Part shown: one piece after another, positions 1-64,000 of the stretch
Numbering within the stretch: the first letter of the stretch is position 1
How the letters are laid out: every line of letters starts with the position of its first letter
Virus record (IMG/VR): IMGVR_UViG_3300047510_002509
Length of the DNA: 64,000 nt
DNA from: a virus
Reading direction: 5' to 3' (one strand)
Program-made: the position numbers and the translations under genes
The notes under the pieces: model-generated
Databases searched by the model: none
The model's input: the letters and a program-made list of their open reading frames with translations, nothing else
What the model was told of the DNA's origin: nothing

Positions 1-1970
1 CCTTTGTCATACCAATCATTAATAACTAGCTCACCATCAAGATAAAGCTTTACTCCATCATCCGCTGGAGCGTAGACATGAGTTACATCAATTTCAGGTG
101 TCCAAGTTCCTATGTACTTAACAATTACATCCTCGTGGAGATTTGATCCAGCAACATAGCCCCCACCCCACTGCTCGTTAATTCCGTCAGTGTCAGTGGT
201 TGTATAAACTGGAGTAGCGTTTTCGGATAGTACGGGGGCATTATTCTGTCCTTGTACGTTATAAACTTCTACTTTTAATCCTTGTTGAGTATTTGTATCC
301 ACTACTGCTTGAGCCACCGCTTCAGTTGTAATTGCTTCAGCTACCACCGCTTCTTGTGTCTCAACGGCTGCGGTTGTATTAGCTAACACTTGAGTCTTGT
401 CTGCTACTACTTCCTGAGCAGCCTCTACTGTTGAAGCTGAAGAAACAAGAGTTTGAGCCGTGCTCATATCTGCTTGAGCCTGTGTTATTGCTGCTTGTGC
501 TTCAGAAACTTGTGTTGTTGCGTTTAAAACTGCCTCTGTAACTGCTGTTGTAGGTTCAAGAGTGTTTGCTGTTAATACAACTGCTTCTAGGGTTTGAGCG
601 ACTACTTCTATAGCTTCTGCAGATACTGCAACCTGAGCTTCTGCAACTTCTACCTCGGCTTCATCTATTTCAGTTTCTGCGATTTCTATTGCAGTTTCTG
701 TGGCGATAACAGATGATGCAAGAGATAGTCCCGCTGAAACAGCAACATCTTGAGCTGTGGATTGAAATGTTTGTGCTGTAGCAAGAGTCTCCTGCTCGGA
801 TGTTAGTGTCGCTGTGGCATTAGTTTCTGCAGCTTGAAGAGTTGTAAGAGTTGTTTGCTCTGTAGCTAAAGTAGTTGCCGCTTCTTCAGCTGCTTCTGTA
901 AGAGCAGGGTCAGAGCTAGTTGTAGTCACACGTATGTTGTCAATAATGTAAATATCACTATCTGGTTGAATAGTGACACTATCTATAGCTTTTCCATCAG
1001 GTGCTGTAATTGTTTCTACATATGTATGATCTGGGTTTGAAACACCATTGTGGTACATAACTCCATTTTCAAGAGTTCCTGTTGAAGTACTTCCATCCGT
1101 TGCAACAATGGTTTCTACTGCGTCACCATTTTTTGCATAAATATCAAACTCAATAGCAGTTACATTTTGATCTGTTGGATTAATAGTTATAGGAGATGTG
1201 CCGTTTGTGTAAAGAGCGTTTCCTTGAACACCTTCTGAGTTCCAACCGCCACTTATTTGAGCGCCAGTTCCAACTGTAATTTGAGGGTCTATTTGTCCAT
1301 CAGTGAAATTTTCAATAACTGTTGTAGTAGAACTGTTTGCTGCATCTGCCGCGGTTTGAGCTGCTGAAGCATCTGCTTCTGCTTGAGTCACTACTGATTC
1401 TTGAGTCGTTACTGCATTTGTCGCTTCTGTTACTGCTGTTTGAGCTTCTGCTACTACTGCTGTTTGGGCCTCAACTGTGGCGGTTGCTTGGGCCAAAGTT
1501 TGATTGGCAATTTCCGATACTGCAAGTGCTGTTTCTGCAGATTGAACTGCTGAACCTGCTTCTTGTGTAGCACTAGAAGCTTCTGCTACCTGTGTCTGAG
1601 CATTAGATACTGATTCTGTGACGTCCGCTGTTGGTTCTGATATTGATGATGTTACCTCCGAAATCTGATTAATTTTTGTTTCTAAGCTTGCTACTTCAGA
1701 TTCCGCCGTTGCTACAGCGGTTGCCGCTTCTGTGATTTGCTCTTGCGTTGAGCCACTGGAAGAAGCTTGTGGATCACCTCCCGACGACGCATTTGTATCA
1801 GTGGATGTACTGTTTGGGTCTGGTGCTGGTTGCACCCCCTCTTCGTCGGCAGCGTATGCAGTTTGTGGAGTTAAAACTCCGATGAAAAAAATTATAAAAG
1901 GGGTAGCAGAAAGTGATAGCCAAAATCTTGTTAAGAATTGACTCGGTCTTCCAGTAAAACGACGCGACAC
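1..1970 (-). CDS. Large secreted/surface protein with Ala/Thr/Glu-rich stalk and PA14 domain (3' end outside window)
   Basis: Not in the ORF track because it is open to the window edge. GGAGG RBS then GTG at 1970; signal peptide ending TAYA-ADEE; PA14-like HVYAPADDGVKLYLDGELVINDWYD at 3-80 in the same frame. Confidence 0.8.
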   Translation of the reverse strand, partial: MSRRFTGRPSQFLTRFWLSLSATPFIIFFIGVLTPQTAYAADEEGVQPAPDPNSTSTDTNASSGGDPQASSSGSTQEQITEAATAVATAESEVASLETKINQISEVTSSISEPTADVTESVSNAQTQVAEASSATQEAGSAVQSAETALAVSEIANQTLAQATATVEAQTAVVAEAQTAVTEATNAVTTQESVVTQAEADASAAQTAADAANSSTTTVIENFTDGQIDPQITVGTGAQISGGWNSEGVQGNALYTNGTSPITINPTDQNVTAIEFDIYAKNGDAVETIVATDGSTSTGTLENGVMYHNGVSNPDHTYVETITAPDGKAIDSVTIQPDSDIYIIDNIRVTTTSSDPALTEAAEEAATTLATEQTTLTTLQAAETNATATLTSEQETLATAQTFQSTAQDVAVSAGLSLASSVIATETAIEIAETEIDEAEVEVAEAQVAVSAEAIEVVAQTLEAVVLTANTLEPTTAVTEAVLNATTQVSEAQAAITQAQADMSTAQTLVSSASTVEAAQEVVADKTQVLANTTAAVETQEAVVAEAITTEAVAQAVVDTNTQQGLKVEVYNVQGQNNAPVLSENATPVYTTTDTDGINEQWGGGYVAGSNLHEDVIVKYIGTWTPEIDVTHVYAPADDGVKLYLDGELVINDWYDK

Positions 1971-2065
1971 TTTGATGCCTCCAGCGCACGGCAATTAAAG
2001 GCGGCAAAAACCGACCCTTTTCAGCTTGGTGTCCAGTCAAGCTGTATGTAAATTTTATCGTATTG

Positions 2066-2749
2066 CTAAATGTCTAAAATGCTTTTCTCTTTTGAGTACA
2101 TCAAAAAAATGTGTCTTACGTTTGCTGCGTACCAGTCACTACCACCTCTTGGTGGAACAACACCATCACTCTTTAAACCTTCAGCAATTTTTCCGTACGA
2201 AAGTCCAGCTGTACGTTCGTCATAAATTCTTTTTCTAATTTCAAGAGGTAGTGGGGATTTTGGTCCAATATTAACCCCCCAAACCTTTCCAGCGTCTCTA
2301 CGGTCCTTATGGACATCTTTCTGACGCATAGAAATCATTCCACGCTCCATTTCAGCCATTGCTGACATGATGGTTACAACAAAACGTCCTTGATAAGTTC
2401 CTGTGTCCAATCCCAAATCAAGAAGTGCTAAACGCCATTCGTATTTATGTGAACGATCAACAATACTTAAAAAATCACGAGTGGAGCGTGCAAGCCTGTC
2501 TAAGCGTGTAACAAAAAGTGCTTGCGCCTTTCCTGCATCTAACTCATCTAATGCTTTTCGCAAAACAGGTCTACCAGTAATACTTTTACCAGACTTACCC
2601 TCTTCACGAAGAATTACAGCTACATAACCAGCAGACTCTGCAGCTGCAATTAGCTGACGCTCTTGTGCATCAAGTGACACGCCTTCCTCTGCTTGCATTT
2701 GAGTAGACACTCGCGCATAGCAGTAGGCAATACCCTCACTCATATCCAA
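2066..2749 (-). CDS. Serine recombinase (resolvase family) with C-terminal recombinase/HTH region
   Basis: YARVST catalytic motif, SG..RP.L, RLDRLARS, AEMER. Confidence 0.9.
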   Translation of the reverse strand: MDMSEGIAYCYARVSTQMQAEEGVSLDAQERQLIAAAESAGYVAVILREEGKSGKSITGRPVLRKALDELDAGKAQALFVTRLDRLARSTRDFLSIVDRSHKYEWRLALLDLGLDTGTYQGRFVVTIMSAMAEMERGMISMRQKDVHKDRRDAGKVWGVNIGPKSPLPLEIRKRIYDERTAGLSYGKIAEGLKSDGVVPPRGGSDWYAANVRHIFLMYSKEKSILDI

Positions 2750-2942
2750 TGCCCTCTTTTTTCAAACTAATTATTGCTTGGTCTAGTCTGTCGTTTGGAC
2801 AATTCCTTACAGACTCTTCGTATGTATTACCGCAATCTCCACACTTCCAAGTCATCTCTGCAATAGCGTCGTAGTGTCCTACGACATATCCTTTGTCATA
2901 ACCTATGTCATAACCTTCCTGATAAAGATTTTTCTTTCTCAT
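2736..2942 (-). CDS. Hypothetical protein (GY repeats, CxxC)
   Basis: Coupled between thyX and the recombinase. Confidence 0.6.
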   Translation of the reverse strand: MRKKNLYQEGYDIGYDKGYVVGHYDAIAEMTWKCGDCGNTYEESVRNCPNDRLDQAIISLKKEGIGYE

Positions 2943-3676
2943 TAAGGAGATACTCTTCCGTTATCTACAAAAGCTTTGTGAGTTACTGGCATGTGATACT
3001 CAAAAATCTCTTCATACCTTTCAGCAACCATTTCAATCTCTCTTTGAGGATATGAAGGAAAGCTCTGACCTTCAACATTCCTACGGAGACTTAGGAAGTT
3101 CATCAAAGAGCGAGCATTCATGGTGACATAAGCAGAAGAATAAATTGTCACTGGGAGCACTCCTCGAGCGACTTCTCGAGCAACACCATTAGAAAGCATC
3201 TCTTTGTAGTTGTAGTACGCCTCTGTACATGTCTTTTTATAATTATTAACAGTTATTGCGTACTGCTGGTCAGTGCCTTCTTCAAAAACATAAGCACCTG
3301 GTTTGCCAACTTGAACTAGTTTTCTGTCCTGATTAGGGACATAGAACTCTGGTTCAAGCTCCCTATAACGCCCAGACTCTTCGTTGTAGGAAGCGATGCG
3401 ATGACGCATATGCTCGCGCCAGACAAAGATAGGTGCTTTGACGTAGAACGTGAAATATGAATGCTCAAATGGAGTGCCATGACGCTCTCTCATCAAGAAG
3501 TTAATCAGGCCTTGTTCTCTTTTAGATAACTCATTAGTTTCATCAAAAGAGGCTGTGTAGTCTCGAGTTCTTTCTCCCTCGGTGCTTACTCGAGCGGAAA
3601 AGATGACATCCATGTCTTCAGCACTACATTTAACAAGTTCTACGTCAACATCAGAACTGAACAGAATTTCAGACAA
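2942..3676 (-). CDS. thyX: FAD-dependent thymidylate synthase
   Basis: HGTPFEH and RHRIASYNEESGRY ThyX motifs; actinobacterial-type sequence. Confidence 0.97.
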   Translation of the reverse strand: MSEILFSSDVDVELVKCSAEDMDVIFSARVSTEGERTRDYTASFDETNELSKREQGLINFLMRERHGTPFEHSYFTFYVKAPIFVWREHMRHRIASYNEESGRYRELEPEFYVPNQDRKLVQVGKPGAYVFEEGTDQQYAITVNNYKKTCTEAYYNYKEMLSNGVAREVARGVLPVTIYSSAYVTMNARSLMNFLSLRRNVEGQSFPSYPQREIEMVAERYEEIFEYHMPVTHKAFVDNGRVSP

Positions 3677-3685
3677 AAGACTCTC

Positions 3686-3919
3686 CTAGTCCACTGGCTT
3701 TAGATGATTTGGCTTTGGCTCTTCCTTCTTTTTTGTCTTAACTGAATCCCTAGATTCAACGTTTGCCTTGGCTCTAGCAAAAGCTTGAAAGAAGGTCTTA
3801 ACAAGTGCATAGAGCACCAGAAGGCAGAATCCAACAATTAACACGACTATCAATGAACCGATCAAAAACAGACCTAGTTCAAATGCCAGTTCGAATGGAG
3901 CTTTCCAATTGATATCCAT
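3686..3919 (-). CDS. Small membrane protein
   Basis: One long hydrophobic segment; RBS AAAGG. Confidence 0.65.
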   Translation of the reverse strand: MDINWKAPFELAFELGLFLIGSLIVVLIVGFCLLVLYALVKTFFQAFARAKANVESRDSVKTKKKEEPKPNHLKPVD

Positions 3920-3933
3920 AACTTACCTTTCTA

Positions 3934-4464
3934 TTAGCCTTTAGGTCTCATGACCACAAGGGCGCTGGGGAAGGGGGCTGCGTTGGTGGAATTACCAAAC
4001 TTCAGCCGTCCACGAATAAAACGAACTTCGTGGTGTATTGCATAGTCGTGAAACCAAGCAGTGTCAGTTCTTGCTGGCACTAGGCACACAACCGTGGCTC
4101 CTTTTTGAGATTCAGCGTCAGCCTTTCTCATCCAGTCCTTGATGGTCTTGCCATAAGGAGGATTGAGCCAAATAGCACCACCCTGAGCATCGGTAGTCCA
4201 GTCGCGTGTAAAAGCGTCTTGTCTATTCGTCTCTGGGTGGTCTGGTCCATACCAGTTGCCTACAACCAAAGTAGAAGACTGCAGGGCTGCTGCATCCAAA
4301 GCAAAGTTAAACTCTGCATCTACCTTGGCGTAATAACTTCTTGGCGTAGACCAAGTGTCATCAAGCGATGACATCGCTGTTGAGCTTGAATAAAAGCCCG
4401 TGCTCTTCTCGTAAGGTTCTACCACGCTGATATCATATAGTAACTTAATTCTAAATTGCAACAC
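3934..4464 (-). CDS. Phage DNA N6-adenine methyltransferase (Dam-like family); true start probably downstream of 4464
   Basis: W.TP, F.LDAAA, WLNPPYG, LVPARTDTAWFH, RFIRGRLKF, APFPS. Confidence 0.9.
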   Translation of the reverse strand: MLQFRIKLLYDISVVEPYEKSTGFYSSSTAMSSLDDTWSTPRSYYAKVDAEFNFALDAAALQSSTLVVGNWYGPDHPETNRQDAFTRDWTTDAQGGAIWLNPPYGKTIKDWMRKADAESQKGATVVCLVPARTDTAWFHDYAIHHEVRFIRGRLKFGNSTNAAPFPSALVVMRPKG

Positions 4465-4498
4465 CCAAAACAGGCGTTTCTAAAAGGTATGATAAAGT

Positions 4499-4669
4499 TC
4501 AGGCCGTACGAACTCGCCCTTTTAGGACGTGCCAAGCGTTGCATTTATCGCATCCGTGTAAGAAATAGCTCTCTGGACGCCCTTTTTTGGTTTCCGAGTA
4601 GTTTTTCATCTGGACAAACCTACTAGCCAACTCTCGATTGGCAAAACCCTTTTTAACGCAAGTTGCCAT
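4499..4669 (-). CDS. Small Cys/His hypothetical protein
   Basis: ATG at 4669 directly after the repeated GGGAGCCCGGAAA element; CDKCNAWH. Confidence 0.6.
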   Translation of the reverse strand: MATCVKKGFANRELASRFVQMKNYSETKKGRPESYFLHGCDKCNAWHVLKGRVRTA

Positions 4670-4688
4670 TTTCCGGGCTCCCATTCCG

Positions 4689-4826
4689 TTATTTGAATCT
4701 GCGTCGAACATCGTTAGTGATAAGTCTGCCTTGGAACGTAGATAAGCGAGTAATAACCTTACTGATGAGGTCGATTAAATGACCCCTCCATGTCTGGGTC
4801 TTTTTGTGTCGTGACGTAGTTCTCAT
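4689..4826 (-). CDS. 45-aa hypothetical protein
   Basis: Manual translation MRTTSRHKKTQTWRGHLID...; ATGA-coupled to the upstream ORF. Confidence 0.45.
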   Translation of the reverse strand: MRTTSRHKKTQTWRGHLIDLISKVITRLSTFQGRLITNDVRRRFK

Positions 4827-4960
4827 TTTTCCGGGCTCCCGTTCCGTTCTGAGACCTTTGCGCAGTTGATGCAGATGTCGTAGTCCTTACCAGTGAAGGG
4901 ACAGGAGGACTGGGTGGTGAGTTGATGCTTACAGAAAAGTTGTTTGAGGAGATTAAGCAT
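4823..4960 (-). CDS. 45-aa Cys-rich hypothetical protein
   Basis: Manual translation MLNLLKQLFCKHQL...CPFTGKDYDICINC; GAGG RBS. Confidence 0.55.
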   Translation of the reverse strand: MLNLLKQLFCKHQLTTQSSCPFTGKDYDICINCAKVSERNGSPEK

Positions 4961-5207
4961 CTACTTCCTCCAGTTCGGCTGTGAAGTCGGTGATTTCAAG
5001 GACATGGGTGGTTTCTCTGAGTTTAGGCTTGTCTCCATGCATGAAAGCCATATGCATGGATGAGCCTACCTCTGGGTAAGTCATATCTGTGCACTCAATC
5101 CATTGGAAAGCAGGGGCAATCGTATTCGGAGTGTCCTTGCCTATCTTGAGGAACCGCTTTGGGTAATCAACCAGATACACGCTGGTTTCGGTGCGAACTG
5201 TCAACAT
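4953..5207 (-). CDS. Hypothetical protein, leaderless
   Basis: TTGACA-17-TAGTCT promoter ends 6 nt before the ATG. Confidence 0.65.
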   Translation of the reverse strand: MLTVRTETSVYLVDYPKRFLKIGKDTPNTIAPAFQWIECTDMTYPEVGSSMHMAFMHGDKPKLRETTHVLEITDFTAELEEVDA

Positions 5208-5249
5208 AATAAAAGACTAAGGGTTAACAGTTGCTGTGTCAAATACAAT

Positions 5250-5565
5250 AAAAAGGGGTTGGGGTGAAAACCTAGTACTCGCTTTCGCTTTCCCACCTGC
5301 GCTGCCCCAAGGCGTTACTCAGGTCGTCCCAAGCTTTCGCTCTGCAGGTTGGTTCTGTGGACTCTGCAGTAAAGGGTCTTAAAAGTGAGTAGGTGGACTG
5401 CTTTTTACCACCAAGGCCAAGCTATTACGGCTCTGTAGTACCGCTTTTAGGCCTACCAGACGTTCGGTCGCTAACCACTCTGCTAAGAGCCGCCTGTGCT
5501 TTACCCTCCCCATATAGCTTTGAGAGTGTTCAGCCATACTCCACGCAGCCCGTCGGCTTTGTGTT
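5250..5565 (-). ncRNA. Putative large structured non-coding RNA
   Basis: GC-richer intergenic block with several nested stems, a GAAA tetraloop, an upstream -10 (TAGGAT, 5572-5577) and a U-tract end; no credible CDS. Confidence 0.55.
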
Positions 5566-5674
5566 GAAAAAATCCTAACACATAAATCAGACATTTTGCT
5601 AACTTTATTTAGCAAAAATCCCAATTTTCCGGGCTCCCATTCCCTTTTTCTCCAAAGCAGCGTAGAGTAGGGGT

Positions 5675-5983
5675 ATGGAACTAAAAGAGTTTGTGATTAG
5701 GGATGAGGGTTGGGCTACCGACCTACAACAAGGGCTAGAGATGTACATGATGGCTCTATATGACTCTGTGGACGCTGAGGAGGGTACTCCTGAAGCTGAA
5801 ATAGAAACCGAAAGCGGTTTAATCTTCTGTGGGTGCCACACATGTGAAGCAAGAGAAATTCTAAGCTTTATCGTGCCACGAGCCATTAAAGGCTACTTAG
5901 ATGAAAAAGTTGGATTTGAAGATGCACCAGAGGGGTTTGTAGGTAAATTGGCTAAAGTGCCAAGCAACCTAAAACACGATTAA
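5675..5983 (+). CDS. Hypothetical protein (CGCxxC), leaderless
   Basis: TAGAGT-6-ATG; normal composition. Confidence 0.65.
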   Translation: MELKEFVIRDEGWATDLQQGLEMYMMALYDSVDAEEGTPEAEIETESGLIFCGCHTCEAREILSFIVPRAIKGYLDEKVGFEDAPEGFVGKLAKVPSNLKHD

Positions 5984-6384
5984 GCAGCTTTTGATCTACG
6001 CTCTTTCAACAAATCAAAGTCTTTAATCTTGGTTTCACCCATGTAATCCCAAGCATAACCACCTGCAATAAGAGCATGGTTGACTGACTGTTCCGCATCA
6101 TCGAGGAACAACCAGCCAAGAATACGACCATACTTTTCAGTTGAGTCTGGCTTCTCAGTTTTAATAACAATCTTTTCGGCGCTCGCAAGAAGTTCGCCTA
6201 GCTTTTTCTTGACCTCAAGACCTAGTTGCTTTTCGTAAGCATCTTTAGTGCGAGACTCTGGGGTATCAATACCAGCAAGTCTTACTCGTTGAAAAAAGCT
6301 GACGTTAAAGCCCAAATCAATGTCGACATCTATTGTGTCCCCATCTACTACTTTATGAACTTTTTTAACTCGATAGGTATACAA
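5980..6384 (-). CDS. Thermonuclease (SNase) family nuclease
   Basis: VVDGDTIDV, RVRLAGIDTPE, KYGRILG. Confidence 0.93.
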   Translation of the reverse strand: MYTYRVKKVHKVVDGDTIDVDIDLGFNVSFFQRVRLAGIDTPESRTKDAYEKQLGLEVKKKLGELLASAEKIVIKTEKPDSTEKYGRILGWLFLDDAEQSVNHALIAGGYAWDYMGETKIKDFDLLKERRSKAA

Positions 6385-6963
6385 CTACTTAATGTCCTGT
6401 CCGCAAGCGTGGCAGACTTTCTTTTCTACTGTTGTTGCAGGAGCATCTGCCTTTACCCCAGCACCTTTAAATTTAGGGCGACCAAACCCAACGATTGAGA
6501 CCATTACTCCAGCCTTGTTCTTCTTATAAGCACGAAGCTGCTTGCAAACTTCTCCACCATTTCTTTGGCTTCCGCCCTTGCGATTTGTAGTGTTTCCTTC
6601 AATACACCAAACGGTCCCATCTTCATTGTCTTTAATAACAATTCCAACGTGACTAATGCGATCAACACCATCTGCCGGGAAATCAAAATAGGCAATATCT
6701 CCTGGCTCTGGGTCACAAATTTGTGCGTCATACCAACGATTAACTTTTTTAAATGCTGCTGCACCACTTGGAGTGTAAACAGTGTTAGGAATTTTTACTC
6801 CTGCTTGGTCTCCACACCAATTAACAAATGAACCGCACCATGGTTGAAAGTTAGCTCCAGACCACTTGCCATACTTTGTTTCGTTGTCTTTTGGACCTTC
6901 AATGGTTCCAAGCTCTGCTTTTGCAATCTCAATAAGACGAGCCGCTGTACCTTGCTCTGCCAT
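6385..6963 (-). CDS. CHAP-domain endolysin/amidase
   Basis: PWCGSFVNW, PGDIAYFD, SHVGIV, IEGNT. Confidence 0.9.
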   Translation of the reverse strand: MAEQGTAARLIEIAKAELGTIEGPKDNETKYGKWSGANFQPWCGSFVNWCGDQAGVKIPNTVYTPSGAAAFKKVNRWYDAQICDPEPGDIAYFDFPADGVDRISHVGIVIKDNEDGTVWCIEGNTTNRKGGSQRNGGEVCKQLRAYKKNKAGVMVSIVGFGRPKFKGAGVKADAPATTVEKKVCHACGQDIK

Positions 6964-7361
6964 TAGTCTTTATCCCATTCTTCATCGATTGGTTGTTCTT
7001 CAGGCATTTCGCCTTCTGGCTTTCCTGTTGTTGGGGCATCTTCAGTTGGTGTTGGGTCAACTGGTGCTGCTGTAGGAGCAGAGTCTTCTGGTGTGCCAAA
7101 ATCAATTGGTGCTGGTGAATCTCCACCTTTACTACCAATCAAAATACCTGCAAGAGTTCCTGTAATAAATGTTGCAATAGAACCTAGAACATTAAAAAAC
7201 ATTTTGTCGTTTTCTGACTGCTCACCGATTGGTTGAGTGACAAAAATAAGAGCATACAAAATACCCATAGCGGTAAAGAGAAGAATTAATCCTAGAATCA
7301 CGCCAAGAATAAATTTTAATCTAGCGTCTAAATCAGACGACGTATATCTAGCTCTACTCAT
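6963..7361 (-). CDS. Two-TM membrane protein with acidic Pro-rich tail (holin/lysis accessory candidate)
   Basis: Two hydrophobic helices; coupled to the CHAP gene. Confidence 0.6.
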   Translation of the reverse strand: MSRARYTSSDLDARLKFILGVILGLILLFTAMGILYALIFVTQPIGEQSENDKMFFNVLGSIATFITGTLAGILIGSKGGDSPAPIDFGTPEDSAPTAAPVDPTPTEDAPTTGKPEGEMPEEQPIDEEWDKD

Positions 7362-7566
7362 TTACAGCACCTTCTCCCTGATTAAAAATGTCTTCACCGA
7401 CCAAATCTACAGGACATGTGCCAGCCACAGAGCAGACTGGAGGCTTACATTCTTTGGTGTCCCAGTTATCTGGGTCTTGACATGGGTATCTATAGCCACC
7501 GTCATACCCACACCCCACTAAAGACAAAGCAAGAACAAGTGCTCCTGCAAATCGAGCAATCTTCAT
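7354..7566 (-). CDS. Small Cys-rich lipoprotein
   Basis: Lipobox LVGC; RYPCQDP.NW...C.PP.C...G.C. Confidence 0.7.
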   Translation of the reverse strand: MKIARFAGALVLALSLVGCGYDGGYRYPCQDPDNWDTKECKPPVCSVAGTCPVDLVGEDIFNQGEGAVNE

Positions 7567-7653
7567 TTTTCCTCCACAGTCTGTTGTCCTAGACAGCGTC
7601 TATTATAAATTCACATGGAAAAAGTCATTTTTACTTATAAAAAAGAAAACCCC

Positions 7654-8073
7654 CTATTCGGGGGCTTTCTCTTGAATTAAAGGCAAAGGATCAACGTCCT
7701 TATTTCCGTATCGCCATGGGGAGATACGAGCCTCTAGGTGAAGGTGGGGACCAGAACTGTTTCCAGTATTACCTGACAAACCAATAACTTGTCCTTCTTC
7801 CACCTTGTTGCCTTTTTTCACACTTGTCTTGCTTAAGTGTGCGTAGACTGCCCGTACACCTTTGCCATGGTCAATGACCACAGCGGTGCCGTAGGAAGGC
7901 CCCCAAGTAACACTTGGACCAGCCTCTAGTACTTTGCCCTTCTTAACTGCAGAGACTTCAGTCCCCGCTGGGCACGCATAGTCAACTCCCCCGTGGTAGC
8001 CAATTTTCCACATCTTGCCTGGCTTTTTGTAAGGAGTCGTGATTTTGAATTTCTTCGGTAGTGGAGAACCCAC
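7654..8073 (-). CDS. M23 family peptidoglycan endopeptidase
   Basis: HGGVD, YAHL, GNTGNSSGPHLH. Confidence 0.93.
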   Translation of the reverse strand: MGSPLPKKFKITTPYKKPGKMWKIGYHGGVDYACPAGTEVSAVKKGKVLEAGPSVTWGPSYGTAVVIDHGKGVRAVYAHLSKTSVKKGNKVEEGQVIGLSGNTGNSSGPHLHLEARISPWRYGNKDVDPLPLIQEKAPE

Positions 8074-8125
8074 TATTCCTCCCGATTGTTGTTCCTATCT
8101 TCATATTATCCTCTGTCAAAAGGAA

Positions 8126-8165
8126 AGCGACTGGGTCGTTTATTATTGACCCAGCCGCTTTTTTT
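8126..8165. terminator. Hairpin with T-tract (probable terminator)
   Basis: AGCGaCTGGGTC...GACCCAGcCGCT followed by T6. Confidence 0.5.
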
Positions 8166-8251
8166 CCTTCTTGTCGGGTAAGGAAACTTATTTGTGAATA
8201 TTTTAAGGGTATTTCTAGTCTTTTATATTAAAAAGGTGTAAGTTAAGACTT

Positions 8252-8983
8252 ATGGGAAATGCTCCGATTGAGATAAAGTTTTTAGACATTGTAGGCGACT
8301 TGCCTGAAGAGACTAAGCCATACCCTGCCAAAAAGAACATTCCAAATTGGTATAAAAGTCTTCCTTCTTATATAGATGGTGAACAAGGACAAGTTTATTG
8401 GAATGATGTAGGTATTAATCAAGGTACAGCGACTGGTAAAAAATGTATGCCTATGTTGGATGCTATGACTGCTGGATACATAATTCCCCTACCCACAGAT
8501 ATAAAAGTTTCAAGACAAAATGGTCAGCAGCTGTTTCAATGGCCTGACCACGAAGTGTTGGGGTTTCATCCACCTCTTCAAATGACAACGCACCCGCATG
8601 TTGAAAAAAATTCAAATAACTCAATACCTAAATTTCACTCTCCTTGGACAATAGTTACTCCTCCTGGATATTCTGTTCTCTGTATTGCTCCGCTTAATAG
8701 AGACTCAGAACATAAAATTCTTGAGGCAATCCCTGGGGTTGTAGACACTGACACATACAACCACCCAATTAACTTTCCTTTTTTAATAGACCCGAATTGG
8801 ACTGGAATAATCCCTGCTGGATATCCAATGGTTCAAGTAATACCTTTTAAAAGAGAGTCTTTTAAAATGGAGTTTGGTGGCAGAGAAGAATATCTGAAAA
8901 TGCAGAAAAGCTTTAGAAGACTAAAAATGAGCTTTTACAATGGATATAAAGACCGATTTTGGTCACGCAAGGAATACAACTAA
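8252..8983 (+). CDS. Conserved phage beta-rich protein, paralog of 21932..22636
   Basis: Shared P.WYK, K.C.P..D, TPPGYS, IPAG.P, PFKR and W..KEYN motifs. Confidence 0.75.
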   Translation: MGNAPIEIKFLDIVGDLPEETKPYPAKKNIPNWYKSLPSYIDGEQGQVYWNDVGINQGTATGKKCMPMLDAMTAGYIIPLPTDIKVSRQNGQQLFQWPDHEVLGFHPPLQMTTHPHVEKNSNNSIPKFHSPWTIVTPPGYSVLCIAPLNRDSEHKILEAIPGVVDTDTYNHPINFPFLIDPNWTGIIPAGYPMVQVIPFKRESFKMEFGGREEYLKMQKSFRRLKMSFYNGYKDRFWSRKEYN

Positions 8984-9079
8984 ACGACGCTTAATTGGGT
9001 CAAACTTCTTTGGACGCTTTTTAAAAGCCTTTCCACACTTACGACTGTCGTTTGTAATTCTTGCTGTTTTTGCAGCCAT
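8963..9079 (-). CDS. 38-aa highly basic peptide
   Basis: AAGGAG RBS; MAAKTARITNDSRKCGKAFKKRPKKFDPIKRRLVVFLA. Confidence 0.5.
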   Translation of the reverse strand: MAAKTARITNDSRKCGKAFKKRPKKFDPIKRRLVVFLA

Positions 9080-9087
9080 GATGCTCC

Positions 9088-9696
9088 TTACGCTATATCG
9101 TCACTAAGACGTGTAGTTTCGTCATCTTTCACCTTAGCACCTGGCTCCCACAATATGTCTCCAGAAGTTCTGTTTTCATATCTTGCTAGAACAAAGAGCA
9201 AATCTGACAACCTATTAAGGTATTTAGCAGTCATAAGATTTATGCTTCCCCAATGCTCTTCGGCAGCTTTCCAAGTTGCTCGCTCTGCTCTGCGAACTAC
9301 GGTTCTGGCTACATGAAGATCAGCTGATGCTTTAGTTCCAGATGGAAGAACAAATGAACGAAGTGGTTCAAGATTGAAGTTAATTTTATCTATCCACTTT
9401 TCTAGGTACTCAACTTGTTCCTCTGTAATACGAAGTGGGGTTGTTTTTGAGTCCTCTACTACAGGAGTCGATAAGTCTGCTCCAACATCAAACAAGTGAT
9501 TTTGTATATTACGCATAACTGACATTAACCTGCTGCTAACCATAGAAGACATAGCAACGCCAATAAATGAGTTTGCTTCATCTACTGTTGCGTAAGCTTC
9601 AATACGAGAGTCTGTCTTGGGAACCCTACTAAGGTCTCCAAGAGAGGTTGTCCCCTCGTCTCCAGTCTTTGTATAAATGCGAGTTAGATTTACCAT
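9088..9696 (-). CDS. pduO: ATP:cob(I)alamin adenosyltransferase, PduO type
   Basis: TRIYTKTGDEG, AYATVDEANS, RTVVRRAER, YLNRLSDLLF; start at the TAATG overlap (9696). Confidence 0.95.
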   Translation of the reverse strand: MVNLTRIYTKTGDEGTTSLGDLSRVPKTDSRIEAYATVDEANSFIGVAMSSMVSSRLMSVMRNIQNHLFDVGADLSTPVVEDSKTTPLRITEEQVEYLEKWIDKINFNLEPLRSFVLPSGTKASADLHVARTVVRRAERATWKAAEEHWGSINLMTAKYLNRLSDLLFVLARYENRTSGDILWEPGAKVKDDETTRLSDDIA

Positions 9697-9842
9697 TAGT
9701 GTCCTGTCAGCGAGCGCCAAATTTGAAGAGTTATCAGATGTGATAAATAAAGTGCAGCCGCATTAAATGCAATGTTTGCAATAACATTCAGCCAAGGACT
9801 GACTTTTGTCTGCACTTCTAACTTCTCTTCAAGAAGAATCAC
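9696..9842 (-). CDS. 48-aa membrane peptide in the B12 operon
   Basis: GTGA and TAATG overlaps with both neighbours; hydrophobic C-terminal half. Confidence 0.6.
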   Translation of the reverse strand: MILLEEKLEVQTKVSPWLNVIANIAFNAAALYLSHLITLQIWRSLTGH

Positions 9843-10300
9843 GGGAATGGAACCTCTCCATTATCTGCAAATACAAGTCCAAGAGATTCACCTGGATGTA
9901 GGTGCACTTGGTCTATCCCTGTTTGAGCCCACCCCCACTCACCCTGTAAATCAAAAGGCCAAGGAATGATTTCGTTTTCTTTTACTAAGACTGCCCAATA
10001 CGACTCTGCTGGTGGCATATCCGTGCAAGACTCTACTGATGCATCAGGGAACCCACCAAGACGACAGAGCACTGCGCTGCCATACTTTAGAGTTCCCTCG
10101 GTTGATAGATTAACACTGCTAAGAAGGTCCAATGCCATGACATCACCTGTGACTGGCACGCATTGCTCTACAACCGCCCCATTATTTAGCGGTCCATAAT
10201 CAATATATAAATTTACGCAATCTGCTTTTGCCTGTTGAGTAAAAGCCAGTATTCCTAGAGCCGAGACAATTAAAACAAATCCTGCTATTAACTTTTTCAC
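9839..10300 (-). CDS. Secreted Cys-containing protein, DUF4430/transcobalamin-C-terminal-like (putative B12-binding)
   Basis: Signal peptide AKA-D; ALDLL...GT.KYG..LCR..G.P, YWA, W.WAQTGI...L.PG pattern; context next to pduO. Confidence 0.55.
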   Translation of the reverse strand: MKKLIAGFVLIVSALGILAFTQQAKADCVNLYIDYGPLNNGAVVEQCVPVTGDVMALDLLSSVNLSTEGTLKYGSAVLCRLGGFPDASVESCTDMPPAESYWAVLVKENEIIPWPFDLQGEWGWAQTGIDQVHLHPGESLGLVFADNGEVPFP

Positions 10301-10354
10301 TATGCCTTTCTTTAGTGTTTCTTATTCTTTACACTAACGTACTTAATGTATAAA

Positions 10355-10576
10355 TTAAGAAACATTATCTATAGGTTTCCAAAGGTATTGACCATCCATA
10401 AAAGGGTTAAGTTCGCTTGAGCCCTGATAAACCTGATTGGTTTCTCTATCTATTAAAAGCCATTTCTCTGGACATTTTGTTGTAATTGAAAGAGTGATTG
10501 CTTCTGGAAGTGTAGGAGCAGTGAAACTTCCCCAAGCCTGTGCTATAGACCCGCTTTGGATGTCTCTGTAGTTCAC
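10355..10576 (-). CDS. Hypothetical protein
   Basis: GTG start directly after the repeated GGGAGCCCGG element; TKCPEKWLLIDRET. Confidence 0.65.
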   Translation of the reverse strand: MNYRDIQSGSIAQAWGSFTAPTLPEAITLSITTKCPEKWLLIDRETNQVYQGSSELNPFMDGQYLWKPIDNVS

Positions 10577-10596
10577 TTTTCCGGGCTCCCTTTCCG

Positions 10597-11046
10597 TTAA
10601 CTTCTTCGGACGCGCTCTATAAGTTCTGTAGAGGAGAAGTTGTGTTTGCGACTATTGTAGTAAATCTCTATGTTGTGAGTTATACAGTAGTCCCTACCTG
10701 TGAAGTCTTTACCTATGTAGTCTTCCCCGATAATTCGAACATCTATGGGCAATGTCTTAAGTAAGTTGAGCAAGTCTTCTTCAGTCTCATAAATGACAAT
10801 CTCATCTACATACTTAACTGCTTTCAGCTGCAACTGACGCTCAATTAAAGACTGTATAGGTTTGCGCTTTTCTGGTCTATCAAGACTTGGGTCTGTTTGA
10901 AGAGCGACTATAAGATGATCGCATGCGGACTTTGCCTCTTCAAGCATGAGAATGTGACCTGCGTGTAGGAGGTCAAAACAAGAAGCGGTAAAACCAACTT
11001 TGTTGTGTTTGAACATACGCTCTAGTTCGAGTAGTGCTGATTCCAT
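10597..11046 (-). CDS. Glycerol-3-phosphate cytidylyltransferase-like (TagD family)
   Basis: FDLLHAGH (HxGH) motif, RKHNFSST. Confidence 0.9.
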   Translation of the reverse strand: MESALLELERMFKHNKVGFTASCFDLLHAGHILMLEEAKSACDHLIVALQTDPSLDRPEKRKPIQSLIERQLQLKAVKYVDEIVIYETEEDLLNLLKTLPIDVRIIGEDYIGKDFTGRDYCITHNIEIYYNSRKHNFSSTELIERVRRS

Positions 11047-11790
11047 TTAATCCTCCAACACTGCTTCTTTAATTTTGCGAAGGACTATGTCTTTTGTTCT
11101 AGATTTAGTAAAGGTTTCATATCTATAAGCTAAAGACTTAAACTTCCCAAAACTGTTCTTTGTGTCAGCAACGCTTTCTGCTAGCTTGTAGATTTCATGA
11201 GTCATTTCAAATCGTTTTAGGTTGACCTTTTTGTCAGTTATAAAACGTGCATATAAAACTGGCTCTTCTGCTAAATGAAACCTGTTTACACCCTTCCGTA
11301 GAATCATTTCAACTAAGCAAGGTCTAAACCACTTTGAGATGTTGAACCTACCTGGTGTAATACTTCCGTAATTCTGGTGGATTGTGTCGTGAAGTATTGG
11401 AGGCATTATCTCCATCTCGAGGTCTTCTTCAGAGAAGAACACCCAACCTAATGGCATCCAAATAACTTTCCTATCTTCCATAAAAGTTTCCATTGTTCTA
11501 GATAAGACAATTTGATGCTCTTGAAGAGGAACAAACTTTTGTAAAACAGGGTCAAACTCAAACTTGCTATCTACAACATTTGAAAAGACATAGGTGTTAG
11601 AAAACATGTTTTTATATGCTGGGCAAAAGAAAATACTATTATTTGGGTCAGCGTCTTCTTTTTTAAACTTCTTTAGAGACTGAGAAACTGGCTCTGGATC
11701 GTGGTACATCATGTTCCAGTCATACCGCTCTTCTGGTCTAATTGGGTAGAATGGAGACCAGTAAACAGTAACTTCGTCTTTGCGTGCCAT
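11047..11790 (-). CDS. Conserved phage beta-rich protein (distant relative of the 8252 family), leaderless
   Basis: CPA, PGRFNISKWFRP motifs; TATGAT-6-ATG. Confidence 0.7.
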   Translation of the reverse strand: MARKDEVTVYWSPFYPIRPEERYDWNMMYHDPEPVSQSLKKFKKEDADPNNSIFFCPAYKNMFSNTYVFSNVVDSKFEFDPVLQKFVPLQEHQIVLSRTMETFMEDRKVIWMPLGWVFFSEEDLEMEIMPPILHDTIHQNYGSITPGRFNISKWFRPCLVEMILRKGVNRFHLAEEPVLYARFITDKKVNLKRFEMTHEIYKLAESVADTKNSFGKFKSLAYRYETFTKSRTKDIVLRKIKEAVLED

Positions 11791-11892
11791 GTATTTATCA
11801 TAGTAGAGATTTCAATTTTCCGGGCTCTCTTTCCGTTAAAAGCAGCGGCGCGTTGAGAAATTAAGGGTTGGGGAAGAAGGTAGGGTTGTGGA

Positions 11893-12624
11893 GTGATTTA
11901 TGAGTGGAAAATGGATGGGGTTGTCCGAAATTACGGAGATGCCTTAGCTGAGCTAGTTACGCCCCCTTCTGTCTATGCTGCTTGGGCTGCAGATACTGAA
12001 CACATGTTCTTCCCTATGGGAAGTGTGATATGTAATGAAATAATGAATGAAACAATTCAAAGAAGATTAAAACCAGTATTTGTTGCATGTGGGTGGCGTG
12101 GGGAAGAATTAAATCCGACACTAGTTGGGATGTCACAGTTTGTAGGAGCAAGAGGACCACACACCCAAGCAGAACTTGCAAAACATGGGGTAGATGTAGA
12201 GGTAACTATGGACCCTGGTTATGTAGTACCAGACTTACTATCAAAAGCATCTCCAACAGGTCTAGCTATTGTCATTCGTCATATAAAAGACCCCTCTGAT
12301 TACAACGAATTTACAAAGCACGAGTATGGAGCCGATGAAGTCATAAGCGCAGCTATTAATACAATAGATGACACCATTGCGCTAACTCACCAAATCTCTG
12401 GCTCAAGATTCGTTTTGGCGGGTGCTATGCATGCTGCAATTGTGGCTCATGCTTATAACATTCCGTTTGCTCTACTAAACGGACCCTACATCGACTGCCT
12501 GCCTAAATGGTATGACTGGTTTGCTTCGGTAAACTTAGGAGAGCCAGTCTTCGTCTCAAACGTAGCCGAAGGGCGTAAGTGGTACAACGACAACGTAAGG
12601 AATAGGAATACAGATGGCATTTGA
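11893..12624 (+). CDS. Polysaccharide pyruvyl transferase-like protein
   Basis: NYGDAL, GARGPHT, DPG, AMHAAIVAHAYNIP. Confidence 0.75.
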   Translation: MIYEWKMDGVVRNYGDALAELVTPPSVYAAWAADTEHMFFPMGSVICNEIMNETIQRRLKPVFVACGWRGEELNPTLVGMSQFVGARGPHTQAELAKHGVDVEVTMDPGYVVPDLLSKASPTGLAIVIRHIKDPSDYNEFTKHEYGADEVISAAINTIDDTIALTHQISGSRFVLAGAMHAAIVAHAYNIPFALLNGPYIDCLPKWYDWFASVNLGEPVFVSNVAEGRKWYNDNVRNRNTDGI

Positions 12625-13024
12625 ATACAGCAAAGAAGAATGGATGCGCCATGCCGAATATGAACTTGATTTGGCTGGGGATGAGCCAGCTCTAAAAGAA
12701 TTTTATTTAAAAATGGTAGATCTTTTTACAAACTATCCACACACTGAACACACTTTATATTTTATGCCAGAAGCTTTAGAAAAACTTTTTCGCCATGAAA
12801 ATCTACGTCATCTAACAGAACACCCTAATGAATGGGTAAAAGTTGCAGATGATGTTTGGAGAAATAAAAGAAATCCTCGTGCATTTTCAAACGATGGGGG
12901 TATGACAACTGTTATGTTCCCAAGATTTCAAGAAAACTCTACAAACAACAACATAAAACTAACTAACACCCCAGAGAATGTGCTTGAGTTGTTTAATAAA
13001 CTAGGCGAAGTTAAAAACTTTTAA
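12614..13024 (+). CDS. Hypothetical protein
   Basis: Coupled ORF; W.NKR....FS.DGG motif. Confidence 0.7.
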   Translation: MAFEYSKEEWMRHAEYELDLAGDEPALKEFYLKMVDLFTNYPHTEHTLYFMPEALEKLFRHENLRHLTEHPNEWVKVADDVWRNKRNPRAFSNDGGMTTVMFPRFQENSTNNNIKLTNTPENVLELFNKLGEVKNF

Positions 13025-13260
13025 TTAGATTTAGAAGGATAGTTTTCAGCATCATCTGCCCAAAGTAGGTCGAAGATGTTTGATGGCATAGAGTCACCCT
13101 TTTTCTGGTGCGCCTTGAGATGGTCAACCATTTCTTGAGTTGATTCTGCTTTATAGAAGCTATCTATCATGTCACCAAAACTACACATAGTGCAGACCAC
13201 TCCACCCCGAGCATCTGCGTAAACATAAACATCATCGCTAAAAAATCTTGCGTATGCCAT
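13021..13260 (-). CDS. Hypothetical Zn-binding protein
   Basis: GGAG RBS; CxxC...H...H. Confidence 0.65.
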   Translation of the reverse strand: MAYARFFSDDVYVYADARGGVVCTMCSFGDMIDSFYKAESTQEMVDHLKAHQKKGDSMPSNIFDLLWADDAENYPSKSN

Positions 13261-13269
13261 TACTGTCTC

Positions 13270-13518
13270 CTATTTGCTTTTATTCTCTTTTGATTTTGGT
13301 TTAAATTTAGTCAGCCAAGATTTGTCAGAGTATTTAACCCACTCATACACAAAGATACACCCAGCGATTAGAAGCCCGAGTGAAAGCGACTGCACGATGT
13401 AGTAAGTGCTTGGGTCAATAAGGTATGTGTCCCAAGGGAAGGTATAAGCGACTACTGGAAATGCAATTACATTTCCAAATACAACTGAGATTACGATGCT
13501 TTTATATACGTTTGTCAT
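13270..13518 (-). CDS. Two-TM membrane protein
   Basis: AAAGGA RBS; hydrophobic helices. Confidence 0.65.
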   Translation of the reverse strand: MTNVYKSIVISVVFGNVIAFPVVAYTFPWDTYLIDPSTYYIVQSLSLGLLIAGCIFVYEWVKYSDKSWLTKFKPKSKENKSK

Positions 13519-13554
13519 TATGTCCTTTCTAATTATTCTTTTATTGTATCGAAT

Positions 13555-14340
13555 TTAATTATTAGTTTCAACAATCCGAGTGTACTTAATTCCACTGCCA
13601 CCATTGTCTTTAGCCCAGCCGCTGATAGAGCGTATTTCGGTTCTATCTCCTGGCTTACCGCCAGCATGAATCATCTCATCGGGGCCTACATAGATTCCAA
13701 TATGGTAGGCGCTTCCGTAGCTTTTGTGGTTGAAGGACACTAAGTCGCCAATTTTTGGCTCCGTGACAAACTCACCTGAGATTCTTTGCTTTGTTGCACT
13801 ATGTTCTAGGTCAATACCGAGGTGGGCGTATGTCCAGCGAACAAGCCCTGAGCAATCCCAAGACCTTGTAGTGGAGCCAGCAAATACCCAAGGGGTTATG
13901 CCAATTTGATTTTTTACTAAGACAAGAGTCTCGTTTAGGGTTTTAGTGTTTTTGGCTATTTCTTCTAGCCTAGCAATTTCTGCTTCTAGTTCGGCTTGCA
14001 CTTTTGCAGCCTCTGCCTCGATGGCAGCTTGCTTACGCTCTGCGTCAGATTTGAGTTTATCTTTTGCAGCTTTTTCCTGAGCCATCCAATCTAAGGAACC
14101 AACTAGTGGTGCATCCGAGCTAAATATGGGTCCAGCTTGGAGGACTTGTTTTTGTACAGGACCAGAAATAACAGTCTCTCTTTGTACAGGAGAGTTAATA
14201 GTTGGAGATAGTTTTGTTACTTGTCCTGAGATTACTTTGCTGTTAGCTGAGCGATCTACATCCGCTGTGGCCTCCGCGAAAGCAATCGTGGAGCTTGTCG
14301 TAATTAATCCAATAGCAATTACTAATAGAAGCTTTTTCAT
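13555..14340 (-). CDS. Secreted NlpC/P60 (C40) peptidoglycan peptidase with coiled coil
   Basis: Signal peptide; WDCSGLV, GDLV.F, HIGIY.G...MIHA. Confidence 0.92.
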   Translation of the reverse strand: MKKLLLVIAIGLITTSSTIAFAEATADVDRSANSKVISGQVTKLSPTINSPVQRETVISGPVQKQVLQAGPIFSSDAPLVGSLDWMAQEKAAKDKLKSDAERKQAAIEAEAAKVQAELEAEIARLEEIAKNTKTLNETLVLVKNQIGITPWVFAGSTTRSWDCSGLVRWTYAHLGIDLEHSATKQRISGEFVTEPKIGDLVSFNHKSYGSAYHIGIYVGPDEMIHAGGKPGDRTEIRSISGWAKDNGGSGIKYTRIVETNN

Positions 14341-14520
14341 TTGGCGACCTACCTTTCCTTGGTAGTTAGTACTCGGTCGTTGAGTGTTGAGCTATATTCA
14401 GTTTTATAGTGGAAATTCCATTATAAGCAATTTATTATTTCTTTTTCATAAAATGAACAATAATTTTCAAATATTGAAAATGTCATTCATCTTTATGTCA
14501 TTTAAACACTAGCCTAATTA

Positions 14521-14865
14521 CTACATTTCATCAAGAAAAACCTGAATAAAAGCCCTTTCTTCCTGTGAAAGTAGGTGTTTTAGCTCTAAATACTTCCTGT
14601 AATTATGCTCTCGAAAGTATACAGATTCGCCTTTTGGGGTCAGATTTATCTCTATAAGACCCTTCTGCCATAGGGTATTAGCCGTTTCTCCAACATCAGC
14701 TAATTGCATTTTCCATAGTTCTGGAAAAAGGTGCTCGCAGTCTGAAGTCACTCTATATACAGGTTCCCCTGTCTCCTCGGAAACTCCATATAACTCTATG
14801 GCACCCATCTCTAAAAAGAGATTGAAAAGATAATCTAACCTGTCTTCACTTGGATTTTCTGACAC
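14521..14865 (-). CDS. Hypothetical protein
   Basis: 114-aa ORF in operon. Confidence 0.65.
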   Translation of the reverse strand: MSENPSEDRLDYLFNLFLEMGAIELYGVSEETGEPVYRVTSDCEHLFPELWKMQLADVGETANTLWQKGLIEINLTPKGESVYFREHNYRKYLELKHLLSQEERAFIQVFLDEM

Positions 14866-14867
14866 TT

Positions 14868-15173
14868 TTACTCTTCTTCGTCAGCGTCAAAATCTAAGTC
14901 TTCTAGGTCCATCTCCTCTGTATTTTCGGGGTCTAATTGAAAAACTATGGTGTCTTCTAAAACATCATGTTCGGTAATAATGAGGGCTACCAATCTAATA
15001 GCTTGACGGTCTTTAAATCCAGCTTTTATAAGTGACTTATAAAGCTCGAACATTTGCATGGCATCTTCGTCCATAGACGAAATACCAAGGTCAACCTCTA
15101 GTCTATTGAATAAATCGTTAGACTCTGATTCACTCTTTTCCCGAGGTTCTTCGGGAGAGTTTTCCTCACTCAT
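14868..15173 (-). CDS. Acidic hypothetical protein, leaderless
   Basis: TAAACT-6-ATG. Confidence 0.65.
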   Translation of the reverse strand: MSEENSPEEPREKSESESNDLFNRLEVDLGISSMDEDAMQMFELYKSLIKAGFKDRQAIRLVALIITEHDVLEDTIVFQLDPENTEEMDLEDLDFDADEEE

Positions 15174-15198
15174 AAATACAGTTTAGACCTGTACTTGT

Positions 15199-16278
15199 TT
15201 ATCTATTTTCTCCTACATATTCGTGAGAATAAGACCAACGATTTGGGTTTAATTGCCACCTCATGTTTGCACGTTCAACAAGACCATCAGAGCGTTTCAT
15301 ATGGTTTTTTGATGTTGGTTTCCACAATTTAGAAGTGTCTCTATACTCCCCCAAGCGGGGGTGAGAAGTCTTTGAAAAATATCTTTTTCCTTGATTTATA
15401 TAATACTCTGCAACTGCTTCTGAAATTCTTGGACCAAACCCAAGGCCTTGATAATCAGGATGTACAACTAAACGATGCTCACGCCAAGCATTTTGTATAG
15501 TGCCAGACGGATAAGTCATTGCTGCTACATAACCAACTAACTGTTGTTCCCAGACAGCCACGTAGCTGTGTGAGGCCTTATTGAGCTTTTCGGAGAGATA
15601 GTGGTGCGAAGCGAAGTATCCCCAAACGCTGTTGTGGGCAGGGTATATGTCGAGTACCAGTTCAGGTCGGTGAAGATACCTTCCCGAGGTCCATTCGCCG
15701 CGGTCAGTGTCAATAACCCAATCTGGCTCAAGGAACTCAAGGATGTCGCGGTGGACAGTTGCCAATACGACTCCTTTTATGTTGTTTCGACGAATGTATT
15801 TAGACATTGAAGTTGATGCAGCTTTGGCAACATTACGGTCTACAACCGAGGTGTACTCGTCAATGACAGCACCACTTTGTAAAGATATTGCTAAGTCAGC
15901 GCGAAACTTTTGTCCATTAGATAAAACCTGATAAGGCTTTACCCACTCGGGCACCGACATCAGCCCAGCGGCTGAAAGGCGCTCGCTGGCATCTACAGGG
16001 TCTTTAAAGTGAGATGCAATTGATTTGTTGTGGTCCCAAATTGGGACTACAGGATTTCCAAAAGATTGTAGGAGAGTTGACTTGCCTGTCCCAGAGGCAC
16101 CAACGATTACTCCAATTCCAAAGTCACTAGGAAGCTTTGGAAGAACAAACGGGTGAAAGGTTGAAAGACCGTTTGTTTCGTAATCGAAGGGACGAACTAG
16201 CTCTCGCGTAAGGCTGTCCATCTCAACTGTGGAGGTCAAGGGGGTAGATGACCTATCTAGTTTTTGCCAACTCTCCAT
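15199..16278 (-). CDS. ABC-type ATPase fused to a GNAT (Mom-like) acetyltransferase
   Basis: Walker A GASGTGKS, signature LSNGQKFR, IDEYTS; HHYL and RLVVHPDYQGLGFG. Confidence 0.88.
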   Translation of the reverse strand: MESWQKLDRSSTPLTSTVEMDSLTRELVRPFDYETNGLSTFHPFVLPKLPSDFGIGVIVGASGTGKSTLLQSFGNPVVPIWDHNKSIASHFKDPVDASERLSAAGLMSVPEWVKPYQVLSNGQKFRADLAISLQSGAVIDEYTSVVDRNVAKAASTSMSKYIRRNNIKGVVLATVHRDILEFLEPDWVIDTDRGEWTSGRYLHRPELVLDIYPAHNSVWGYFASHHYLSEKLNKASHSYVAVWEQQLVGYVAAMTYPSGTIQNAWREHRLVVHPDYQGLGFGPRISEAVAEYYINQGKRYFSKTSHPRLGEYRDTSKLWKPTSKNHMKRSDGLVERANMRWQLNPNRWSYSHEYVGENR

Positions 16279-16316
16279 AGCTCCAGGCTATCAGAGAAAG
16301 TTAAAAAAGTCCAGGC

Positions 16317-17549
16317 TTAGAGCAAATCTGACCAGCTGATTGCGCCAATTGCAGATTGAGTTCCACCAAGAGAACGAATAGCAAGAGTTAAAGAGTCACT
16401 GACAGGGACATCTGCGTTTGTACGTCCAAGCTGAAGGTCCCAGCGTTGTAGGTTGCCATCCAAAGTTACAGCGGTGTTTGCTTGATTTGATGAAGACATC
16501 AATCCTTCTAAAACAGCTATACCTCCACTTAGACTGGTTGGAGAGATGTTGTATTCAACATTTCCAGTAGATGGGGTGTGAGATATCCATGTTCCACCAG
16601 TAACGGTTGCATTACGAAGAAGTGCCCACTCGTAGTTGCCTTGAGCTATAGGAAGGACTGTCAAACCAGTGGGAATAATAACTGAGTCAGTTCTGCCTGT
16701 AGCCATTCTAATAGAAACCAATGGATAGTAAGAAGAGCTTACGTTTACTGTTTCACTTCTGGCAGCACTCCATGATTCAGTGTGTCTTTGGTAGCCACCA
16801 TTTGAAACTACCGTAGCGCAGATTTGCTTCATAGAACTAGATGAAGAAGTTGTTCCTGTATTTTCAATTTCATATCGAATAGGTAAAGAAGCAGTTGTTA
16901 TGTAGACAGAGTCAACTCTGTTTGCGTGGTTAAATTGATGAGCAACAATAAAAAGACCGTCAACAGCAAAACCTAAACGTACAGACCCCGCCCCAAGCCA
17001 TTCATACTCTGAAAAAAAGATTTGAGCTTTAGTAAGGTCAAGAGCAACATCGCTAGGACCCGTGCCATTTAGTTTGTCTACATTCCATTCAGACTGTGGA
17101 ATGCGAGTTTCTATTACTTCTCCAGTAACAAAACTTCTACGAACAAAAGAAACGCTGGTTCCATCTAACTCTAGGTAGTAACCGTTTTGGCGACTAAAAT
17201 ATCCAGCTCTTTGTCGGAGGTTTGCTTTTGCTGGAGCAAAGACAAAAGTCTGCATAACCTGTAGAGATTTGCCAGGTTGGTAAGGAAAGACGCGTCTTGA
17301 CTCGCGGGTGACCGCATCCCCAGAAGCTGTGCCAACAGTCAATATCTCTGTACTTTGGTTTGCATTGTAAGAAATAGAAGCAGTTCCTGTAGTAGTGTCA
17401 CTATAGTCACCTGATGGTTTATAACGATGTTGGGAGTCAAAAAGAGTCACTGGTTCAGAGACTTTTGTGCGTCCAAACATATCCGTGCGAAACGCGTTTA
17501 TAAGATCACGAGATGGCTTGGATACGTTATTCAATGGTGACGATGACAT
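16317..17549 (-). CDS. Putative virion structural beta-protein
   Basis: D.FGR..VSEP.TLFD, YQPGKS, YEWLGAG motifs recurrent in phage virion proteins; Ser/Thr-rich. Confidence 0.6.
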   Translation of the reverse strand: MSSSPLNNVSKPSRDLINAFRTDMFGRTKVSEPVTLFDSQHRYKPSGDYSDTTTGTASISYNANQSTEILTVGTASGDAVTRESRRVFPYQPGKSLQVMQTFVFAPAKANLRQRAGYFSRQNGYYLELDGTSVSFVRRSFVTGEVIETRIPQSEWNVDKLNGTGPSDVALDLTKAQIFFSEYEWLGAGSVRLGFAVDGLFIVAHQFNHANRVDSVYITTASLPIRYEIENTGTTSSSSSMKQICATVVSNGGYQRHTESWSAARSETVNVSSSYYPLVSIRMATGRTDSVIIPTGLTVLPIAQGNYEWALLRNATVTGGTWISHTPSTGNVEYNISPTSLSGGIAVLEGLMSSSNQANTAVTLDGNLQRWDLQLGRTNADVPVSDSLTLAIRSLGGTQSAIGAISWSDLL

Positions 17550-17612
17550 GTATAAATTATCTCAGTAAGAAGCTATATTGACTTTTAGATAGTAAGAAGG
17601 TATGATACATAA

Positions 17613-17933
17613 ATGGGCAGAAAGAAAAAAACGACAGAGCAAGTTGCTGCAGCCCCAAGTCCGACTGCTCACTGGATTACTTCTCAAGAAGTTGTCATTC
17701 ACGGTAGGCATGTAGTCTCTGGGTCAGAACTTTCTATCAAAGGTGAGCGAGGCAGATTCAATTTCATCAGACACGTAATCAACCCAAAAACTGGTTCTGA
17801 GTGGGTAGATGTAGTGGGTGGTCCGAGCGGATATAAGACCCTGAGGTCCTTCCACGTTGATAAGATTCGTAGGGTTCACAATAAAGTCAAGACCCGTGCT
17901 GGGCGTAAGGCTAAAGGATTGGATGTAGAATAA
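17613..17933 (+). CDS. Basic hypothetical protein, leaderless
   Basis: TTGACT-17-TATGAT-6-ATG. Confidence 0.7.
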   Translation: MGRKKKTTEQVAAAPSPTAHWITSQEVVIHGRHVVSGSELSIKGERGRFNFIRHVINPKTGSEWVDVVGGPSGYKTLRSFHVDKIRRVHNKVKTRAGRKAKGLDVE

Positions 17934-17937
17934 AACT

Positions 17938-18222
17938 ATGAAATGTCTTTGCGGATTTGACCAGATGCCCAACAATGGGCGAGTCTTGGCTAACCATGTC
18001 CAAGCATGCATGATTGACGGTCCTTGTAAGGACATTCTTCCTGTACCTACAGTTGTGTGGCGTGATGGCGGGTTCTCCGTCGTACGGGCCGCTGAAGAGG
18101 GCGAACAGACCTATGAAATCGGTCTTGTCCGTTATAACCCTCCTGTTGAGGAAGAAGAAGAAGAGGCAGTTGTTGTCGTAGAAGAAACACCTGCTGAAAA
18201 AGCCCCTGCTTCAGAGGAATAA
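17938..18222 (+). CDS. Hypothetical protein with Zn-finger-like N-terminus and acidic tail
   Basis: CxC...H...C; poly-Glu. Confidence 0.6.
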   Translation: MKCLCGFDQMPNNGRVLANHVQACMIDGPCKDILPVPTVVWRDGGFSVVRAAEEGEQTYEIGLVRYNPPVEEEEEEAVVVVEETPAEKAPASEE

Positions 18223-18247
18223 TTACTTTCTGCTGTAGGCTTTAGTT

Positions 18248-18634
18248 ATGCCTTTACACAACCATTTACTAGTAAACGGGTGGACACTTAACCCGCCGAC
18301 AGAAGAAAAAGTCGTTATCGACTGGATGCGCTCATTAGTTGAATCCATCGATATGAAGGTCATTCAAGGACCTTATGCCTCCTACGTAACAGCAGAAGGT
18401 AACCGCGGTCTAACTGCAGTAGTTATGATCGAAACCTCTCACATCGCTATGCACATCTGGGATGAGAATAAACCTTCTAAAGTCCAGTTTGATTTGTATA
18501 CATGTGGAGAGCTTCCTGTAAAACAGGTCTTAGATAATCTTGAAAGCAACCTTGGTCTTATTGACTACACCTATGTAGTTCTTGAGAGAACCGATGGATT
18601 TACAATCGAAGACTTTACAAAGCCTTCAAAGTAA
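18248..18634 (+). CDS. speD: S-adenosylmethionine decarboxylase proenzyme
   Basis: GLTAVVMIETSHIAMHIW, FDLYTCG. Confidence 0.85.
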   Translation: MPLHNHLLVNGWTLNPPTEEKVVIDWMRSLVESIDMKVIQGPYASYVTAEGNRGLTAVVMIETSHIAMHIWDENKPSKVQFDLYTCGELPVKQVLDNLESNLGLIDYTYVVLERTDGFTIEDFTKPSK

Positions 18635-18838
18635 TTCAGACTCGTCAACAATATCTAAAGCTTTTTCAAAGAAGACATCTTCTTGTTTCATGTAATGATG
18701 CCGACAGAAGAATAAATCCCCTGCTTCAAAACTAACTCGATAATAAGCTTGATGATTACAAACATCACAACGCTCACGCAGAGTTACATACTCAAGTGGC
18801 GTATTGTCTAATTTTATAATTTGAGTAGTTTCACTCAT
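18626..18838 (-). CDS. Actinobacterial-type small Zn-binding protein
   Basis: RCDxC..QAY...G.L.FC.HH. Confidence 0.7.
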   Translation of the reverse strand: MSETTQIIKLDNTPLEYVTLRERCDVCNHQAYYRVSFEAGDLFFCRHHYMKQEDVFFEKALDIVDESELL

Positions 18839-19067
18839 GGTTCATTTGCTCGTAAATTTCTTTGCACATAGGGCAAACAGGAAATTTTTTAGGGTCTCTA
18901 GATGGAACCCAAATTTTTCCACATAGAGCCATAATTGGAGTCCCGTTTACAAGGGCTTCCATAATTTCATCTTTAGGGGCATAGTGGGCGTAGCGCTCAT
19001 GGTCACCCTGCTCATAGAGCGTGCGGGTGTCCTCTTGATGCTGGGTTCCAGAACCGAGTAAGGTCAT
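18831..19067 (-). CDS. DUF3039-like protein
   Basis: GDHERYAHY, ALCGKIWVPSRDPKKFPVCP.CKEIY. Confidence 0.88.
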   Translation of the reverse strand: MTLLGSGTQHQEDTRTLYEQGDHERYAHYAPKDEIMEALVNGTPIMALCGKIWVPSRDPKKFPVCPMCKEIYEQMNHE

Positions 19068-19076
19068 ATAGAGAGT

Positions 19077-20018
19077 TTAGTACTGGACTGGAACCATCAT
19101 TTCAAAAACCATGCTCTTTGGTAAAACAGCTATATGACTGGACACATCTTCTCTTCCAAAAGATATTAGGAAGTTGTCTTTGTGATCTGTTAGCCCAGCT
19201 GCAAACTCAACCCCAGGGCGGAAAAACTTAAAACCTTCAGAAACCGCAATAATCATGCCTTGAGAGTCATACTTAACAAAGTAGTGGACATAATCCCTTA
19301 TTGCAGAAGTACTCTGAGAAAAGGTGTTGGCTGACCAGTTAGTCATATTCTTAGTGAAAGTTCTATGACAAACTCCCAAATAAGTCCCATCTCCTAAAGC
19401 AAACAAATTGCTCCCACCTCTAAGCAAAGATACCTTTGGATTGTCAGTAAAAATCTGGGTCAATAGATTGTTTTGAACGGTGGCATTTGGCCCGTAAATA
19501 AAGTCAAAGTGCTCGCTTGGCTCGTTGGGGACCATCCAGTTCTTTTCTGGTCGTTGAGCGTCCATTCCTGCCATAATCTTGTAGTCGACAACTTTTGTAC
19601 ATTTTGAGTCAAGCCTTGCTATGCCAAAACGTGCATATGGAAAGTCTCCCTTTTCCATAACCACAAAGCTAAAATGCCACGCATTATCGCGATAGAAAAC
19701 TTTTGGGTCTTCTATGCCACGACGGAGCGCTCCAAGTTTTGATATGTCTATTTGACGCAAGTGTTTGAGCTTAAACTCTTTATCAAGTTCTGCCCACCAA
19801 ACGTTAGATTTAACTACATCACCAACTGTTACGTTGAGACCGCCAGTAGCTGTGAGTAAGTAGTTTGAAGAGCGAATCGCAACGACATACTTGTTTTTAT
19901 GTTTGCCAATAGATGCGTTAGTAGCAGACCATTTATTATCTTTAGGGTCTACTAAACGACACAAATCGATTATGTGACCGCCCAAGTCTGTGACAAATGG
20001 GAACTTTGATGGGTCCAT
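19077..20018 (-). CDS. Glycoside hydrolase-like beta-propeller protein
   Basis: N.SI, GIEDPK, EKNWM, RGGS, EFAAGL, SFGRED. Confidence 0.65.
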   Translation of the reverse strand: MDPSKFPFVTDLGGHIIDLCRLVDPKDNKWSATNASIGKHKNKYVVAIRSSNYLLTATGGLNVTVGDVVKSNVWWAELDKEFKLKHLRQIDISKLGALRRGIEDPKVFYRDNAWHFSFVVMEKGDFPYARFGIARLDSKCTKVVDYKIMAGMDAQRPEKNWMVPNEPSEHFDFIYGPNATVQNNLLTQIFTDNPKVSLLRGGSNLFALGDGTYLGVCHRTFTKNMTNWSANTFSQSTSAIRDYVHYFVKYDSQGMIIAVSEGFKFFRPGVEFAAGLTDHKDNFLISFGREDVSSHIAVLPKSMVFEMMVPVQY

Positions 20019-20366
20019 TTATAGTCCTGTAAAGTGTTTGACCAAAAAAGTAGTAGCAAGAGCTATCCAAAGAATGTTGAACCAAATAAGAGTTGGCATT
20101 GTTTTGATAGTTGCAGACCAAACTAGTAAAAAACTGGTTACAAGAGCAATAATATAAAGCCACCAAATAGACACACCAAACAACAAACCTGGAATAATGA
20201 TTACAGCTTTTGTTGTAAAAGCAAGAAACTCAACTGTGTTAGGTGCATTCCAATAGGCTTTGGTTCCCATTGTCTTAAGAGCTGTAGCCCACTGGAAGTG
20301 TTTACGCCAGTTGCCATCAAAAACTTCTTTGTTAGTAAAAAAGTTAGGGTCTTTGTAATTTTTCAT
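20019..20366 (-). CDS. Membrane protein
   Basis: Three hydrophobic segments. Confidence 0.65.
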   Translation of the reverse strand: MKNYKDPNFFTNKEVFDGNWRKHFQWATALKTMGTKAYWNAPNTVEFLAFTTKAVIIIPGLLFGVSIWWLYIIALVTSFLLVWSATIKTMPTLIWFNILWIALATTFLVKHFTGL

Positions 20367-21932
20367 CTACTCTTCCCTCATTAGTTTTATAAACTCATTG
20401 TGAGTTACTGATTCAGTGTCTGCAACTACTTTTATTAAATGTTTAAAGTTGTTATACCTATGCTCCATAAAAGACCTTGTAAAAGTGTAGAACTCGAAAA
20501 GCTTACTATTTTCTACAAAATCTTTATTTTTTAAGCCTAAGAGAATATATGACCAAGAATCAATTTCAAAGAAGTGGTGATTTAAAAAGTCATTAAGAAT
20601 AAAAGCTCTTCTTTTATTTATCCCTAAATAATGTTTTGCTTTGTCTGGGGCATTTTCCATTGTGTAATGCTCCCAAAACTCCGTGTCAGTTCTACCTCCC
20701 ATATAATGAGCGTAGACAAAACCTATTGTTTCTTCTTGATAGTCTCGCCAATAAGCATTAAATTCATCAATAACAGTTTGGTCCTTTAAATACATCAACT
20801 CTGAGTTAGCCAACAAATGACTTACCCAGTTGACAATTGTTGTCCAAATAGAAGTTGCTTCTAGCGGTTCAATAAACCCTGCAGAAAGACCTACCGTATA
20901 AACATTCTTTTTCCAAGGCTCTTTTAAATAACCAGGAGTCCAAGAGAATGATGTTTCTCTAGGCCATGTTGGTTCATACCCAAGCCATTCAATAATCTCT
21001 GCTTTTGCTTGTTCATCGTCAATCATTCGACTATTAAAGACATAGCCGCAGCCGTATCTACTTTGTAGAGGGATTTTCCACACCCATCCATACTTCATGG
21101 CAATAGCTTCCGTGTATGGAGGTATTTCTTCATCCATGTCTAAGAAAAATGGCATAGCCGCATTTACAGTTAAATGGTTTTCATGAGACACCCACTCTGA
21201 CTCAAACTTCTTTGCAAAGAAGGAGTTAAACCCAGAACAGTCGAACACAAAGTCTGTTTCTATAACTTTCCCTGTTTCCATAACTAAAGTATTTACGTAG
21301 CCTTCTTCATCAGTTGTGAAGTCTTGAACTACTCCTTCAACACGGTTGATTCCTCTTTCTTCTCCTGTTTTAGATAGAAAGGCCGCAAGCTTGCGAGCAT
21401 CAAAGTGCAAAGAAAAGGAGCCCATCTTTTCAAACTGATAAATCGGGTCATCATCTGGATACAGCTCATTTGTTTTCTTTTTAAATGAAACTTTTTTAGC
21501 TTCCCCGAGTCTGCTCATAAAACACCAGTCTGCTTGAGAATCTTGTGTTTTTGCAGCCATAGTAAAAATACTTGGAGTTCCAGCTAGAAGTCTTTCAAAA
21601 CTTAGCTCGGTGGCAGCGCAGTTTCCAAAAGCAACAAACGGGTGATAGAACCAATCATCTTTTCCTTCATTTCGCCAGTTTGTAAACTTAATAGACTGCT
21701 TTAAAGTTACGTCTGCTTCTTTCATCAATTCAGAGACTGGGATTTGAAGTACATCTAAAAACTGAATTAACTGAGGAGTAGAGCCTTCTCCAGCACCAAG
21801 AATCCCGACTTTGTCGGATTCAATTAAAGTAATTCTTTTAGTTGGCAGCATGGTCTTTGCGTATAAAGCAGTAAGCCATCCAGCAGTTCCGCCACCTAAA
21901 ATAGTGACATTCTTTATATCTCTAAGATCCAT
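20367..21932 (-). CDS. Tryptophan halogenase family flavoprotein
   Basis: GGGTAGW, GAGEGS, DCSGF, GWVWKIPL, GFIEPLEATSI. Confidence 0.92.
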   Translation of the reverse strand: MDLRDIKNVTILGGGTAGWLTALYAKTMLPTKRITLIESDKVGILGAGEGSTPQLIQFLDVLQIPVSELMKEADVTLKQSIKFTNWRNEGKDDWFYHPFVAFGNCAATELSFERLLAGTPSIFTMAAKTQDSQADWCFMSRLGEAKKVSFKKKTNELYPDDDPIYQFEKMGSFSLHFDARKLAAFLSKTGEERGINRVEGVVQDFTTDEEGYVNTLVMETGKVIETDFVFDCSGFNSFFAKKFESEWVSHENHLTVNAAMPFFLDMDEEIPPYTEAIAMKYGWVWKIPLQSRYGCGYVFNSRMIDDEQAKAEIIEWLGYEPTWPRETSFSWTPGYLKEPWKKNVYTVGLSAGFIEPLEATSIWTTIVNWVSHLLANSELMYLKDQTVIDEFNAYWRDYQEETIGFVYAHYMGGRTDTEFWEHYTMENAPDKAKHYLGINKRRAFILNDFLNHHFFEIDSWSYILLGLKNKDFVENSKLFEFYTFTRSFMEHRYNNFKHLIKVVADTESVTHNEFIKLMREE

Positions 21933-22636
21933 TAGTTGTACTCTTTCTTGTGCCAGATGTTATTTCGATAGTGACCAAACATTTTGGTCATACCATCCCA
22001 CATGCGTTTTGAGGCTTTGTCACCTAAAGTCTCGTCGTACTCTGACTCCCATGCATCTCGTTTGAATGGGAAGATTTGGTAGATAGGAGTTCCTGCTGGA
22101 ATTACTCCTTCAAAATTATCTTTCATGTAAAAAGGTAAATGTCCATGAGGCATTATTGCGTCAGAGTCATGAATACCATTCAATGTTGTGAATGGCAGGT
22201 CATAGCGATTAAACGGATGAGTAATTAATACGCTATAGCCTGGAGGAGTTTGAATAGAAAAGGGTGTTACCCAAGCGTACTGCTGGGGGTTATGCCCTGC
22301 TGGTATTGGTAGTAATTCCATACCATGATTGCTTCTATCATTAATTGGAGTAGGGTCAACAAGCCAATCTAGTTTTAAACCGTCTGGTCGTCTTGTAACC
22401 TGAACATCTTGCCACAATGTGGCTGTATAACCTGAAATCATGGTATCAAAGAAGGGGACGCACATTTTCATGCTGATGTTGGAGCGAGCGCCTCTATCGG
22501 TATAAATAATAGAAGCTTCTTTGCCATCTATAAATCTAGGAGATTTTTTATACCAATCTGGAACTACATTTCTGATAGGTATAGGTGTTTCAGGGTACTC
22601 ATGACTTTTACCGAATTTGATTAGCTTTTTTCCCAT
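21932..22636 (-). CDS. Conserved phage beta-rich protein, paralog of 8252..8983, leaderless
   Basis: Shared motifs; TAGGCT-6-ATG; coupled to the halogenase. Confidence 0.75.
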   Translation of the reverse strand: MGKKLIKFGKSHEYPETPIPIRNVVPDWYKKSPRFIDGKEASIIYTDRGARSNISMKMCVPFFDTMISGYTATLWQDVQVTRRPDGLKLDWLVDPTPINDRSNHGMELLPIPAGHNPQQYAWVTPFSIQTPPGYSVLITHPFNRYDLPFTTLNGIHDSDAIMPHGHLPFYMKDNFEGVIPAGTPIYQIFPFKRDAWESEYDETLGDKASKRMWDGMTKMFGHYRNNIWHKKEYN

Positions 22637-22650
22637 AATGACAGCCTATC

Positions 22651-22833
22651 CTACTTAGTTTCTAAACCATCAAGGACATCCACTTCATTGACAAAAGTAA
22701 TTACACAATTCCATGAGCAAAAGTGTTTATCAATGTTTTTGTGGCTCAAAACTATGTAGTTTTGTTTATTGGCGTAAGTATTCTCGGTCCACGTTTCGCA
22801 AGATGGGCCGTCGCAGTGTAAGGCTAATGACAT
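22651..22833 (-). CDS. Small Zn-finger protein
   Basis: CDGPSC...HFCSWNC. Confidence 0.6.
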   Translation of the reverse strand: MSLALHCDGPSCETWTENTYANKQNYIVLSHKNIDKHFCSWNCVITFVNEVDVLDGLETK

Positions 22834-22870
22834 GTCTTTTGTCTTTCTTGTCGTTTTATTATTTCTTAGT

Positions 22871-23167
22871 TTATAGCTCGCCTATGTCCATGTCAAGAGG
22901 TTTGCTGTAGTGAGAGTCGTGAACCCGCTCCGAACTCACACGCTGAGCCAAAGACTTGATTTTCTCGTAACTAAAGCCAGACCAGACTTCGATGTCTGTT
23001 GCGACTATAGGCGCGGTGGTGTACCCCTGCTCGATAAACTCTTTAGCTTTATCTGGATGGTCTTGTAGGGCTACCTCGGTGAACTCGACGCCTTCTACTC
23101 GTAGCATGCGCTTAGTGCTCTCGCACTGGACGCAATTGGGTAAGGTATAAACGTTTACATTAATCAT
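22871..23167 (-). CDS. nrdH: Glutaredoxin-like NrdH redoxin
   Basis: VYT.PNCVQC, GY.TAPIV, WSGF. Confidence 0.9.
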   Translation of the reverse strand: MINVNVYTLPNCVQCESTKRMLRVEGVEFTEVALQDHPDKAKEFIEQGYTTAPIVATDIEVWSGFSYEKIKSLAQRVSSERVHDSHYSKPLDMDIGEL

Positions 23168-23187
23168 TGTAAAACTATACTCTAGGG

Positions 23188-23970
23188 CTAGGACAGTTTA
23201 ATAATCTGACCAGCATAAATTTTATTTGGATCCTTAATGCCGTTCAGCTTTACTAATGCAGCGACAGTTGTTTTGTTTCTTGCTGCAATTCTAGTAAGAG
23301 TGTCTCCACGCACAACCGTATAGGTTTTAGCAGTTGGCGCAGCCGCAGCTGTGGAAGATGGTTTTGCTTTCGCAGGCGCAGTTGCTGATGGCTTCGTGGC
23401 TGGAGCTTTCTCGTGCGTCGGTGCTGGTGCCACAGGTGCATCCTCTGGAGTCGGTAGGGGTGCAGCTGCAACTACCTTCTCGCTCGCAATTACAGACTTG
23501 ATGAACTCGATTGGCTCCAAAAATCCTGATCCATCTGCTGACCATCCGTGTTTCTTTCCTTTCCAAAACTCAAGGTGTAAATGTACACCAGTACTCATTC
23601 CGCTGGTGCCCATGACACCAATTACTGTTCCAGCTTCCACCTTCTGACCAGACTTAACTTGAATTGAGCCTTTCTCAAGGTGGGCATAAAGATGGCTAAT
23701 CCACTGACCATTTACTTGGCTAGTGATTTTGACATAATAACCAAATCCGCCTGGCTCGCCGCCATTACCTTTTGCATTCGATGCACCTGCAAAATCTACC
23801 TTGCCATCAAAGCAAGCTTCGACATAGGTCTTCTTACCCTTACCAACAATGTCAGTTCCATTGTGGTGCTTCTTATCTTTTGTAACTGGATGAATTCTCC
23901 AGCCCATGTGACTGGTTACCTTCCAGTCTTTGTTTGGAACTCCATCGATGGGGAATTGTGACTTAGCCAT
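23188..23970 (-). CDS. M23 peptidase with C-terminal LysM (lysin)
   Basis: HNGTD, YAHL, TGVHLH; YTVVRGDTL..IA...N.I..PN.I. Confidence 0.93.
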   Translation of the reverse strand: MAKSQFPIDGVPNKDWKVTSHMGWRIHPVTKDKKHHNGTDIVGKGKKTYVEACFDGKVDFAGASNAKGNGGEPGGFGYYVKITSQVNGQWISHLYAHLEKGSIQVKSGQKVEAGTVIGVMGTSGMSTGVHLHLEFWKGKKHGWSADGSGFLEPIEFIKSVIASEKVVAAAPLPTPEDAPVAPAPTHEKAPATKPSATAPAKAKPSSTAAAAPTAKTYTVVRGDTLTRIAARNKTTVAALVKLNGIKDPNKIYAGQIIKLS

Positions 23971-24057
23971 TAAAGTGAATCTTTCTAGTTGGGAAGTTAT
24001 ATAAAAATACTAAGCCAACTAGAAAGACACGACTTTAAATTAGAACGCATGTACTAG

Positions 24058-24714
24058 TTACGGTTTTTTCTTAGTGGGCTTTGAATTGAAGCTTGGGACG
24101 GGGTTCACAAGCTTTCCTGTTGGTTTCTTTTTTGCTTTTAAATTACTGGTATCAAAGCTAGGAGGTGTAGTGTTTATGTCTGCATCTTCAGGAGTGATTT
24201 CCTGAGCAGAGCTTTTTAACTTTTCAAACGCCATAACAGCTTCAACAAAAGCAATAGGACTGACAAAACCTTTTCCGTTTAGGTCCCAGCGGTGGGTTTT
24301 TCCTTCAACAATTTCAAAGTGAAGATGTCTTCCAGCAGAAGCTCCAGTGTTTCCCATGATGCCAAGGATTGTTCCAGCTTCGACTTTTTGACCAGTCTTT
24401 ACTTTTAATGAACCCTCTGCCATATGACCAGAACGAGTTACATACCACTTGCCATCAATCTTTGAGCGGATGTCGACGTAGTACCCAATGCCACCTAGAG
24501 AGCCATCAGAGTTTTTTAACTTTGAGGGTCCTGCATATACCACTGTGCCGTCGTGCCATGCTTCGATGTAAATCTTTGGGTTTGATCCCCAAATGTCGTC
24601 ACCGTTATGATGCTTTTTTGTTTTTTCGATGGGATGTATGCGCCATCCAAACGGACTTGTAATTTTCCAAGCCTTGCCTTTTTTCCCGTCAATCGGGTAC
24701 TGAGTTTTAGCCAA
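24058..24714 (-). CDS. M23 peptidase, paralog of the adjacent lysin
   Basis: MAKTQYPIDG vs MAKSQFPIDG; HNGDD, GRHLHFE. Confidence 0.9.
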   Translation of the reverse strand: MAKTQYPIDGKKGKAWKITSPFGWRIHPIEKTKKHHNGDDIWGSNPKIYIEAWHDGTVVYAGPSKLKNSDGSLGGIGYYVDIRSKIDGKWYVTRSGHMAEGSLKVKTGQKVEAGTILGIMGNTGASAGRHLHFEIVEGKTHRWDLNGKGFVSPIAFVEAVMAFEKLKSSAQEITPEDADINTTPPSFDTSNLKAKKKPTGKLVNPVPSFNSKPTKKKP

Positions 24715-24760
24715 TTTGTTCCTTACACTAACAAAACAGGGAATATCCCTAATTTCATTA

Positions 24761-25267
24761 TTACAAGGTGTCTGGATAAGTTTTATAGATTAGATGTAAA
24801 ACTGAGTCGTTTACTGGGGTCTTAGCTTTGTAAAGTGATTCTGTTTTGACGAATTCTGACTTCTCTAAAACTCTTATACTCTTCTTATTTTCTCGCTGTA
24901 CATAAGCCTCTAAATAGTTAAGCTTCAAAGCATCAAATGCGTGCTGTCTCAGTAAACGAGTTGCAGTGGTTGCAATATTTCTATTAGACAGTTGTGAGTC
25001 AACCCAGTAGCTAACTAACGCGCTGTTAGTTGCCTTATCTATTTGAAGAATAATTTGACCACAAGGGTAGTTTTGCCAAGAGATAGTAAAAATTTTTGCT
25101 TCAACATCTTCTCTTGGTGCAATCCTATATTGCTCAATATAATGAGCGTTTCTGTCGTATGCGTCTTTTATGCTGGCTGAGTCAACGGTAGTAGCCGTAG
25201 AAACAGAAACCAGACCCTGCGATAAACTCACAAGGTCTGGCTCTATAAATTCTTTGGTGCGTTCCAA
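24761..25267 (-). CDS. RimJ/RimL-type GNAT acetyltransferase
   Basis: SYWVD...NRNIAT, N.KSIRVLEK..F. Confidence 0.75.
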   Translation of the reverse strand: MERTKEFIEPDLVSLSQGLVSVSTATTVDSASIKDAYDRNAHYIEQYRIAPREDVEAKIFTISWQNYPCGQIILQIDKATNSALVSYWVDSQLSNRNIATTATRLLRQHAFDALKLNYLEAYVQRENKKSIRVLEKSEFVKTESLYKAKTPVNDSVLHLIYKTYPDTL

Positions 25268-25555
25268 CTACTCGGTTGGTTCAGCGGGTGGTGCTAGTAC
25301 TTCCGTGACAAAAACATCATCGTAAGTAGGTGGATGTAGATTCTCTTTTGGTTCCCAGTTTTGAAGACCTGCTTCTTCAAGAGCTGCAAAATATGGAGCC
25401 TCTAGGCTTGCCCTATCTGCTTCTACAGCTGGATTGTCGTGGTCTGTTGCTAGTTCTAGCATCTTTGCACGCAGCCAAGCAATCTTCTCCTTCGGGTCAT
25501 CGAAGTGAGGAATTTGAACTGCCATCGTGGTCCTTCCTTGTGCTTTGGTATTCAA
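25268..25555 (-). CDS. Hypothetical protein
   Basis: Probable start at MAVQIP after AAGGA. Confidence 0.6.
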   Translation of the reverse strand: MNTKAQGRTTMAVQIPHFDDPKEKIAWLRAKMLELATDHDNPAVEADRASLEAPYFAALEEAGLQNWEPKENLHPPTYDDVFVTEVLAPPAEPTE

Positions 25556-25586
25556 TCATAGCATTACTACGTATATAGAATACTTT

Positions 25587-25802
25587 TTACTTTTTACCTA
25601 CACGCCGTCTGATTTGAATTGAAATAGACGCCTTCTGAGCTCTATGTTCTCTTTTTGTAAGGCTATGTTCTGTCTCCAGAATATGCCCATAACTGTTAAA
25701 CAACCTAGTAGTGCAATTATTATCGCGATTACATCGCCTTGGGTAAGTGTCATGGGGTAAGTATGTGGGCAAGCCTATTGGCACGTCAATAGGCTCGCCC
25801 AA
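25587..25802 (-). CDS. Hypothetical protein
   Basis: Fills gap in the minus-strand gene array. Confidence 0.4.
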   Translation of the reverse strand: MGEPIDVPIGLPTYLPHDTYPRRCNRDNNCTTRLFNSYGHILETEHSLTKREHRAQKASISIQIRRRVGKK

Positions 25803-25823
25803 CGGAGTATTTCACATTTATGC

Positions 25824-26234
25824 CTATTTGATGAGAAAACTCTTGATTTGTCTGCCATCAATAATTATTGGAGCTTTTCCATCATGCCAGACCAAAAAGC
25901 CAACTGGCATTTTTAATTGATTTTCGAGAAAGTGGTCCCAGTGGTGGTGTCTGGTTAGCCCAGCTATGGGATTCACATCGTTGTGCCCAGTTTGGTCAGC
26001 TTTAGTGGTTTGAGGCCACCTAACAAATCTGCCTCGAAGGGTGGAGGGGCATCCATTTAATGGATACTCGACTCGAAGGATTACGTTGAAAAGAAGCTTT
26101 CCAGCTCCTACTGTTGTGAAAGATGTTTGCTTCTTTGCGCCAAATCTGACAAGAGTCCATTTATCTGGCTCTATTGTTTGCTTATCTTTTCCTGATTCAG
26201 TTTTTGCTAACAAGGGTGTTCCTAGGTACTGCAA
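25824..26234 (-). CDS. Hypothetical protein
   Basis: 136-aa ORF. Confidence 0.6.
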   Translation of the reverse strand: MQYLGTPLLAKTESGKDKQTIEPDKWTLVRFGAKKQTSFTTVGAGKLLFNVILRVEYPLNGCPSTLRGRFVRWPQTTKADQTGHNDVNPIAGLTRHHHWDHFLENQLKMPVGFLVWHDGKAPIIIDGRQIKSFLIK

Positions 26235-26282
26235 GTAGTAAAAGAATTTCTTTTACTGATTACACTATAGAACAGTAAAGAC

Positions 26283-26453
26283 TTACCTACTTGAGTAAAA
26301 CCCTTTTGCTTTAAACACGATTGGCGGGGCAGAGAAAACCCTAGTCATCTCTTCCCCGCACTCCGTGCAAGTCACTTGTTCTTCTTCAGCAGTCATAGAA
26401 CGAACGACTTCTTTGTAATGTTCTTTAGAACATTTGTAGTCGTAAGTTGCCAC
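26283..26453 (-). CDS. FmdB-family zinc ribbon protein
   Basis: Manual translation MATYDYKCSKEH...CTECGEEMTRVFSAPPIVFKAKGFYS; overlaps the nrdJ stop. Confidence 0.85.
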   Translation of the reverse strand: MATYDYKCSKEHYKEVVRSMTAEEEQVTCTECGEEMTRVFSAPPIVFKAKGFYSSR

Positions 26454-28501
26454 TACTTATCCTTTTGATTCTCCACAATAAGCTTAATCTCGCAAGCGTC
26501 TGTGGTGCAGTAAGCGTCTCCAATAGCATCAGCTGCAAGACCTGCGTACACTCCAGAAAAATCAATTGGGAAGAGCTTCATCAATGAAGCCTCGTACTCT
26601 TCTTCGGTGATTTGGGTGTAAGGCATTTGTGGGTAGGTAAAGTTTCCTGAAGGTAGGAAAGATACAGTCTTAAGCTGTCCGTCGTACATGTGAAGGACTG
26701 TGCCTACATGTTGACCTTCTGTCTCAGGATCAAATGAAACTGTTACAGATACAGAGTTGTCTGACCAATAGTGCTGAGCCATTGCAGCCAATGACATCTT
26801 CTCAAAGATAGTAACGTCGCGTTCTGCACGTTCTGCATCTGATTTGATTGGGAAGTAAACAACAGAAGTTGTCTCAGGAGATTCAGATGCTGGTTCTACT
26901 GTGTAGTTAGCCATCTTGAAAAGTGGAAGCATTGGGTCATTGTTTCCAAAACGAATTGCTCGCTTGAAGAACTTTCCACCTGGAGTCCAGTGAACTCCTG
27001 GAGACTCTCCTGCAAGAATTGAGACAGTGCCAGAAGGCTTAACGGTTGTGGTCTTAATAGACTCACGGACACCTAGCCACTCTGAGTAAACGGTGTCGTA
27101 CTTTTTAATAACTGCATAGCCTTCATCCATCCACTGACGAAGAGTAGGTAGACCAACTCTGTCTGCGAAGTTTGCAACACCTGACATAGATGTTCCGATG
27201 CGACGGTTACGCTGCATGATTGCGTTTGTCTCTTCCCAGTGGGTTGGAAGAAGAGTTACAGTCTTAGCGTAAAGGTATGCGAACTTTAATGTGCGCTTGT
27301 AATCTTCGAGTGAGTCGTGACGGTTGAGGTAAGTTTCAACGAGCGTACACATTTCATATGATTCGAGAGACTGTTCTGCACAAGGGTTGTAACCTGCGAT
27401 TCGCCAGTCCTTGTTATTGATTGGGTCTGCCAAGCGTCCGTACTGACGAGACGTGTCCATCCAGATAACACCAGGCTCACCATTGCGGACAATTCCATCA
27501 ATGATTGGGTTGAAGTCAGTTCCAACTTCAACTGCGACTGAGTTGTTTGACATCCATGCCCAACCTGGGTTTTCTGCGTCGTATGAGTTGCGCTCAGGGA
27601 AACGCTCTGCATTCTTGAGGTTGAGGAACTCTTCATCATTGATGTCACCAATGAGGATTTCTGCGCTTCGACGAACATTGCCAGAGACTACACAACGACC
27701 AATCAAATTGCCAATATCAGCAATATCTGTACGAGTTAGTTTTTCACCTGCACGTCCAGTAAACATTTTACGAATAATGTCATGAAGAAGAACTAGTGGG
27801 TCTGGACCAGATGCTGTTCCACCAAAGGTTGCAATAGGTGCGCCGTATGGGCGAATCTCTGAGTAATCAAAAGTTAGCGCCTTCTGTCCTTCTTTAAGGA
27901 AAGAGTTAATAAGTGCAACCGTCGACTCCTGCCAGCCTTCGCGGGTGTCGGGGATGAGATAGAAATCCTCACCTGTTGGCTCATAGATAGTGAAGTCTTT
28001 GTCAGCGCCAAGTTGGTCAAAACCAACACCAACACCAAGCATCGATGCTTCCATAAGGAATGCAAAAGGTTTTGCTGGATTTAGCTTTGTCATCTCTGCA
28101 GTTGAAACAAATGCACAGTTTTGAAGTGCAGCAGAGTTTTTCTGCTCATTAACAATTGGAGTTCCCATAACCCAAAGTCCACGTCCTGGTGGAGTCCACT
28201 TCAAGTTGAAGAGACGGTCAAAAAATTCTTTTGCGGATGATTGAGCTTTTGAATCATTCCAAGGGAGACGCTGTGACTTTGCGTAATCCTTCTGAAGTGA
28301 GTATGTACCGTTAGTTACGCGCTCGCAGACATCTGCCCAAGTCTCTTTACTTCCATCTTCTTTCTTACGTGAGTATGTACGTAAGAAGGTGATTTCACCT
28401 ACGGAGTTACCTGCTGAGTCTGTATAACCAAAAGGTGCTTTCTTATCCTTGTACGTTGCAACATAGTCTTTTGACAGGGAAAAAGAGAAAGCAATACTCA
28501 C
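26453..28501 (-). CDS. nrdJ: Adenosylcobalamin-dependent (class II, monomeric RTPR-type) ribonucleotide reductase
   Basis: PPGRGLW, ALQNC, GNVRRSAE, NPCAEQ, TTVKPSGTVS, C-terminal CTTDAC. Confidence 0.95.
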   Translation of the reverse strand: MSIAFSFSLSKDYVATYKDKKAPFGYTDSAGNSVGEITFLRTYSRKKEDGSKETWADVCERVTNGTYSLQKDYAKSQRLPWNDSKAQSSAKEFFDRLFNLKWTPPGRGLWVMGTPIVNEQKNSAALQNCAFVSTAEMTKLNPAKPFAFLMEASMLGVGVGFDQLGADKDFTIYEPTGEDFYLIPDTREGWQESTVALINSFLKEGQKALTFDYSEIRPYGAPIATFGGTASGPDPLVLLHDIIRKMFTGRAGEKLTRTDIADIGNLIGRCVVSGNVRRSAEILIGDINDEEFLNLKNAERFPERNSYDAENPGWAWMSNNSVAVEVGTDFNPIIDGIVRNGEPGVIWMDTSRQYGRLADPINNKDWRIAGYNPCAEQSLESYEMCTLVETYLNRHDSLEDYKRTLKFAYLYAKTVTLLPTHWEETNAIMQRNRRIGTSMSGVANFADRVGLPTLRQWMDEGYAVIKKYDTVYSEWLGVRESIKTTTVKPSGTVSILAGESPGVHWTPGGKFFKRAIRFGNNDPMLPLFKMANYTVEPASESPETTSVVYFPIKSDAERAERDVTIFEKMSLAAMAQHYWSDNSVSVTVSFDPETEGQHVGTVLHMYDGQLKTVSFLPSGNFTYPQMPYTQITEEEYEASLMKLFPIDFSGVYAGLAADAIGDAYCTTDACEIKLIVENQKDK

Positions 28502-28571
28502 GGTAATCTCCTTATGAGATGAAAGGTTGGGGTGTGATTGTATAGTTTAGCGCAGATAAAACAAGATGAAA

Positions 28572-28727
28572 CTAGGACTTAGGTTTATTCCAACCAGAGT
28601 GTTGTCCTGCACATCCTTGTCGAGGACATCTTGGACGACCATGACCGTCGTCATACTCTCTAGGACGTCCACAATATGGACACTTGTCGCGCATGTTTTC
28701 TGGAAGCTTCTCAGGGGTGGGTCTCAT
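28572..28727 (-). CDS. 51-aa Zn-finger protein
   Basis: GAGGAG RBS; CPYCG...CPRQGC. Confidence 0.55.
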   Translation of the reverse strand: MRPTPEKLPENMRDKCPYCGRPREYDDGHGRPRCPRQGCAGQHSGWNKPKS

Positions 28728-29109
28728 TGTGGCTCCTCTCTAGGCTATTATCTCCTAAAAAGAAAACGTTCATTTCCAATTCTTGAGCAATAGCCAGCTC
28801 TAATCGAGCACCAGCAGAATTTTCCCAACCGTTAATCATTACTATAGATTCACACTTTAAAAGTGCTTCAATGTCTCGACGCATATAAATCTTGCGTGGG
28901 TAGATGTAGTTCTCGTCAAACTCTTCTGCAGGATTCCATACGGTATATCCCTGTTTTCTGAGGAATTCTGCTGCTTTATTAAACGCTGGACGGTTGTAAT
29001 CTGGAAGCCCTGTCATCGGACCAGAAAGATAGTAAATACTCATTGTTGGTTTTAGAGTCTTTTCTTTTTGGTCTTTAGCAAGAAGATGGGCCATTCGTGG
29101 TGACAACAT
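28711..29109 (-). CDS. DUF4406-like (nucleoside deoxyribosyltransferase fold) protein
   Basis: YLSGPMTG...N..AF, NPA, GWENSAGARLE. Confidence 0.85.
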   Translation of the reverse strand: MLSPRMAHLLAKDQKEKTLKPTMSIYYLSGPMTGLPDYNRPAFNKAAEFLRKQGYTVWNPAEEFDENYIYPRKIYMRRDIEALLKCESIVMINGWENSAGARLELAIAQELEMNVFFLGDNSLERSHNETHP

Positions 29110-29636
29110 TAGTGCTCGTGGTTAGAGACAATCATGTCGTACTTTCCACACTCCCCACACTCGATTCTCTCTATTGGACCTTCAATATCATAATCCAAAT
29201 ACAACTGACCATCAATTTCAGTGTCATCTGGGATTCCTGCCTTGTCTACTGCTTCAAGCCACTGACGAACATCTGAGACATATCTTGGATTACCAGTACC
29301 TGCATCCATAAAAATAAACAAAGACGCTGAAGTTGTATTGGTTTTAGTACGACGAATATGCCCATACTCATCTAGGAAAGAGTCTTCTGGATTTTCTTCA
29401 TCATCGAAGTCATAAAGTCTTTGAGGTTTTTCCTCTTCTTCTGGGTCTTCGATTGTCATAAGTTGAGCAAGTAGAAAGTCAGTCATATGAGACGCTTGTT
29501 CAAGACAAAGTGAATATTGACTATCTGGTCGAGACAGGTCCCATTCAATAGGGAACTGTTCTGGGTGATCGGGGTCCCATCCACCTTGGCGCATTAGTTC
29601 TACAGCCATGTGCTGCTTCAACTCTTCTACATTCAT
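29109..29636 (-). CDS. Acidic hypothetical protein
   Basis: Coupled ORF. Confidence 0.7.
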   Translation of the reverse strand: MNVEELKQHMAVELMRQGGWDPDHPEQFPIEWDLSRPDSQYSLCLEQASHMTDFLLAQLMTIEDPEEEEKPQRLYDFDDEENPEDSFLDEYGHIRRTKTNTTSASLFIFMDAGTGNPRYVSDVRQWLEAVDKAGIPDDTEIDGQLYLDYDIEGPIERIECGECGKYDMIVSNHEH

Positions 29637-29989
29637 TAGCCTTGTTTCCTTAAATCTTTACGAACGATAAGTTTTGCTGGCGGTCTACAACAGCCGTCAC
29701 ATCCGTGAATTGCTACATAGATGTCTTTACTAAGCATAAACTCGTCTGGGTCTGGATGGCCTACGCCATGCGGACAAGTTCTTTCCATAATTCCAAGGTC
29801 GCTTCTCCAATACTGTGGGTATGAGCGCATGTGGTGTTCTGAGCGGTTATGGACAGTGCAAAACGGTCCAATACATTCTTCAGGGTTATGGACATTGTTG
29901 ATAACAATATCTGTGTGCTCTAGAACAGCTGAGTCATATGGCAGTTCGTCGTTAAAAAGTTTTGAGTCTTGTTTCTTTTTCCTAGCCAT
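29636..29989 (-). CDS. Cys/His-rich hypothetical protein
   Basis: MERTCPHGVGHPDPD, HGCDGCC. Confidence 0.75.
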   Translation of the reverse strand: MARKKKQDSKLFNDELPYDSAVLEHTDIVINNVHNPEECIGPFCTVHNRSEHHMRSYPQYWRSDLGIMERTCPHGVGHPDPDEFMLSKDIYVAIHGCDGCCRPPAKLIVRKDLRKQG

Positions 29990-30036
29990 GAGCGTCCTTT
30001 TCTCTTTATGAGTACATCCTACTGTAGAGTCATTCT

Positions 30037-30693
30037 ATGGTCCCGCATTACAACATTGTGATTGCAACTCCTGCTGGAAGTTTCAAACCAGATTATGTAA
30101 AGAGTTTGGTCGAGACAACCAAGTGGATGAATAAAAAAGGCTACTCATATCACTTCGTATCGCAGTACTCATCCTTTGTTCCAAACGCTAGGGAAAATAC
30201 CGCTACAGATTCTGCAGGGGCAGACTGGGATGCGGTGGACTTTGGCGGTGGCTCATTTACCTGCGAAAAGGTCGTATGGATAGATTCAGACATCTCTTGG
30301 TCAGTCGAAGCTTTTGAGACCCTGATTCAAGGCGATAAAGACATTGTTTCGGGGATGTATGCGGTGGGGAGAGATGGTCGGATTGCCGCTATGCGTTTAG
30401 GGGAAAGTGGAGCGCCTATGTCTTTAAATGCCATGGATTTCCTAGTTGAGGGAGAGCCTGTGCTAGTTGATGGGGTTGGCTTCGGGTTTGTGGCTATCAA
30501 GGCTGAGGTCTTTAGAAAGATGCCTAGACCTTGGTTCAAAATCCGAGAGGTTGGGATTGAAGGGGCAGACTTTCCTGTCATGTTAGGGGAAGACTACTCT
30601 TGGTGTGTGGGGGCAAAAGAGGCTGGATTTAGAATTTGGCTGCACCCTTTGGTGAGGGTTGAACACCATAAATCTGCAATTTTTACTGTTTAA
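30037..30693 (+). CDS. GT-A fold glycosyltransferase-like protein, leaderless
   Basis: WIDSDI (DxD), GFGF..I...VF, GED..WC. Confidence 0.8.
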   Translation: MVPHYNIVIATPAGSFKPDYVKSLVETTKWMNKKGYSYHFVSQYSSFVPNARENTATDSAGADWDAVDFGGGSFTCEKVVWIDSDISWSVEAFETLIQGDKDIVSGMYAVGRDGRIAAMRLGESGAPMSLNAMDFLVEGEPVLVDGVGFGFVAIKAEVFRKMPRPWFKIREVGIEGADFPVMLGEDYSWCVGAKEAGFRIWLHPLVRVEHHKSAIFTV

Positions 30694-31030
30694 AGACCTT
30701 CCTGCACTTTAGAACGAAACTAGTGTATAGTGTTAGGTGTATATTCTTACTATGCCGAAAAATAAAAAAACTTAGAAAAAAACTTGATAGTACTGTTTTT
30801 TGCAGGAAAATCGCTACTATCATGGAAAATTCAAAAACTTTTTAAAAATCTTGATAGTAAGAATAAAAACTATACTTAATATTTTAATATTCAACCTATT
30901 TCCTATACGTGTATGAAAAAAACATTCCACCCCCCAAGAAAATGGGTTGAGAATTAGAATATTAAGAACTAGTGTATAGTCTTTAGTGTATAGTGTATAC
31001 TCTTAGAAAAGATCAAAAAGAGGGAGATTA
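30694..31030. other. AT-rich non-coding region with short repeats at the strand switch (origin candidate)
   Basis: TAGTGTATAG x3, CTTGATAGTA x2, A-tracts; no ORF. Confidence 0.45.
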
Positions 31031-31068
31031 GGTTGACAAGTTCTCTAGTGTTAGGTAATAATACTTTT

Positions 31069-31260
31069 ATGAATGACAAAATGACAGTGACTCCTGAGAG
31101 AGTCAAATATGTGATTGCTGGTCGTTTGATGAAAGATTGGTTTCCAACAAGGATTCCAGTTGATGCAGACGAGTGGTTAAAAATAGCAACTAGAGATGCT
31201 GAGTCTGTGGTTGATGAATTAATGGCTCATGGACTTTTGAAAGTTGAAGGTGCCAAATGA
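31069..31260 (+). CDS. Hypothetical protein
   Basis: TTGACA promoter at 31033; ATG at 31069. Confidence 0.6.
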   Translation: MNDKMTVTPERVKYVIAGRLMKDWFPTRIPVDADEWLKIATRDAESVVDELMAHGLLKVEGAK

Positions 31261-31487
31261 GTTGGGAACAAGTAGCAGTTCTTGCTTTAGTTAATTTTCT
31301 AAGTGTGTTCATGGCGATGTTTATTATTTCTGCCATAAACGCATACAGAGAAGCACGACGAAAGAATGAGTTTCTAGAAACTATGTTTGGGAACTTAATT
31401 CAAAAAGCTGAAACAGATGTCCAGTTCAGGAACATCATGGGCTGGAACTTTATGAGAGACGAAAGAGACAACAATGACGGACGCTAG
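31257..31487 (+). CDS. Small membrane protein
   Basis: N-terminal TM; ATGA coupling. Confidence 0.65.
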   Translation: MSWEQVAVLALVNFLSVFMAMFIISAINAYREARRKNEFLETMFGNLIQKAETDVQFRNIMGWNFMRDERDNNDGR

Positions 31488-31953
31488 AAACGCACTAGCC
31501 CTACTGGGTATAAGTGCCGAAGAAGCAGTCGAGACAGATGAAAAGCTGACTCGCAAACCAAGTCGTGACAAACGGATTTGCCTTTGTGGTCACGCAGTAA
31601 ACAAACACTCGACTGATGCAGGTCTTGTGATATGTGTACCAAGCCGATACAACTGCCCATGTAAAAATATTCGAGCAGTTGTACAAGCTGAAGACACCAG
31701 ACTGTTCTTGAGAAAGACCAGTGGTCCTGGAGCAGAACACGCTCTAACTCGTGGACTAGCCGCTTCCTTTAGTGCAGACAAAGGGGTCGAATGGATAGAA
31801 ACTCCTAAGTGTGACAAATGTGGGATTGAAGCAACTCCAGCAGGTGACGTGAGAATTAGTCCTGTTGCTGTCACTGAATATAAAACAGTTTCTAATGAAG
31901 CCACTGGATACGATGCTCTTCTATGTGATACTTGCCTTGAGGAGATACGATGA
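31474..31953 (+). CDS. Cys-rich (two Zn sites) hypothetical protein
   Basis: CLCGH...H...C...CPC; CDKC...CDTC. Confidence 0.7.
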   Translation: MTDARNALALLGISAEEAVETDEKLTRKPSRDKRICLCGHAVNKHSTDAGLVICVPSRYNCPCKNIRAVVQAEDTRLFLRKTSGPGAEHALTRGLAASFSADKGVEWIETPKCDKCGIEATPAGDVRISPVAVTEYKTVSNEATGYDALLCDTCLEEIR

Positions 31954-32240
31954 AAGAAGACATTAGAAGAGTTCTTCTGAACTATGTGATAAACCAAAAA
32001 CTAAACGAACAAGTCATGCTTGAACTTGACGTTGCCCTTAAACAAATCATTGACAACTGGATGGAGTCTAAAACAGACAAACTCCAAGAAATGATAAAAA
32101 CTTGGGAAGACTCCATTGGGAGTGAGGATGGCAGTCTCTACAGTTTGGGGTTAAGACGAGCAGTTGACATCATCACTGACACTGACGTCTTTGCCCAATT
32201 ACCTGTTTTAGAGAAGCCAGACACTCCTGATGAAGCCTAG
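31950..32240 (+). CDS. Hypothetical protein
   Basis: Coupled; LYSLGLRRA.D. Confidence 0.65.
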   Translation: MKEDIRRVLLNYVINQKLNEQVMLELDVALKQIIDNWMESKTDKLQEMIKTWEDSIGSEDGSLYSLGLRRAVDIITDTDVFAQLPVLEKPDTPDEA

Positions 32241-32541
32241 CTGCCCTAACTGTCAAAACGGTAGTTGCTACCACATCGAAGACAGTAAAAAACTTGCCAA
32301 ACAAGAAATCACCTATGACGGTGACGTTCAATTTAACATCCGACAAGTTCACTACTTGGAGGAGTTTTCCCACTGGGAGGGTGAGCTTTTGGTCAAAGGT
32401 GAAGTCTTCTGTGAGGGCACTGCTCCAACCTTCTGGGGAGTTCATGACATCTTGACCGAGTACATTTTCGATCAAACGGTTAAAGACGACCATCCAGTTC
32501 TAGACCACAATTGGTTCAAAGAAGACGCTAATGCCAATTGA
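32230..32541 (+). CDS. Hypothetical protein
   Basis: Coupled ORF. Confidence 0.6.
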   Translation: MKPSCPNCQNGSCYHIEDSKKLAKQEITYDGDVQFNIRQVHYLEEFSHWEGELLVKGEVFCEGTAPTFWGVHDILTEYIFDQTVKDDHPVLDHNWFKEDANAN

Positions 32542-32755
32542 AATTTGGTCTTGGATTCTGGCAATCATCGGTGTAGCAGGAATATACTTTGTCGGTAAGA
32601 GAACCCTTTGGGGATGGTTCGTCCTTCTTTTGAATGAGGTCCTTTGGACAATTTATGCCATCCTCACCGACCAGTATGGGTTTATTTTTTCAGCAATCGC
32701 TTACGCTGTTGTCTACATCAAGTCTTGGCACTCATGGCGAAAAGAAGACGTTTGA
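32531..32755 (+). CDS. Small PnuC-like membrane protein
   Basis: Trp-rich 3-TM, GW......LW..Y.....QYG. Confidence 0.6.
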   Translation: MPIEIWSWILAIIGVAGIYFVGKRTLWGWFVLLLNEVLWTIYAILTDQYGFIFSAIAYAVVYIKSWHSWRKEDV

Positions 32756-32974
32756 CCCTTAGACACGCCGAGTGAAATCACTTTTTATTTAGACCCCTCA
32801 CGCTTAACTTCAAAACCAAAAACCCTAATAACTCACGCTTATTTTTGACAATTGACCCGACAATTTGTTTATAAAGGGTGTGTTTCTCACACCATTTTTG
32901 AAAAAAACTTTTTGACTAGTCGTGCTATTTTGTATTCCAAGTAGAAACTAAAAAACCCTACTTGGAAAGATAAC

Positions 32975-33283
32975 GTGATGAACAAAGCAGCAATCGAGTC
33001 CTACCTCCGCAACCTTGCGGGTCAGGTCATCGGCGCAGTAATGATTGTCAGCCAGACCAGCGGTGTGGGCTCCCCACTCGACTTCTCTGGTTCAGAATGG
33101 CTCCTTGTAGCCAACGCACTTTGGGCCTCTATCATCCCAACCGCACTTCGCTGGTTGAACAAGAAGGACCCAGCCTTCGGACGTATCGCAGCAGTTGCGG
33201 CAGCCGAAGTAACCAAGAAGCTAGCCGCCGAAGCTGAGAAGGCGAAAGCCCCAGCCAAGAAGGCTCCAGCCAAGAAGAAGTAA
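32975..33283 (+). CDS. Holin-like membrane protein with PAKK tail
   Basis: SYLR, P..LRWLN..DPAFGR pattern of actinophage holins. Confidence 0.65.
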   Translation: MMNKAAIESYLRNLAGQVIGAVMIVSQTSGVGSPLDFSGSEWLLVANALWASIIPTALRWLNKKDPAFGRIAAVAAAEVTKKLAAEAEKAKAPAKKAPAKKK

Positions 33284-33286
33284 ATT

Positions 33287-33469
33287 ATGCCAATGACACC
33301 AGAGGAACTAGAAGCTCACGTAGCAACAGAGCTTGAACTTAAAGCCGAGATTGAGGCTTTGGTGGAACGGCTGCGTAACTCGGAGTACCGAACCAAAACT
33401 GAAAAAGCGTACTACGCAGACCTATTGGCTTCCAAGCGTCAGGAGCTCAGGGTTCACTTGGGCTTGTAG
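33287..33469 (+). CDS. Hypothetical coiled-coil protein
   Basis: 60-aa ORF following the holin. Confidence 0.55.
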   Translation: MPMTPEELEAHVATELELKAEIEALVERLRNSEYRTKTEKAYYADLLASKRQELRVHLGL

Positions 33470-33559
33470 GGGGTAAAAATTTCAGACAACGACCTCCAGC
33501 TTTTCAACGGCAAAAGCGAAGAAGAACCAAACGAACCGCTTATCGACACTCCTGTCGAC

Positions 33560-34474
33560 ATGCGGCCCGACCTGTCCGAATATGGTCTTATAGAACATGA
33601 CCGCGGCATCGTCGAAGATACCTATGAGAACCGCTCCCTCTTGCGAGCGCACTCTTTCCAGTGGGTACCCGTCTATACAGAGAACGGACATCCAACTGGG
33701 TTAATCGAGGCCCGCTCCCTTGAGCAGATGAAGGAACGGCGACTGATGTCGCTGTCCAGCAAAAGGGCCCTTCTCACTGAGCCACTTCAGAATAACTCCG
33801 ACTACTTGACGGGTCTGGATCTGGTTGTAGATTCCGAGGCCTGCAAACTTGTACCTCCTTGGGTACTCGGCGCGACCCGCGCCTATATAAAAGAGCAGGA
33901 AGATGGTGGCCCGCTAACGGCTCGGCGAGCGCCGAAAGCTCTACCCGCCCGCTGCCGTGCGTATACCTCTGAGGGTATCCGCTGTATGTTGTGGTCATCT
34001 GGACGTCTGAAAGATGACGGCTTGTGTCGCCTACACCTCGGCGCGAACAAGAAGACGGGCGCGGACATTGAACGGGCTCGCAAGAAGCTAATGCAATCCG
34101 CACCTTACGCTGTGGACAAACTTGAAGAACTTATGGAGAACGCTGTTTCTGAGCCAGTCAAGCTCAAGGCGGCAACGGAGATTCTCGACCGTGCTGGTAT
34201 TCGTGCTGGTATGGAAATTGATATCGGCGTGGAGCTTAAGGATGCTCGTACCCCCGCTGAGATTATCGCTGAACGGCTTGAGCGTCTGAAAGCTGGAGCG
34301 GTTGTGATTCAAGGCGAGCTCGTTGATCGAACTTCCACACAAGATGCGGAAGTTGTTCTGGAGCTGGATCAGGATCCCCCTAAAATTTTTACCCCCCAGG
34401 CTGAAGCGGCCTCGACATCGGAACAACTTGAAACACCAGCCATATCGGCGGAGGAGCTAGAGGAGCTACAGTGA
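33560..34474 (+). CDS. Terminase small subunit-like protein with Zn finger
   Basis: RC......G.RC...CRLH.G followed by AV..L..L...A.SE.VKL.AA.EILDRAG. Confidence 0.55.
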   Translation: MRPDLSEYGLIEHDRGIVEDTYENRSLLRAHSFQWVPVYTENGHPTGLIEARSLEQMKERRLMSLSSKRALLTEPLQNNSDYLTGLDLVVDSEACKLVPPWVLGATRAYIKEQEDGGPLTARRAPKALPARCRAYTSEGIRCMLWSSGRLKDDGLCRLHLGANKKTGADIERARKKLMQSAPYAVDKLEELMENAVSEPVKLKAATEILDRAGIRAGMEIDIGVELKDARTPAEIIAERLERLKAGAVVIQGELVDRTSTQDAEVVLELDQDPPKIFTPQAEAASTSEQLETPAISAEELEELQ

Positions 34475-34671
34475 CAAACGAACAACTTCTTGAATTGGCG
34501 CAGCGGCACGCAGAGCGTCTGGAAAATGACATCAAGCTGGCCCGCACAAGAGATGAACATATCCGTGTAACGGCACGGGCTAATGAAGCCGCTGAGATGG
34601 TAAACGGCTTGCTGGGAATTAAAGACGGTGAGCCTGACCGCAATAGTCGCGGCATGGGATTTATAGATTAA
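34471..34671 (+). CDS. Hypothetical protein
   Basis: GAGGAG RBS; GTGA coupling. Confidence 0.6.
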   Translation: MTNEQLLELAQRHAERLENDIKLARTRDEHIRVTARANEAAEMVNGLLGIKDGEPDRNSRGMGFID

Positions 34672-34712
34672 TTACTAAACTATGCTAGGTGCTAGCATAG
34701 TTAGTAATTAAT
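34667..34712. repeat. AT-rich 21-bp inverted repeat (cruciform)
   Basis: ATTAATTACTAAaCTATGCTAG-gtg-CTAGCATAGTTAGTAATTAAT. Confidence 0.85.
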
Positions 34713-35156
34713 AGTTTGTCAAGAGGAGAACGGCATGGCTTACGCAGACGGTGACTGTACGAGAGAGCCTATGCCAAAAGACGGCGTGTCAGATATGGAT
34801 GACCTGCTATGACAACGGATTGCTTCTGGTGCGGCGAGGAAGTTAATCGGGACGGCGTGTGCAAAAGCTGCGCAGCAGCCCCATTGCCCGATGCCACCAC
34901 TTCCGAATAACGGCTCGCCCTACAACGAGGTATGCACCCACACTTCCTGTGAAAGCGGCGAGCAACGGCAAGAGATGATGCAGACCCCAGTCACCTGACG
35001 GGTCGGCATGCGCAAGAATTGAAATCATTCTTTAATACTAACGGTATGCACGTAGAACTTAGCCCGTAAGTACAACGGTATGTCGTGTAGTAATTTACAC
35101 CTAAATTACAACGGTAATACTGCAGGAAGGTTTAGCTGCAGCTTAAGATCCGATCC

Positions 35157-35582
35157 CAACTTCCAAATAACTTTGCCAAGCTAGCGGCCTGGCGTTTTCG
35201 CATGAACGCACGAAAAAAGTGCAGGAAAATGTAACCGCTCGGTGACAACAGCAGGTGTACGTACACTCAACATCCAAATAACTTTTATGCAGCCGCAGCG
35301 GATCAGAGCTGTAGGGGGTAAAAATTTCTGATCCATCGGGCCCGAAGCTGTTGAACTTCCAAATAACTTTGGGTAACGGCCCGCCGCCAGATCAGATTTT
35401 TTTACCCCTGAAGCTGCAGCAGCTCCAGATCAGATTCAACATCCAAATAACTCAGTGCACAAAAAATCCGCTGTTCAAAAATCCTTGACAAGACTTGACA
35501 AGGGGTAGTAGGCTAGGTTTCGCAACGCGGGCGCCGCGAAACTAAAAAGGGCCCGATCAGATCTAACTTCCAAATAACTTTT
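35157..35582 (+). repeat. Iteron-like direct repeats AACWTCCAAATAACT (5 copies) in non-coding DNA
   Basis: Copies near 35158, 35269, 35355, 35437, 35565; related copies at 36839, 37083, 37131, 45418, 46049. Confidence 0.75.
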
Positions 35583-35651
35583 ACCATCTCAAGCTGCAGC
35601 ACCAGGTGCACGCCACTTGCGCAGATAAAAAATTTATAATAGAGTTGCGGC

Positions 35652-35948
35652 ATGATAGAGACGCTCATACTGTGGAAGCTTTGGAACATAGAAGACAAAA
35701 TTGAAGGCGAGCCTTCTGGGGAAGATGGGTATCTCTGGATGGTGATGCTCGGTTCTTTGCTCTGGCCTGTTGGTATCTACTTTGTTGTACGTGAATACTT
35801 TGGCAGGTCTAAGTGGCTCGCTCTTTTTGCGGCGGCAGGGATTGGGTTGCTTACCATCCTTGTGCTACCCGTGTATTTACTCATCTCTTTGATTCTGGTT
35901 ATTTACGGATTTTCTTTTCTAGATAAGCTTGACAAAGATGTCAGGTAG
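35652..35948 (+). CDS. Membrane protein, leaderless
   Basis: TAGAGT-6-ATG; hydrophobic. Confidence 0.65.
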   Translation: MIETLILWKLWNIEDKIEGEPSGEDGYLWMVMLGSLLWPVGIYFVVREYFGRSKWLALFAAAGIGLLTILVLPVYLLISLILVIYGFSFLDKLDKDVR

Positions 35949-35958
35949 GTAATAGAAT
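35929..35958 (+). promoter_or_regulatory. Early promoter
   Basis: TTGACA-(TCAGG spacer)-TAGAAT. Confidence 0.8.
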
Positions 35959-36003
35959 AACTAACGGAACAAGAGTTCCATACAAAACGATGAAAGGACA
36001 CCC

Positions 36004-36306
36004 ATGTCAACGATTACAAAAGTAGCGGCTTTACCCCAGTGTGATTTCTGCACAGAGAAGGCCCGCTTTGACGGCATGACTATTTACGGCCCGTGGGGCA
36101 ATATGTGTGAACCACACTTTGATACATACGGCGTCGGACTTGGACTCGGCAAGGGCCAGCGGCTCGTCGAAGAAGGAGAAGATGTTGTGATGTCGTGGGG
36201 CGAGCTCGCGGATCTCAATCACGGCAAGCAGGTAGAACTGTTTGGGTTTTGCACCTGTGAAGACGGCCCGTCTGTGTATGAGGACTGCAACGGAGGGAGG
36301 GACTAA
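36004..36306 (+). CDS. Hypothetical Zn-binding protein
   Basis: GATGAAAGGA leader; CDFC, GPWGNMC..H, GLGLGKGQ. Confidence 0.75.
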   Translation: MSTITKVAALPQCDFCTEKARFDGMTIYGPWGNMCEPHFDTYGVGLGLGKGQRLVEEGEDVVMSWGELADLNHGKQVELFGFCTCEDGPSVYEDCNGGRD

Positions 36307-36423
36307 TGCGCGGATACGTTGAATGGCTTGAGAGCCAAGAGCGAGACGGCTTGGGAACAAGCCACGAAGATTGGATTGACTCGCACCTAGAGAAAGCGGA
36401 TGCGGCACGGGATAGGGAGACGG

Positions 36424-36840
36424 ATGAGACTACCGAATAAGTTGTACCACGCCGCACCTGAGTGCGTGCTCATAAATATTCAAACGGAGGGATTGAAATC
36501 TAACTTCGGAGAAATCTATGCGGCAAGCACTCCAGCGGATGCAATGAACTTTATGTGGTTCAGACTTCTTGACCACCCGCACTACCAGTTCGAGAACGGC
36601 AAGGTAGTCGGCATGGAACTAGAACGGCATGACCGTATCTACGTATTTGAAATTTCAACTAACCGCACAAACAAAGAACGTTGGGAAGTTGGGACGGATC
36701 ACAGCTCAAAATTTTTTGGCGGCGCGGAGAGTTGGGTGTACGGAGGTAAAAATATCGAACGGCGTGCCATAAGCGACATCACATACTTCTCACGAGAGAT
36801 GATTGAAACGGCAAGCAGATCCGCTGCAGCGTCGAACTAA
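36424..36840 (+). CDS. Hypothetical protein, possible ADP-ribosyltransferase/KptA-like fold
   Basis: LYHAA......I..EGL...IY pattern. Confidence 0.55.
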   Translation: MRLPNKLYHAAPECVLINIQTEGLKSNFGEIYAASTPADAMNFMWFRLLDHPHYQFENGKVVGMELERHDRIYVFEISTNRTNKERWEVGTDHSSKFFGGAESWVYGGKNIERRAISDITYFSREMIETASRSAAASN

Positions 36841-36903
36841 CATTCAAATAACTACGGTAAGCCCGTGGAGCTCACATTGAGCCCACGGGTTTATTATTTT
36901 GTC

Positions 36904-37095
36904 ATGGGTAAAAAAGAACGGGATGAACTCAAGCGTCGCATCAAAGGCGTGCCTGGGAACTACGTGCAGAACCAGAAGGCACAGGTCTTTGAAGACCGCC
37001 GCACAAAGCGGCTTCGTACCCGTGGGGTAAAAAACGATAACGCAATTCAAGAATCGTTGATGTCTGATCGCGATCCGCGTCCAACTTCTGAATAA
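36904..37095 (+). CDS. Basic hypothetical protein, leaderless
   Basis: TATTAT-6-ATG; DRRTKRLRTR. Confidence 0.6.
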   Translation: MGKKERDELKRRIKGVPGNYVQNQKAQVFEDRRTKRLRTRGVKNDNAIQESLMSDRDPRPTSE

Positions 37096-37207
37096 CTTGG
37101 CAATGCCGCCAGGGCCCTCCAGGTTGATGGAACTTCCAAATAACTTTCGCTTTTCAAATCTCGCATTTGCTGACTGAACGACACGCCCAAAAAGTTTGAC
37201 AAAGAAC

Positions 37208-37235
37208 TTGACAAAGTGCAGGAAAATAATAGAAT
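37208..37235 (+). promoter_or_regulatory. Early promoter with TGCAGGAA spacer box
   Basis: TTGACA aag TGCAGGAA aataa TAGAAT. Confidence 0.85.
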
Positions 37236-37282
37236 GTATTTTGTCTAGGGTTTCCTAGAAAAGTAGAGTAAGGAAAATAAAA

Positions 37283-37525
37283 ATGGCGACAGTTCAAGAC
37301 CTAATCAAGATGCTTCAAAAAGAATACGACCCAACTCAGGCAATCGTCTTTCAATACTTCACAGCAGAGCACGCTGGACTGGAGGAAGAAGAGTTTGTAG
37401 AAGTTGCAGACTATCTAATGGATAACGACTCATTCGGAGAAGAAACTTCAGAGATGTTTAGTGGCTGGATTACCGAAGCCCAAGATGTTCTAGCAACAGT
37501 AGAAGATGAAGAAGAGGAGGATTAA
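37283..37525 (+). CDS. Acidic early protein
   Basis: AAGGA RBS. Confidence 0.7.
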   Translation: MATVQDLIKMLQKEYDPTQAIVFQYFTAEHAGLEEEEFVEVADYLMDNDSFGEETSEMFSGWITEAQDVLATVEDEEEED

Positions 37526-37527
37526 AA

Positions 37528-37698
37528 ATGACAAATTACAAAATCTATGCGACCCTCACCAGAGAGTATGTGGTTGAGGTAGGCGAAGCACAGAGCGAAG
37601 ATGACGCTATCAACAAACTTGATGACTGGATTTCAGATGACTTCGAGGATTATGAAATCACAGCCAAGTGGGACTTTGTTGCTGTTCCCTCTGAATAA
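37528..37698 (+). CDS. 56-aa acidic early protein
   Basis: GAGGAGG RBS; manual translation MTNYKIYATLTREYVVEV... Confidence 0.65.
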   Translation: MTNYKIYATLTREYVVEVGEAQSEDDAINKLDDWISDDFEDYEITAKWDFVAVPSE

Positions 37699-37701
37699 CA
37701 C

Positions 37702-37730
37702 TTGACAAATAGTCATAAATAAGTAATAAT
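37702..37730 (+). promoter_or_regulatory. Early promoter
   Basis: TTGACA-17-AATAAT. Confidence 0.7.
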
Positions 37731-37775
37731 AGTTTCATCCCGAAAGGGATTTCCAAAACGACGAAAAGAGGAAAA

Positions 37776-38498
37776 ATGCCAAACTGGGTATTCAATACTA
37801 TGTCTATCACAGGAAAAGAAGAAGACCTCAAGAAGTTTGTTGAGAAGGCGAAGAAGCCTCACAACACTTATTGGGAAGACTGGAAAACAAAAGAAATCAA
37901 AGAAGAAATCGACGACAGAGTTATTTCTTTTTGGAACTTCATCAAACCAGAAAACGAGCAACTTTATTTTGGGGCGAGCGATTACAAGCCAGAGGGTTAT
38001 GACCAACTGACTGATGCCGAGAAGATGGCTCTTTCAATGTCATTCAAATCAGATGGTTGGTATGACTGGAACATCCGCAACTGGGGAACTAAGTGGGATA
38101 CAAGCGACCCATACCTTGAAGACAACAGCAAGAAGGGCGAGGTTCAATACCAGTTCTCTACGGCTTGGAGTCCTGCCGAAGGTGCTTACCGAGCAATGGT
38201 TGAGCAACACCCAGAACTGACTTTTGATTTCCACTGTGAAGAAGAGCAAGGCTGGGGCGTGAAGTATGCTGGCGAGAGTGGCGAGTTGGTTGTAGTTGAA
38301 GAGTGGGACATCCCGAACAGCCACGCCGACTACAAAGAGCGTGATAACGAGGACGGATGTGTCTGCTCTTGGGATGCCGACGACCCCGAGAACTGGTATG
38401 ACGACTGCCCAAACAAGGCGGAGCAGGTAGCCAAGTTAGTTGAAGGCACGGAGGAAGTTGTTGCTAAGTTTGAAGACATCAGCGAGATGATTGTCTAA
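37776..38498 (+). CDS. DUF1281/YubB ferredoxin-like domain protein
   Basis: MPNW..N...I.G, GWYDWNIRNWGTKWD, F.TAWSP. Confidence 0.85.
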   Translation: MPNWVFNTMSITGKEEDLKKFVEKAKKPHNTYWEDWKTKEIKEEIDDRVISFWNFIKPENEQLYFGASDYKPEGYDQLTDAEKMALSMSFKSDGWYDWNIRNWGTKWDTSDPYLEDNSKKGEVQYQFSTAWSPAEGAYRAMVEQHPELTFDFHCEEEQGWGVKYAGESGELVVVEEWDIPNSHADYKERDNEDGCVCSWDADDPENWYDDCPNKAEQVAKLVEGTEEVVAKFEDISEMIV

Positions 38499-38589
38499 AG
38501 ACGGCACGGCGTGGGGTGGGGTAAAAAGCCCCACCCTCTGCCGACGGCAGGGTAGGATTGGATTTACAAACGGAAGGGTAAAAAACGGC

Positions 38590-38931
38590 ATGTCTAAAGA
38601 AGAAAACATTGTTGATGCGGAGCTCGTCGCAGGCGAGGATTTCGAGGTAAAAATTATCGATCCGCAGCCTATCGAGCGTAGCTTGCACTACTTCGCGCTT
38701 GACGGGAACTACGGTAACGCGAGTGGCATGCTCGTGCTAGAGACTACGTACTGGAGAGATGTCGACTGGGAGATTCTGGAGTCAGCATCTGATGACCAGC
38801 GCGCCAATGTCGCACGGTTGATTACTGAGTCATACGAGAAGCCTGAAGACATGACGGTGCTGTATGACAAGTTCGAGCAGTACGGTATTGACCTTGATGA
38901 TTTTATGCCGCGAGACCAGCTTGACAGCTAG
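38590..38931 (+). CDS. Acidic hypothetical protein
   Basis: Probable start MSKEENIV. Confidence 0.65.
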   Translation: MSKEENIVDAELVAGEDFEVKIIDPQPIERSLHYFALDGNYGNASGMLVLETTYWRDVDWEILESASDDQRANVARLITESYEKPEDMTVLYDKFEQYGIDLDDFMPRDQLDS

Positions 38932-39095
38932 GCCTCACGTAGGGTAAAAATATAGAACTGCCGCGGGTTTCTTCGTCGTTATCCCGTGTGCCACACCTGA
39001 GCATGTGTAAAAACTGCTCACTATCCTTTTCTGGCGAGCGCCGATGTCCCCCAAAGAGGGGACAGGAAATAAATCAAAAAGTTATTGCGTTCTAC

Positions 39096-39124
39096 TTGAC
39101 ACGATTGCAGGAAGATGCAATAAT
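39096..39124 (+). promoter_or_regulatory. Early promoter with TGCAGGAA box
   Basis: TTGACA cgat TGCAGGAA gatgc AATAAT. Confidence 0.8.
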
Positions 39125-39163
39125 TATCTCAATGCGAAAGCAGAAACGACGAAAGGAAAAATT

Positions 39164-39652
39164 ATGGGATACACCCACTACTATAAAAGAAGTCTTGATA
39201 GCAACGACCCAGAACTTTACGACAAGGTTCGTAAAGGTTTCACAGAGTTAGTAAAAAATGCCGAACTCAATGGCATTACAGTTGCAGATGCTTTTGGAGA
39301 AAAAGCTGGCGCATGGCAAGCAGATGGCGAGCGCATCGCTTTCAATGGTCTTGGAGAAGAGAGTTGCGAAACTTTTTCTTTCTCTCAGATTGTTCCACCT
39401 CAACCTCATTGGCGCGAAAACGAAAAAACTTTTTTCGATTTCACAAAGACTAATTATCGTCCATACGATGCTCTAGTCTGCGCGACCCTAATCCTTATCA
39501 AAGAGGTTTATGGTTCACAGGTTGAGATTTCCTCAGATGGTGGTTGGGACGATTGGGCAGATGGCTATGAACTTTACTTCTCAACCTTTAGAAACCCAAT
39601 GACACCTGAAAAACTTTTTGCCGAAGAACTTGCTTTTTTGGCAGGAAAGTAG
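39164..39652 (+). CDS. Conserved phage early protein
   Basis: ACGACGAAAGGA leader; MGYTHY, FNG, ETF, F.KT..RPYD, SSDG. Confidence 0.75.
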   Translation: MGYTHYYKRSLDSNDPELYDKVRKGFTELVKNAELNGITVADAFGEKAGAWQADGERIAFNGLGEESCETFSFSQIVPPQPHWRENEKTFFDFTKTNYRPYDALVCATLILIKEVYGSQVEISSDGGWDDWADGYELYFSTFRNPMTPEKLFAEELAFLAGK

Positions 39653-39658
39653 TAGATT
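39630..39658 (+). promoter_or_regulatory. Early promoter with GCAGGAA box
   Basis: TTGCTT-17-TAGATT. Confidence 0.7.
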
Positions 39659-39693
39659 AGTTTTCACTAGCACCAACGACGAAAGGACACCCA

Positions 39694-40152
39694 ATGCTAG
39701 ATAACACGAAAGATGTTCAGGGCGTAGGCGTTTACGCCGAGTTCCGTAAGCCCGGAGCAACAATGCAAATCATTGTCACACCTGATGGATACACAACTGA
39801 TGGGAAAGATGTTCCTGCCAATTTGTTCCGTCGAGTAGTGACACCAGCATCACCTAAGAAACAATGGCGCAACAATGCAATTCCTAATCACGCGATTACA
39901 GAATTGAGTGGAGTGGCACTTGGTGATGAAAAGAAAGAGGCTTTTGCTTCCCAGCGTTTGTTTTTTGCGATTGACTTGTTTGATGCAATAAACAATGGTG
40001 GGTGGGAAATTGTCAAAGACGCTTTTCTTGTTGAAGTTTCCAAAAAAGATTTGGAAGATGTTCGGACAGGAAAGACACCCAACAAACTTCTCTATCGCAT
40101 TGGTTTGGTTAGAGAAGCCAACGAGTTCCCACAAGAACTAATACCAGCGTAA
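39694..40152 (+). CDS. Hypothetical early protein
   Basis: ACGACGAAAGGA leader. Confidence 0.75.
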   Translation: MLDNTKDVQGVGVYAEFRKPGATMQIIVTPDGYTTDGKDVPANLFRRVVTPASPKKQWRNNAIPNHAITELSGVALGDEKKEAFASQRLFFAIDLFDAINNGGWEIVKDAFLVEVSKKDLEDVRTGKTPNKLLYRIGLVREANEFPQELIPA

Positions 40153-40177
40153 AGACGACGAAAGGACATAGGGAAAA

Positions 40178-41221
40178 ATGGAAAACACAAATCTTAGAGA
40201 GAGATACAACTCTCTCGGTGGTAGTAAAACTTTGTGGCAGATGGTTGAAGAAGTTGTTGCTCAGGCAGTATCTGAAACTTCAACAACAAATCTATCTGCA
40301 CAAGTTGTATCTGCGGGGCGTTATGTTGCTCGCGCTAGTGGCTCAGATAGAGCGCCACGAAAGTCAAAGCAAGTAATTTCCGTAGATAGCATGGAAGGTG
40401 AAGAGTCTTACGAAAGACCAAATGGCGAAATGTATTTTGGTCGCATGTGGGGCGAACACTCAGATGTGATGGCACTTCGCAAAGCGAGAGAAATGACTAT
40501 GAAGTCTTTCTCAGGTGAAGGTGGCTCTCCAATGTTTGCACTTATCTATGGCGCTCCGGGTTGCGGTAAAACTGCGATGGTTGAAGCCGCTTTTGGTGAT
40601 GATGTTGTCACACTCATTGGAACAGGTGACACCGAAGTTGCTGACATGGTTGGTGGTTATGTTCAAACTCCAAGTGGTGGTTTCGATTGGGTTGATGGTG
40701 GTTTAGTAGATGCCGCCGTCAATGGCAAAGTTTATTTCATTGACGAAATTGGTTTGATTGACCCAAAGGTTTTGTCACTTGCTTATGGTTTGATGGACGG
40801 ACGACGCGAGTTAGTTGTCACCGCAAATCCAGAGCGTGGCACTATCAAGGCTCACCCAAACTTCTATGTAGTTGCCGCGACTAACCCAAATGCTCCGGGA
40901 GTTCGTTTGTCTGAGGCGTTGCTATCTCGTTTCACTCTTCAAGTTGAAATGACAACAGATTGGGCGCTCGCAAAAAAGCTCGGAGTTCCAACTGCGATAG
41001 TTACTGCATCACAGAACCTTGCTAAGAAGCAAGTGTCTAATGAAGTTTCATGGTCTCCACAATTCCGTGAGTTGCTTGCTTTCCGAGATGTTGCGAAAAC
41101 TTTTGGCAATACTTTCGCTATCTCGAACCTACTTGCCTCTGCCCCCGAAATAGACAGACCTGTCGTTGCCGATGTGCTGACAAGGGCTTATGGGGAAGAG
41201 GTAAAGCCAGCGAAAATCTAA
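40178..41221 (+). CDS. MoxR/CbbQ/CobS-like AAA+ ATPase
   Basis: GAPGCGKT, FIDEI, AATNP, LSEALLSRF. Confidence 0.92.
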   Translation: MENTNLRERYNSLGGSKTLWQMVEEVVAQAVSETSTTNLSAQVVSAGRYVARASGSDRAPRKSKQVISVDSMEGEESYERPNGEMYFGRMWGEHSDVMALRKAREMTMKSFSGEGGSPMFALIYGAPGCGKTAMVEAAFGDDVVTLIGTGDTEVADMVGGYVQTPSGGFDWVDGGLVDAAVNGKVYFIDEIGLIDPKVLSLAYGLMDGRRELVVTANPERGTIKAHPNFYVVAATNPNAPGVRLSEALLSRFTLQVEMTTDWALAKKLGVPTAIVTASQNLAKKQVSNEVSWSPQFRELLAFRDVAKTFGNTFAISNLLASAPEIDRPVVADVLTRAYGEEVKPAKI

Positions 41222-41289
41222 CCCCTATGTCGGATTTTCGCTGAGGGGTAGGGGGCGCTTCATGGGTGTCGCGCCCCCCACTTCCCTAC

Positions 41290-41319
41290 TTGACACCCAA
41301 AGATGTTTTATTGTATTAT
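41290..41319 (+). promoter_or_regulatory. Early promoter
   Basis: TTGACA-18-TATTAT. Confidence 0.75.
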
Positions 41320-41367
41320 TTTCATGTCGAGGACAACGACATAAAGACAAATGGAAGGAACGACGAA

Positions 41368-43137
41368 ATGGCACACATAAAGGTTTCTGCAACTAGAGCA
41401 GAGTCCACTCCCCCTGAGTGGTTAGCAACAGGCGCACAGATAGGCGAACTTGTAAACACTTGGTCTGGAAGGTCAGACATAATCGCTTATGTAGGTGAAG
41501 GTGCAGGTGGTATCGCACCAGCATGTTTCAACCCACCATTAGCAGAGGTTGAAGTAAATACAAAGGTCGCGTTTGGTGGCGCAACAACTCCAGCGATGGT
41601 TGGAGATTTGAGAGAGCGCAAACAACAGTTTGAGTTTCCAAAAGCGATAGGTGCAATTTTGCACGAAGCCTTTCACGCAAAGTTTTCTATCTTTGACATG
41701 GAAAGTGCATACAAGGCGCTCGCAAAAGATGAATACGAAGCCTTGATACTTTTGGAAGAGGGTCGTATTGAAACTCAGGGTCTATGGCACATGCCTGAGT
41801 CTTTGAACTTTCTACGCGCTTGCGCGATGGAACTTGTTATCGCAGATGCAAAAGAAATGGAAGCCAGCACTTCAACAACTCAAACTTGCGCCAGCGCAGT
41901 TGGATTGGTCTTGGCTCGCGTTGATGCGGGGATTGTAGATGCTCATGAAGTTGCAAATGTTGAAAAAGAAGTTTCAGCTTTTTTAGGTGAAGAAGTTATT
42001 TCAAAGTTGCGAGAGATTTCTAAAAACTTTCGCGAAACTATTATTGACTTTCCAACTCAGGCAGAGACTCACCTTTACCCATTAGCAAAAGAGTGGGCAA
42101 AGATTATTCGTGATGTGAAAGAAGAGAAGGGCGAGAAAGATGAGCAGATGGCTCAGGCTTTCGCGCAGATGATGATGGAAGCGATTAGCGAAGCATCAGA
42201 GGAAATGGAAGTTTCAACAGGTATGGCGCTCGCAGACCAGCAGATGTCAGAAGAGATGGCAGAGGAAGCAAAGTCAAAAGCCAACCAAGCCAAAGAAGAA
42301 AACGAAAACAAAGATGTATCAGAAAAAGTTTTCTCAAAATCCACAACAGAAACAGGTGGAAGCACAAACTCGACTCTAGTAGAAGTTCGTAAGCCAACCA
42401 GCGCAGAGCGCATCGCGGCAGTTACGATTTCTAAGATGTTAGAAAAAGCAAAGTATCGTGACAGAGATGCGATTGAAATTAGTTCAATTATTCCTCCCGG
42501 AAGATTGCGCTCTCGCGCTATTGTTCAAAATGCCGCGATGAAGTCACGCGGGATTGTCCAGCAGACAGAAGCATGGCGTCGCACAGTTCGTAAGCAGACA
42601 GATGAAACAAGTCTTACAGTTGGTGTGATGGTGGACATTTCAGGTTCAATGGGAAGTGCCATGAAACCAATGGCGACAACTGCGTGGGTAATGTCAGAAG
42701 CAGTTCGCAGAGTGCAGGGTCGTTGCGCGATGGTTTACTACGGCTCAGATGTTTTTCCAACTTTGAAGGCAGGGCAACACCTTGAAGAGGTTCGAGTCTA
42801 TTCAGCGATGGATAATACTGAAAAGTTTGACAAAGCCTTTAGAGCCTTAGATGGCGCACTAAATCTGCTCAATGGTAGTGGCGCTCGATTGCTTGTCATT
42901 GTGTCCGATGGACAATACACAGGTGAAGAGCGTGGCAAGGCTCGCCATTGGACAAAGCGTTGCGCCGAGTCAGGTGTTGCGGTTTTGTGGCTTCCGTTCG
43001 ACTCAGGGCATTACGCCAAATCACTACTAGAAAGTAGCGCGGGTGTAGTAATGTCAGGAGTGCTTGACCCTGTATCGGCTTCCGTCGAGATTGGAAAAAC
43101 GGCAGAGCGAGTCCTAACAAATGTGGGCATGCGGTAG
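41368..43137 (+). CDS. VWA (CobT-like) protein with N-terminal HExxH metallopeptidase-like motif
   Basis: HEAFH...EEGRIE; MIDAS DISGSM; VSDG; start MAHIK after GGAAGGA. Confidence 0.88.
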   Translation: MAHIKVSATRAESTPPEWLATGAQIGELVNTWSGRSDIIAYVGEGAGGIAPACFNPPLAEVEVNTKVAFGGATTPAMVGDLRERKQQFEFPKAIGAILHEAFHAKFSIFDMESAYKALAKDEYEALILLEEGRIETQGLWHMPESLNFLRACAMELVIADAKEMEASTSTTQTCASAVGLVLARVDAGIVDAHEVANVEKEVSAFLGEEVISKLREISKNFRETIIDFPTQAETHLYPLAKEWAKIIRDVKEEKGEKDEQMAQAFAQMMMEAISEASEEMEVSTGMALADQQMSEEMAEEAKSKANQAKEENENKDVSEKVFSKSTTETGGSTNSTLVEVRKPTSAERIAAVTISKMLEKAKYRDRDAIEISSIIPPGRLRSRAIVQNAAMKSRGIVQQTEAWRRTVRKQTDETSLTVGVMVDISGSMGSAMKPMATTAWVMSEAVRRVQGRCAMVYYGSDVFPTLKAGQHLEEVRVYSAMDNTEKFDKAFRALDGALNLLNGSGARLLVIVSDGQYTGEERGKARHWTKRCAESGVAVLWLPFDSGHYAKSLLESSAGVVMSGVLDPVSASVEIGKTAERVLTNVGMR

Positions 43138-43227
43138 CGCGGTAGCGAAACCCATGAACTCAATAGCCCCCGAAACAAGTGCGTCCTTCCAGCGCGTTGT
43201 CCAACTTGTGGCAGGGGCAAAAATTGG

Positions 43228-43260
43228 AAGCCCCGTCTGAAACCAAGAGGCGGGGCTTTC
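43228..43260 (+). terminator. Intrinsic terminator
   Basis: AAGCCCCG...CGGGGCTTT. Confidence 0.7.
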
Positions 43261-43294
43261 AACCTAAAAACAAAACGACGAAAGGCGGGTAAAA

Positions 43295-43744
43295 ATGGAC
43301 GGCATACAACCACTTCTTGACCATGTAGGTGCAGAGGTCGAGTGGGATAGCGGATTACCGATGCACGAAGATAAACGCGATGCGATGTTTTATTGCGATG
43401 GCGGTTCGTCACGATTTGTGGCGAGGGTAAAAATAGCTGAGTTTGCGGTTGATGTTTATTGCGATGGCATCACCGATGTGCGGGACAGAACAAATGGCGA
43501 GCGCTACCGATACGGCGGTGACTTGATAATGAACAACTACACAACGGACGAGTTGCTAAATCAGGCAACCGAAAGCGGAGACCTTGATGTTGTCAATAAC
43601 AGTTGGTTCGATTTGTATTGCGAAGGCGAACACCTTGATACGGTAAGCCACGATGTGTGGGACGCGCTAAGAGATGCAATTACTTTTCTTCAAACGGAAA
43701 AGCAAAACGCTCAGGCGATTGAAAACGTCGGCGTGGATTTCTAA
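43295..43744 (+). CDS. Acidic early protein
   Basis: ACGACGAAAGG leader. Confidence 0.7.
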   Translation: MDGIQPLLDHVGAEVEWDSGLPMHEDKRDAMFYCDGGSSRFVARVKIAEFAVDVYCDGITDVRDRTNGERYRYGGDLIMNNYTTDELLNQATESGDLDVVNNSWFDLYCEGEHLDTVSHDVWDALRDAITFLQTEKQNAQAIENVGVDF

Positions 43745-43754
43745 GGGGTAAAAA

Positions 43755-44240
43755 ATGTCGAGAGTTATTCAGTTGATGTTGGTGGAAGCAGAAACAGCAG
43801 AAGAAGCGGCGAACCATGTGTCAGGCCTTCTTGATAATGAAACCCCTACACCCCATTGGTCGGACTACCATGACCTTGTTGATGAGTTTGATGGTAAGAG
43901 TGCGGTTGCGTATTCAGAAACCATTGGTCAGATAAAACTCAAAGAGTTCCTCGCTTATCGCGAAGCTGATCTGAAAAGATACTATGACAGGGTAAAAAAT
44001 TTCGATCTTGCCAAAGCAGTTGAGAATTACGATCCGTTCCGAGCAGGGCATAGTTTTACGGAAGACGATTTCCGAACTTATGAACTACGCAAACTTGCAG
44101 GTATCTTGGAAGACAGTTGGACTATGGACACAGGCGTCTATGATTTGGAAACTTGGTCAGCAAATCTCAAAGCCTTCAGAGAGCGTTGCCAACTCGCCCC
44201 TGAGATGCAATTCCTAGTTGCGGTGAGTTTCCACCACTAG
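43755..44240 (+). CDS. Hypothetical early protein
   Basis: WSD motif; C-terminal FLV.V.FH. Confidence 0.7.
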   Translation: MSRVIQLMLVEAETAEEAANHVSGLLDNETPTPHWSDYHDLVDEFDGKSAVAYSETIGQIKLKEFLAYREADLKRYYDRVKNFDLAKAVENYDPFRAGHSFTEDDFRTYELRKLAGILEDSWTMDTGVYDLETWSANLKAFRERCQLAPEMQFLVAVSFHH

Positions 44241-44263
44241 GCGACACGCCCAGCAAAATGTCT

Positions 44264-44292
44264 TTGACAAGATGTCAGGAAAATGCAAGAAT
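44264..44292 (+). promoter_or_regulatory. Early promoter with TCAGGAA box
   Basis: TTGACA-17-AAGAAT; GACACGCC upstream. Confidence 0.75.
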
Positions 44293-44317
44293 ACTTTCAA
44301 CGACGAAAGGAGCAGAA

Positions 44318-44425
44318 ATGCCAAAGAAGCCAGTAATGATTTACATACATTGTTGGAGATGCGGTGCGCCGTTCTCTATCAAGGAAAGTGATTACACCCA
44401 TCACGCGGGGTGCGGAAAGTGCTAA
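44318..44425 (+). CDS. 35-aa Zn-finger peptide
   Basis: ACGACGAAAGGAG leader; CWRC...CGKC. Confidence 0.65.
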   Translation: MPKKPVMIYIHCWRCGAPFSIKESDYTHHAGCGKC

Positions 44426-44562
44426 TGACTATCTGCGCCAGATGCGGTTGGGCTATCCATCAGGATTTTGGGTGGGTAGATGGGTATGGCTATTTAGATT
44501 GCGGTGGCAAGCCCCATGTGCCATCAAAAGTTGTTACCAATTCGTTATCAAAAAGTGCTTGA
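44425..44562 (+). CDS. 45-aa Cys/His peptide
   Basis: TAATG coupling; CARC...C....H. Confidence 0.55.
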   Translation: MTICARCGWAIHQDFGWVDGYGYLDCGGKPHVPSKVVTNSLSKSA

Positions 44563-44568
44563 CTTGAC

Positions 44569-44598
44569 TTGACAGATGTCAGGAAGGTCGTGTAATGT
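44569..44598 (+). promoter_or_regulatory. Early promoter with TCAGGAA box
   Basis: TTGAC x3, then TCAGGAAGG, TAATGT. Confidence 0.75.
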
Positions 44599-44676
44599 TT
44601 TATCTATCAGGGAAACCTGAGAACCTCTCTGAGGGAGTCTCCGAGAGAAATGACATAAAGATAAGGAGTCTTAGTT

Positions 44677-45039
44677 ATGTCTAAGGCATCAGTTACAAAA
44701 GCAGTATCAACCCCAGCAGTTGTTGAGGTTGTAACCACAGCAGAGGTAAAGGCAGACGCCGTTTATCTCGACAAGGCAACACAGATTGTCATTGACGACT
44801 TCATCGCGACTCGCGACATGATTACGAAGTTGGAAAAGACAAAGAAGGAACTAGAGGCAAAAATCAAGGATTATCTTGGTGAGGCTACTAAGGGACTTCT
44901 CCCAGACGGAACTCTCCGTATCGAGGCGTCAAATCGCGAGCGTCGCGGAATTGACACCGAAGCCCTAAAGACAGCCTTCCCAGAGGCATACGAGGCAACA
45001 CAGACTCTTAGCAAGTATGTTGTCTTGGTCGCTAAGTAA
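44677..45039 (+). CDS. Coiled-coil early protein (resembles the C-terminal region of YqaJ-type proteins)
   Basis: AAGGAG RBS; K..LE..IK..LG, ID...LK...PE.Y. Confidence 0.7.
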   Translation: MSKASVTKAVSTPAVVEVVTTAEVKADAVYLDKATQIVIDDFIATRDMITKLEKTKKELEAKIKDYLGEATKGLLPDGTLRIEASNRERRGIDTEALKTAFPEAYEATQTLSKYVVLVAK

Positions 45040-45130
45040 GACCTAATCCCCCCATTAGGAGCAAGCCCCTCACCCCTCAGGGGTGGGGGGTTTCTTAGTG
45101 GAAAAAAATAAAAGACGAAGAGAGGTAAAA

Positions 45131-45307
45131 ATGACGAAGAGGTATGTTGTTCAGTATTCAGGTTGGGCAGTTGTAGAAGCCAAAGATGAGAAACAGGCTT
45201 CCTATGATGTTGGAACTCTACTTGCCGATAGTGGCTTACCGAACGATGGTGGCGAAGGTGAGTGGCTAATTGACGAAGTCGAACTTGAAGAAGAGGACGA
45301 AGAGTAG
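45131..45307 (+). CDS. Small acidic protein
   Basis: GAGG RBS. Confidence 0.65.
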   Translation: MTKRYVVQYSGWAVVEAKDEKQASYDVGTLLADSGLPNDGGEGEWLIDEVELEEEDEE

Positions 45308-45320
45308 TAAGAAGAAAAAA

Positions 45321-45353
45321 AAGCCCCCGCGAAGATGCGGGGGTTTTCTTTTT
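45321..45353 (+). terminator. Intrinsic terminator
   Basis: CCCCCGC...GCGGGGG TTTTCTTTTT. Confidence 0.85.
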
Positions 45354-45470
45354 GCTTAGATGCGGGGTAAAAATTCCAGGAGCTGCGGCAGCAACAGCAA
45401 ATACCTGCACCAGGTGCAAATAACTTTTCAATGATGCGCCGCTATTTGGTGACATGAACGAACTAGATGC

Positions 45471-45499
45471 TTGACAAAGATGCAGGAAAGTAGTAGATT
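45471..45499 (+). promoter_or_regulatory. Early promoter with TGCAGGAA box
   Basis: TTGACA-17-TAGATT. Confidence 0.85.
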
Positions 45500-45531
45500 A
45501 GTTTTTGTCAGAAGGACGAAAGGACAAACAA

Positions 45532-45915
45532 ATGCAAACTCTCGACAAGCAAGTAGTAGAACTCGACTCCAGTTGTGTATGCGCCGAAGAAGATGGCACA
45601 TGGACAGAGTGTTGGGGTTGTTGGGACGACTCGAAGGAACTCTATGCAGAAATGCTAGAGGCTTGGAAGCGTGCCATTAGTTTCGATGAAGGCAAACAAG
45701 TAGTGCGGATAGATGGCAGGGCTATGACTTGGCTACGCCGTGATGGGTATGCCGTAGTTGAGGCAGACAAGGTTTTAGATGCCTTGCAGATAAATGGCGA
45801 CTTCCGCTTGGTATTCACACTTGAAGAAACAGAACTGAAGTGCGTGCGGTATTCACATGATGAGCCAGTAGGTGCGTCGTTTACTTTCTCTGCGATGGAA
45901 CAGCAAGAAGACTAA
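45532..45915 (+). CDS. Hypothetical early protein
   Basis: GACGAAAGGA leader; CxC..CxxC; SHDEP.G. Confidence 0.75.
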   Translation: MQTLDKQVVELDSSCVCAEEDGTWTECWGCWDDSKELYAEMLEAWKRAISFDEGKQVVRIDGRAMTWLRRDGYAVVEADKVLDALQINGDFRLVFTLEETELKCVRYSHDEPVGASFTFSAMEQQED

Positions 45916-45928
45916 GCACAAACTCCAG

Positions 45929-45966
45929 AAGACTCCCGTATCGCAAGATGCGGGAGTTTTTCTTTT
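45929..45966 (+). terminator. Intrinsic terminator
   Basis: ACTCCCGTATC-gcaa-GATGCGGGAGT TTTTCTTTT. Confidence 0.85.
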
Positions 45967-46068
45967 GTTGAAGATGCAGCGGATCGCGATCAGTTTTGAG
46001 CTAGGGGTAAAAATTTTGTCCTGGCGGGCCAGGCGCGGATCGTAGATGCAAATAACTTTTCGATCAGA

Positions 46069-46109
46069 CCCTGCGGACCTTGTGGTCCCTGCGGACCTTG
46101 TGGTCCCTG
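46069..46109 (+). repeat. 18-bp tandem repeat CCCTGCGGACCTTGTGGT (about 2.3 copies)
   Basis: Direct reading. Confidence 0.8.
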
Positions 46110-46140
46110 TTGCGCTCGCCGACACGCCAGAAAAATAAAC

Positions 46141-46169
46141 TTGACAAAGTTGCAGGAAGGTGAAATGAT
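46141..46169 (+). promoter_or_regulatory. Early promoter with TGCAGGAA box
   Basis: TTGACA-17-AATGAT; GACACGCC 20 bp upstream. Confidence 0.8.
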
Positions 46170-46273
46170 TCTTTTACACACGGAGTCCAGCAGTGGTCAC
46201 CTGAACGACTTGAACTCTAGAGGGTCGGAAACAAGATGTTGCTCCGTGTGTATCTAAAATGACGAAAGGACAA

Positions 46274-46519
46274 ATGATGGCACAAATGGAAATTACAGAA
46301 AAAGAAGCAGAACTATCTGCGATGGGTATGGCTATGTTGCTTACCTTTATGCAAGAACAAATCAACAAGCACAAGAACCACAAAGATTATTCAATGGACA
46401 AGTTGTTTGCGTTGATGGAGATGTATGCAACGATTGGTGATTTATGGGTGCGGTATCAAATGATTACTGGACTTACAAGAGAAGAAATTGCAGAGTATCT
46501 GCAAGAGCAGGAAGGATAA
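46274..46519 (+). CDS. Hypothetical early protein
   Basis: GACGAAAGGA leader. Confidence 0.65.
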   Translation: MMAQMEITEKEAELSAMGMAMLLTFMQEQINKHKNHKDYSMDKLFALMEMYATIGDLWVRYQMITGLTREEIAEYLQEQEG

Positions 46520-46521
46520 AA

Positions 46522-46653
46522 ATGGACGACATACTAAGAACTGTTTTGCAAGAGGCGAACCAAATTTGTATTGAGTGCGGAAGAAAGTTTGACTTGTTTG
46601 ATGAGGAACAAGCAGCAGAGTGGCACGCTGGACACGATTGTGAGGTGGAGTAA
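46522..46653 (+). CDS. Small Zn-binding protein
   Basis: CIECGRKFDL...EW..GHDCE. Confidence 0.65.
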   Translation: MDDILRTVLQEANQICIECGRKFDLFDEEQAAEWHAGHDCEVE

Positions 46654-46655
46654 AA

Positions 46656-46895
46656 ATGGCAGAGCAGGAGAAGCGCGAGTATCACTTCGTAGTTCGCTAC
46701 GACGCGGACACAGATGAGTTTGACATGGACTACGACACTTTGATGGCAAAGTTTCATGACAGTCCTATCTATGACCCTGAAACAGGAGAGTGGATTAGAT
46801 TGAAGGACACAGACTGGGAGAACGAGGGAACTAATTACAACAACGCGGGTGACGCAATTTGGGACGCGGTAAAAAATCTGAAGTTAAGGAGTTGA
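46656..46895 (+). CDS. Acidic hypothetical protein
   Basis: GGAG RBS. Confidence 0.65.
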   Translation: MAEQEKREYHFVVRYDADTDEFDMDYDTLMAKFHDSPIYDPETGEWIRLKDTDWENEGTNYNNAGDAIWDAVKNLKLRS

Positions 46896-46896
46896 G

Positions 46897-47115
46897 ATGG
46901 AAGAAGCGATTGACGAGATAAATCTTTCTCGAACAGTTTTGTTTGTTGGTGACTACTTCTCAATGATGACAACAGTTGTCCTCGCCGAAGAAAAGCGCGA
47001 GAAAGATGAAGATGACGATGAGTTTGCCATTAGGTTGGCAAAGCAGTTTATGCAGGAGTATTACGGCTGGGACTTAGAAGCAGTATCAAATGAAATAGGG
47101 ATTGTTGAGGAGTAG
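46897..47115 (+). CDS. Acidic hypothetical protein
   Basis: AAGGAG RBS. Confidence 0.65.
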   Translation: MEEAIDEINLSRTVLFVGDYFSMMTTVVLAEEKREKDEDDDEFAIRLAKQFMQEYYGWDLEAVSNEIGIVEE

Positions 47116-47315
47116 CGGCGCTCGCAGCAGTAAATAGAGGGTAAAAATCTGGCTTATTCTAGAACTCCAGCGTCGCGTAGTTGGAGCCTAGCTCGCACGC
47201 CGCTGATGAGGCGGGATTGCTACCCCCTGCCGCACCCTCCTTTGCACCCCCTAGCAGGGGAGGAGTGTCGAGTCCTTCCACATCATCTGCCTGTATGAGG
47301 TTTAGTATTGATGGT

Positions 47316-47561
47316 ATGGCTGAGATTGAAATCCTTGACTCCTCTGTTCACCCAAACCCTGAAGGGGAGAAGTTTGTTGCGGCGTTGATTGATGACGCTA
47401 ATGATGGTCGAGTCAAGTTGGTAATTATGTTTGAGGAAGAAGGCTACACGGCTGTTCTTGACTTGGACTCACTAATTGAAGAAGAAGACATCTCTGCAAA
47501 AAAGCACACACATCTAGGCGGCAGATACGACGCACTCCTGCGTGACCTGCTCTGGGAGTAA
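47316..47561 (+). CDS. Acidic hypothetical protein
   Basis: Probable start MAEIEIL; the upstream part of the track ORF is hairpin-rich UTR. Confidence 0.6.
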   Translation: MAEIEILDSSVHPNPEGEKFVAALIDDANDGRVKLVIMFEEEGYTAVLDLDSLIEEEDISAKKHTHLGGRYDALLRDLLWE

Positions 47562-47564
47562 AAA

Positions 47565-48146
47565 TTGACAACGATGGTTGCGGTTCAAGGACCGACATGG
47601 GCTGTTGTTGGCTGCGATAGCCAAGTTACTGAAGATAATCGCATTTTTGTTCTTCCAAAAGATAATCCAAAGATTGTGAAGAACGGTCCTTTCTTGTTTG
47701 GCGCTGCGGGTGACATGAGAGCAATAAATCTTCTTGCTTATCAGTTCAAGCCACCTGCGCCGCCTGTAAGTTGTTCAGTCAGCAGATTAGATAAGTTCAT
47801 CTCCACAAAGTTCATACCTGAGTTGAAAACCCTGTTTGATGAAGTTCAGTATGGAGAAAAGGGGACGCAAGATTCAGAAATTCTCTGCGTTGTTCATGGA
47901 CACATCTACGAAATTGGGTCTGGATACGATTGGTGTCGCGATCAGACTGGGATTTACGCGTTCGGATCTGGTGGTCAATACGCGTTGGGATCGCTCTACA
48001 ACCAGCTAGAGGGTAAAAAATTGTCCATCACTGCCGCCCGTGCCGCTGTGCGGCGCTCGCTAGAGGTCGCAACAACCTTAGACCCCAACACAGGTGGGTC
48101 GTTCCTCATCACAGTTCAACAAGATGAGTGCCGTCAGCCCAGGTAA
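47565..48146 (+). CDS. Proteasome beta/HslV-like Ntn peptidase
   Basis: N-terminal (M)TT, DSQVT, K, GAAG, GSGG.YALG, D..TGG. Confidence 0.85.
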   Translation: MTTMVAVQGPTWAVVGCDSQVTEDNRIFVLPKDNPKIVKNGPFLFGAAGDMRAINLLAYQFKPPAPPVSCSVSRLDKFISTKFIPELKTLFDEVQYGEKGTQDSEILCVVHGHIYEIGSGYDWCRDQTGIYAFGSGGQYALGSLYNQLEGKKLSITAARAAVRRSLEVATTLDPNTGGSFLITVQQDECRQPR

Positions 48147-48246
48147 CTTTCGTTCCTGCTCTTCTAAACAACTTTTCTAAGTTCCTGCTGGTGCGTCCCC
48201 CATTTGTGATGTTTATCAAATTGTTACATTTTCCTGCATTTTGGAC

Positions 48247-48274
48247 TTGACTTTCCTGCATTTCTGAGTATTGT
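48247..48274 (+). promoter_or_regulatory. Early promoter with inverted TTCCTGCA boxes
   Basis: TTGACT-16-TATTGT; TTCCTGCA at 48231 and 48253. Confidence 0.65.
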
Positions 48275-48310
48275 TATCTATGTAAGGAAAAAACGACGAA
48301 AGGAAAGACA

Positions 48311-48484
48311 ATGCGAGGATTACCAGATAGTGCGGTGTATGGCACATACAAGCGCATAGCAGGTGGCGGTCGCCGTAAGCCAAAGGCTCAGGTCAGTTTG
48401 CTTGAGGTCATTATTGAGTGGCTTGATGGCTACGAGGCTCGCGTAAGAGAAGAAGCAAAACTAAGAAAAATTAGAGGCTACTAA
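48311..48484 (+). CDS. 57-aa basic early protein
   Basis: ACGACGAAAGGA leader; manual translation MRGLPDSAVYG... Confidence 0.65.
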   Translation: MRGLPDSAVYGTYKRIAGGGRRKPKAQVSLLEVIIEWLDGYEARVREEAKLRKIRGY

Positions 48485-48487
48485 GAC

Positions 48488-48517
48488 TTGACAAAGTGCA
48501 GGAAGATGTAATAAACT
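48488..48517 (+). promoter_or_regulatory. Early promoter with TGCAGGAA box
   Basis: TTGACA-18-TAAACT. Confidence 0.8.
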
Positions 48518-48551
48518 TATCCAGTAAGACAAAATGACGAAAGGAAACAAA

Positions 48552-48767
48552 ATGTTTGACAAAGCGATTGAGTTCGTAGGACTAGCAGACACTTCCAAGT
48601 GGAAGCAAGAGCGTAAGTATGTAGTTCGCCGTAATGTGGTGTTCTCTGTCGCGCTCGCGGTTGTGCTATTTGCGGTGTGGCAAGTGTCCACTAATTTGTG
48701 GTGGACAGAAAATGGCTACTGCTGGGGAGATTTGATTTCCTGCAACTTCCCTGAAGAAGGGAAGTGA
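48552..48767 (+). CDS. Small membrane protein
   Basis: GACGAAAGGA leader; TM then LWW...GYCWG. Confidence 0.7.
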   Translation: MFDKAIEFVGLADTSKWKQERKYVVRRNVVFSVALAVVLFAVWQVSTNLWWTENGYCWGDLISCNFPEEGK

Positions 48768-48768
48768 T

Positions 48769-49260
48769 GTGGCAAAGGGTAAAAAAGCTGGAACAACAGC
48801 GCCGACATGGGACGAATTTGTTGAGTGCACGCCGATGGTTGATGGGAAGCCACGACCTGAGTTGTTGCAGGAAGGCGAGACCATGTGGCAGAACAGGTTT
48901 TATGTTGTTTTTAGAACTTACCTAATACCTCATCAGGGACATGATGGACCTATCCATCTAAGCATTAGGCATCAGCAACGCAAGGCGATTAGGGACTGGC
49001 GTCATTTCCAGCGCATCAAAAACGAACTTGCGGGAGCACAAAGAGAAGCAATAGAGATTTTCCCACCAGAAGCCTTGCTGGTTGATGGTGCGAATCAGTA
49101 TCACCTCTTCGTTTTGTCGATGGGAGATACAACCCCCTTCACTTGGAAATCAGGTCGTGCGGTTTCAGGAGAAGAAGGTGGAGAAGAGTTAGAAAGAAAA
49201 ATGCGCGACATGGGTTTTGACCCAAAGCAAACAGTTCAAAGACCAAGAGACGAAGGGTAA
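48769..49260 (+). CDS. Conserved phage hypothetical protein
   Basis: HLSIR, W...Q.IKNE..G....A.E.FP....LVD.AN.YHL. Confidence 0.75.
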   Translation: MAKGKKAGTTAPTWDEFVECTPMVDGKPRPELLQEGETMWQNRFYVVFRTYLIPHQGHDGPIHLSIRHQQRKAIRDWRHFQRIKNELAGAQREAIEIFPPEALLVDGANQYHLFVLSMGDTTPFTWKSGRAVSGEEGGEELERKMRDMGFDPKQTVQRPRDEG

Positions 49261-49262
49261 AA

Positions 49263-49460
49263 ATGAAGAGTCAGCGCATCGCTGAAGAAGCAGCAAAGTT
49301 GTATGTAGATGGTTTGGCAGTTGAGGCAGTAGCCCAGAAGTTGGGCGTTGCCTACAGAACAGCACGCAAAGCCATAAAAGCAAGTGGGATTGAGTTTAGA
49401 GACCCGTCCCAGCGTTTGGTGGGCAGAACCCGCCCAGATAGGAGTATTACCAATGCCTAA
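49263..49460 (+). CDS. Small helix-turn-helix protein
   Basis: LY..G.....VA..LGV.Y.T.R..I...G...R. Confidence 0.8.
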   Translation: MKSQRIAEEAAKLYVDGLAVEAVAQKLGVAYRTARKAIKASGIEFRDPSQRLVGRTRPDRSITNA

Positions 49461-49599
49461 GAACATTGTTTGGACAGCGCTGATTTCGGCGCTCGCAGGG
49501 GCAGGTGCAGTCATCTCTGCATTTGTAGGAGCATCAGATTTCGTGATGGCGTTTGGTGCAGTAGCAATTTCGTCTGCCATCTTGAGTGGAAGAGAGTAA
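49453..49599 (+). CDS. Small two-TM peptide
   Basis: AGGAG RBS; hydrophobic. Confidence 0.6.
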   Translation: MPKNIVWTALISALAGAGAVISAFVGASDFVMAFGAVAISSAILSGRE

Positions 49600-49606
49600 C
49601 TATTAG

Positions 49607-50002
49607 ATGTGGCTATTTACTGATACAGGTTTTGTTAGTGCGGTCGTCTCGAAGGAGAACAGAGAGTTGATTTCTGTTCGTGCTCGCGACAAGAAGTCCC
49701 TTGAGTCATTTGTGAAGATGTTCAAGGTAAAAATCGTGGAACTCCAGAACAGGGACTACGAGTATCGTGTCTACATCACTAAAGAGCAATTGACCAAGTG
49801 GATTTCCACCCGCGTTGAGGAGTTGAACTACGATAACTTCAAGACGCAGGTGACAAAGACCCGTGGCTATGAGTTTGCCGAGCCTCTGCACGGAGTCTGG
49901 TATGAGATGCTCGAGGTGTCCGATAAGCGTAAAAAGACCAAAAAGGGGAGCAGTTTAGGCTCACGCTGGTATGAAGAAGAGCACAGTCTTCCTTACGCGT
50001 AG
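49607..50002 (+). CDS. Conserved phage hypothetical protein
   Basis: MW.FT..GF.SAV, VRAR, DY.YR, Y.NFK. Confidence 0.75.
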   Translation: MWLFTDTGFVSAVVSKENRELISVRARDKKSLESFVKMFKVKIVELQNRDYEYRVYITKEQLTKWISTRVEELNYDNFKTQVTKTRGYEFAEPLHGVWYEMLEVSDKRKKTKKGSSLGSRWYEEEHSLPYA

Positions 50003-50150
50003 TCGGAGTGTCGAGGTTTGACACCCTTTCTGACCCCTGTGCTATGGTTTTACAGATGAAACGACACATTAGACAAAACGAAGGGCGTCCTAGCCCATTG
50101 GTTGCGAGTAACTAGCAACCTGCCCATGTCCCCTAACAAAGGAGAAGCAA

Positions 50151-50804
50151 ATGCGAAACCCTTTATTTCGCCATGCCGAAACCACAGTGTTTGGTGTGAT
50201 AGCAGCAGTGCTAGCAGGAGCAGTCGTGTGGAGCGCGGCAGCAAGTGCAGAAACTAATCGAGTAGATGCAGTAGAAGCAGCAGCCCCCGTTGTTGTTGTT
50301 AATGAAGAAGTGCGGCTATTCAAAGTAGTTGCGGCGAAGATTGACAGAGCTGCGACAGAAGAGAAGAAGCTGCAAGAGGTAAAAAATCTGAAAGCCGAGA
50401 TACAGCTTGAGCTGTTTGAGGAACGAAAAGTCCCTCTAGCTGAGATAGAACTAAAGAACTTACTGAAGTTGGTAGGTTTTGAAGGTCAATCCCTCAAGGC
50501 AGCTTGGGCTATCGTGATGACTGAATCCAATGGTCGTCCAAAAGCACATAATGGGAACGCCTCAACAGGCGATAACTCATACGGACTATTCCAAATAAAC
50601 ATGATTGGTTCTCTTGGAGAGGCTCGTAGAGCCAAGTATGAACTCAAGTCCAATGATGATTTGTTTGACCCAGTAACTAACGCAACCATCGCATACAAGA
50701 TGAGTGCGGGTGGAACTGACTTCTCAGCGTGGAAGGTTAGAGGGTATAATCAAGGTAGTGAGAGATTTAGAACATTTCTCGCTGAATACCCATCAGATAA
50801 ATAA
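50151..50804 (+). CDS. Secreted lytic transglycosylase (SLT/lysozyme-like)
   Basis: Signal peptide; ES.G, SYGLFQIN, L.DP..NA, W. Confidence 0.88.
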   Translation: MRNPLFRHAETTVFGVIAAVLAGAVVWSAAASAETNRVDAVEAAAPVVVVNEEVRLFKVVAAKIDRAATEEKKLQEVKNLKAEIQLELFEERKVPLAEIELKNLLKLVGFEGQSLKAAWAIVMTESNGRPKAHNGNASTGDNSYGLFQINMIGSLGEARRAKYELKSNDDLFDPVTNATIAYKMSAGGTDFSAWKVRGYNQGSERFRTFLAEYPSDK

Positions 50805-50813
50805 AGGATAACC

Positions 50814-51470
50814 ATGAGCGATGAGAAAAACCTAAACGAGGGCACTCATCACCCTGACATTTTGGACCAGGGTGGCGTCAATGTCCCACAAGGTTTCAAC
50901 CCAGATGCAACCGATGGTGATGGTGATGGGTTCGTGCAAGATGGTACCGAGTGGGAGCGTCCCGTTGATGGGTTCAATCCAGATGCCAAAGATGGCGATG
51001 GAGATGGATTTGTTCAAGACGCAACCAAATGGGAACGCCCTGCGGAGCCTGTTGCTGTTGCGGTAGAGCCAGAAACTATTCCAGTAGTGATGGCAGCAGC
51101 TGTTGAAGAAGCAGCTCCAGTTGTAGAAGCAGCTCCAGCTGCACCTGCAAAGAGAAACAAGGGTAAAAAATCCAGCACATCAGCTGTGATCCCAACGGAA
51201 ATCGAAGAAGGATCTGTTGTTCTTCTTTCTAAACTCGTATTTCAGTCAAACACTGAGCAGAACAGCAACTCCGTTCGTGTACTTCAGGCTCGTTTGATGG
51301 AGCATGGCTACATCACTGCTGGTGATGACAAGCCAGGCTGGGTAAGTACGGGAACTGTTGAAGCCCTAGAAGACTACAAGAAAGATAATGGAATCGAAGC
51401 AGATAGTATTTACGCCGAGGACGTCATCAAGTCCTTGTTTGTAGGCACATCAGTTCAAGTTCTTCCATAG
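50814..51470 (+). CDS. Protein with two DGDGDG Ca-binding-like repeats and a PG-binding-like domain
   Basis: GFNPDA.DGDGDGFVQD.T.WERP x2; V..LQ.RL...GY...G.....T..AL..Y. Confidence 0.7.
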   Translation: MSDEKNLNEGTHHPDILDQGGVNVPQGFNPDATDGDGDGFVQDGTEWERPVDGFNPDAKDGDGDGFVQDATKWERPAEPVAVAVEPETIPVVMAAAVEEAAPVVEAAPAAPAKRNKGKKSSTSAVIPTEIEEGSVVLLSKLVFQSNTEQNSNSVRVLQARLMEHGYITAGDDKPGWVSTGTVEALEDYKKDNGIEADSIYAEDVIKSLFVGTSVQVLP

Positions 51471-51483
51471 TTTTACAAGTATC

Positions 51484-51530
51484 AACGCCCAGTATCTCTG
51501 AGAAAATCGGAGTGCTGGGCGTTGGTGTTT
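51484..51530 (+). terminator. Intrinsic terminator-like hairpin
   Basis: AACGCCCAGTA...TGCTGGGCGTT. Confidence 0.6.
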
Positions 51531-51542
51531 TAACGCCAACGC

Positions 51543-51842
51543 ATGGGTACGGACTATGGAAGGGCGGTTCTCATGTCAGCATACAAAATGAGTAAGAAAA
51601 CCTCTGGGATTATGAAAAGAATCCTTGCGGTGTTCTCTGCATCTGGGTTGTCTGTGATTGGTGCTGGTGCTATTGCTGGTGTCGAACTATGGCAAGCAGT
51701 CTTGATGGCAGGTATTGGTGGTGTAGCAACAGTGGTTGAAGCCCTGAGTCGCGCATACCTTACCGATGGCAAGCTCACTGAAGATGAAATTAATGACATC
51801 TTCGTTGAGGCTGAAGCAAAAACATCTAAGAAAGCAAAGTAA
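51543..51842 (+). CDS. Holin-like membrane protein with EF-hand-like DGKL motif
   Basis: RI.AVF....L..IGAGA..G, DGKL...EIN. Confidence 0.65.
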   Translation: MGTDYGRAVLMSAYKMSKKTSGIMKRILAVFSASGLSVIGAGAIAGVELWQAVLMAGIGGVATVVEALSRAYLTDGKLTEDEINDIFVEAEAKTSKKAK

Positions 51843-51908
51843 TTCAGATGTTGGAGGGCCTGGTGATCGGAATTTTTACCCTCCCAGGCCCTCTACTCCC
51901 ATAGCAAA

Positions 51909-51942
51909 AGAAAAACCCCGCCGAAGCGGGGTTCTCTTTTTT
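51909..51942. terminator. Bidirectional terminator between convergent early units
   Basis: AAAAACCCCGC-cgaa-GCGGGGTTCTCTTTTTT. Confidence 0.85.
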
Positions 51943-51947
51943 AGGTT

Positions 51948-52181
51948 CTATTCGACATTTCTTTCAATGTCGCGGGTTGCCCCACAAGTTGGACAAGCCC
52001 ACTCGTAATACTCCATGTCGTGATACAACTCAATGTCTACATCTGCCTCGACATCTTCAACCTCGAACATCTTACACTCTTCGTTGTAGCAAGCCTCTGC
52101 ACGGACATCACTCCACTCCCTCTGAGCCCCTGCGATTTGGTATTCGTTTCCTGTAACACCTGCTGGGTAGTAGCCTGACAT
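51948..52181 (-). CDS. Small Zn-ribbon early protein
   Basis: ACGACGAAAGGA leader; YP.GVTG.E..IAG, CPTCG. Confidence 0.7.
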   Translation of the reverse strand: MSGYYPAGVTGNEYQIAGAQREWSDVRAEACYNEECKMFEVEDVEADVDIELYHDMEYYEWACPTCGATRDIERNVE

Positions 52182-52216
52182 TTGTTTTCCTTTCGTCGTT
52201 TGCCTCTATACGGATA

Positions 52217-52244
52217 ACTGTAGCACCTTCCTGCACTTTTGCAA
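52217..52244 (-). promoter_or_regulatory. Early promoter with TGCAGGAA box
   Basis: TTGCAA-16-TACAGT. Confidence 0.75.
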
Positions 52245-52327
52245 GTAGACACGCCGTTTATTACATCACATTTAGGTAACAAAAAACCCTCCCCAAGAAG
52301 GGAGGGAGGGTCTTTCGTTTGAGTTAT

Positions 52328-52657
52328 TTAGGAGGCAACTAATAACTCACGGACTCGTTGTGCGGTGTCTGTAGCCAGAGCAAGGGTCTGACCCTCATCA
52401 TCTGTGCCACCCGTTAGGACGACATCACCAACGACGAAATCTGAACCCACCCAGAAAGTCTTATCCCAGAGTTTCTGTGCGGCTTGGTTGTGCGGTAGCC
52501 CTATGAGTTTGCCCTCTTCATTGAGCCACATTGTCAAGTCTGGTGCTAGGTCTACGGCTTGCACCCACCCACCAACTGCGGTCTGTAATTCTTGAAGCCC
52601 CACTTTATCTAGGGTTTCCATTGTGCCGTCTGCCTTGAGAACTAGTGCGGTAGTCAT
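52328..52657 (-). CDS. DUF3846-like protein
   Basis: L..LQ..VGG..Q, NEEGK..GLP.N, VGDVV..G. Confidence 0.85.
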   Translation of the reverse strand: MTTALVLKADGTMETLDKVGLQELQTAVGGWVQAVDLAPDLTMWLNEEGKLIGLPHNQAAQKLWDKTFWVGSDFVVGDVVLTGGTDDEGQTLALATDTAQRVRELLVAS

Positions 52658-52869
52658 TAGGAAGCTCTCCCCCAGATAATGTCTTGCACTTCTTCTGCGG
52701 GCATCTCCCTGTGAGCGACACACCCGTCATTGGTGCGGGACTCTTCAGTCACCTGAAAGTCAGTCACATACCGTGACCCCGAGAACAACTCTCGAACATC
52801 TTTGATACGGTCTACATGGAAGTGATACTTTGTTCCACCTGCGGTGATTGCTACACCATAAGTTTTCAT
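52657..52869 (-). CDS. Hypothetical early protein
   Basis: GACGAAAGAGG leader. Confidence 0.65.
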   Translation of the reverse strand: MKTYGVAITAGGTKYHFHVDRIKDVRELFSGSRYVTDFQVTEESRTNDGCVAHREMPAEEVQDIIWGRAS

Positions 52870-52916
52870 CTTTGCCTCTTTCGTCATTTATGCGGTGAGC
52901 CTCTCACCACTCCTCT

Positions 52917-52944
52917 AATCTAGCACCTTCCTGCATAATGTCAA
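52917..52944 (-). promoter_or_regulatory. Early promoter with TGCAGGAA box
   Basis: TTGACA-16-TAGATT. Confidence 0.8.
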
Positions 52945-52986
52945 GCCCAACCTCAGTGAATTAGATAACAGTTTGGTAACAAGTTT

Positions 52987-53012
52987 TTAGCACTCTAAGC
53001 CTAGAGTGCTAA
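52987..53012. promoter_or_regulatory. CIRCE-like inverted repeat (8-nt spacer)
   Basis: TTAGCACTC-taagccta-GAGTGCTAA. Confidence 0.55.
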
Positions 53013-53139
53013 TCCCAACATCACAATAACTCAGCCCCAGCCAGTAGCCCAGCCAGACTTAGCCAGGCACACATGTACCAGGTCAGACATTTGTAAGTTG
53101 TTTGTATCTGTCAGCACAACATTTGCTACTCGTCAGTAG

Positions 53140-53435
53140 CCACCACCTGACCCACCACCTGACCCACCACCTCCACCTGTCTAGTCATTGACCTAAGCAC
53201 AAGTCTTGACCACTAGCACTAGACATTAGACATCAAGCCCACCTTGACAAGACATTGACTAGAAACTTTAGACAAGAACTAGTCATTGACTAGACACATT
53301 GACAACAAAAGAACAACCTCCAGATTTACAACCTGCACAAAAAATAAAAAACATCTTTATTTGACACCCCCCCTCCCCCCTGCAGAATAAAAACAACATG
53401 CATTGACAAGCAGCAGCACATTTTTTGATTGACAG
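53140..53435 (+). repeat. Non-coding repeat tract: CCACCACCTGAC tandem plus nine co-oriented TTGAC
   Basis: Direct reading; G-poor top strand. Confidence 0.75.
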
Positions 53436-53606
53436 AAAAAAGCTCGACGACATCAAAAAAAGCCCGGAACGATTTGGAGAAAGGCTCCTAGCATGCAGAG
53501 CCGTCTCACAGGCCAAAACAAAAAAACGTTAAGGTTCATAAAAACGCTGCTGCCGTACAAAGATTTAGCTCCGTACGGCTCCTCTAAAAGCCTGTACACT
53601 AAGTAA

Positions 53607-54101
53607 GTGGATATCCCAACCTTGCCTGCAGATGAAGTAACCTTCATCAAATCTTTGCCACGCCCACAAGCTGAGGCCCGTATGCGAGCCCTCTGGGAGG
53701 TTGGCTGGTCCCTACAATCAATCGGGTCCTCTCTCGTTCCTCAACGCCCTAAAACCACAATCCACTTCTGGGTCAAGCGAGCCACCCCTGAGGAGCAACA
53801 TAGGCAGGTACCTTCACCGCCTCCACGCTCTCTGACAACCAGCGTTCCGACAAGGACTGCTCCTCGAGTTAGAACGATTTCTCCGGGCGTCCCCGAGCAT
53901 CTAAAAAGCGAGATTAAGCAGTTATCTCTACAAGCAAGACTCTACCGAGCAAAAACGCCGATGGGTCATCCTGTAGCCCTTGCTAACGATCAATTAACTA
54001 CAATGGTTAAAACCCTCTACACAATGGGCGTTCCTGCACAAGCATTAGCCGATGCCGCTGGAGTTTCTTACAGAGCAATGATTCGAAGGATAACAAAATG
54101 A
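53607..54101 (+). CDS. Double HTH DNA-binding protein, leaderless
   Basis: GWSLQSIG...TTIHFW; GV....LADAAGVSYRAM. Confidence 0.75.
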   Translation: MDIPTLPADEVTFIKSLPRPQAEARMRALWEVGWSLQSIGSSLVPQRPKTTIHFWVKRATPEEQHRQVPSPPPRSLTTSVPTRTAPRVRTISPGVPEHLKSEIKQLSLQARLYRAKTPMGHPVALANDQLTTMVKTLYTMGVPAQALADAAGVSYRAMIRRITK

Positions 54102-54259
54102 CCCGTCTTAGATTCACTCGCTACAACAACAGTGGCAGCTTGGGCAACACCTACGTCTTCGGGTTTAATATCTACAGAGATGACCGACGTTTATTTACCA
54201 TTGACCTAATTATCGGCAAACGAGTCTTTGTTTTCTACCTTGAGCGGAGAGACTCGTGA
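54098..54259 (+). CDS. 53-aa hypothetical protein
   Basis: ATGA and GTGA overlaps on both sides. Confidence 0.6.
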   Translation: MTRLRFTRYNNSGSLGNTYVFGFNIYRDDRRLFTIDLIIGKRVFVFYLERRDS

Positions 54260-54579
54260 ACACCGTCTTTAAGAACAAGACTGGTTCCTACGCCCCCACC
54301 GAGCTGTCCATTGTTGTGTGGTCTAACCAAAAAGGCAGGGGTAGAGCCCTTGAGACTATGACTACCGACGATTCCACTATGCCAATCGTTTTCCCCACTG
54401 CCTATCTTAAGAAAAGGCGCGAGTGGGGCCTTGCCACATTTGTGTCCACACAGCAAGAGGTTTTTGACCTTCTACCTAAGAGCACCAAAAGAAGTCCTCT
54501 AATAATCCCAATGCCGATTGCCAAATCAGCCTTGGGCTGGGACAACTTCTATATCCCAACTGAATACGTAGAGGAATAA
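54256..54579 (+). CDS. Hypothetical protein
   Basis: Coupled ORF. Confidence 0.65.
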   Translation: MNTVFKNKTGSYAPTELSIVVWSNQKGRGRALETMTTDDSTMPIVFPTAYLKKRREWGLATFVSTQQEVFDLLPKSTKRSPLIIPMPIAKSALGWDNFYIPTEYVEE

Positions 54580-54950
54580 TGAGAAAACAACTAGATGTCT
54601 TTCCAGCAATCGTAAAAGTCATTTCTCCGGGCTCCCTTTCCGACCTAAGCCTCGCTAACGTCAAAGGGGATATGCCACAAGGGACAAGGAAGTTGGACCG
54701 TTGTAGGGTTGTGGTGCTTGGCGACACGATTGTGATTGCCGTTGACTCTCCTGAGGGGCCTCAGCTAGTCTTCCGCGAGCGGGTTGTTGAAATGCTCAAT
54801 GAGAAGGGCTTAGACAGGGTAAAAACCGAATCAGGCAAAATGCTGGCTTTTATCAAGGACAATAACTGCGGGTGTGGGTCTCGGCTTCGTAGTTGGAACC
54901 CTTTTGGAAACATCGTCTCATCTACGGAGGACCCAAGTGGAATTATTTGA
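54579..54950 (+). CDS. Hypothetical protein (CGCGSRLRSW)
   Basis: Coupled ORF upstream of the portal. Confidence 0.7.
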   Translation: MRKQLDVFPAIVKVISPGSLSDLSLANVKGDMPQGTRKLDRCRVVVLGDTIVIAVDSPEGPQLVFRERVVEMLNEKGLDRVKTESGKMLAFIKDNNCGCGSRLRSWNPFGNIVSSTEDPSGII

Positions 54951-55221
54951 GTTTGTAATACTCGCCCTTGCAACCTTTCGTATCACCAGACTAATAACGC
55001 GAGACGTTATTACCGAACCAATAAGGAGTAGAGTCTGGAAAAAGCTACCCCCAGAGTCTTCCAAGATTGGCTACCTATTCACTTGCGAGTGGTGTATGTC
55101 GATTTGGGTAGCATCACTTGTCTACGTATGCTTTATCATTACATCAGTAACTGTTATCCTTTTAGTGCCATTCGCACTATCAGCCGTAGCAGGACTGTTG
55201 ACTGCGTATGAGGACAAATAG
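54937..55221 (+). CDS. DUF1360-like membrane protein
   Basis: LATFRITRLIT.D.I..P.R, L.TC.WC.S.W. Confidence 0.85.
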   Translation: MELFEFVILALATFRITRLITRDVITEPIRSRVWKKLPPESSKIGYLFTCEWCMSIWVASLVYVCFIITSVTVILLVPFALSAVAGLLTAYEDK

Positions 55222-55253
55222 CTCATGCTCCGTAACAAAGTGAAGGGTTAACA

Positions 55254-57023
55254 ATGGCGGTATTCAAAAAAGAAGAGCCAGTACAAGAGCCAGTTGTTTC
55301 TGAAACCAAGAAACCACGTCCTCGTCGCCGTACTCGTACTAACCGCTCTACTCAAATTATTGAGAGAACAGTAGCTCCTCAGCCTTCTGGCATTCTTTCA
55401 GTTTTCACTTCACCAAACTCACCAGCTCCGCTTTCTTACAACACTCCTCGTTCTATGACTGCAGCAGCAGTTCAAGTCAAAGTAAATGACAAAGGCGAGT
55501 TCGAACAGTTTAAGCAACGTCGTAGCGCATCCTCATCTGCATGGCAGGCCGAAGCTTGGGAGTATTACGACGCAATTGGTGAAATTAAATACGCATTTAA
55601 TCTTGTTGCATCTGTTGTCTCACGTATTCGTATATACGCAGCTGCAATTGATGACCCATCACAGGCTCCAGTTTCAGTACACGAGTCTCGAGTAATTGAC
55701 CAACGTCTTGCATCAGCAGCAGAGCGTGCTCTTGACCGTCTTAACTCTGCATATGGAGGCCAAGCAGGTCTTCTTAAAGATGCAGCTCTTAATCTTTCAG
55801 TTGCTGGTGAATGTTATCTAGTACAAATGCCAGCTCGTCCAGGTTCAGGAATTCCTGAATCTTGGGACGTCCGTTCCGTTGACGAAGTTGTAACAGATGC
55901 ACGTGGTGGATTTAATGTTATTGGTCGCCGTGAGCAGGGTGCAGGTCAAGGTGGCGGTGCATCAATGGGAGTTAACAAACTTAATAAAGGTTCCTTTGTA
56001 GGACGTATCTGGCGTTCACATCCACGTTTCTCTGATGAAGCAGATTCTTCTCTACGCGGTCTTCTAGATCTTTGCGCAGAACTACTTCTCCTCAACAGAA
56101 CATTCCGTGCAACTGCACGCTCTCGCCTCAACGCAGGAGCACTTTATCTTCCAGACGGACTTTCTGTTGCTGCACAAGCAGACCCTAACTATCCATACGA
56201 TTCTGAAGACGGAATGGGAGCGGGCTTTACTGCAGAAGAAGCAGAAGACGAATTTGAAGAGCAACTCATCGATGCGATGACAACTCCGATTCGTGATGAA
56301 GAATCTGCGAGCGCTGTTGTTCCTCTTATCATTCGCGGTCCTGCAGAACTTGGTGACCGCATCAAGCAATTTAAGTTTGAGCGTTCTTTCGACCCAGCAC
56401 TTGCTGAGCGTTCAGACCGTGTACTAGAGCGCATTCTTCAAGGTCTTGATGTTCCAAAGGACATCGTCACAGGTCTTGCAAATGTTAAGTACTCCAACGC
56501 GATGCAAATCGACGAGTCTCTGTACAAGGCACACATCGAACCATTGATGCTTCTCATCTCAGACGCTCTTACAGTTGTCTACCTACGCCCATATCTAATG
56601 GCAAATGGTTTCACCGAGTCTGAAGTAAATAGAATTGTTGTTTGGTACGACCCATCAGCAGTCTCAACACGTAACGACCGTGCTGCAGATGCAGATGCAG
56701 GTTACGACCGCATGGCAGTTTCTGCTGACACATGGCGTCGTGCTCACGGCTTCTCAGACCAAGATGCTCCTACTCCAACAGAAGTTGCTCTACGACTTCT
56801 ACAAGAGCGTGGCGCAATCACACCAGAACTTACAGAGGCAATGCTTAAAGCTGTTGCACCAGATGTGATGCAAGCAGTTCAGCAAGTAAGCCAAGAAAGT
56901 TCTGTTGCTCCAATGTCACCAGAGTTGCAAACTCTTCTTGACGGTGCAATTGGCGAAGCTCCAGCAGAGACTCCAACCGAGGAACCAGCAACACCTGCAC
57001 CAACTGAGGAGGCTCAGCAGTAA
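55254..57023 (+). CDS. Portal protein (actinophage type)
   Basis: WQ.EAWEYYD.IGE, L.V.GECY, RIWR.HPR....ADS, SA.VP. Confidence 0.8.
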   Translation: MAVFKKEEPVQEPVVSETKKPRPRRRTRTNRSTQIIERTVAPQPSGILSVFTSPNSPAPLSYNTPRSMTAAAVQVKVNDKGEFEQFKQRRSASSSAWQAEAWEYYDAIGEIKYAFNLVASVVSRIRIYAAAIDDPSQAPVSVHESRVIDQRLASAAERALDRLNSAYGGQAGLLKDAALNLSVAGECYLVQMPARPGSGIPESWDVRSVDEVVTDARGGFNVIGRREQGAGQGGGASMGVNKLNKGSFVGRIWRSHPRFSDEADSSLRGLLDLCAELLLLNRTFRATARSRLNAGALYLPDGLSVAAQADPNYPYDSEDGMGAGFTAEEAEDEFEEQLIDAMTTPIRDEESASAVVPLIIRGPAELGDRIKQFKFERSFDPALAERSDRVLERILQGLDVPKDIVTGLANVKYSNAMQIDESLYKAHIEPLMLLISDALTVVYLRPYLMANGFTESEVNRIVVWYDPSAVSTRNDRAADADAGYDRMAVSADTWRRAHGFSDQDAPTPTEVALRLLQERGAITPELTEAMLKAVAPDVMQAVQQVSQESSVAPMSPELQTLLDGAIGEAPAETPTEEPATPAPTEEAQQ

Positions 57024-58367
57024 ATGGCTGAAGAGACTTGCCCTCCAGCAACTCAAGATGTTGCTTTGAATCTAAAAAATCGCAAGAACGCGATTGACAC
57101 TGCAATGTATGGACCACTCAATCCTGCAGAGCCAAACGAAGAGTATTGGACTGCACTTGGAAGCGAGTGGGGCGTAGATGCAGAAACTGCTAAAAAGCAG
57201 ACTTGTGGCAATTGCGCTGTCTTTATTAAAACACCAGAGATGCTTTCATGCATTGAAAGCGGTTTGACCGACAACTCAGATGAGTTCGATTCAATTGATG
57301 CAGCTGGTGAACTAGGATATTGCGAAGCGTTTGATTTCAAATGTGCATCTGCACGTACATGTCGCGCTTGGGTTGCAGGTGGTCCTGTGACAGCTGCTGC
57401 TAAAAAGAAGATTGCACAAACCCCTGCCCCTAAAAAAGATCGCGTCAAAGGCTCTGACAAAAATACAAAGGGCTCAGCTGCAGGCGGTAAGAAAATCACT
57501 TTTACTCCTGCGATTGAAGCTTCTCTTCGAAAGAAGGCACAGGAGCACAACGAGAAGGCACCTAAGGGTCGCAAGACTTCCGTCTCAACGCTCAAGGCGG
57601 TCTACCGCCGTGGTGCAGGAGCCTATTCAGTATCTCATCGACCTGGGATGACTCGTAACCAGTGGGCTATGGGTCGCGTTAACGCTTTCCTTCGTCTACT
57701 TAAGTCTGGTAAGCCAAAGAACTCTGCGTACAAAGCAGATAATGACCTTCTACCAGCATCACACCCTAAGTCTTCAAAAAAGAACGCATCTTCAAAAGCA
57801 ATTACAGCTTCTGCGTTGATTCCTGAAGAGCAGGCACTAGCAGACGCTCTTGTTTCAATCACAGAGAAATATGGCAAGTTTGACCAAGACGGTGATGGAG
57901 TTTGGGCTGGCTACACACCTGCTTCTGAGAACGAAGTAAAAGATATCGGCGTTAAGTGCTCCAACTGCGTCTTCTACCAAGCAGGAGATGTATGTCGAAT
58001 TATTTCTCTTCCAATTGAAGATGATGGTAAGTGCCGTTTTGCTGTAATTCCAGAAGGCGTTGTAGATGTTTCGCAGGTTCCAGTTCGTGATGAAGAAGAC
58101 CTAGAACTTCTTCTTGCATCTGCAGAGGCAGAAGCAGACCTAACCGTGGAGTTGAAGTCTGAAGAAGAGTACGAAACTCCAGAGTACGCAATTTTTGCCA
58201 TGACAGAATATTCTGGACTTGGCTACGAAGCAGAGCCAGCTTTCCGTGCTGCTTGGCTTCGTGCAGTTCGCAACAATGAAAACCCATTTAAGCGAGCAGC
58301 AGTTCTTGCAGTAATGACATACGACAGCATGGATTCAGACCTTCTGCCGAAAAGGAAGAACAAGTAA
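57024..58367 (+). CDS. Multi-domain head-associated protein with two Cys clusters (HiPIP-like) and a basic YRRG..SHRPG..QWA..RVN.F domain
   Basis: CGNC...GYC....FKC...RTC..W; CSNCVFY....C.........G.C; follows the portal. Confidence 0.7.
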   Translation: MAEETCPPATQDVALNLKNRKNAIDTAMYGPLNPAEPNEEYWTALGSEWGVDAETAKKQTCGNCAVFIKTPEMLSCIESGLTDNSDEFDSIDAAGELGYCEAFDFKCASARTCRAWVAGGPVTAAAKKKIAQTPAPKKDRVKGSDKNTKGSAAGGKKITFTPAIEASLRKKAQEHNEKAPKGRKTSVSTLKAVYRRGAGAYSVSHRPGMTRNQWAMGRVNAFLRLLKSGKPKNSAYKADNDLLPASHPKSSKKNASSKAITASALIPEEQALADALVSITEKYGKFDQDGDGVWAGYTPASENEVKDIGVKCSNCVFYQAGDVCRIISLPIEDDGKCRFAVIPEGVVDVSQVPVRDEEDLELLLASAEAEADLTVELKSEEEYETPEYAIFAMTEYSGLGYEAEPAFRAAWLRAVRNNENPFKRAAVLAVMTYDSMDSDLLPKRKNK

Positions 58368-61300
58368 TGGCTGCCAAGAGCAAAATACAAGTACCAGTTA
58401 TTTCTTATGAAGCGCAGAACCAGCGAATTATTGATGCTGGTCTTGAGCTAGTTAAAGAAGCAAACTCTAAGTTTTCTGGTTCTCGCATTGTTACTCGTAG
58501 AGCTGCTCTTGCTGTTCTAAACCGTTCTTTGACAAAGTATGAAGGTGAGTCTTACTCTCTTCGTCGTATTCGCTCCATCAAAGAGTTAAACAACTACATC
58601 CAACTTGCTCAATACAACAAAGTTTTCTTTGGAACTGTAGATAACACAGACCTACTTCCAATCTCCCACCCACGTTCTACTCGCAAGCATGAGTTGAGCA
58701 CTGCTGACCTTATGCGCCACCGCGCTCGCTGGATTGTTGACGACCCAAAGATTCAAGACGATGAGATTCGCTCTGTTCTAGCTTCTGCTCTAACTGCACA
58801 CCCAGCTACCGCTGAGTACGAGTATTCAATCGCTCGCTTGCAGTCACTGCCACAGGGCACAGTCCCTTCTTACGCACTTCTAGCAGCTCTAGGTGATGGA
58901 AACTCATCTGCTGCACGTCGCGCTCGTGCTTTGCTACAGCGTCGTGACCGTAAGGGTCGCTTTGCGTTCATGGGCGGTTCACTTCGTGCTTTGATTCGTA
59001 AAGCAAATGGTGTTGTTCAATCTCTAACTGGTAAGACTGTTGCTGCCGATGAGAACAGCGATACTTTTGACATTGAGTTGCCAAATGGTGACCTTGTTCG
59101 TGTCCCAGCCAAGTCTGCAGAAGGTGTCAAGGCAGTTCTTAAGTCTGCTCAAAATCCAGATGGATATAGCAAGACTCCTGCAAAGGTAAAAACTGGTGAC
59201 CCAGTTGTTGATGAAAAAGATTTAATTAAGCTCGATGCTCCTGCAGGATTTAGCAAGGATGAAAGCTGGTCTCCAAGCGAAGACGACCAGAAGTACTACG
59301 GAACCAAGATTGACCTTGGAACCAAGTACACAGATGATGCATACGACGTTATTAAAGTTTCTAGCCCTAACGCATTTGCTAAAGACCAATTCGAAGCAGC
59401 ACAACAGCGCGAAGGAGAAGGTCAGAACGTTGTTACAGAAGGACTTGGAAAGAATGGCTCACTAGACCCAAATCTTCCTGTCTACTTTGTATCTCGCCGT
59501 GGAGAGAACGAGAAGTTCCCGTTTGCTGCTGTACAGCGTTGGTCTGATGTTCAGGACTACATTGCACAGGATGAACCAAAGTTTGAGAAGAACGAACTAC
59601 CAGACCCATCAAAGATGCTTGATGAAGGTCAAGAAGCTTCTGAGCCACAAGCCCCAGAGGCAACACCTGCTGAAGGTCTTGAAGGCAAGTTAGTTCCTAA
59701 ATCTTCAAAGAAGAATTTGAAGAAAGACCAGAAGAAGTATCAAAAGGCTCTTAAGGATTATGAGAAGAGTGGTGGAACATTCCCACTCGACCCGACCAAA
59801 GACCACATGCTTCTTCCAGATGGCACAGTTGTTGACGCTGAGACTGGTGAGGTTGTTCGTAATGCAGATGGAACCTCTGCAAAAATTAAGCCTGGAACTG
59901 AAGCATCTGAAGTTCCTGCTGGCGCATACAAGATGGACGATGCTCCATACACACCACAGGGAGCCGATGCAGATGTAGAGTCTGCTGACTACACAGATGA
60001 CCCTGCTGAAATCGCACAAAAGTTTGATACTCCAGAAATTACTGATGCTTTGGAAAAAGCTGTTGATGGAGACGGAACTTCTCAGCTTCCATTTGAAGCA
60101 GGAGATGAGTCTGTACCTGCTGAGGCTCTAAGAGATGCTCTTGATGAAAAGGGCGAAGACTCTAAAAGCATTCTTGCAAAAATTTACGACAAGATTAAAA
60201 ACAAGCTTTCAGGTAAGAAAGAAGAAGCTACACCTGAAGTTCCTCAAGATGTTGTAGATGAATTAGGCAAAGACTTACCAGAGTCTCCAATGCCATCTGC
60301 TGATGCAGACCCAGCAAAATTGCCTGCACTGCTTGATGGATTGTCTGATGCAGAAAAAGACGAGTATGCCAAAACTGGCGATTACGCCAAGCATCTTCCA
60401 AAAAATAAAGATGATTTTGATTTGCCAGAAGGTTACGGCTTCCTAGACGCAGAGCCTTTTAACAAAGACCTATTCACACTTCCAGAGGATGCTCCAGAAG
60501 GATTTAATTTCGACCCAATCGATATTGCAAATAACTACGACACTGAAGCACTTAAGAAGGAGTTGCGTCGCGCTGTGGAACCAGGCGGCGATGGTTATGG
60601 AATTCTTTCTCAAGAGACTGATACTGGCGAAGATTACAATGGGTACGTTCCAGCAGAAGCGATTCGCGATGCGCTTCAACTACAAGGTGAAGACACTAAT
60701 TCTCTTCTTAATGACATTTACGAAGAAGGTATCGCTGGTCAAGAAGACCTAACCCCTGTAGAAATCAGTGACGCTCTGGAAGGAGAAGAACCTGAAACAT
60801 CCGAAGGAACACCAACCCCTGAGCAAGAAGCGCCTGCCGAAGCCCCGCAACAAGTTGCGACGGATGAAGCGGGACCCGAAACCGTTGCCAATATTGGAGA
60901 ACCAAGCGGACCTGCAATCGTTGAATCAAAAGCAGGAGATCTCAAACCAGGAGATATAACTGTTGGTGACAACTTTACGATTGAAAACGTATTTTCTGAT
61001 GAAGAGTCTGAGGCACTAAAACCGGGTTCAGTTTGGGTTGAGGGTTACTATCCAGGTCACGTCACACAAAAGACTAAATTGTGGAACGCAGACACAAACA
61101 TTTCTGTTTTCCGTAACGTCGAGCCTCCTGCAAAGGGAGACTTGCCAGAGCTGTCTAAGCCAAAGCCAAAAGAGTTTGACCCTGAAGGCAAGATTTACAA
61201 GGACAAGGTCCTTGGTGTTTTTGTTCCAAAAGATGGAGAAGCTCGCAGCAAGTTCCTCGATGCTCTAGACCAATACAACGCTCAGATGGCAGAGGCTAAA

Positions 61301-64000
61301 GCTAAGTGGCAAGAGCCAGAAGGTCTAGACAAGTGGCACAGTAAAGAAGACACTGTTTCTTCTGTTCCTGTTTCTAACCCTGTTGCCATTGTTGAAGTTC
61401 CTGCAGCTGAAGTAAAAGCTGGAGACATAACTTTCAAGAAAGAGAAAGACGCTCCAAACTACGAATTTTTTGTTGTTGAAGAGAACCTCGGCATTGACCC
61501 AGAAACAGGTCAGGCAAAACTAAAGGGATTCTATCCAGGACACGTCTCTCAGGAGAAGGCTTGGAACGCAGGAACTCTTATCAAAGTTATGCGTGGAACT
61601 CAGGACTTGCCTTCACCTGGCGACAAGCCAGCTCTAGAGCGTCCAAAGTATGCAGACCCAGATTACAACTCTAAGAAGGCTGCTTTTGATAAAGCTAAAG
61701 CAGAGTCTGGTGCAGCTTTCACACCTCCAATTGACCCAGAAACAACCACAGCTGCAGTTCCTCCAAAGCCATCTCGCCCTGTTTACCCAATCTTTGGTGG
61801 CGGCGAGAAGCTCAAGTCGATTCTTGCTGAAGCTAATGGAGACCCAGCAAAGCTCAAGGAACTTCTTAATAATGAAGTTATTGTCAGCTTTGATTTTGAA
61901 ACTGCTGCAAACAAGACAAAAGTATTTAACGAGCAAAAGCCAATTCAAGTTGCAGTTACAAAGACTAAGAATGGCGAGCTTGTAGAAGAGCCTCTAGTTC
62001 TTTGGATGAATCCTGAAGTACCTCTAGGCGATTTCTACAAGAAGGCTGACTCAGAAGGTATTCTCAAGGACACTGAAGGAAACCCAATCTCTGATGAGTG
62101 GCTCGCTAAGCAGCAATCTATTAGTGAAGCTTTTGCCAAGATTAAGGAATACCTTGGTGACGAGCCTGTAATTCTCATGGGCCATAACATCAGTGACTTT
62201 GATATCCCAATTCTTCAGCGCCACATGGAAGAAATCGGTGAGACTGTAAATATTGGTGGAACTATTGACACACTTCCACTTGCAAAGAAGTTAAAGTTCC
62301 TTGGAGATGGAAACAAGCTTGCTGAAGTTTACGCAAAGTATTTCCCTGAGAAGGGAGACCTCAACTGGCACGACGCTGCAACTGATGTTTCAGTTCTTCC
62401 AGACATTCTCAACGCAATGCTTGATGAAACTGCGTTAACTAAGAATCCTCTAGTTTTAGAAGATTTCGACATTGATGCAGCAAAGGCTAAGTACGATGCA
62501 GCTGTAGCAGACTACCTTGCTAGTAAGGCTAAGAAGTCTAAGGTTGAAACAGACCAGATTATGGCTGAGACTGTTGCTAAGGGCGGCGAAGGGGAGACTG
62601 TTGACTCTCTTATCGAGAAGGTCCCAGCTGAGCTTCCAACAAAAGATGACCTAACTTCTGCAACTATCTCTGAAGTCGTTACAACAGAGCCAGACATCGA
62701 GTCTGTCCTTGGTGGATTTGTTTCCAACAACTATGTAAATGACCCAGAAAACGTTACCTACCTAGGTGCAGTTCCTGTTGAAGAGTGGAAAGCAGGAGAC
62801 TTTATTGCTGCACCAAACGGCGGATACTGGGAAGTCCTCTCAATTGAGCCAGACCCAGAAAACGATAAAAAAGTTTTTGTTAATCGACGTCTGCTTGCAA
62901 ACGGTAACGTTTACAGCGCCGAGAACGGAAAAATTAACAGCTGGGTTAAGTATGCGAAGTACGGTTTGTGGAGACGTAACTCTGCTACTACTGAAGTAGA
63001 ACCAGAGCCAGAGCTAGAACAACCACAACTTGAAACCGATGAGGCCCCAAAGAAGGAGGAGTCCGCTGGTACTTGGGAGGGTTACAAGATTTCTCAAGGC
63101 ACCGACGGTGTTTACTATGCCGAAAACATTAAGTCTGAGGATGTACAGAAACTAAAGAGTGGTGAGCTAACACCTCCACAAACTCCATTCTTTGCACCAC
63201 TTGGCGGCGGAAATGATCAAGAGACTGGAGAAGGCTACTTCTTCACCACAGATGGCAAGCGCTTCTGGGGTAAGTATGGTGCCGCTGGTGCTTTGGTACG
63301 TCGCAAGAATGCAGATGGAGAGTACGAGTACTTCTTAGCAAAGCGTTCTTCAAGCCTATCCCAAGGTGGTGGCAAGTGGGGCATCCCAGGTGGTGCTCAC
63401 AAAGACCAACTTATGGCGAAGACTCCACAAGCAACTTCCAAAGAAGAGTTTATGGAAGAAGTTGGTGGTGACCTCACTAACCTCACACCTATCTACACCG
63501 ACATTAACAAGGTTGGGGCAGAGTGGGGCTACGAGACAGATGTTTATGAAGTAGGACCAAACCAATTCAAAGACCTTTCCAGCAAGGATGGAGAGAACAC
63601 TGCAGTTGGTTGGTTCACCGCTGACCAAATTACCAAGATGGCAGATGAAGGAAAACTTCACTCAGACTTTGCTGACTCATTCCCAGGAATTATTGACTCT
63701 GTAAATCTTGATGCTCCTACCTCTGGTAAGCCAACTACCACTGAAACCGTATTTGCTGAAGATGTTTCAACAACATTCGACACCAGCAAGTGGGTCAAGT
63801 CAGGTGGACAAGGTGGTTCTAACCAAGGTGCTTTCTACACTGACCCACAAACTGGTCAGCAGTACTACGTAAAGAAGCCAAAGTCTGACAAGCACGCTGC
63901 GAATGAAGTTCTTGGCGGTGCATTATACGAAGCTGCAGGTGTTAAGTTCGGTCGTGCTTATCTAGGTGTAGACAAGAGTGGAAAAACTGTTTTAGTTTCT
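58367..64000 (+). CDS. Giant polyvalent protein (>1878 aa, runs off window): DEDDh exonuclease, Nudix, kinase-like domain
   Basis: TAATG-coupled start; same frame at each point translated and at the window end; FDFET/GHNISDFD/HDAATD; FWGKYGAAG...WGIPGG...EEVG; GQGGSN...YYVK...NEV. Confidence 0.85.
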   Translation, partial: MAAKSKIQVPVISYEAQNQRIIDAGLELVKEANSKFSGSRIVTRRAALAVLNRSLTKYEGESYSLRRIRSIKELNNYIQLAQYNKVFFGTVDNTDLLPISHPRSTRKHELSTADLMRHRARWIVDDPKIQDDEIRSVLASALTAHPATAEYEYSIARLQSLPQGTVPSYALLAALGDGNSSAARRARALLQRRDRKGRFAFMGGSLRALIRKANGVVQSLTGKTVAADENSDTFDIELPNGDLVRVPAKSAEGVKAVLKSAQNPDGYSKTPAKVKTGDPVVDEKDLIKLDAPAGFSKDESWSPSEDDQKYYGTKIDLGTKYTDDAYDVIKVSSPNAFAKDQFEAAQQREGEGQNVVTEGLGKNGSLDPNLPVYFVSRRGENEKFPFAAVQRWSDVQDYIAQDEPKFEKNELPDPSKMLDEGQEASEPQAPEATPAEGLEGKLVPKSSKKNLKKDQKKYQKALKDYEKSGGTFPLDPTKDHMLLPDGTVVDAETGEVVRNADGTSAKIKPGTEASEVPAGAYKMDDAPYTPQGADADVESADYTDDPAEIAQKFDTPEITDALEKAVDGDGTSQLPFEAGDESVPAEALRDALDEKGEDSKSILAKIYDKIKNKLSGKKEEATPEVPQDVVDELGKDLPESPMPSADADPAKLPALLDGLSDAEKDEYAKTGDYAKHLPKNKDDFDLPEGYGFLDAEPFNKDLFTLPEDAPEGFNFDPIDIANNYDTEALKKELRRAVEPGGDGYGILSQETDTGEDYNGYVPAEAIRDALQLQGEDTNSLLNDIYEEGIAGQEDLTPVEISDALEGEEPETSEGTPTPEQEAPAEAPQQVATDEAGPETVANIGEPSGPAIVESKAGDLKPGDITVGDNFTIENVFSDEESEALKPGSVWVEGYYPGHVTQKTKLWNADTNISVFRNVEPPAKGDLPELSKPKPKEFDPEGKIYKDKVLGVFVPKDGEARSKFLDALDQYNAQMAEAKAKWQEPEGLDKWHSKEDTVSSVPVSNPVAIVEVPAAEVKAGDITFKKEKDAPNYEFFVVEENLGIDPETGQAKLKGFYPGHVSQEKAWNAGTLIKVMRGTQDLPSPGDKPALERPKYADPDYNSKKAAFDKAKAESGAAFTPPIDPETTTAAVPPKPSRPVYPIFGGGEKLKSILAEANGDPAKLKELLNNEVIVSFDFETAANKTKVFNEQKPIQVAVTKTKNGELVEEPLVLWMNPEVPLGDFYKKADSEGILKDTEGNPISDEWLAKQQSISEAFAKIKEYLGDEPVILMGHNISDFDIPILQRHMEEIGETVNIGGTIDTLPLAKKLKFLGDGNKLAEVYAKYFPEKGDLNWHDAATDVSVLPDILNAMLDETALTKNPLVLEDFDIDAAKAKYDAAVADYLASKAKKSKVETDQIMAETVAKGGEGETVDSLIEKVPAELPTKDDLTSATISEVVTTEPDIESVLGGFVSNNYVNDPENVTYLGAVPVEEWKAGDFIAAPNGGYWEVLSIEPDPENDKKVFVNRRLLANGNVYSAENGKINSWVKYAKYGLWRRNSATTEVEPEPELEQPQLETDEAPKKEESAGTWEGYKISQGTDGVYYAENIKSEDVQKLKSGELTPPQTPFFAPLGGGNDQETGEGYFFTTDGKRFWGKYGAAGALVRRKNADGEYEYFLAKRSSSLSQGGGKWGIPGGAHKDQLMAKTPQATSKEEFMEEVGGDLTNLTPIYTDINKVGAEWGYETDVYEVGPNQFKDLSSKDGENTAVGWFTADQITKMADEGKLHSDFADSFPGIIDSVNLDAPTSGKPTTTETVFAEDVSTTFDTSKWVKSGGQGGSNQGAFYTDPQTGQQYYVKKPKSDKHAANEVLGGALYEAAGVKFGRAYLGVDKSGKTVLVS

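Follow-up and report, generated by a model that had tools for sequence, protein, structure and literature searches.

A conserved trailer hairpin in a phage VWA gene is complementary to the leader of the same gene and may act as a translational lock

Can a phage message use its own 3' end to close its own RBS? The question is raised by a VWA gene in a window of 64,000 nt (the whole stretch of DNA that was analysed), where the earlier note had described two 8-mers in the trailer as perfect complements, in nested order, of two sites in the leader of the same gene. The window is part of a 136-kb phage contig with a GC content of 44%. The closest named relatives are Actinomycetia phage DSL-LC01, recovered from a lake metagenome, together with Microbacterium and Gordonia phages from soil; this kinship makes a freshwater actinobacterium the most likely host. 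The region around the locus consists of short plus-strand units with sigma-70-type promoters, which are probably early genes, and the VWA gene belongs to a module of three adjacent genes, X-MoxR-VWA.

39694–40152, + strand: gene X, conserved, 152 aa, function unassigned, first gene of the module (family comparison)
40178–41221, + strand: gene for a MoxR-type AAA+ ATPase, the partner of the VWA protein, with a putative lock of its own
41368–43137, + strand: VWA gene, 589 aa, ATG at 41368 and stop at 43135–43137; homologs start at the 41368 position

The VWA protein has an HExxH zincin-like domain at its N-terminus (the invariant motif HEAFH, residues 99–103), continues as a long helix and ends in a VWA domain that carries DxSxS. 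The best fold match of the VWA domain is NorD, which is bound to the MoxR-type ATPase NorQ, and an AAA_5 ATPase gene adjoining a MIDAS-type VWA gene is the arrangement of a MoxR-VWA chaperone pair. A pattern search of prokaryote genomes returned no homolog of the protein, so at that sensitivity the gene looks confined to phages. We ruled out GTG 41266 as the start, as it precedes the promoter and the homologs start further downstream.

The elements of the leader and trailer are as follows.

41290–41319, + strand: VWA sigma-70-type promoter (TTGACA, 18 nt, TATTAT), a promoter-like site in the same place in most homologs
41325–41341, + strand: 5'-terminal leader hairpin (local fold), 5-bp stem and 7-nt loop AGGACAA (41330–41336), target site 1
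41352–41359, + strand: Shine-Dalgarno (SD) region TGGAAGGA, 8 nt before ATG 41368, target site 2
43166–43218, + strand: trailer hairpin displaying both antisense segments (fold; double-sided changes in the outer stem)
43184–43191, + strand: anti-SD segment TCCTTCCA in the apical loop, exact complement of the SD region
43195–43202, + strand: anti-loop segment CGTTGTCC in the bulge, core TTGTCC, exact complement of leader 41331–41338
43224–43262, + strand: strong GC-rich 15-bp hairpin (z −5.9), a weak or leaky terminator or a 3' stabiliser

The transcript would start near 41324–41326, about 5 nt after the −10 box, and the leader folds with GGACAA in the loop of the 5' hairpin and the SD single-stranded. 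Sequence-based promoter calls placed a promoter before the VWA leader and none between the VWA stop and the trailer hairpin, which lies 30–85 nt past the stop. In the local fold of the trailer, CCUUCCA (43185–43191) forms a 7-nt apical loop on a 4-bp inner stem and GUUGUCCA (43196–43203) forms an 8-nt bulge. All four 8-mers of the earlier note are indeed present and are exact reverse complements in nested order, although the outer parts of the hairpin needed correction, with the GGGGC arm at 43214–43218 and ACAAGT at 43175–43180. The two sites are spaced differently, 13 nt apart in the leader and 3 nt in the trailer, and the upstream contact is better read as 6–7 bp with the loop of the conserved 5' hairpin rather than as an 8-bp helix.

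How far can this genome alone carry the case? Dinucleotide shuffling of the trailer, repeated 3000 times, never gave the 8+8 score, and in the 136 kb there are just two occurrences of each leader 8-mer. However, a score of 16 is also obtained with one unrelated leader of the 148, and co-folding energy (net −6.8 kcal/mol) puts the own leader in only 34th place of 148. For these two reasons the single-genome evidence for pairing with the own leader is suggestive and not decisive. No covariance-model family in Rfam matched.

We therefore turn to the homologs, a set of 102 distinct full loci with approximately 48–100% protein identity that fall into 43 clusters at 75% and 63 lineages at 90%. The match between own leader and own trailer was 12.7 nt, against 7.3 nt for background windows and 9.9 nt for the trailers of other clusters, and exceeded the swapped mean in 39 of the 43 clusters. 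Across the 63 lineages the cognate pairs had 13.9 paired nucleotides and the swapped pairs 11.6, a difference beyond all 20,000 permutations. When disjoint closest pairs on the protein tree were compared, the cognate combination won 19 times, lost twice and tied ten times (p = 2 × 10−4), and each window taken alone gave a similar picture (13 to 3 for the SD, 12 to 3 for the upstream site). The VWA-only longest-match version of the tree-paired test was borderline (11 to 3, p = 0.057).

The changes at the sites themselves are compensatory. The nucleotide that follows GACA is paired in 16 of 21 loci, with C-G, A-T, G-C and T-A all in use, against 7.3 loci expected from a permutation that ignores kinship. 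Whole sites have been jointly replaced in the L125 clade, which has a G-rich SD and a C-rich loop, and in the L056 clade, where a single match of 10–13 nt is found; L108, L029, L047 and L168 have matches of 9–11 nt that differ in sequence, and the GenBank phage DSL-LC01 has matches of 13 nt and 9 nt between its own leader and trailer. The structures are kept as well. The outer stem of the trailer hairpin has double-sided changes at all eight pairs (16 homologs), the antisense segment is more open than the remaining trailer in 51 of 53 loci, and the GACA loop sits on 12 different stems and is kept in 19 of 20 homologs, a motif-anchored count over hand-picked loci whose shuffle control is biased by that choice. 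In nearly every lineage the pairing covers the SD itself.

There are exceptions. The nested order seen here is not a general rule, as L132, L135, L137 and the L118/L141 clade have a crossed order in which the first hairpin is the partner of the leader loop and the loop of the second hairpin that of the SD. L174 has no trailer hairpin and is a counter-example that appears to have lost the element. The VWA genes of cultured Microbacterium and Gordonia phages have matches of only 4–6 nt, which point neither way. In some clades the trailer loop is more conserved in sequence than its own target, hinting at a second partner. Taken together, the comparison of homologs argues decisively that the match between own leader and own trailer is maintained by selection. 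The end-to-end pairing proposed in the earlier note is thus strongly supported by covariation, and it is very probable that the trailer really pairs with its own RBS.

Is such pairing special to this gene? Among 37 neighbouring gene families only VWA (7.7 against 5.0 nt) and MoxR (6.9 against 5.1 nt) match their own trailers; the other 35 are near background, one small family reaching 6.3 nt. The MoxR unit carries two hairpins of its own.

41208–41243, + strand: hairpin spanning the MoxR stop codon, in which CCCTATGTC (41223–41231) complements the MoxR RBS spacer at 40165–40173
41251–41278, + strand: second hairpin of the MoxR unit, in which TGGGTGTC (41263–41270) complements the gene X RBS spacer at 39686–39693

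The first of these overlaps the last codons of MoxR. Its anti-SD begins a median of 6 nt after the stop codon's first base and varies in step with the SD. A tree-paired targeting matrix assigned gene X to the MoxR terminal hairpin (15 to 2), MoxR to the post-stop element (15 to 1) and VWA to its trailer (11 to 3), and the same tests among X, MoxR and VWA gave no signal from the trailer of one unit to the leader of another. Throughout this genome, in a scan that took the VWA start as 41266, own-leader/own-trailer pairing was not general, and beyond MoxR and VWA the scattered hits were about as frequent as expected by chance. In three of four cultured Microbacterium phages, the leader of the upstream gene is matched by the hairpin that follows MoxR (11, 8 and 7 nt).

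We also considered a 9-nt pairing between the VWA trailer and the MoxR terminal loop, present in this genome and two close relatives, which the tree-paired test did not support (12 to 6). The trailer segment concerned, ACCCATGAA at about 43149–43157, complements the MoxR terminal loop only in this genome and in L096/L098. The same loop (41263–41270) also matches GACACCCA at 41293–41300, in the VWA promoter just downstream, and could form a pseudoknot with it on read-through RNA; this match is kept in L034, L140, L162 and L072 and is absent in other homologs. A further match, perfect over 10 nt and longer than that of gene X, lies in the leader of gene 36004 (35984–36006), in another unit.

Several relatives show arrangements of their own. 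In the cultured Microbacterium phage Pumpernickel, 11 nt of the hairpin downstream of MoxR gp227 are complementary to the leader of gp226 (L184, 2334–2370 and 790–808), and the corresponding post-MoxR matches to the upstream leader are 8 nt in Cece and 7 nt in A3Wally. In L177–L180 (the Microbacterium phages Pumpernickel, Cece, A3Wally and Zooman) the VWA stop is followed by a GC-rich hairpin whose conserved loop resembles TGTCCCGCA; three of these VWA genes look leaderless, and the loop matches their first codons over only 4–5 nt. The clade of L041, L049, L056, L065, L066, L077 and L163 has a separate promoter of the CCTGATATAAT form, without a −35 box, for each module gene, together with a short leader and a single long antisense match. 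In L160 the antisense segment of the VWA trailer (about 6830–6870) is present as three tandem 10-nt copies directly after the stop, and the L035 clade has a tRNA-like sequence in the MoxR-VWA intergenic region.

What might the pairing do? The best reading, to which we give a probability of about 0.52, is a self-addressed translational lock that acts in cis, shuts once the gene has been transcribed and limits its output. The RBS would stay open while the 1.8-kb gene is transcribed, and ribosomes would load. Once the trailer hairpin has been made, it would bind the leader twice, by docking its bulge on the 5' hairpin loop and by pairing its apical loop with the SD, and the message would be closed from one end to the other. 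Initiation would then halt, and the ribosome-free mRNA would decay faster, leaving a limited burst of protein per transcript. Since MoxR and the 152-aa gene carry matching locks, the whole module, a remodelling ATPase with a peptidase-bearing adaptor, would be rationed to a short early pulse.

Computed energies are consistent with this order of events. Opening the RBS costs 3.9 kcal/mol by itself, 6.8 kcal/mol in the presence of the own trailer and 4.5 kcal/mol with other trailers (31/43, p = 1.5 × 10−5). On the nascent VWA RNA the opening energy is 4.0 kcal/mol, inside the 3.3–6.7 kcal/mol range of the other early families, so a co-transcriptional block is not predicted. In the ensemble of the full-length 1.94-kb RNA, the SD pairs with the trailer with a probability of about 0.8 and the loop site with about 0.65, although the MFE structure is the open, local-hairpin state, and folds of 2 kb are unreliable. 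Occlusion of the SD is therefore supported in silico, and a repressive outcome of the pairing is quite likely. The timing needs restating. The earlier note had a terminator following the hairpin and the SD closing only on the completed transcript. The 15-bp hairpin at 43224–43262 is real, but it has at most three U's and was not called as a terminator; the RBS of the next gene follows 13 nt after it, where a promoter would not fit. Across the 43 clusters a GC-plus-U pattern follows the trailer in about half and is missing in several. Because several clades have no terminator after the trailer, the trigger would be completion of the gene and not necessarily of the transcript. Further points count against a lock in cis: the energy gain of −6.8 kcal/mol is not exceptional among leaders, and display in a loop is the hallmark of trans-acting antisense RNAs.

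Other loops in this genome also face leaders. The hairpin at 38962–38988 has a 15-nt loop complementary over 8–9 nt to a AACGACGAA tag that is found in at least eight early leaders, including that of VWA (41359–41367), and is likely a multi-target element. The hairpin at 51853–51895 has a loop complementary over 9–11 nt to a GGGTAAAAAT tag before the starts at 38590, 43295, 43755, 45131 and 49263. The leader of gene 45532 (45505–45534) contains both VWA-trailer sites (8 and 6 nt) in crossed order and is a possible trans target of the VWA trailer. The non-coding stretches 35100–35600 and 36830–37150 hold many copies of a AACTTCCAAATAACT-like motif, and the early promoters have the spacer word GCAGGAA in common; both may be protein-binding sites.

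The main rival is a 3'UTR-derived sRNA acting in trans. Decay of the mRNA would leave a stable two-hairpin fragment (about 43160–43262) that silences new VWA messages, and perhaps other GGAAGG leaders, serving as a timer of the early phase. Every covariation result fits this model equally well, the seeds are shown in loops between stable stems, and the loops at 38962–38988 and 51853–51895, antisense to tags of many leaders, can hardly all act in cis. We nevertheless consider it the less likely explanation. Gene X, MoxR and VWA show no cross-unit targeting, and of the 148 leaders only 8 match the anti-SD loop over 7 nt or more. Several clades have no 3' boundary, the hairpin leading directly into the next gene, and the MoxR element reaches back into the final codons of MoxR. 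Actinobacteria are not known to have Hfq, so short seeds would favour tethering. There is precedent for the trans model in OppZ and CarZ, whose repression of the transcripts they come from begins only after they are clipped off (PMC7398697).

A broader proposal, which we regard as doubtful, would make the 3' locks a general phage strategy in which each early X-MoxR-VWA gene circularises its mRNA. The MoxR lock, lying under the terminating ribosome, would reopen at each termination and allow closed-loop recycling, and the double lock of VWA, out of reach, would stay shut. If true, the geometry of the two locks alone would set a several-to-one ratio of ATPase to adaptor and the length of the early pulse.

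Pairing could also be protective or positive, either by shielding the 5' end from nucleases, as in Bacillus subtilis hbs (PMC5737220), or by joining the ends and so letting terminating ribosomes start again on the message they have just translated. The 6-nt median distance of the MoxR anti-SD from the first stop base would suit such a role, as a terminating ribosome would melt it, and the loop contact could persist as an anchor while the SD helix toggles. This is improbable for VWA, where the SD itself is covered in nearly every lineage, the RBS opening energy is raised and the segments mostly lie 22–60 nt or more past the stop, too far for a terminating ribosome to reach. A genome-scale assay moreover found that distal anti-SD sequences repress (PMC12697547).

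Storage in the manner of type I toxins, with an inert full-length mRNA activated by 3' trimming of the hairpin and expression thereby delayed, is more improbable still. A peptidase-bearing protein may need a delay, and hok and aapA use a 5'–3' long-distance interaction that is removed by 3' processing (PMC6733600). They also need metastable hairpins that block nascent translation, whereas the nascent RBS here is computed to be open. The gene is 1.8 kb long (589 aa) and no small toxin, and promoter calls showed neither an antisense antitoxin gene or promoter nor a strong antisense promoter at the leader. A chance or DNA-level by-product, from purine-rich leaders facing pyrimidine-rich trailers or from a relic inverted duplication, would agree with the ordinary energy rank in this genome and with a sense-versus-antisense strand test that did not favour the RNA strand (a test dominated by base composition, the leaders being A-rich), but is largely refuted by the tree-paired swap tests, the whole-site replacements, the 35 neighbouring families at background, the unequal spacing of the sites and the conserved loop display.

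A lock in cis would give the phage a protein-free means to time and ration its early proteins, and a compact, portable part that caps protein output per transcript. The homologs hold dozens of natural compensatory variants, in several architectures and on three adjacent genes, and these form a ready set for comparing action in cis and in trans. Anti-RBS sequences of 8 nt placed hundreds of nucleotides away repress translation, destabilise the mRNA and are depleted from genes (PMC12697547). Distal anti-SD sequences are normally selected against, and in the X-MoxR-VWA family such pairing is actively kept.

Natural 5'–3' pairing in bacterial mRNAs is represented by very few, poorly conserved cases, namely icaR, hbs and type I toxin mRNAs, and in the literature searched, with incomplete coverage, we found no phage precedent for a lock between a message's own ends or for an autoregulatory sRNA from a phage 3'UTR. 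The protein pair itself has a parallel in the group 2.2 jumbo phages, which encode a MoxR AAA+ ATPase and a metallopeptidase-fused vWA protein of the same architecture; there a role in virion assembly was proposed and no RNA control described, whereas here the genes lie among early-type promoters (PMC7824862). In hbs the two ends of one mRNA pair over a long range, as is predicted for the VWA message, but the hbs helix, of 14 nt, protects its message by masking an RNase Y site, where the phage target is the SD (PMC5737220). The hok and aapA messages have their SD sequestered by a 3' element on completion of the transcript, much as proposed here, although these mRNAs are short, encode toxins, carry metastable blocks, become active on 3' trimming and are countered by an antisense antitoxin, features not seen at the phage locus (PMC6733600).

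The Vibrio cholerae sRNAs OppZ and CarZ resemble the phage element in that a sequence from the 3' end pairs with an RBS of the same unit, and CarZ targets the first gene of its own operon much as the MoxR terminal hairpin targets gene X. They differ in needing release by RNase E (OppZ acts only after cleavage) and Hfq, and in acting in trans (PMC7398697). There is a close likeness in design to icaR of Staphylococcus aureus, where a pyrimidine motif in the 3'UTR is complementary to the SD of the same gene, with a predicted block of 30S loading and faster decay (PMC3868564). That system relies on a single motif of 7 nt, located 260 nt past the stop (PMC3868564), which is not conserved even in S. 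epidermidis (PMC7821165). VWA by contrast has two sites, displayed by a dedicated hairpin, and its element covaries over dozens of lineages, comes in several architectures and is repeated for three adjacent genes. It is this two-site design with a 5' hairpin loop, together with the deep covariation and one putative lock for each gene of a three-gene module, that sets the phage system apart from the known cases.

Follow-up and report, generated by a model that had tools for sequence, protein, structure and literature searches.

A giant multi-domain protein among the head genes of an uncultured freshwater actinobacterial phage

We describe a giant multi-domain protein that is encoded within the head module of an uncultured actinobacterial phage from fresh water. 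We think it probable that this protein is a polyvalent effector that is loaded into the capsid and ejected with the DNA, and that may act against host defenses. It contains enzymatic domains with intact active-site residues. It shares two N-terminal modules with other head proteins. It consists of a constant stem and a variable payload, and the payload has been swapped between phages as a cassette. The idea of a packaged, injected multi-domain protein is already known. This protein family is not previously described. A literature search for DUF5824 or polyvalent proteins of actinobacteriophages found no papers, and the paper on Actinomycetia phage DSL-LC01 does not discuss that phage's 3289-amino-acid homologue. 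We report as new the shared head modules, the stem found in at least 324 clusters with varying payloads, the cassette swap, and the near-absence of cysteine.

Head genes and the N-terminal stem

The window is the whole stretch of DNA that was analyzed, 64,000 nucleotides from IMG/VR virus record IMGVR_UViG_3300047510_002509. The head genes and the stem of the giant protein are as follows.

55254..57023 (+), portal protein, 589 amino acids (PHROG phrog_776, E = 3.1e-107)
57024..58367 (+), 447-amino-acid head-module protein with a DUF5824 domain (Pfam DUF5824, E = 8e-9, 36.2 bits against a cut-off of 25)
58367..64000 (+), giant ORF, the first 1878 of 3137 codons, continuing outside the window to L001:9414 (G000:C1:129466)
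58397..58711 (+), DUF5824-like N-terminal domain of the giant, residues 11-115 (hhalign against the P0002 DUF5824 region)
58889..59143 (+), QxRDxxG(K/R)F module of the giant, ~80 amino acids, residues 175-259 (BLASTP E = 9e-6; hhalign against the prohead protease polyprotein, 97.2%, E = 3.8e-11)
59990..60727 (+), two acidic helical VPAEA(L/I)RDAL repeats of ~75 amino acids, residues 542-609 and 713-787 (40% identity, E = 4e-13)
60767, approximate 5' breakpoint of the swapped cassette, gene nucleotide ~2400, residue ~800 (nucleotide identity to L023)

The giant ORF starts with an ATG at position 58367 and overlaps the stop codon of the preceding gene by 1 nt. It contains zero stops from 58367 to 64000, and the real, unbroken frame of the original prediction was upheld. 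The window edge truncates it, and 40% of the protein (the last 1260 residues) lies outside. In the whole genome the gene occupies L001:1-9414 and ends at C1:129466. It encodes 3137 amino acids with a mass of 341.6 kDa and a pI of 4.7. It is colinear with nine IMG/VR relatives at 53-58% identity. The hydrophobic content is low and even, and no membrane or channel segments are predicted. None of the 3137 residues is cysteine. Across 227 giants there are 147 cysteines in 684,585 residues, against 0.72% in the other ORFs of the same phage. This is a depletion of ~34-fold.

Megablast of the region against GenBank phages gave no match, so protein-level searches were needed. By tblastn, the portal is 62-74% identical to the portals of DSL-LC01 and Microbacterium phage Pumpernickel. 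The portal gene is followed by those for the DUF5824 protein and the giant, then by the small ORF or ORFs, and then by the gene for a 1398-amino-acid protein with a prohead S78 protease. This order is repeated in DSL-LC01, Pumpernickel, L020, L021, and L023. The giant gene had been called portal-linked. Its head-module site is real, but it is the second gene after the portal and not directly adjacent to it. A tape-measure reading was dropped, as the gene lies between the portal and prohead protease genes and its enzymes are intact.

The N-terminus of the giant aligns over 102 columns with the DUF5824 region of the neighboring 447-amino-acid protein, P0002 (hhalign probability 87%, E = 4e-6). 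The domain ends in DLLPISHP at residues 95-102 (58649-58672). The DUF5824 domain of the 447-amino-acid protein, which also contains two Cys-rich clusters, ends in DLLPASHP (57744-57767). The pattern D[LIVM][LIVM]PxxHP occurs exactly twice in the six-frame translation of the genome, in these two proteins. Both occurrences recur in DSL-LC01 and in every colinear relative, and the DLLPxxHP motif lies within the first 250 amino acids of 193 of 226 giant relatives.

The second module is common to the giant, the prohead protease polyprotein, and the gene after the protease, which encodes a scaffold-like protein of 240 amino acids. The genome has exactly three QxRDxxG[KR]F motifs, all of them in these head genes, where roughly 0.01 would be expected. 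Beyond this phage, the module is found in the L014 and L017 lineages and in two Pumpernickel proteins, gp82 and gp84. Zooman, Big4, and A3Wally are further cultured relatives that match in head synteny and N-terminal motif. In the giant its motif is QRRDRKGRF at residues 191-199. The two VPAEA motifs lie at residues 583 and 761 (60113 and 60647), within a true repeat of ~75 amino acids. The DLLPxxHP, QRRDRKGRF, and VPAEA elements had all been predicted, and each was found in its place. A VPAEA repeat HMM detected 253 copies among 134 relatives, which makes this repeat a part of the constant stem.

The co-occurrence of the DLLPxxHP and QxRDxxG(K/R)F modules in head proteins suggests that they may dock or load proteins in the prohead. 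Cleavage by the protease or contact with the scaffold would be equally possible functions. Residues 1-300 gave no MuF/SPP1 gp7 (PF04233) match in Pfam at E <= 1 or in a PDB profile search. An ESM Atlas search with the N-terminus returned nothing usable. Stand-alone forms of the N-terminal domain are nearly absent: there are 10 short matches, and most of these come from very short contigs. In Gordonia phage GMA2 the portal is related and some neighboring genes are annotated as structural. It lacks the giant gene and both motifs, so it gives no proteomic support.

Domains of the payload

The payload contains the following features. The last four lie outside the window.

60917..61657 (+), beta-rich repeat copies 1 and 2, ~85 amino acids, residues 851-936 and 1008-1097 (40% identity, E = 5e-14)
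61883..62395 (+), DEDDh 3'-5' exonuclease, RNase_T/DnaQ-like, residues 1173-1343 (Pfam PF00929, E = 1.7e-10)
62771..63034 (+), beta-rich repeat copy 3, diverged, residues 1469-1556 (HMM E = 2.7e-14; alignment)
63224..63682 (+), Nudix domain of the RenU (formerly MutT3) type, residues 1620-1772 (PDB 6uuf RenU, E = 4.5e-11)
63764..64000 (+), CtkA/PI4K/HipA-like atypical kinase domain, residues 1800-2045, continuing outside the window (fold match)
Residues 2058-2118, WYL-like domain
Residues 2230-2345, 2370-2450, and 2490-2640, beta-rich modules
Residues 2690-2950, alpha/beta domain
Residues 2952-3137, putative DarT/Tpt1-like ADP-ribosyltransferase (ART) fold (structure comparison)

Pfam found nearly nothing with the whole protein and recovered RNase_T and NUDIX once it was cut into pieces. 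The domain and fold assignments cover all but about 900 residues.

The exonuclease scores 42.1 bits against the PF00929 cut-off of 24. It also matches phrog_192 (E = 9e-18) and NCBIfam PolC/DnaQ models (down to E = 8e-15). Of 88 relatives, 84-85 retain each of its five catalytic residues (D1176, E1178, D1279, H1335, and D1340). The complete DEDDh exonuclease that was predicted is thus present.

The Nudix domain scores 23.8 bits against the PF00293 cut-off of 21.1. RenU is its best match, as the predicted MutT3-like identity implied. The match covers 150 residues and takes in the N-terminal extension GxGyff..g.rFWGkyGAAG. In 30 relatives there is no variation at E1694, E1697, or E1698. They correspond to E74, E77, and E78 of RenU, whose mutation abolishes enzyme activity (PMC4401782). 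The box reads Gx8Kx7EEUxEExGU and departs from the canonical Gx5Ex7REUxEExGU. It has K1685 for the first Glu, E1693 for the Arg, and a 3-residue insertion relative to RenU. The box had been called degenerate. It is non-canonical, but the three invariant catalytic Glu residues argue against degeneracy, and a reading as an inactive Nudix was dropped on the same ground. Its likely substrates are ADP-ribose, NADH, or FAD-type NDP-X compounds.

The beta-rich repeats are marked by GD..., G(Y/F)YPGH, and W. "Two or three" copies had been predicted. Two are where they were placed, and the HMM found the third, diverged copy. Searches of Pfam, PDB, and the ESM Atlas gave no significant match for the repeats, so the SH3-like fold that had been predicted is still a candidate. 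Against PDB, the repeats and the WYL-like domain gave insignificant matches only (T-cell receptor chains and Sac7d, E > 0.2). The WYL assignment (PF13280) comes from relatives. Six of the nine copies taken from relatives match at a weak level, with E = 0.0034 at best. A precomputed match exists for one relative, and this phage's own copy has no match.

Profiles of the kinase-like and C-terminal modules gave chance matches only against PDB, so folds had to be compared. The AlphaFold2 (AF2) model of the kinase-like domain has a pLDDT of 80. Its best VIA-align match is CtkA (3akj, Z = 14.3, rmsd 3.8, 210 aligned). CotH (12.3), PI4KIIalpha (12.2), MavQ (12.0), and HipA (10.9) follow. Foldseek also matched CtkA (E = 1.7e-6). 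A HipA/PI3K-like N-lobe had been placed at about 63790, and the fold match indeed begins near residue 1805 (~63780). The residues K1836, E1847, D1908, N1913, D1915, and D1936 do not vary across 36 relatives, and their roles were assigned by motif order, not superposition. By its modeled fold and these key residues, the domain is a CtkA/PI4K/HipA-like kinase. PF00454 (PI3_PI4_kinase) gave no match at E <= 1 in the giant itself, and some relatives carry precomputed matches to it.

The last 185 residues best match DarT entries in structure (Z = 9.5, 8.8, 8.8, and 8.3), then Tpt1 (7.3) and many other ARTs. The Foldseek match to DarT is weak (E = 0.028), so we assign a DarT/Tpt1-like ART fold to this domain with moderate confidence. 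It has H2969 and Y3025. Position 3087 is Gln in place of the catalytic Glu, and the H-Y-E triad is thereby incomplete. Of 33 unique relatives, 30 have Glu at this position, while P0035 and P0120 also have Gln. The L023 allele is a natural equivalent of Q3087E. One of the putative weapons may therefore be inactive or altered in this phage.

Stem, payload exchange, and packaging

The giant family combines a constant stem (residues 1 to about 800) with a variable payload (about 800-3137). The N-terminal profile matches at least 324 clusters, always at the N-terminus, in proteins of up to 7004 amino acids. The payload ranges from ~1.8 to 7 kaa, and the module order differs in L014-L018 and DSL-LC01. 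Relatives' payloads include RNase_T, PI3_PI4_kinase, NUDIX, ArdcN, UvrD helicases, ADPrib_exo_Tox, WYL, and MPTase-PolyVal, which takes its name from polyvalent proteins. Relatives with the same N-terminus carry the polyvalent hallmarks PF08401 and PF18818.

Compared with L023, the DNA is 97-100% identical as far as gene nucleotide 2400, 46-75% identical from 2401 to ~9900, and 99% identical from ~9960 onward. The swapped cassette is ~7.5 kb long. It comprises the payload and the small downstream ORF or ORFs, with its 3' breakpoint at the start of the protease gene. A swap this sharp between phages that are 97-100% identical elsewhere shows payload turnover of an arms-race type. It also supplies natural allele pairs for host-range and defense tests with laboratory strains.

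Because of the head synteny, the shared modules, the payload variation, the cassette swap, and the cysteine depletion, we favor a packaged effector. The original prediction of a polyvalent protein in the head module agrees with these observations and with the hallmark domains in relatives. Other phages offer precedents, predicted or known, for ARTs and Nudix domains that are packaged in the head (PMC9503650).

The cassette may also hold a toxin-immunity-type pair, in which the small downstream protein would restrain the ART or the kinase until packaging. We regard this as rather unlikely. The small ORFs, of 105/101 amino acids, do lie within the cassette. The N-terminal half of the small ORF is found only in relatives with a colinear payload and is replaced by unrelated sequence in L020 and L021, whose payloads differ. 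However, every lineage retains its C-terminal half whatever the payload, just a handful of loci were compared, and the co-divergence may simply mark where recombination fell.

A broader proposal is possible but tentative. The DUF5824-like/DLLPxxHP and QxRDxxG(K/R)F modules may be a general prohead loading code, with payload cassettes swapped along with a small cognate safety gene. The same tag would then serve protease, scaffold, and giant cargo across a wide actinobacterial phage group, including cultured Microbacterium phages. The cognate gene would keep the payload harmless until packed, and the locus would evolve like polymorphic toxin loci.

It is improbable that the giant is a late, unpackaged cytoplasmic multi-enzyme protein, placed in the head operon for timing, that conditions the cell by nucleotide clean-up or action on DNA ends. 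DnaQ-like exonucleases and Nudix domains are also housekeeping-type enzymes. However, the giant's two N-terminal modules recur specifically in head proteins: the DUF5824 protein, the prohead protease, and the scaffold-like protein. The ~34-fold depletion of cysteine would be hard to account for. Delivery, rather than one metabolic job, fits an N-terminus that stays constant while the payload varies freely and, in relatives, includes the anti-restriction domain ArdC.

T7 internal core proteins and head-filling scaffolds offer role analogues for a mainly structural internal-core or ejectosome protein, whose length and acidic linkers would matter (capsid size, DNA organization, or a conduit) and whose enzymes would be secondary. 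Such a role could draw on a stem and acidic repeats conserved in 117-134 relatives, a strongly acidic pI, and a module that also occurs in the protease polyprotein and in the scaffold-like protein, but it is improbable given exonuclease, Nudix, and kinase catalytic residues that are invariant across relatives and so indicate selection on enzymatic activity, a payload length range unexpected for a ruler or core, and the prediction of low, even hydrophobicity with no membrane or channel segments.

In the favored reading of a capsid-loaded effector, the constant stem (DUF5824-like domain, QxRDxxG(K/R)F module, and VPAEA repeats) would dock the giant inside the assembling prohead. The payload would be a set of small folded domains on acidic linkers: beta-rich repeats, exonuclease, Nudix, kinase, WYL-like ligand-binding barrel, and ART fold. 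This Cys-free beads-on-a-string chain would be ejected with the DNA, and we assume that the 342-kDa chain would have to unfold for tail passage. Its targets in the first minutes of infection may be host nucleic acids and proteins and NAD/ADP-ribose-derived molecules.

If these proteins are packaged, the clusters, mostly from uncultured lake actinophages, would form a very large reservoir of injected enzymes. Their enzyme combinations would report early host targets, namely NAD/ADP-ribose chemistry, nucleic-acid ends, and phosphorylation. The N-terminal modules are a testable candidate for how HK97-type proheads take up large cargo, and foreign proteins could be loaded into capsids with their help.

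Comparison with known systems

T4 Alt and internal proteins, P1 DarB, and the N4 virion RNA polymerase are large or enzymatic proteins that enter the head during assembly and leave it with the DNA (PMC5512222, PMC9503650). Among them, the internal proteins of T4 have a common short capsid-targeting sequence. The giant has no sequence relationship to this cargo. It has a domain of ~100 amino acids and a module of ~80 in place of a leader of ~10. Its own packaging is a prediction.

The kinase-like domain matches the fold of Helicobacter pylori CtkA, type II PI4K, Legionella MavQ and LepB, and HipA (Z = 10.9-14.3). Sequence identity is only 13-17%. Its motifs, all of them invariant, are a Gly-rich GSNxG loop, the lysine of YVK, a Glu in alpha-C, the catalytic loop DAWLxNxD, and the metal-binding Asp of RxDxGG.

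The Nudix domain resembles RenU (Rv0413/MSMEG_0790, 6uuf) in its extension and catalytic Glu residues. RenU hydrolyzes ADP-ribose, FAD, and NADH, but not NAD+ (PMC4401782). Unlike RenU, the Nudix domain here is embedded in a huge phage protein, and its box has an insertion and an E-to-K and R-to-E charge swap.

DarT1/DarT2 and Tpt1/KptA are the nearest folds to the last 185 residues. The ART family of the giants has H...R...Y...E, like the H-Y-E of the ARTD class, with an invariant Arg as in DarT (PMC11543638). In contrast to DarT, this phage's ART has Gln3087, no sequence-level match to DarT was found for it, and no DarG or NADAR partner was found.

The closest parallel is the polyvalent class, with 2-15 effector domains per polypeptide (Iyer et al. 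2017). The giant has at least 5 enzymatic or ligand-binding domains. ArdC and ARTs are hallmarks of the class (Iyer et al. 2017, PMC5512222). Pfam found no ArdC-N, MPTase-PolyVal, LPD, MuF, or portal fusion in the giant itself at E <= 1. Its anchor is DUF5824-like plus QxRDxxG(K/R)F, unlike the MuF, portal, or LPD anchors described (PMC5512222). Its kinase is of the CtkA/PI4K/HipA type, in contrast to the C-lobe-less Ser/Thr/Tyr kinase clade of that study. The RenU-type Nudix and the DarT/Tpt1-like ART appear to lie outside its catalogue, judged by a text search in which Nudix appears once and DarT never. Like the polyvalent proteins (PMC5512222), the giant has many effector domains in one chain, lies beside virion-morphogenesis genes, and belongs to a family with shuffled domain order. 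It is likewise predicted to enter the recipient together with the DNA, and its relatives carry ArdC-N, MPTase-PolyVal, UvrD-type helicase, and ART domains.

The giant gene and its neighbors

The window corresponds to G000:C1:61687-125686, within one 136,029-bp contig of the phage. The frame of the giant ORF is stop-free from window 58367 to the window end and stays open to C1:129466, in agreement with the original prediction of a single unbroken ORF, and each predicted motif was found where it had been placed. The complete protein contains 3137 aa (341.6 kDa, pI 4.7). Colinear homologs are present over the full length in nine IMG/VR contigs with 53-58% identity, so the giant is a genuine, conserved gene. 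The following features surround it; L001 coordinates are counted from its start.

Window 54874-55221: DUF1360 protein (E = 5.6e-13; phrog_781), directly 5' of the portal gene
Window 57024-58367: DUF5824 protein, 447 aa, between portal and giant
Window 58367 to C1:129466, + strand: giant ORF, its ATG overlapping the preceding gene's stop by one base
L001:9417-9734 and L001:9685-9990: two small overlapping ORFs (105 and 101 aa) in different frames, directly 3' of the giant
L001:14192-14911: 240-aa protein after the protease polyprotein, carrying QPRDAAGKF

The gene order is DUF1360 protein, portal (phrog_776, E = 3e-107), DUF5824 protein, giant, two small ORFs, a 1398-aa polyprotein that includes a prohead S78 protease, and the 240-aa protein. 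The last is probably the scaffold; in Pumpernickel, its homolog forms the C-terminal portion of the protease polyprotein gp84. Among named phages, the closest are Microbacterium phages such as Pumpernickel and Actinomycetia phage DSL-LC01, which was assembled from a lake metagenome. DSL-LC01 and Pumpernickel each encode a "hypothetical" giant at the equivalent position (3289 aa and, as gp82, 2235 aa, respectively). The DSL-LC01 paper does not discuss the 3289-aa homolog.

The DUF1360 protein holds the same place in L020 and L021, two relatives with different payloads. L020 also contains a ferritin-like gene (PF00210; L020:4817-5290) between the portal and DUF5824 genes, within the head module. 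The DUF5824 protein contains two Cys-rich clusters (CGNC...C...C...C and CSNC...C...C) with a weak HiPIP match. In L021 the small ORF after the giant, and not the DUF5824 protein, carries this Cys-rich N-terminal module as a fusion, and a "high potential iron-sulfur protein" is annotated after the giant gene of DSL-LC01; these placements indicate that modules shuffle among head genes.

The giant itself contains no Cys in 3137 residues. Across 227 giants, Cys accounts for 147 of 684,585 residues, and 140 of the 227 are Cys-free; its frequency in the remaining ORFs of the phage is 0.72%. One explanation for this scarcity may be that disulfide cross-links are selected against, since the protein would be extracellular for a time and would have to unfold on leaving the capsid.

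Modules common to the giant and head proteins

The head modules in the giant are the main new point of this analysis. A six-frame translation of the genome contains D[LIVM][LIVM]PxxHP at two sites only, one in the DUF5824 protein and one in the giant; all colinear relatives and DSL-LC01 retain both. Residues 11-115 of the giant are homologous to the DUF5824 region of its neighbor (hhalign 87%, E = 4e-6). An unrelated Salinibacter phage encodes a DUF5824 protein between its head-morphogenesis and major head protein genes. Residues 175-259 are homologous to residues ~348-428 of the protease polyprotein (BLASTP E = 9e-6; hhalign 97.2%, E = 3.8e-11). The core motif of this module, QxRDxxG[KR]F, has just three occurrences in the genome, one each in the giant, the protease polyprotein, and the 240-aa protein. 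Of 226 giants, 185 carry it, and it appears again in both the giant and the protease polyprotein of Pumpernickel, L014, and L017, whose N termini otherwise differ. We infer that the DUF5824-like and QxRDxxG(K/R)F modules bind the prohead interior or undergo processing by the prohead protease.

Enzyme domains of the payload

The payload (residue ~800 to the end) contains the following domains.

Residues 1173-1343: DEDDh exonuclease (Pfam RNase_T, 42.1 bits versus a cutoff of 24)
Residues 1620-1772 (window 63224-63682): Nudix (Pfam slightly over cutoff)
Residues 1800-2045: kinase-like domain (AF2 model from nine relatives, pLDDT 80)
Residues 2058-2118: small WYL-like barrel (92 copies in 71 relatives)

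The exonuclease is complete, as predicted. It matches phrog_192 (E = 9e-18) and PolC/DnaQ NCBIfam models (down to E = 8e-15), and D1176, E1178, D1279, H1335, and D1340 are retained in 84-85 of 88 relatives.

The Nudix domain had been described as MutT3-like with a degenerate box. The type stands: its best match is the mycobacterial RenU structure 6uuf (E = 4.5e-11), N-terminal extension included, and RenU was earlier misannotated as MutT3 (PMC4401782). RenU hydrolyzes ADP-ribose, FAD, and NADH and not NAD+, and its triple mutant E74A/E77A/E78A is dead (PMC4401782). The box is noncanonical, with a 3-residue insertion, Lys1685 for the first Glu, and Glu1693 for Arg, possibly a salt bridge conserved with its charges exchanged. 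The equivalents of the three RenU Glu residues (E1694, E1697, and E1698) do not vary among 30 relatives. "Degenerate" therefore overstates the case, and an active enzyme is expected.

The kinase-like domain of the giant has no Pfam or PDB sequence match. Its model matches CtkA (Z = 14.3, rmsd 3.8, 210 residues), CotH (12.3), PI4KIIalpha (12.2), MavQ (12.0), and HipA (10.9), and Foldseek retrieves CtkA, PI4KIIIbeta, and LepB at E = 2e-6 to 1e-5. GSNxG, YVK1836, E1847, D1908-A-W-L-x-N1913-x-D1915, and R-x-D1936-x-G-G are invariant in 36 relatives, and several relatives have precomputed PF00454 matches. These results bear out the HipA/PI3K-like label. The Nudix directly adjoins this domain (window 63224-64000, L001:4858-6135); the two are likewise adjacent, in reversed order, in L017 and L018. 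In mycobacteria, renU lies next to the kinase gene pknG and functions together with it (PMC4401782). The PknG kinase is of a different type, and the resemblance may be coincidence or convergence.

Pfam WYL weakly matches the barrel in 6 of 9 copies tested. Residues 2638-3137 were modeled with pLDDT 76.5. The last ~185 residues match DarT1 (8baq, Z = 9.5), DarT2 (7omv, 8.8), DarTG (7omu, 8.8), 7yk3 (8.3), and Tpt1 (7.3), with further ART toxins scoring lower; Foldseek by itself is weak (E = 0.028). The pattern in 33 unique relatives (H2969, R3002, S3013, D3017, Y3025, E3087) is similar to the H-Y-E class of ARTDs, with an additional invariant Arg that DarT also has (PMC11543638). Position 3087 is Gln in this phage and two diverged relatives, so its ART may be inactive, weakened, or altered in chemistry. 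The alpha/beta domain at residues 2690-2950 has weak TBP-, START-, or chaperone-like matches alone (Z about 5). One relative (IMG/VR contigs L014-L016) has a giant ORF of >5059 aa, its 5' end open at the 10-kb limit of the flank covered, which is not a contig end. It contains four WYL-like barrels and about 400 residues after the ART domain.

Constant stem and exchangeable payload

A search with residues 1-300 retrieved 179 giant proteins of 1.8-5 kaa. A profile search of 1.84 billion representatives retrieved at least 324 clusters, with proteins up to 7004 aa and the match always N-terminal; nearly no short stand-alone N-terminal forms were found. BLAST and HMM comparisons show that the N-terminal domain and VPAEA repeats are near-universal in relatives, that the repeat-plus-exonuclease unit is common, and that Nudix, kinase, and ART each occur in about 1/4 to 1/3. 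Other payloads include ArdC-N, MPTase-PolyVal, UvrD-type helicases, ADPrib_exo_Tox, WYL, and sigma70_r4. The same modules are reordered in L014-L018 and DSL-LC01.

A 139-kb phage contig (L023; NCBI GCA_046464045.1) shares 97-100% nucleotide identity with the studied phage over a stretch that begins 1.2 kb upstream of the giant start and ends at nt 2400 of the gene. Between nt 2401 and about 9900 identity falls to 46-75%, apart from an island of 86% in the Nudix core, and it returns to 99% from about nt 9960 on. The replaced block is thus the whole payload plus the small downstream ORF(s), up to where the protease gene begins. In L023 and most relatives, L006-L012 among them, a single 201-203-aa gene takes the place of the two small ORFs. 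L013 shares the split, which may represent two true genes, a frameshift, or an assembly error. The C-terminal half of this gene is conserved in every lineage. The N-terminal half is confined to loci with the colinear payload; L020 and L021 have unrelated sequence in its place. This distribution fits, and does not prove, a payload-specific partner protein.

The best-supported model, which we consider fairly likely, is a polyvalent effector loaded into the prohead by its constant stem and ejected with an exchangeable enzyme payload. From family properties, the exonuclease would trim nucleic acid 3' ends, the Nudix would hydrolyze ADP-ribose- or NADH-type compounds, the kinase-like domain would phosphorylate, and the ART-like domain would possibly ADP-ribosylate. 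The literature searched does not describe the giant family, its anchor modules, Cys avoidance, or the payload swap. The polyvalent-effector concept is already known, and a constant N terminus with a varying payload is the architecture of polyvalent proteins (Iyer et al. 2017, PMC5512222). Compared with those proteins, the kinase clade, Nudix type, and anchor of the giant all differ.
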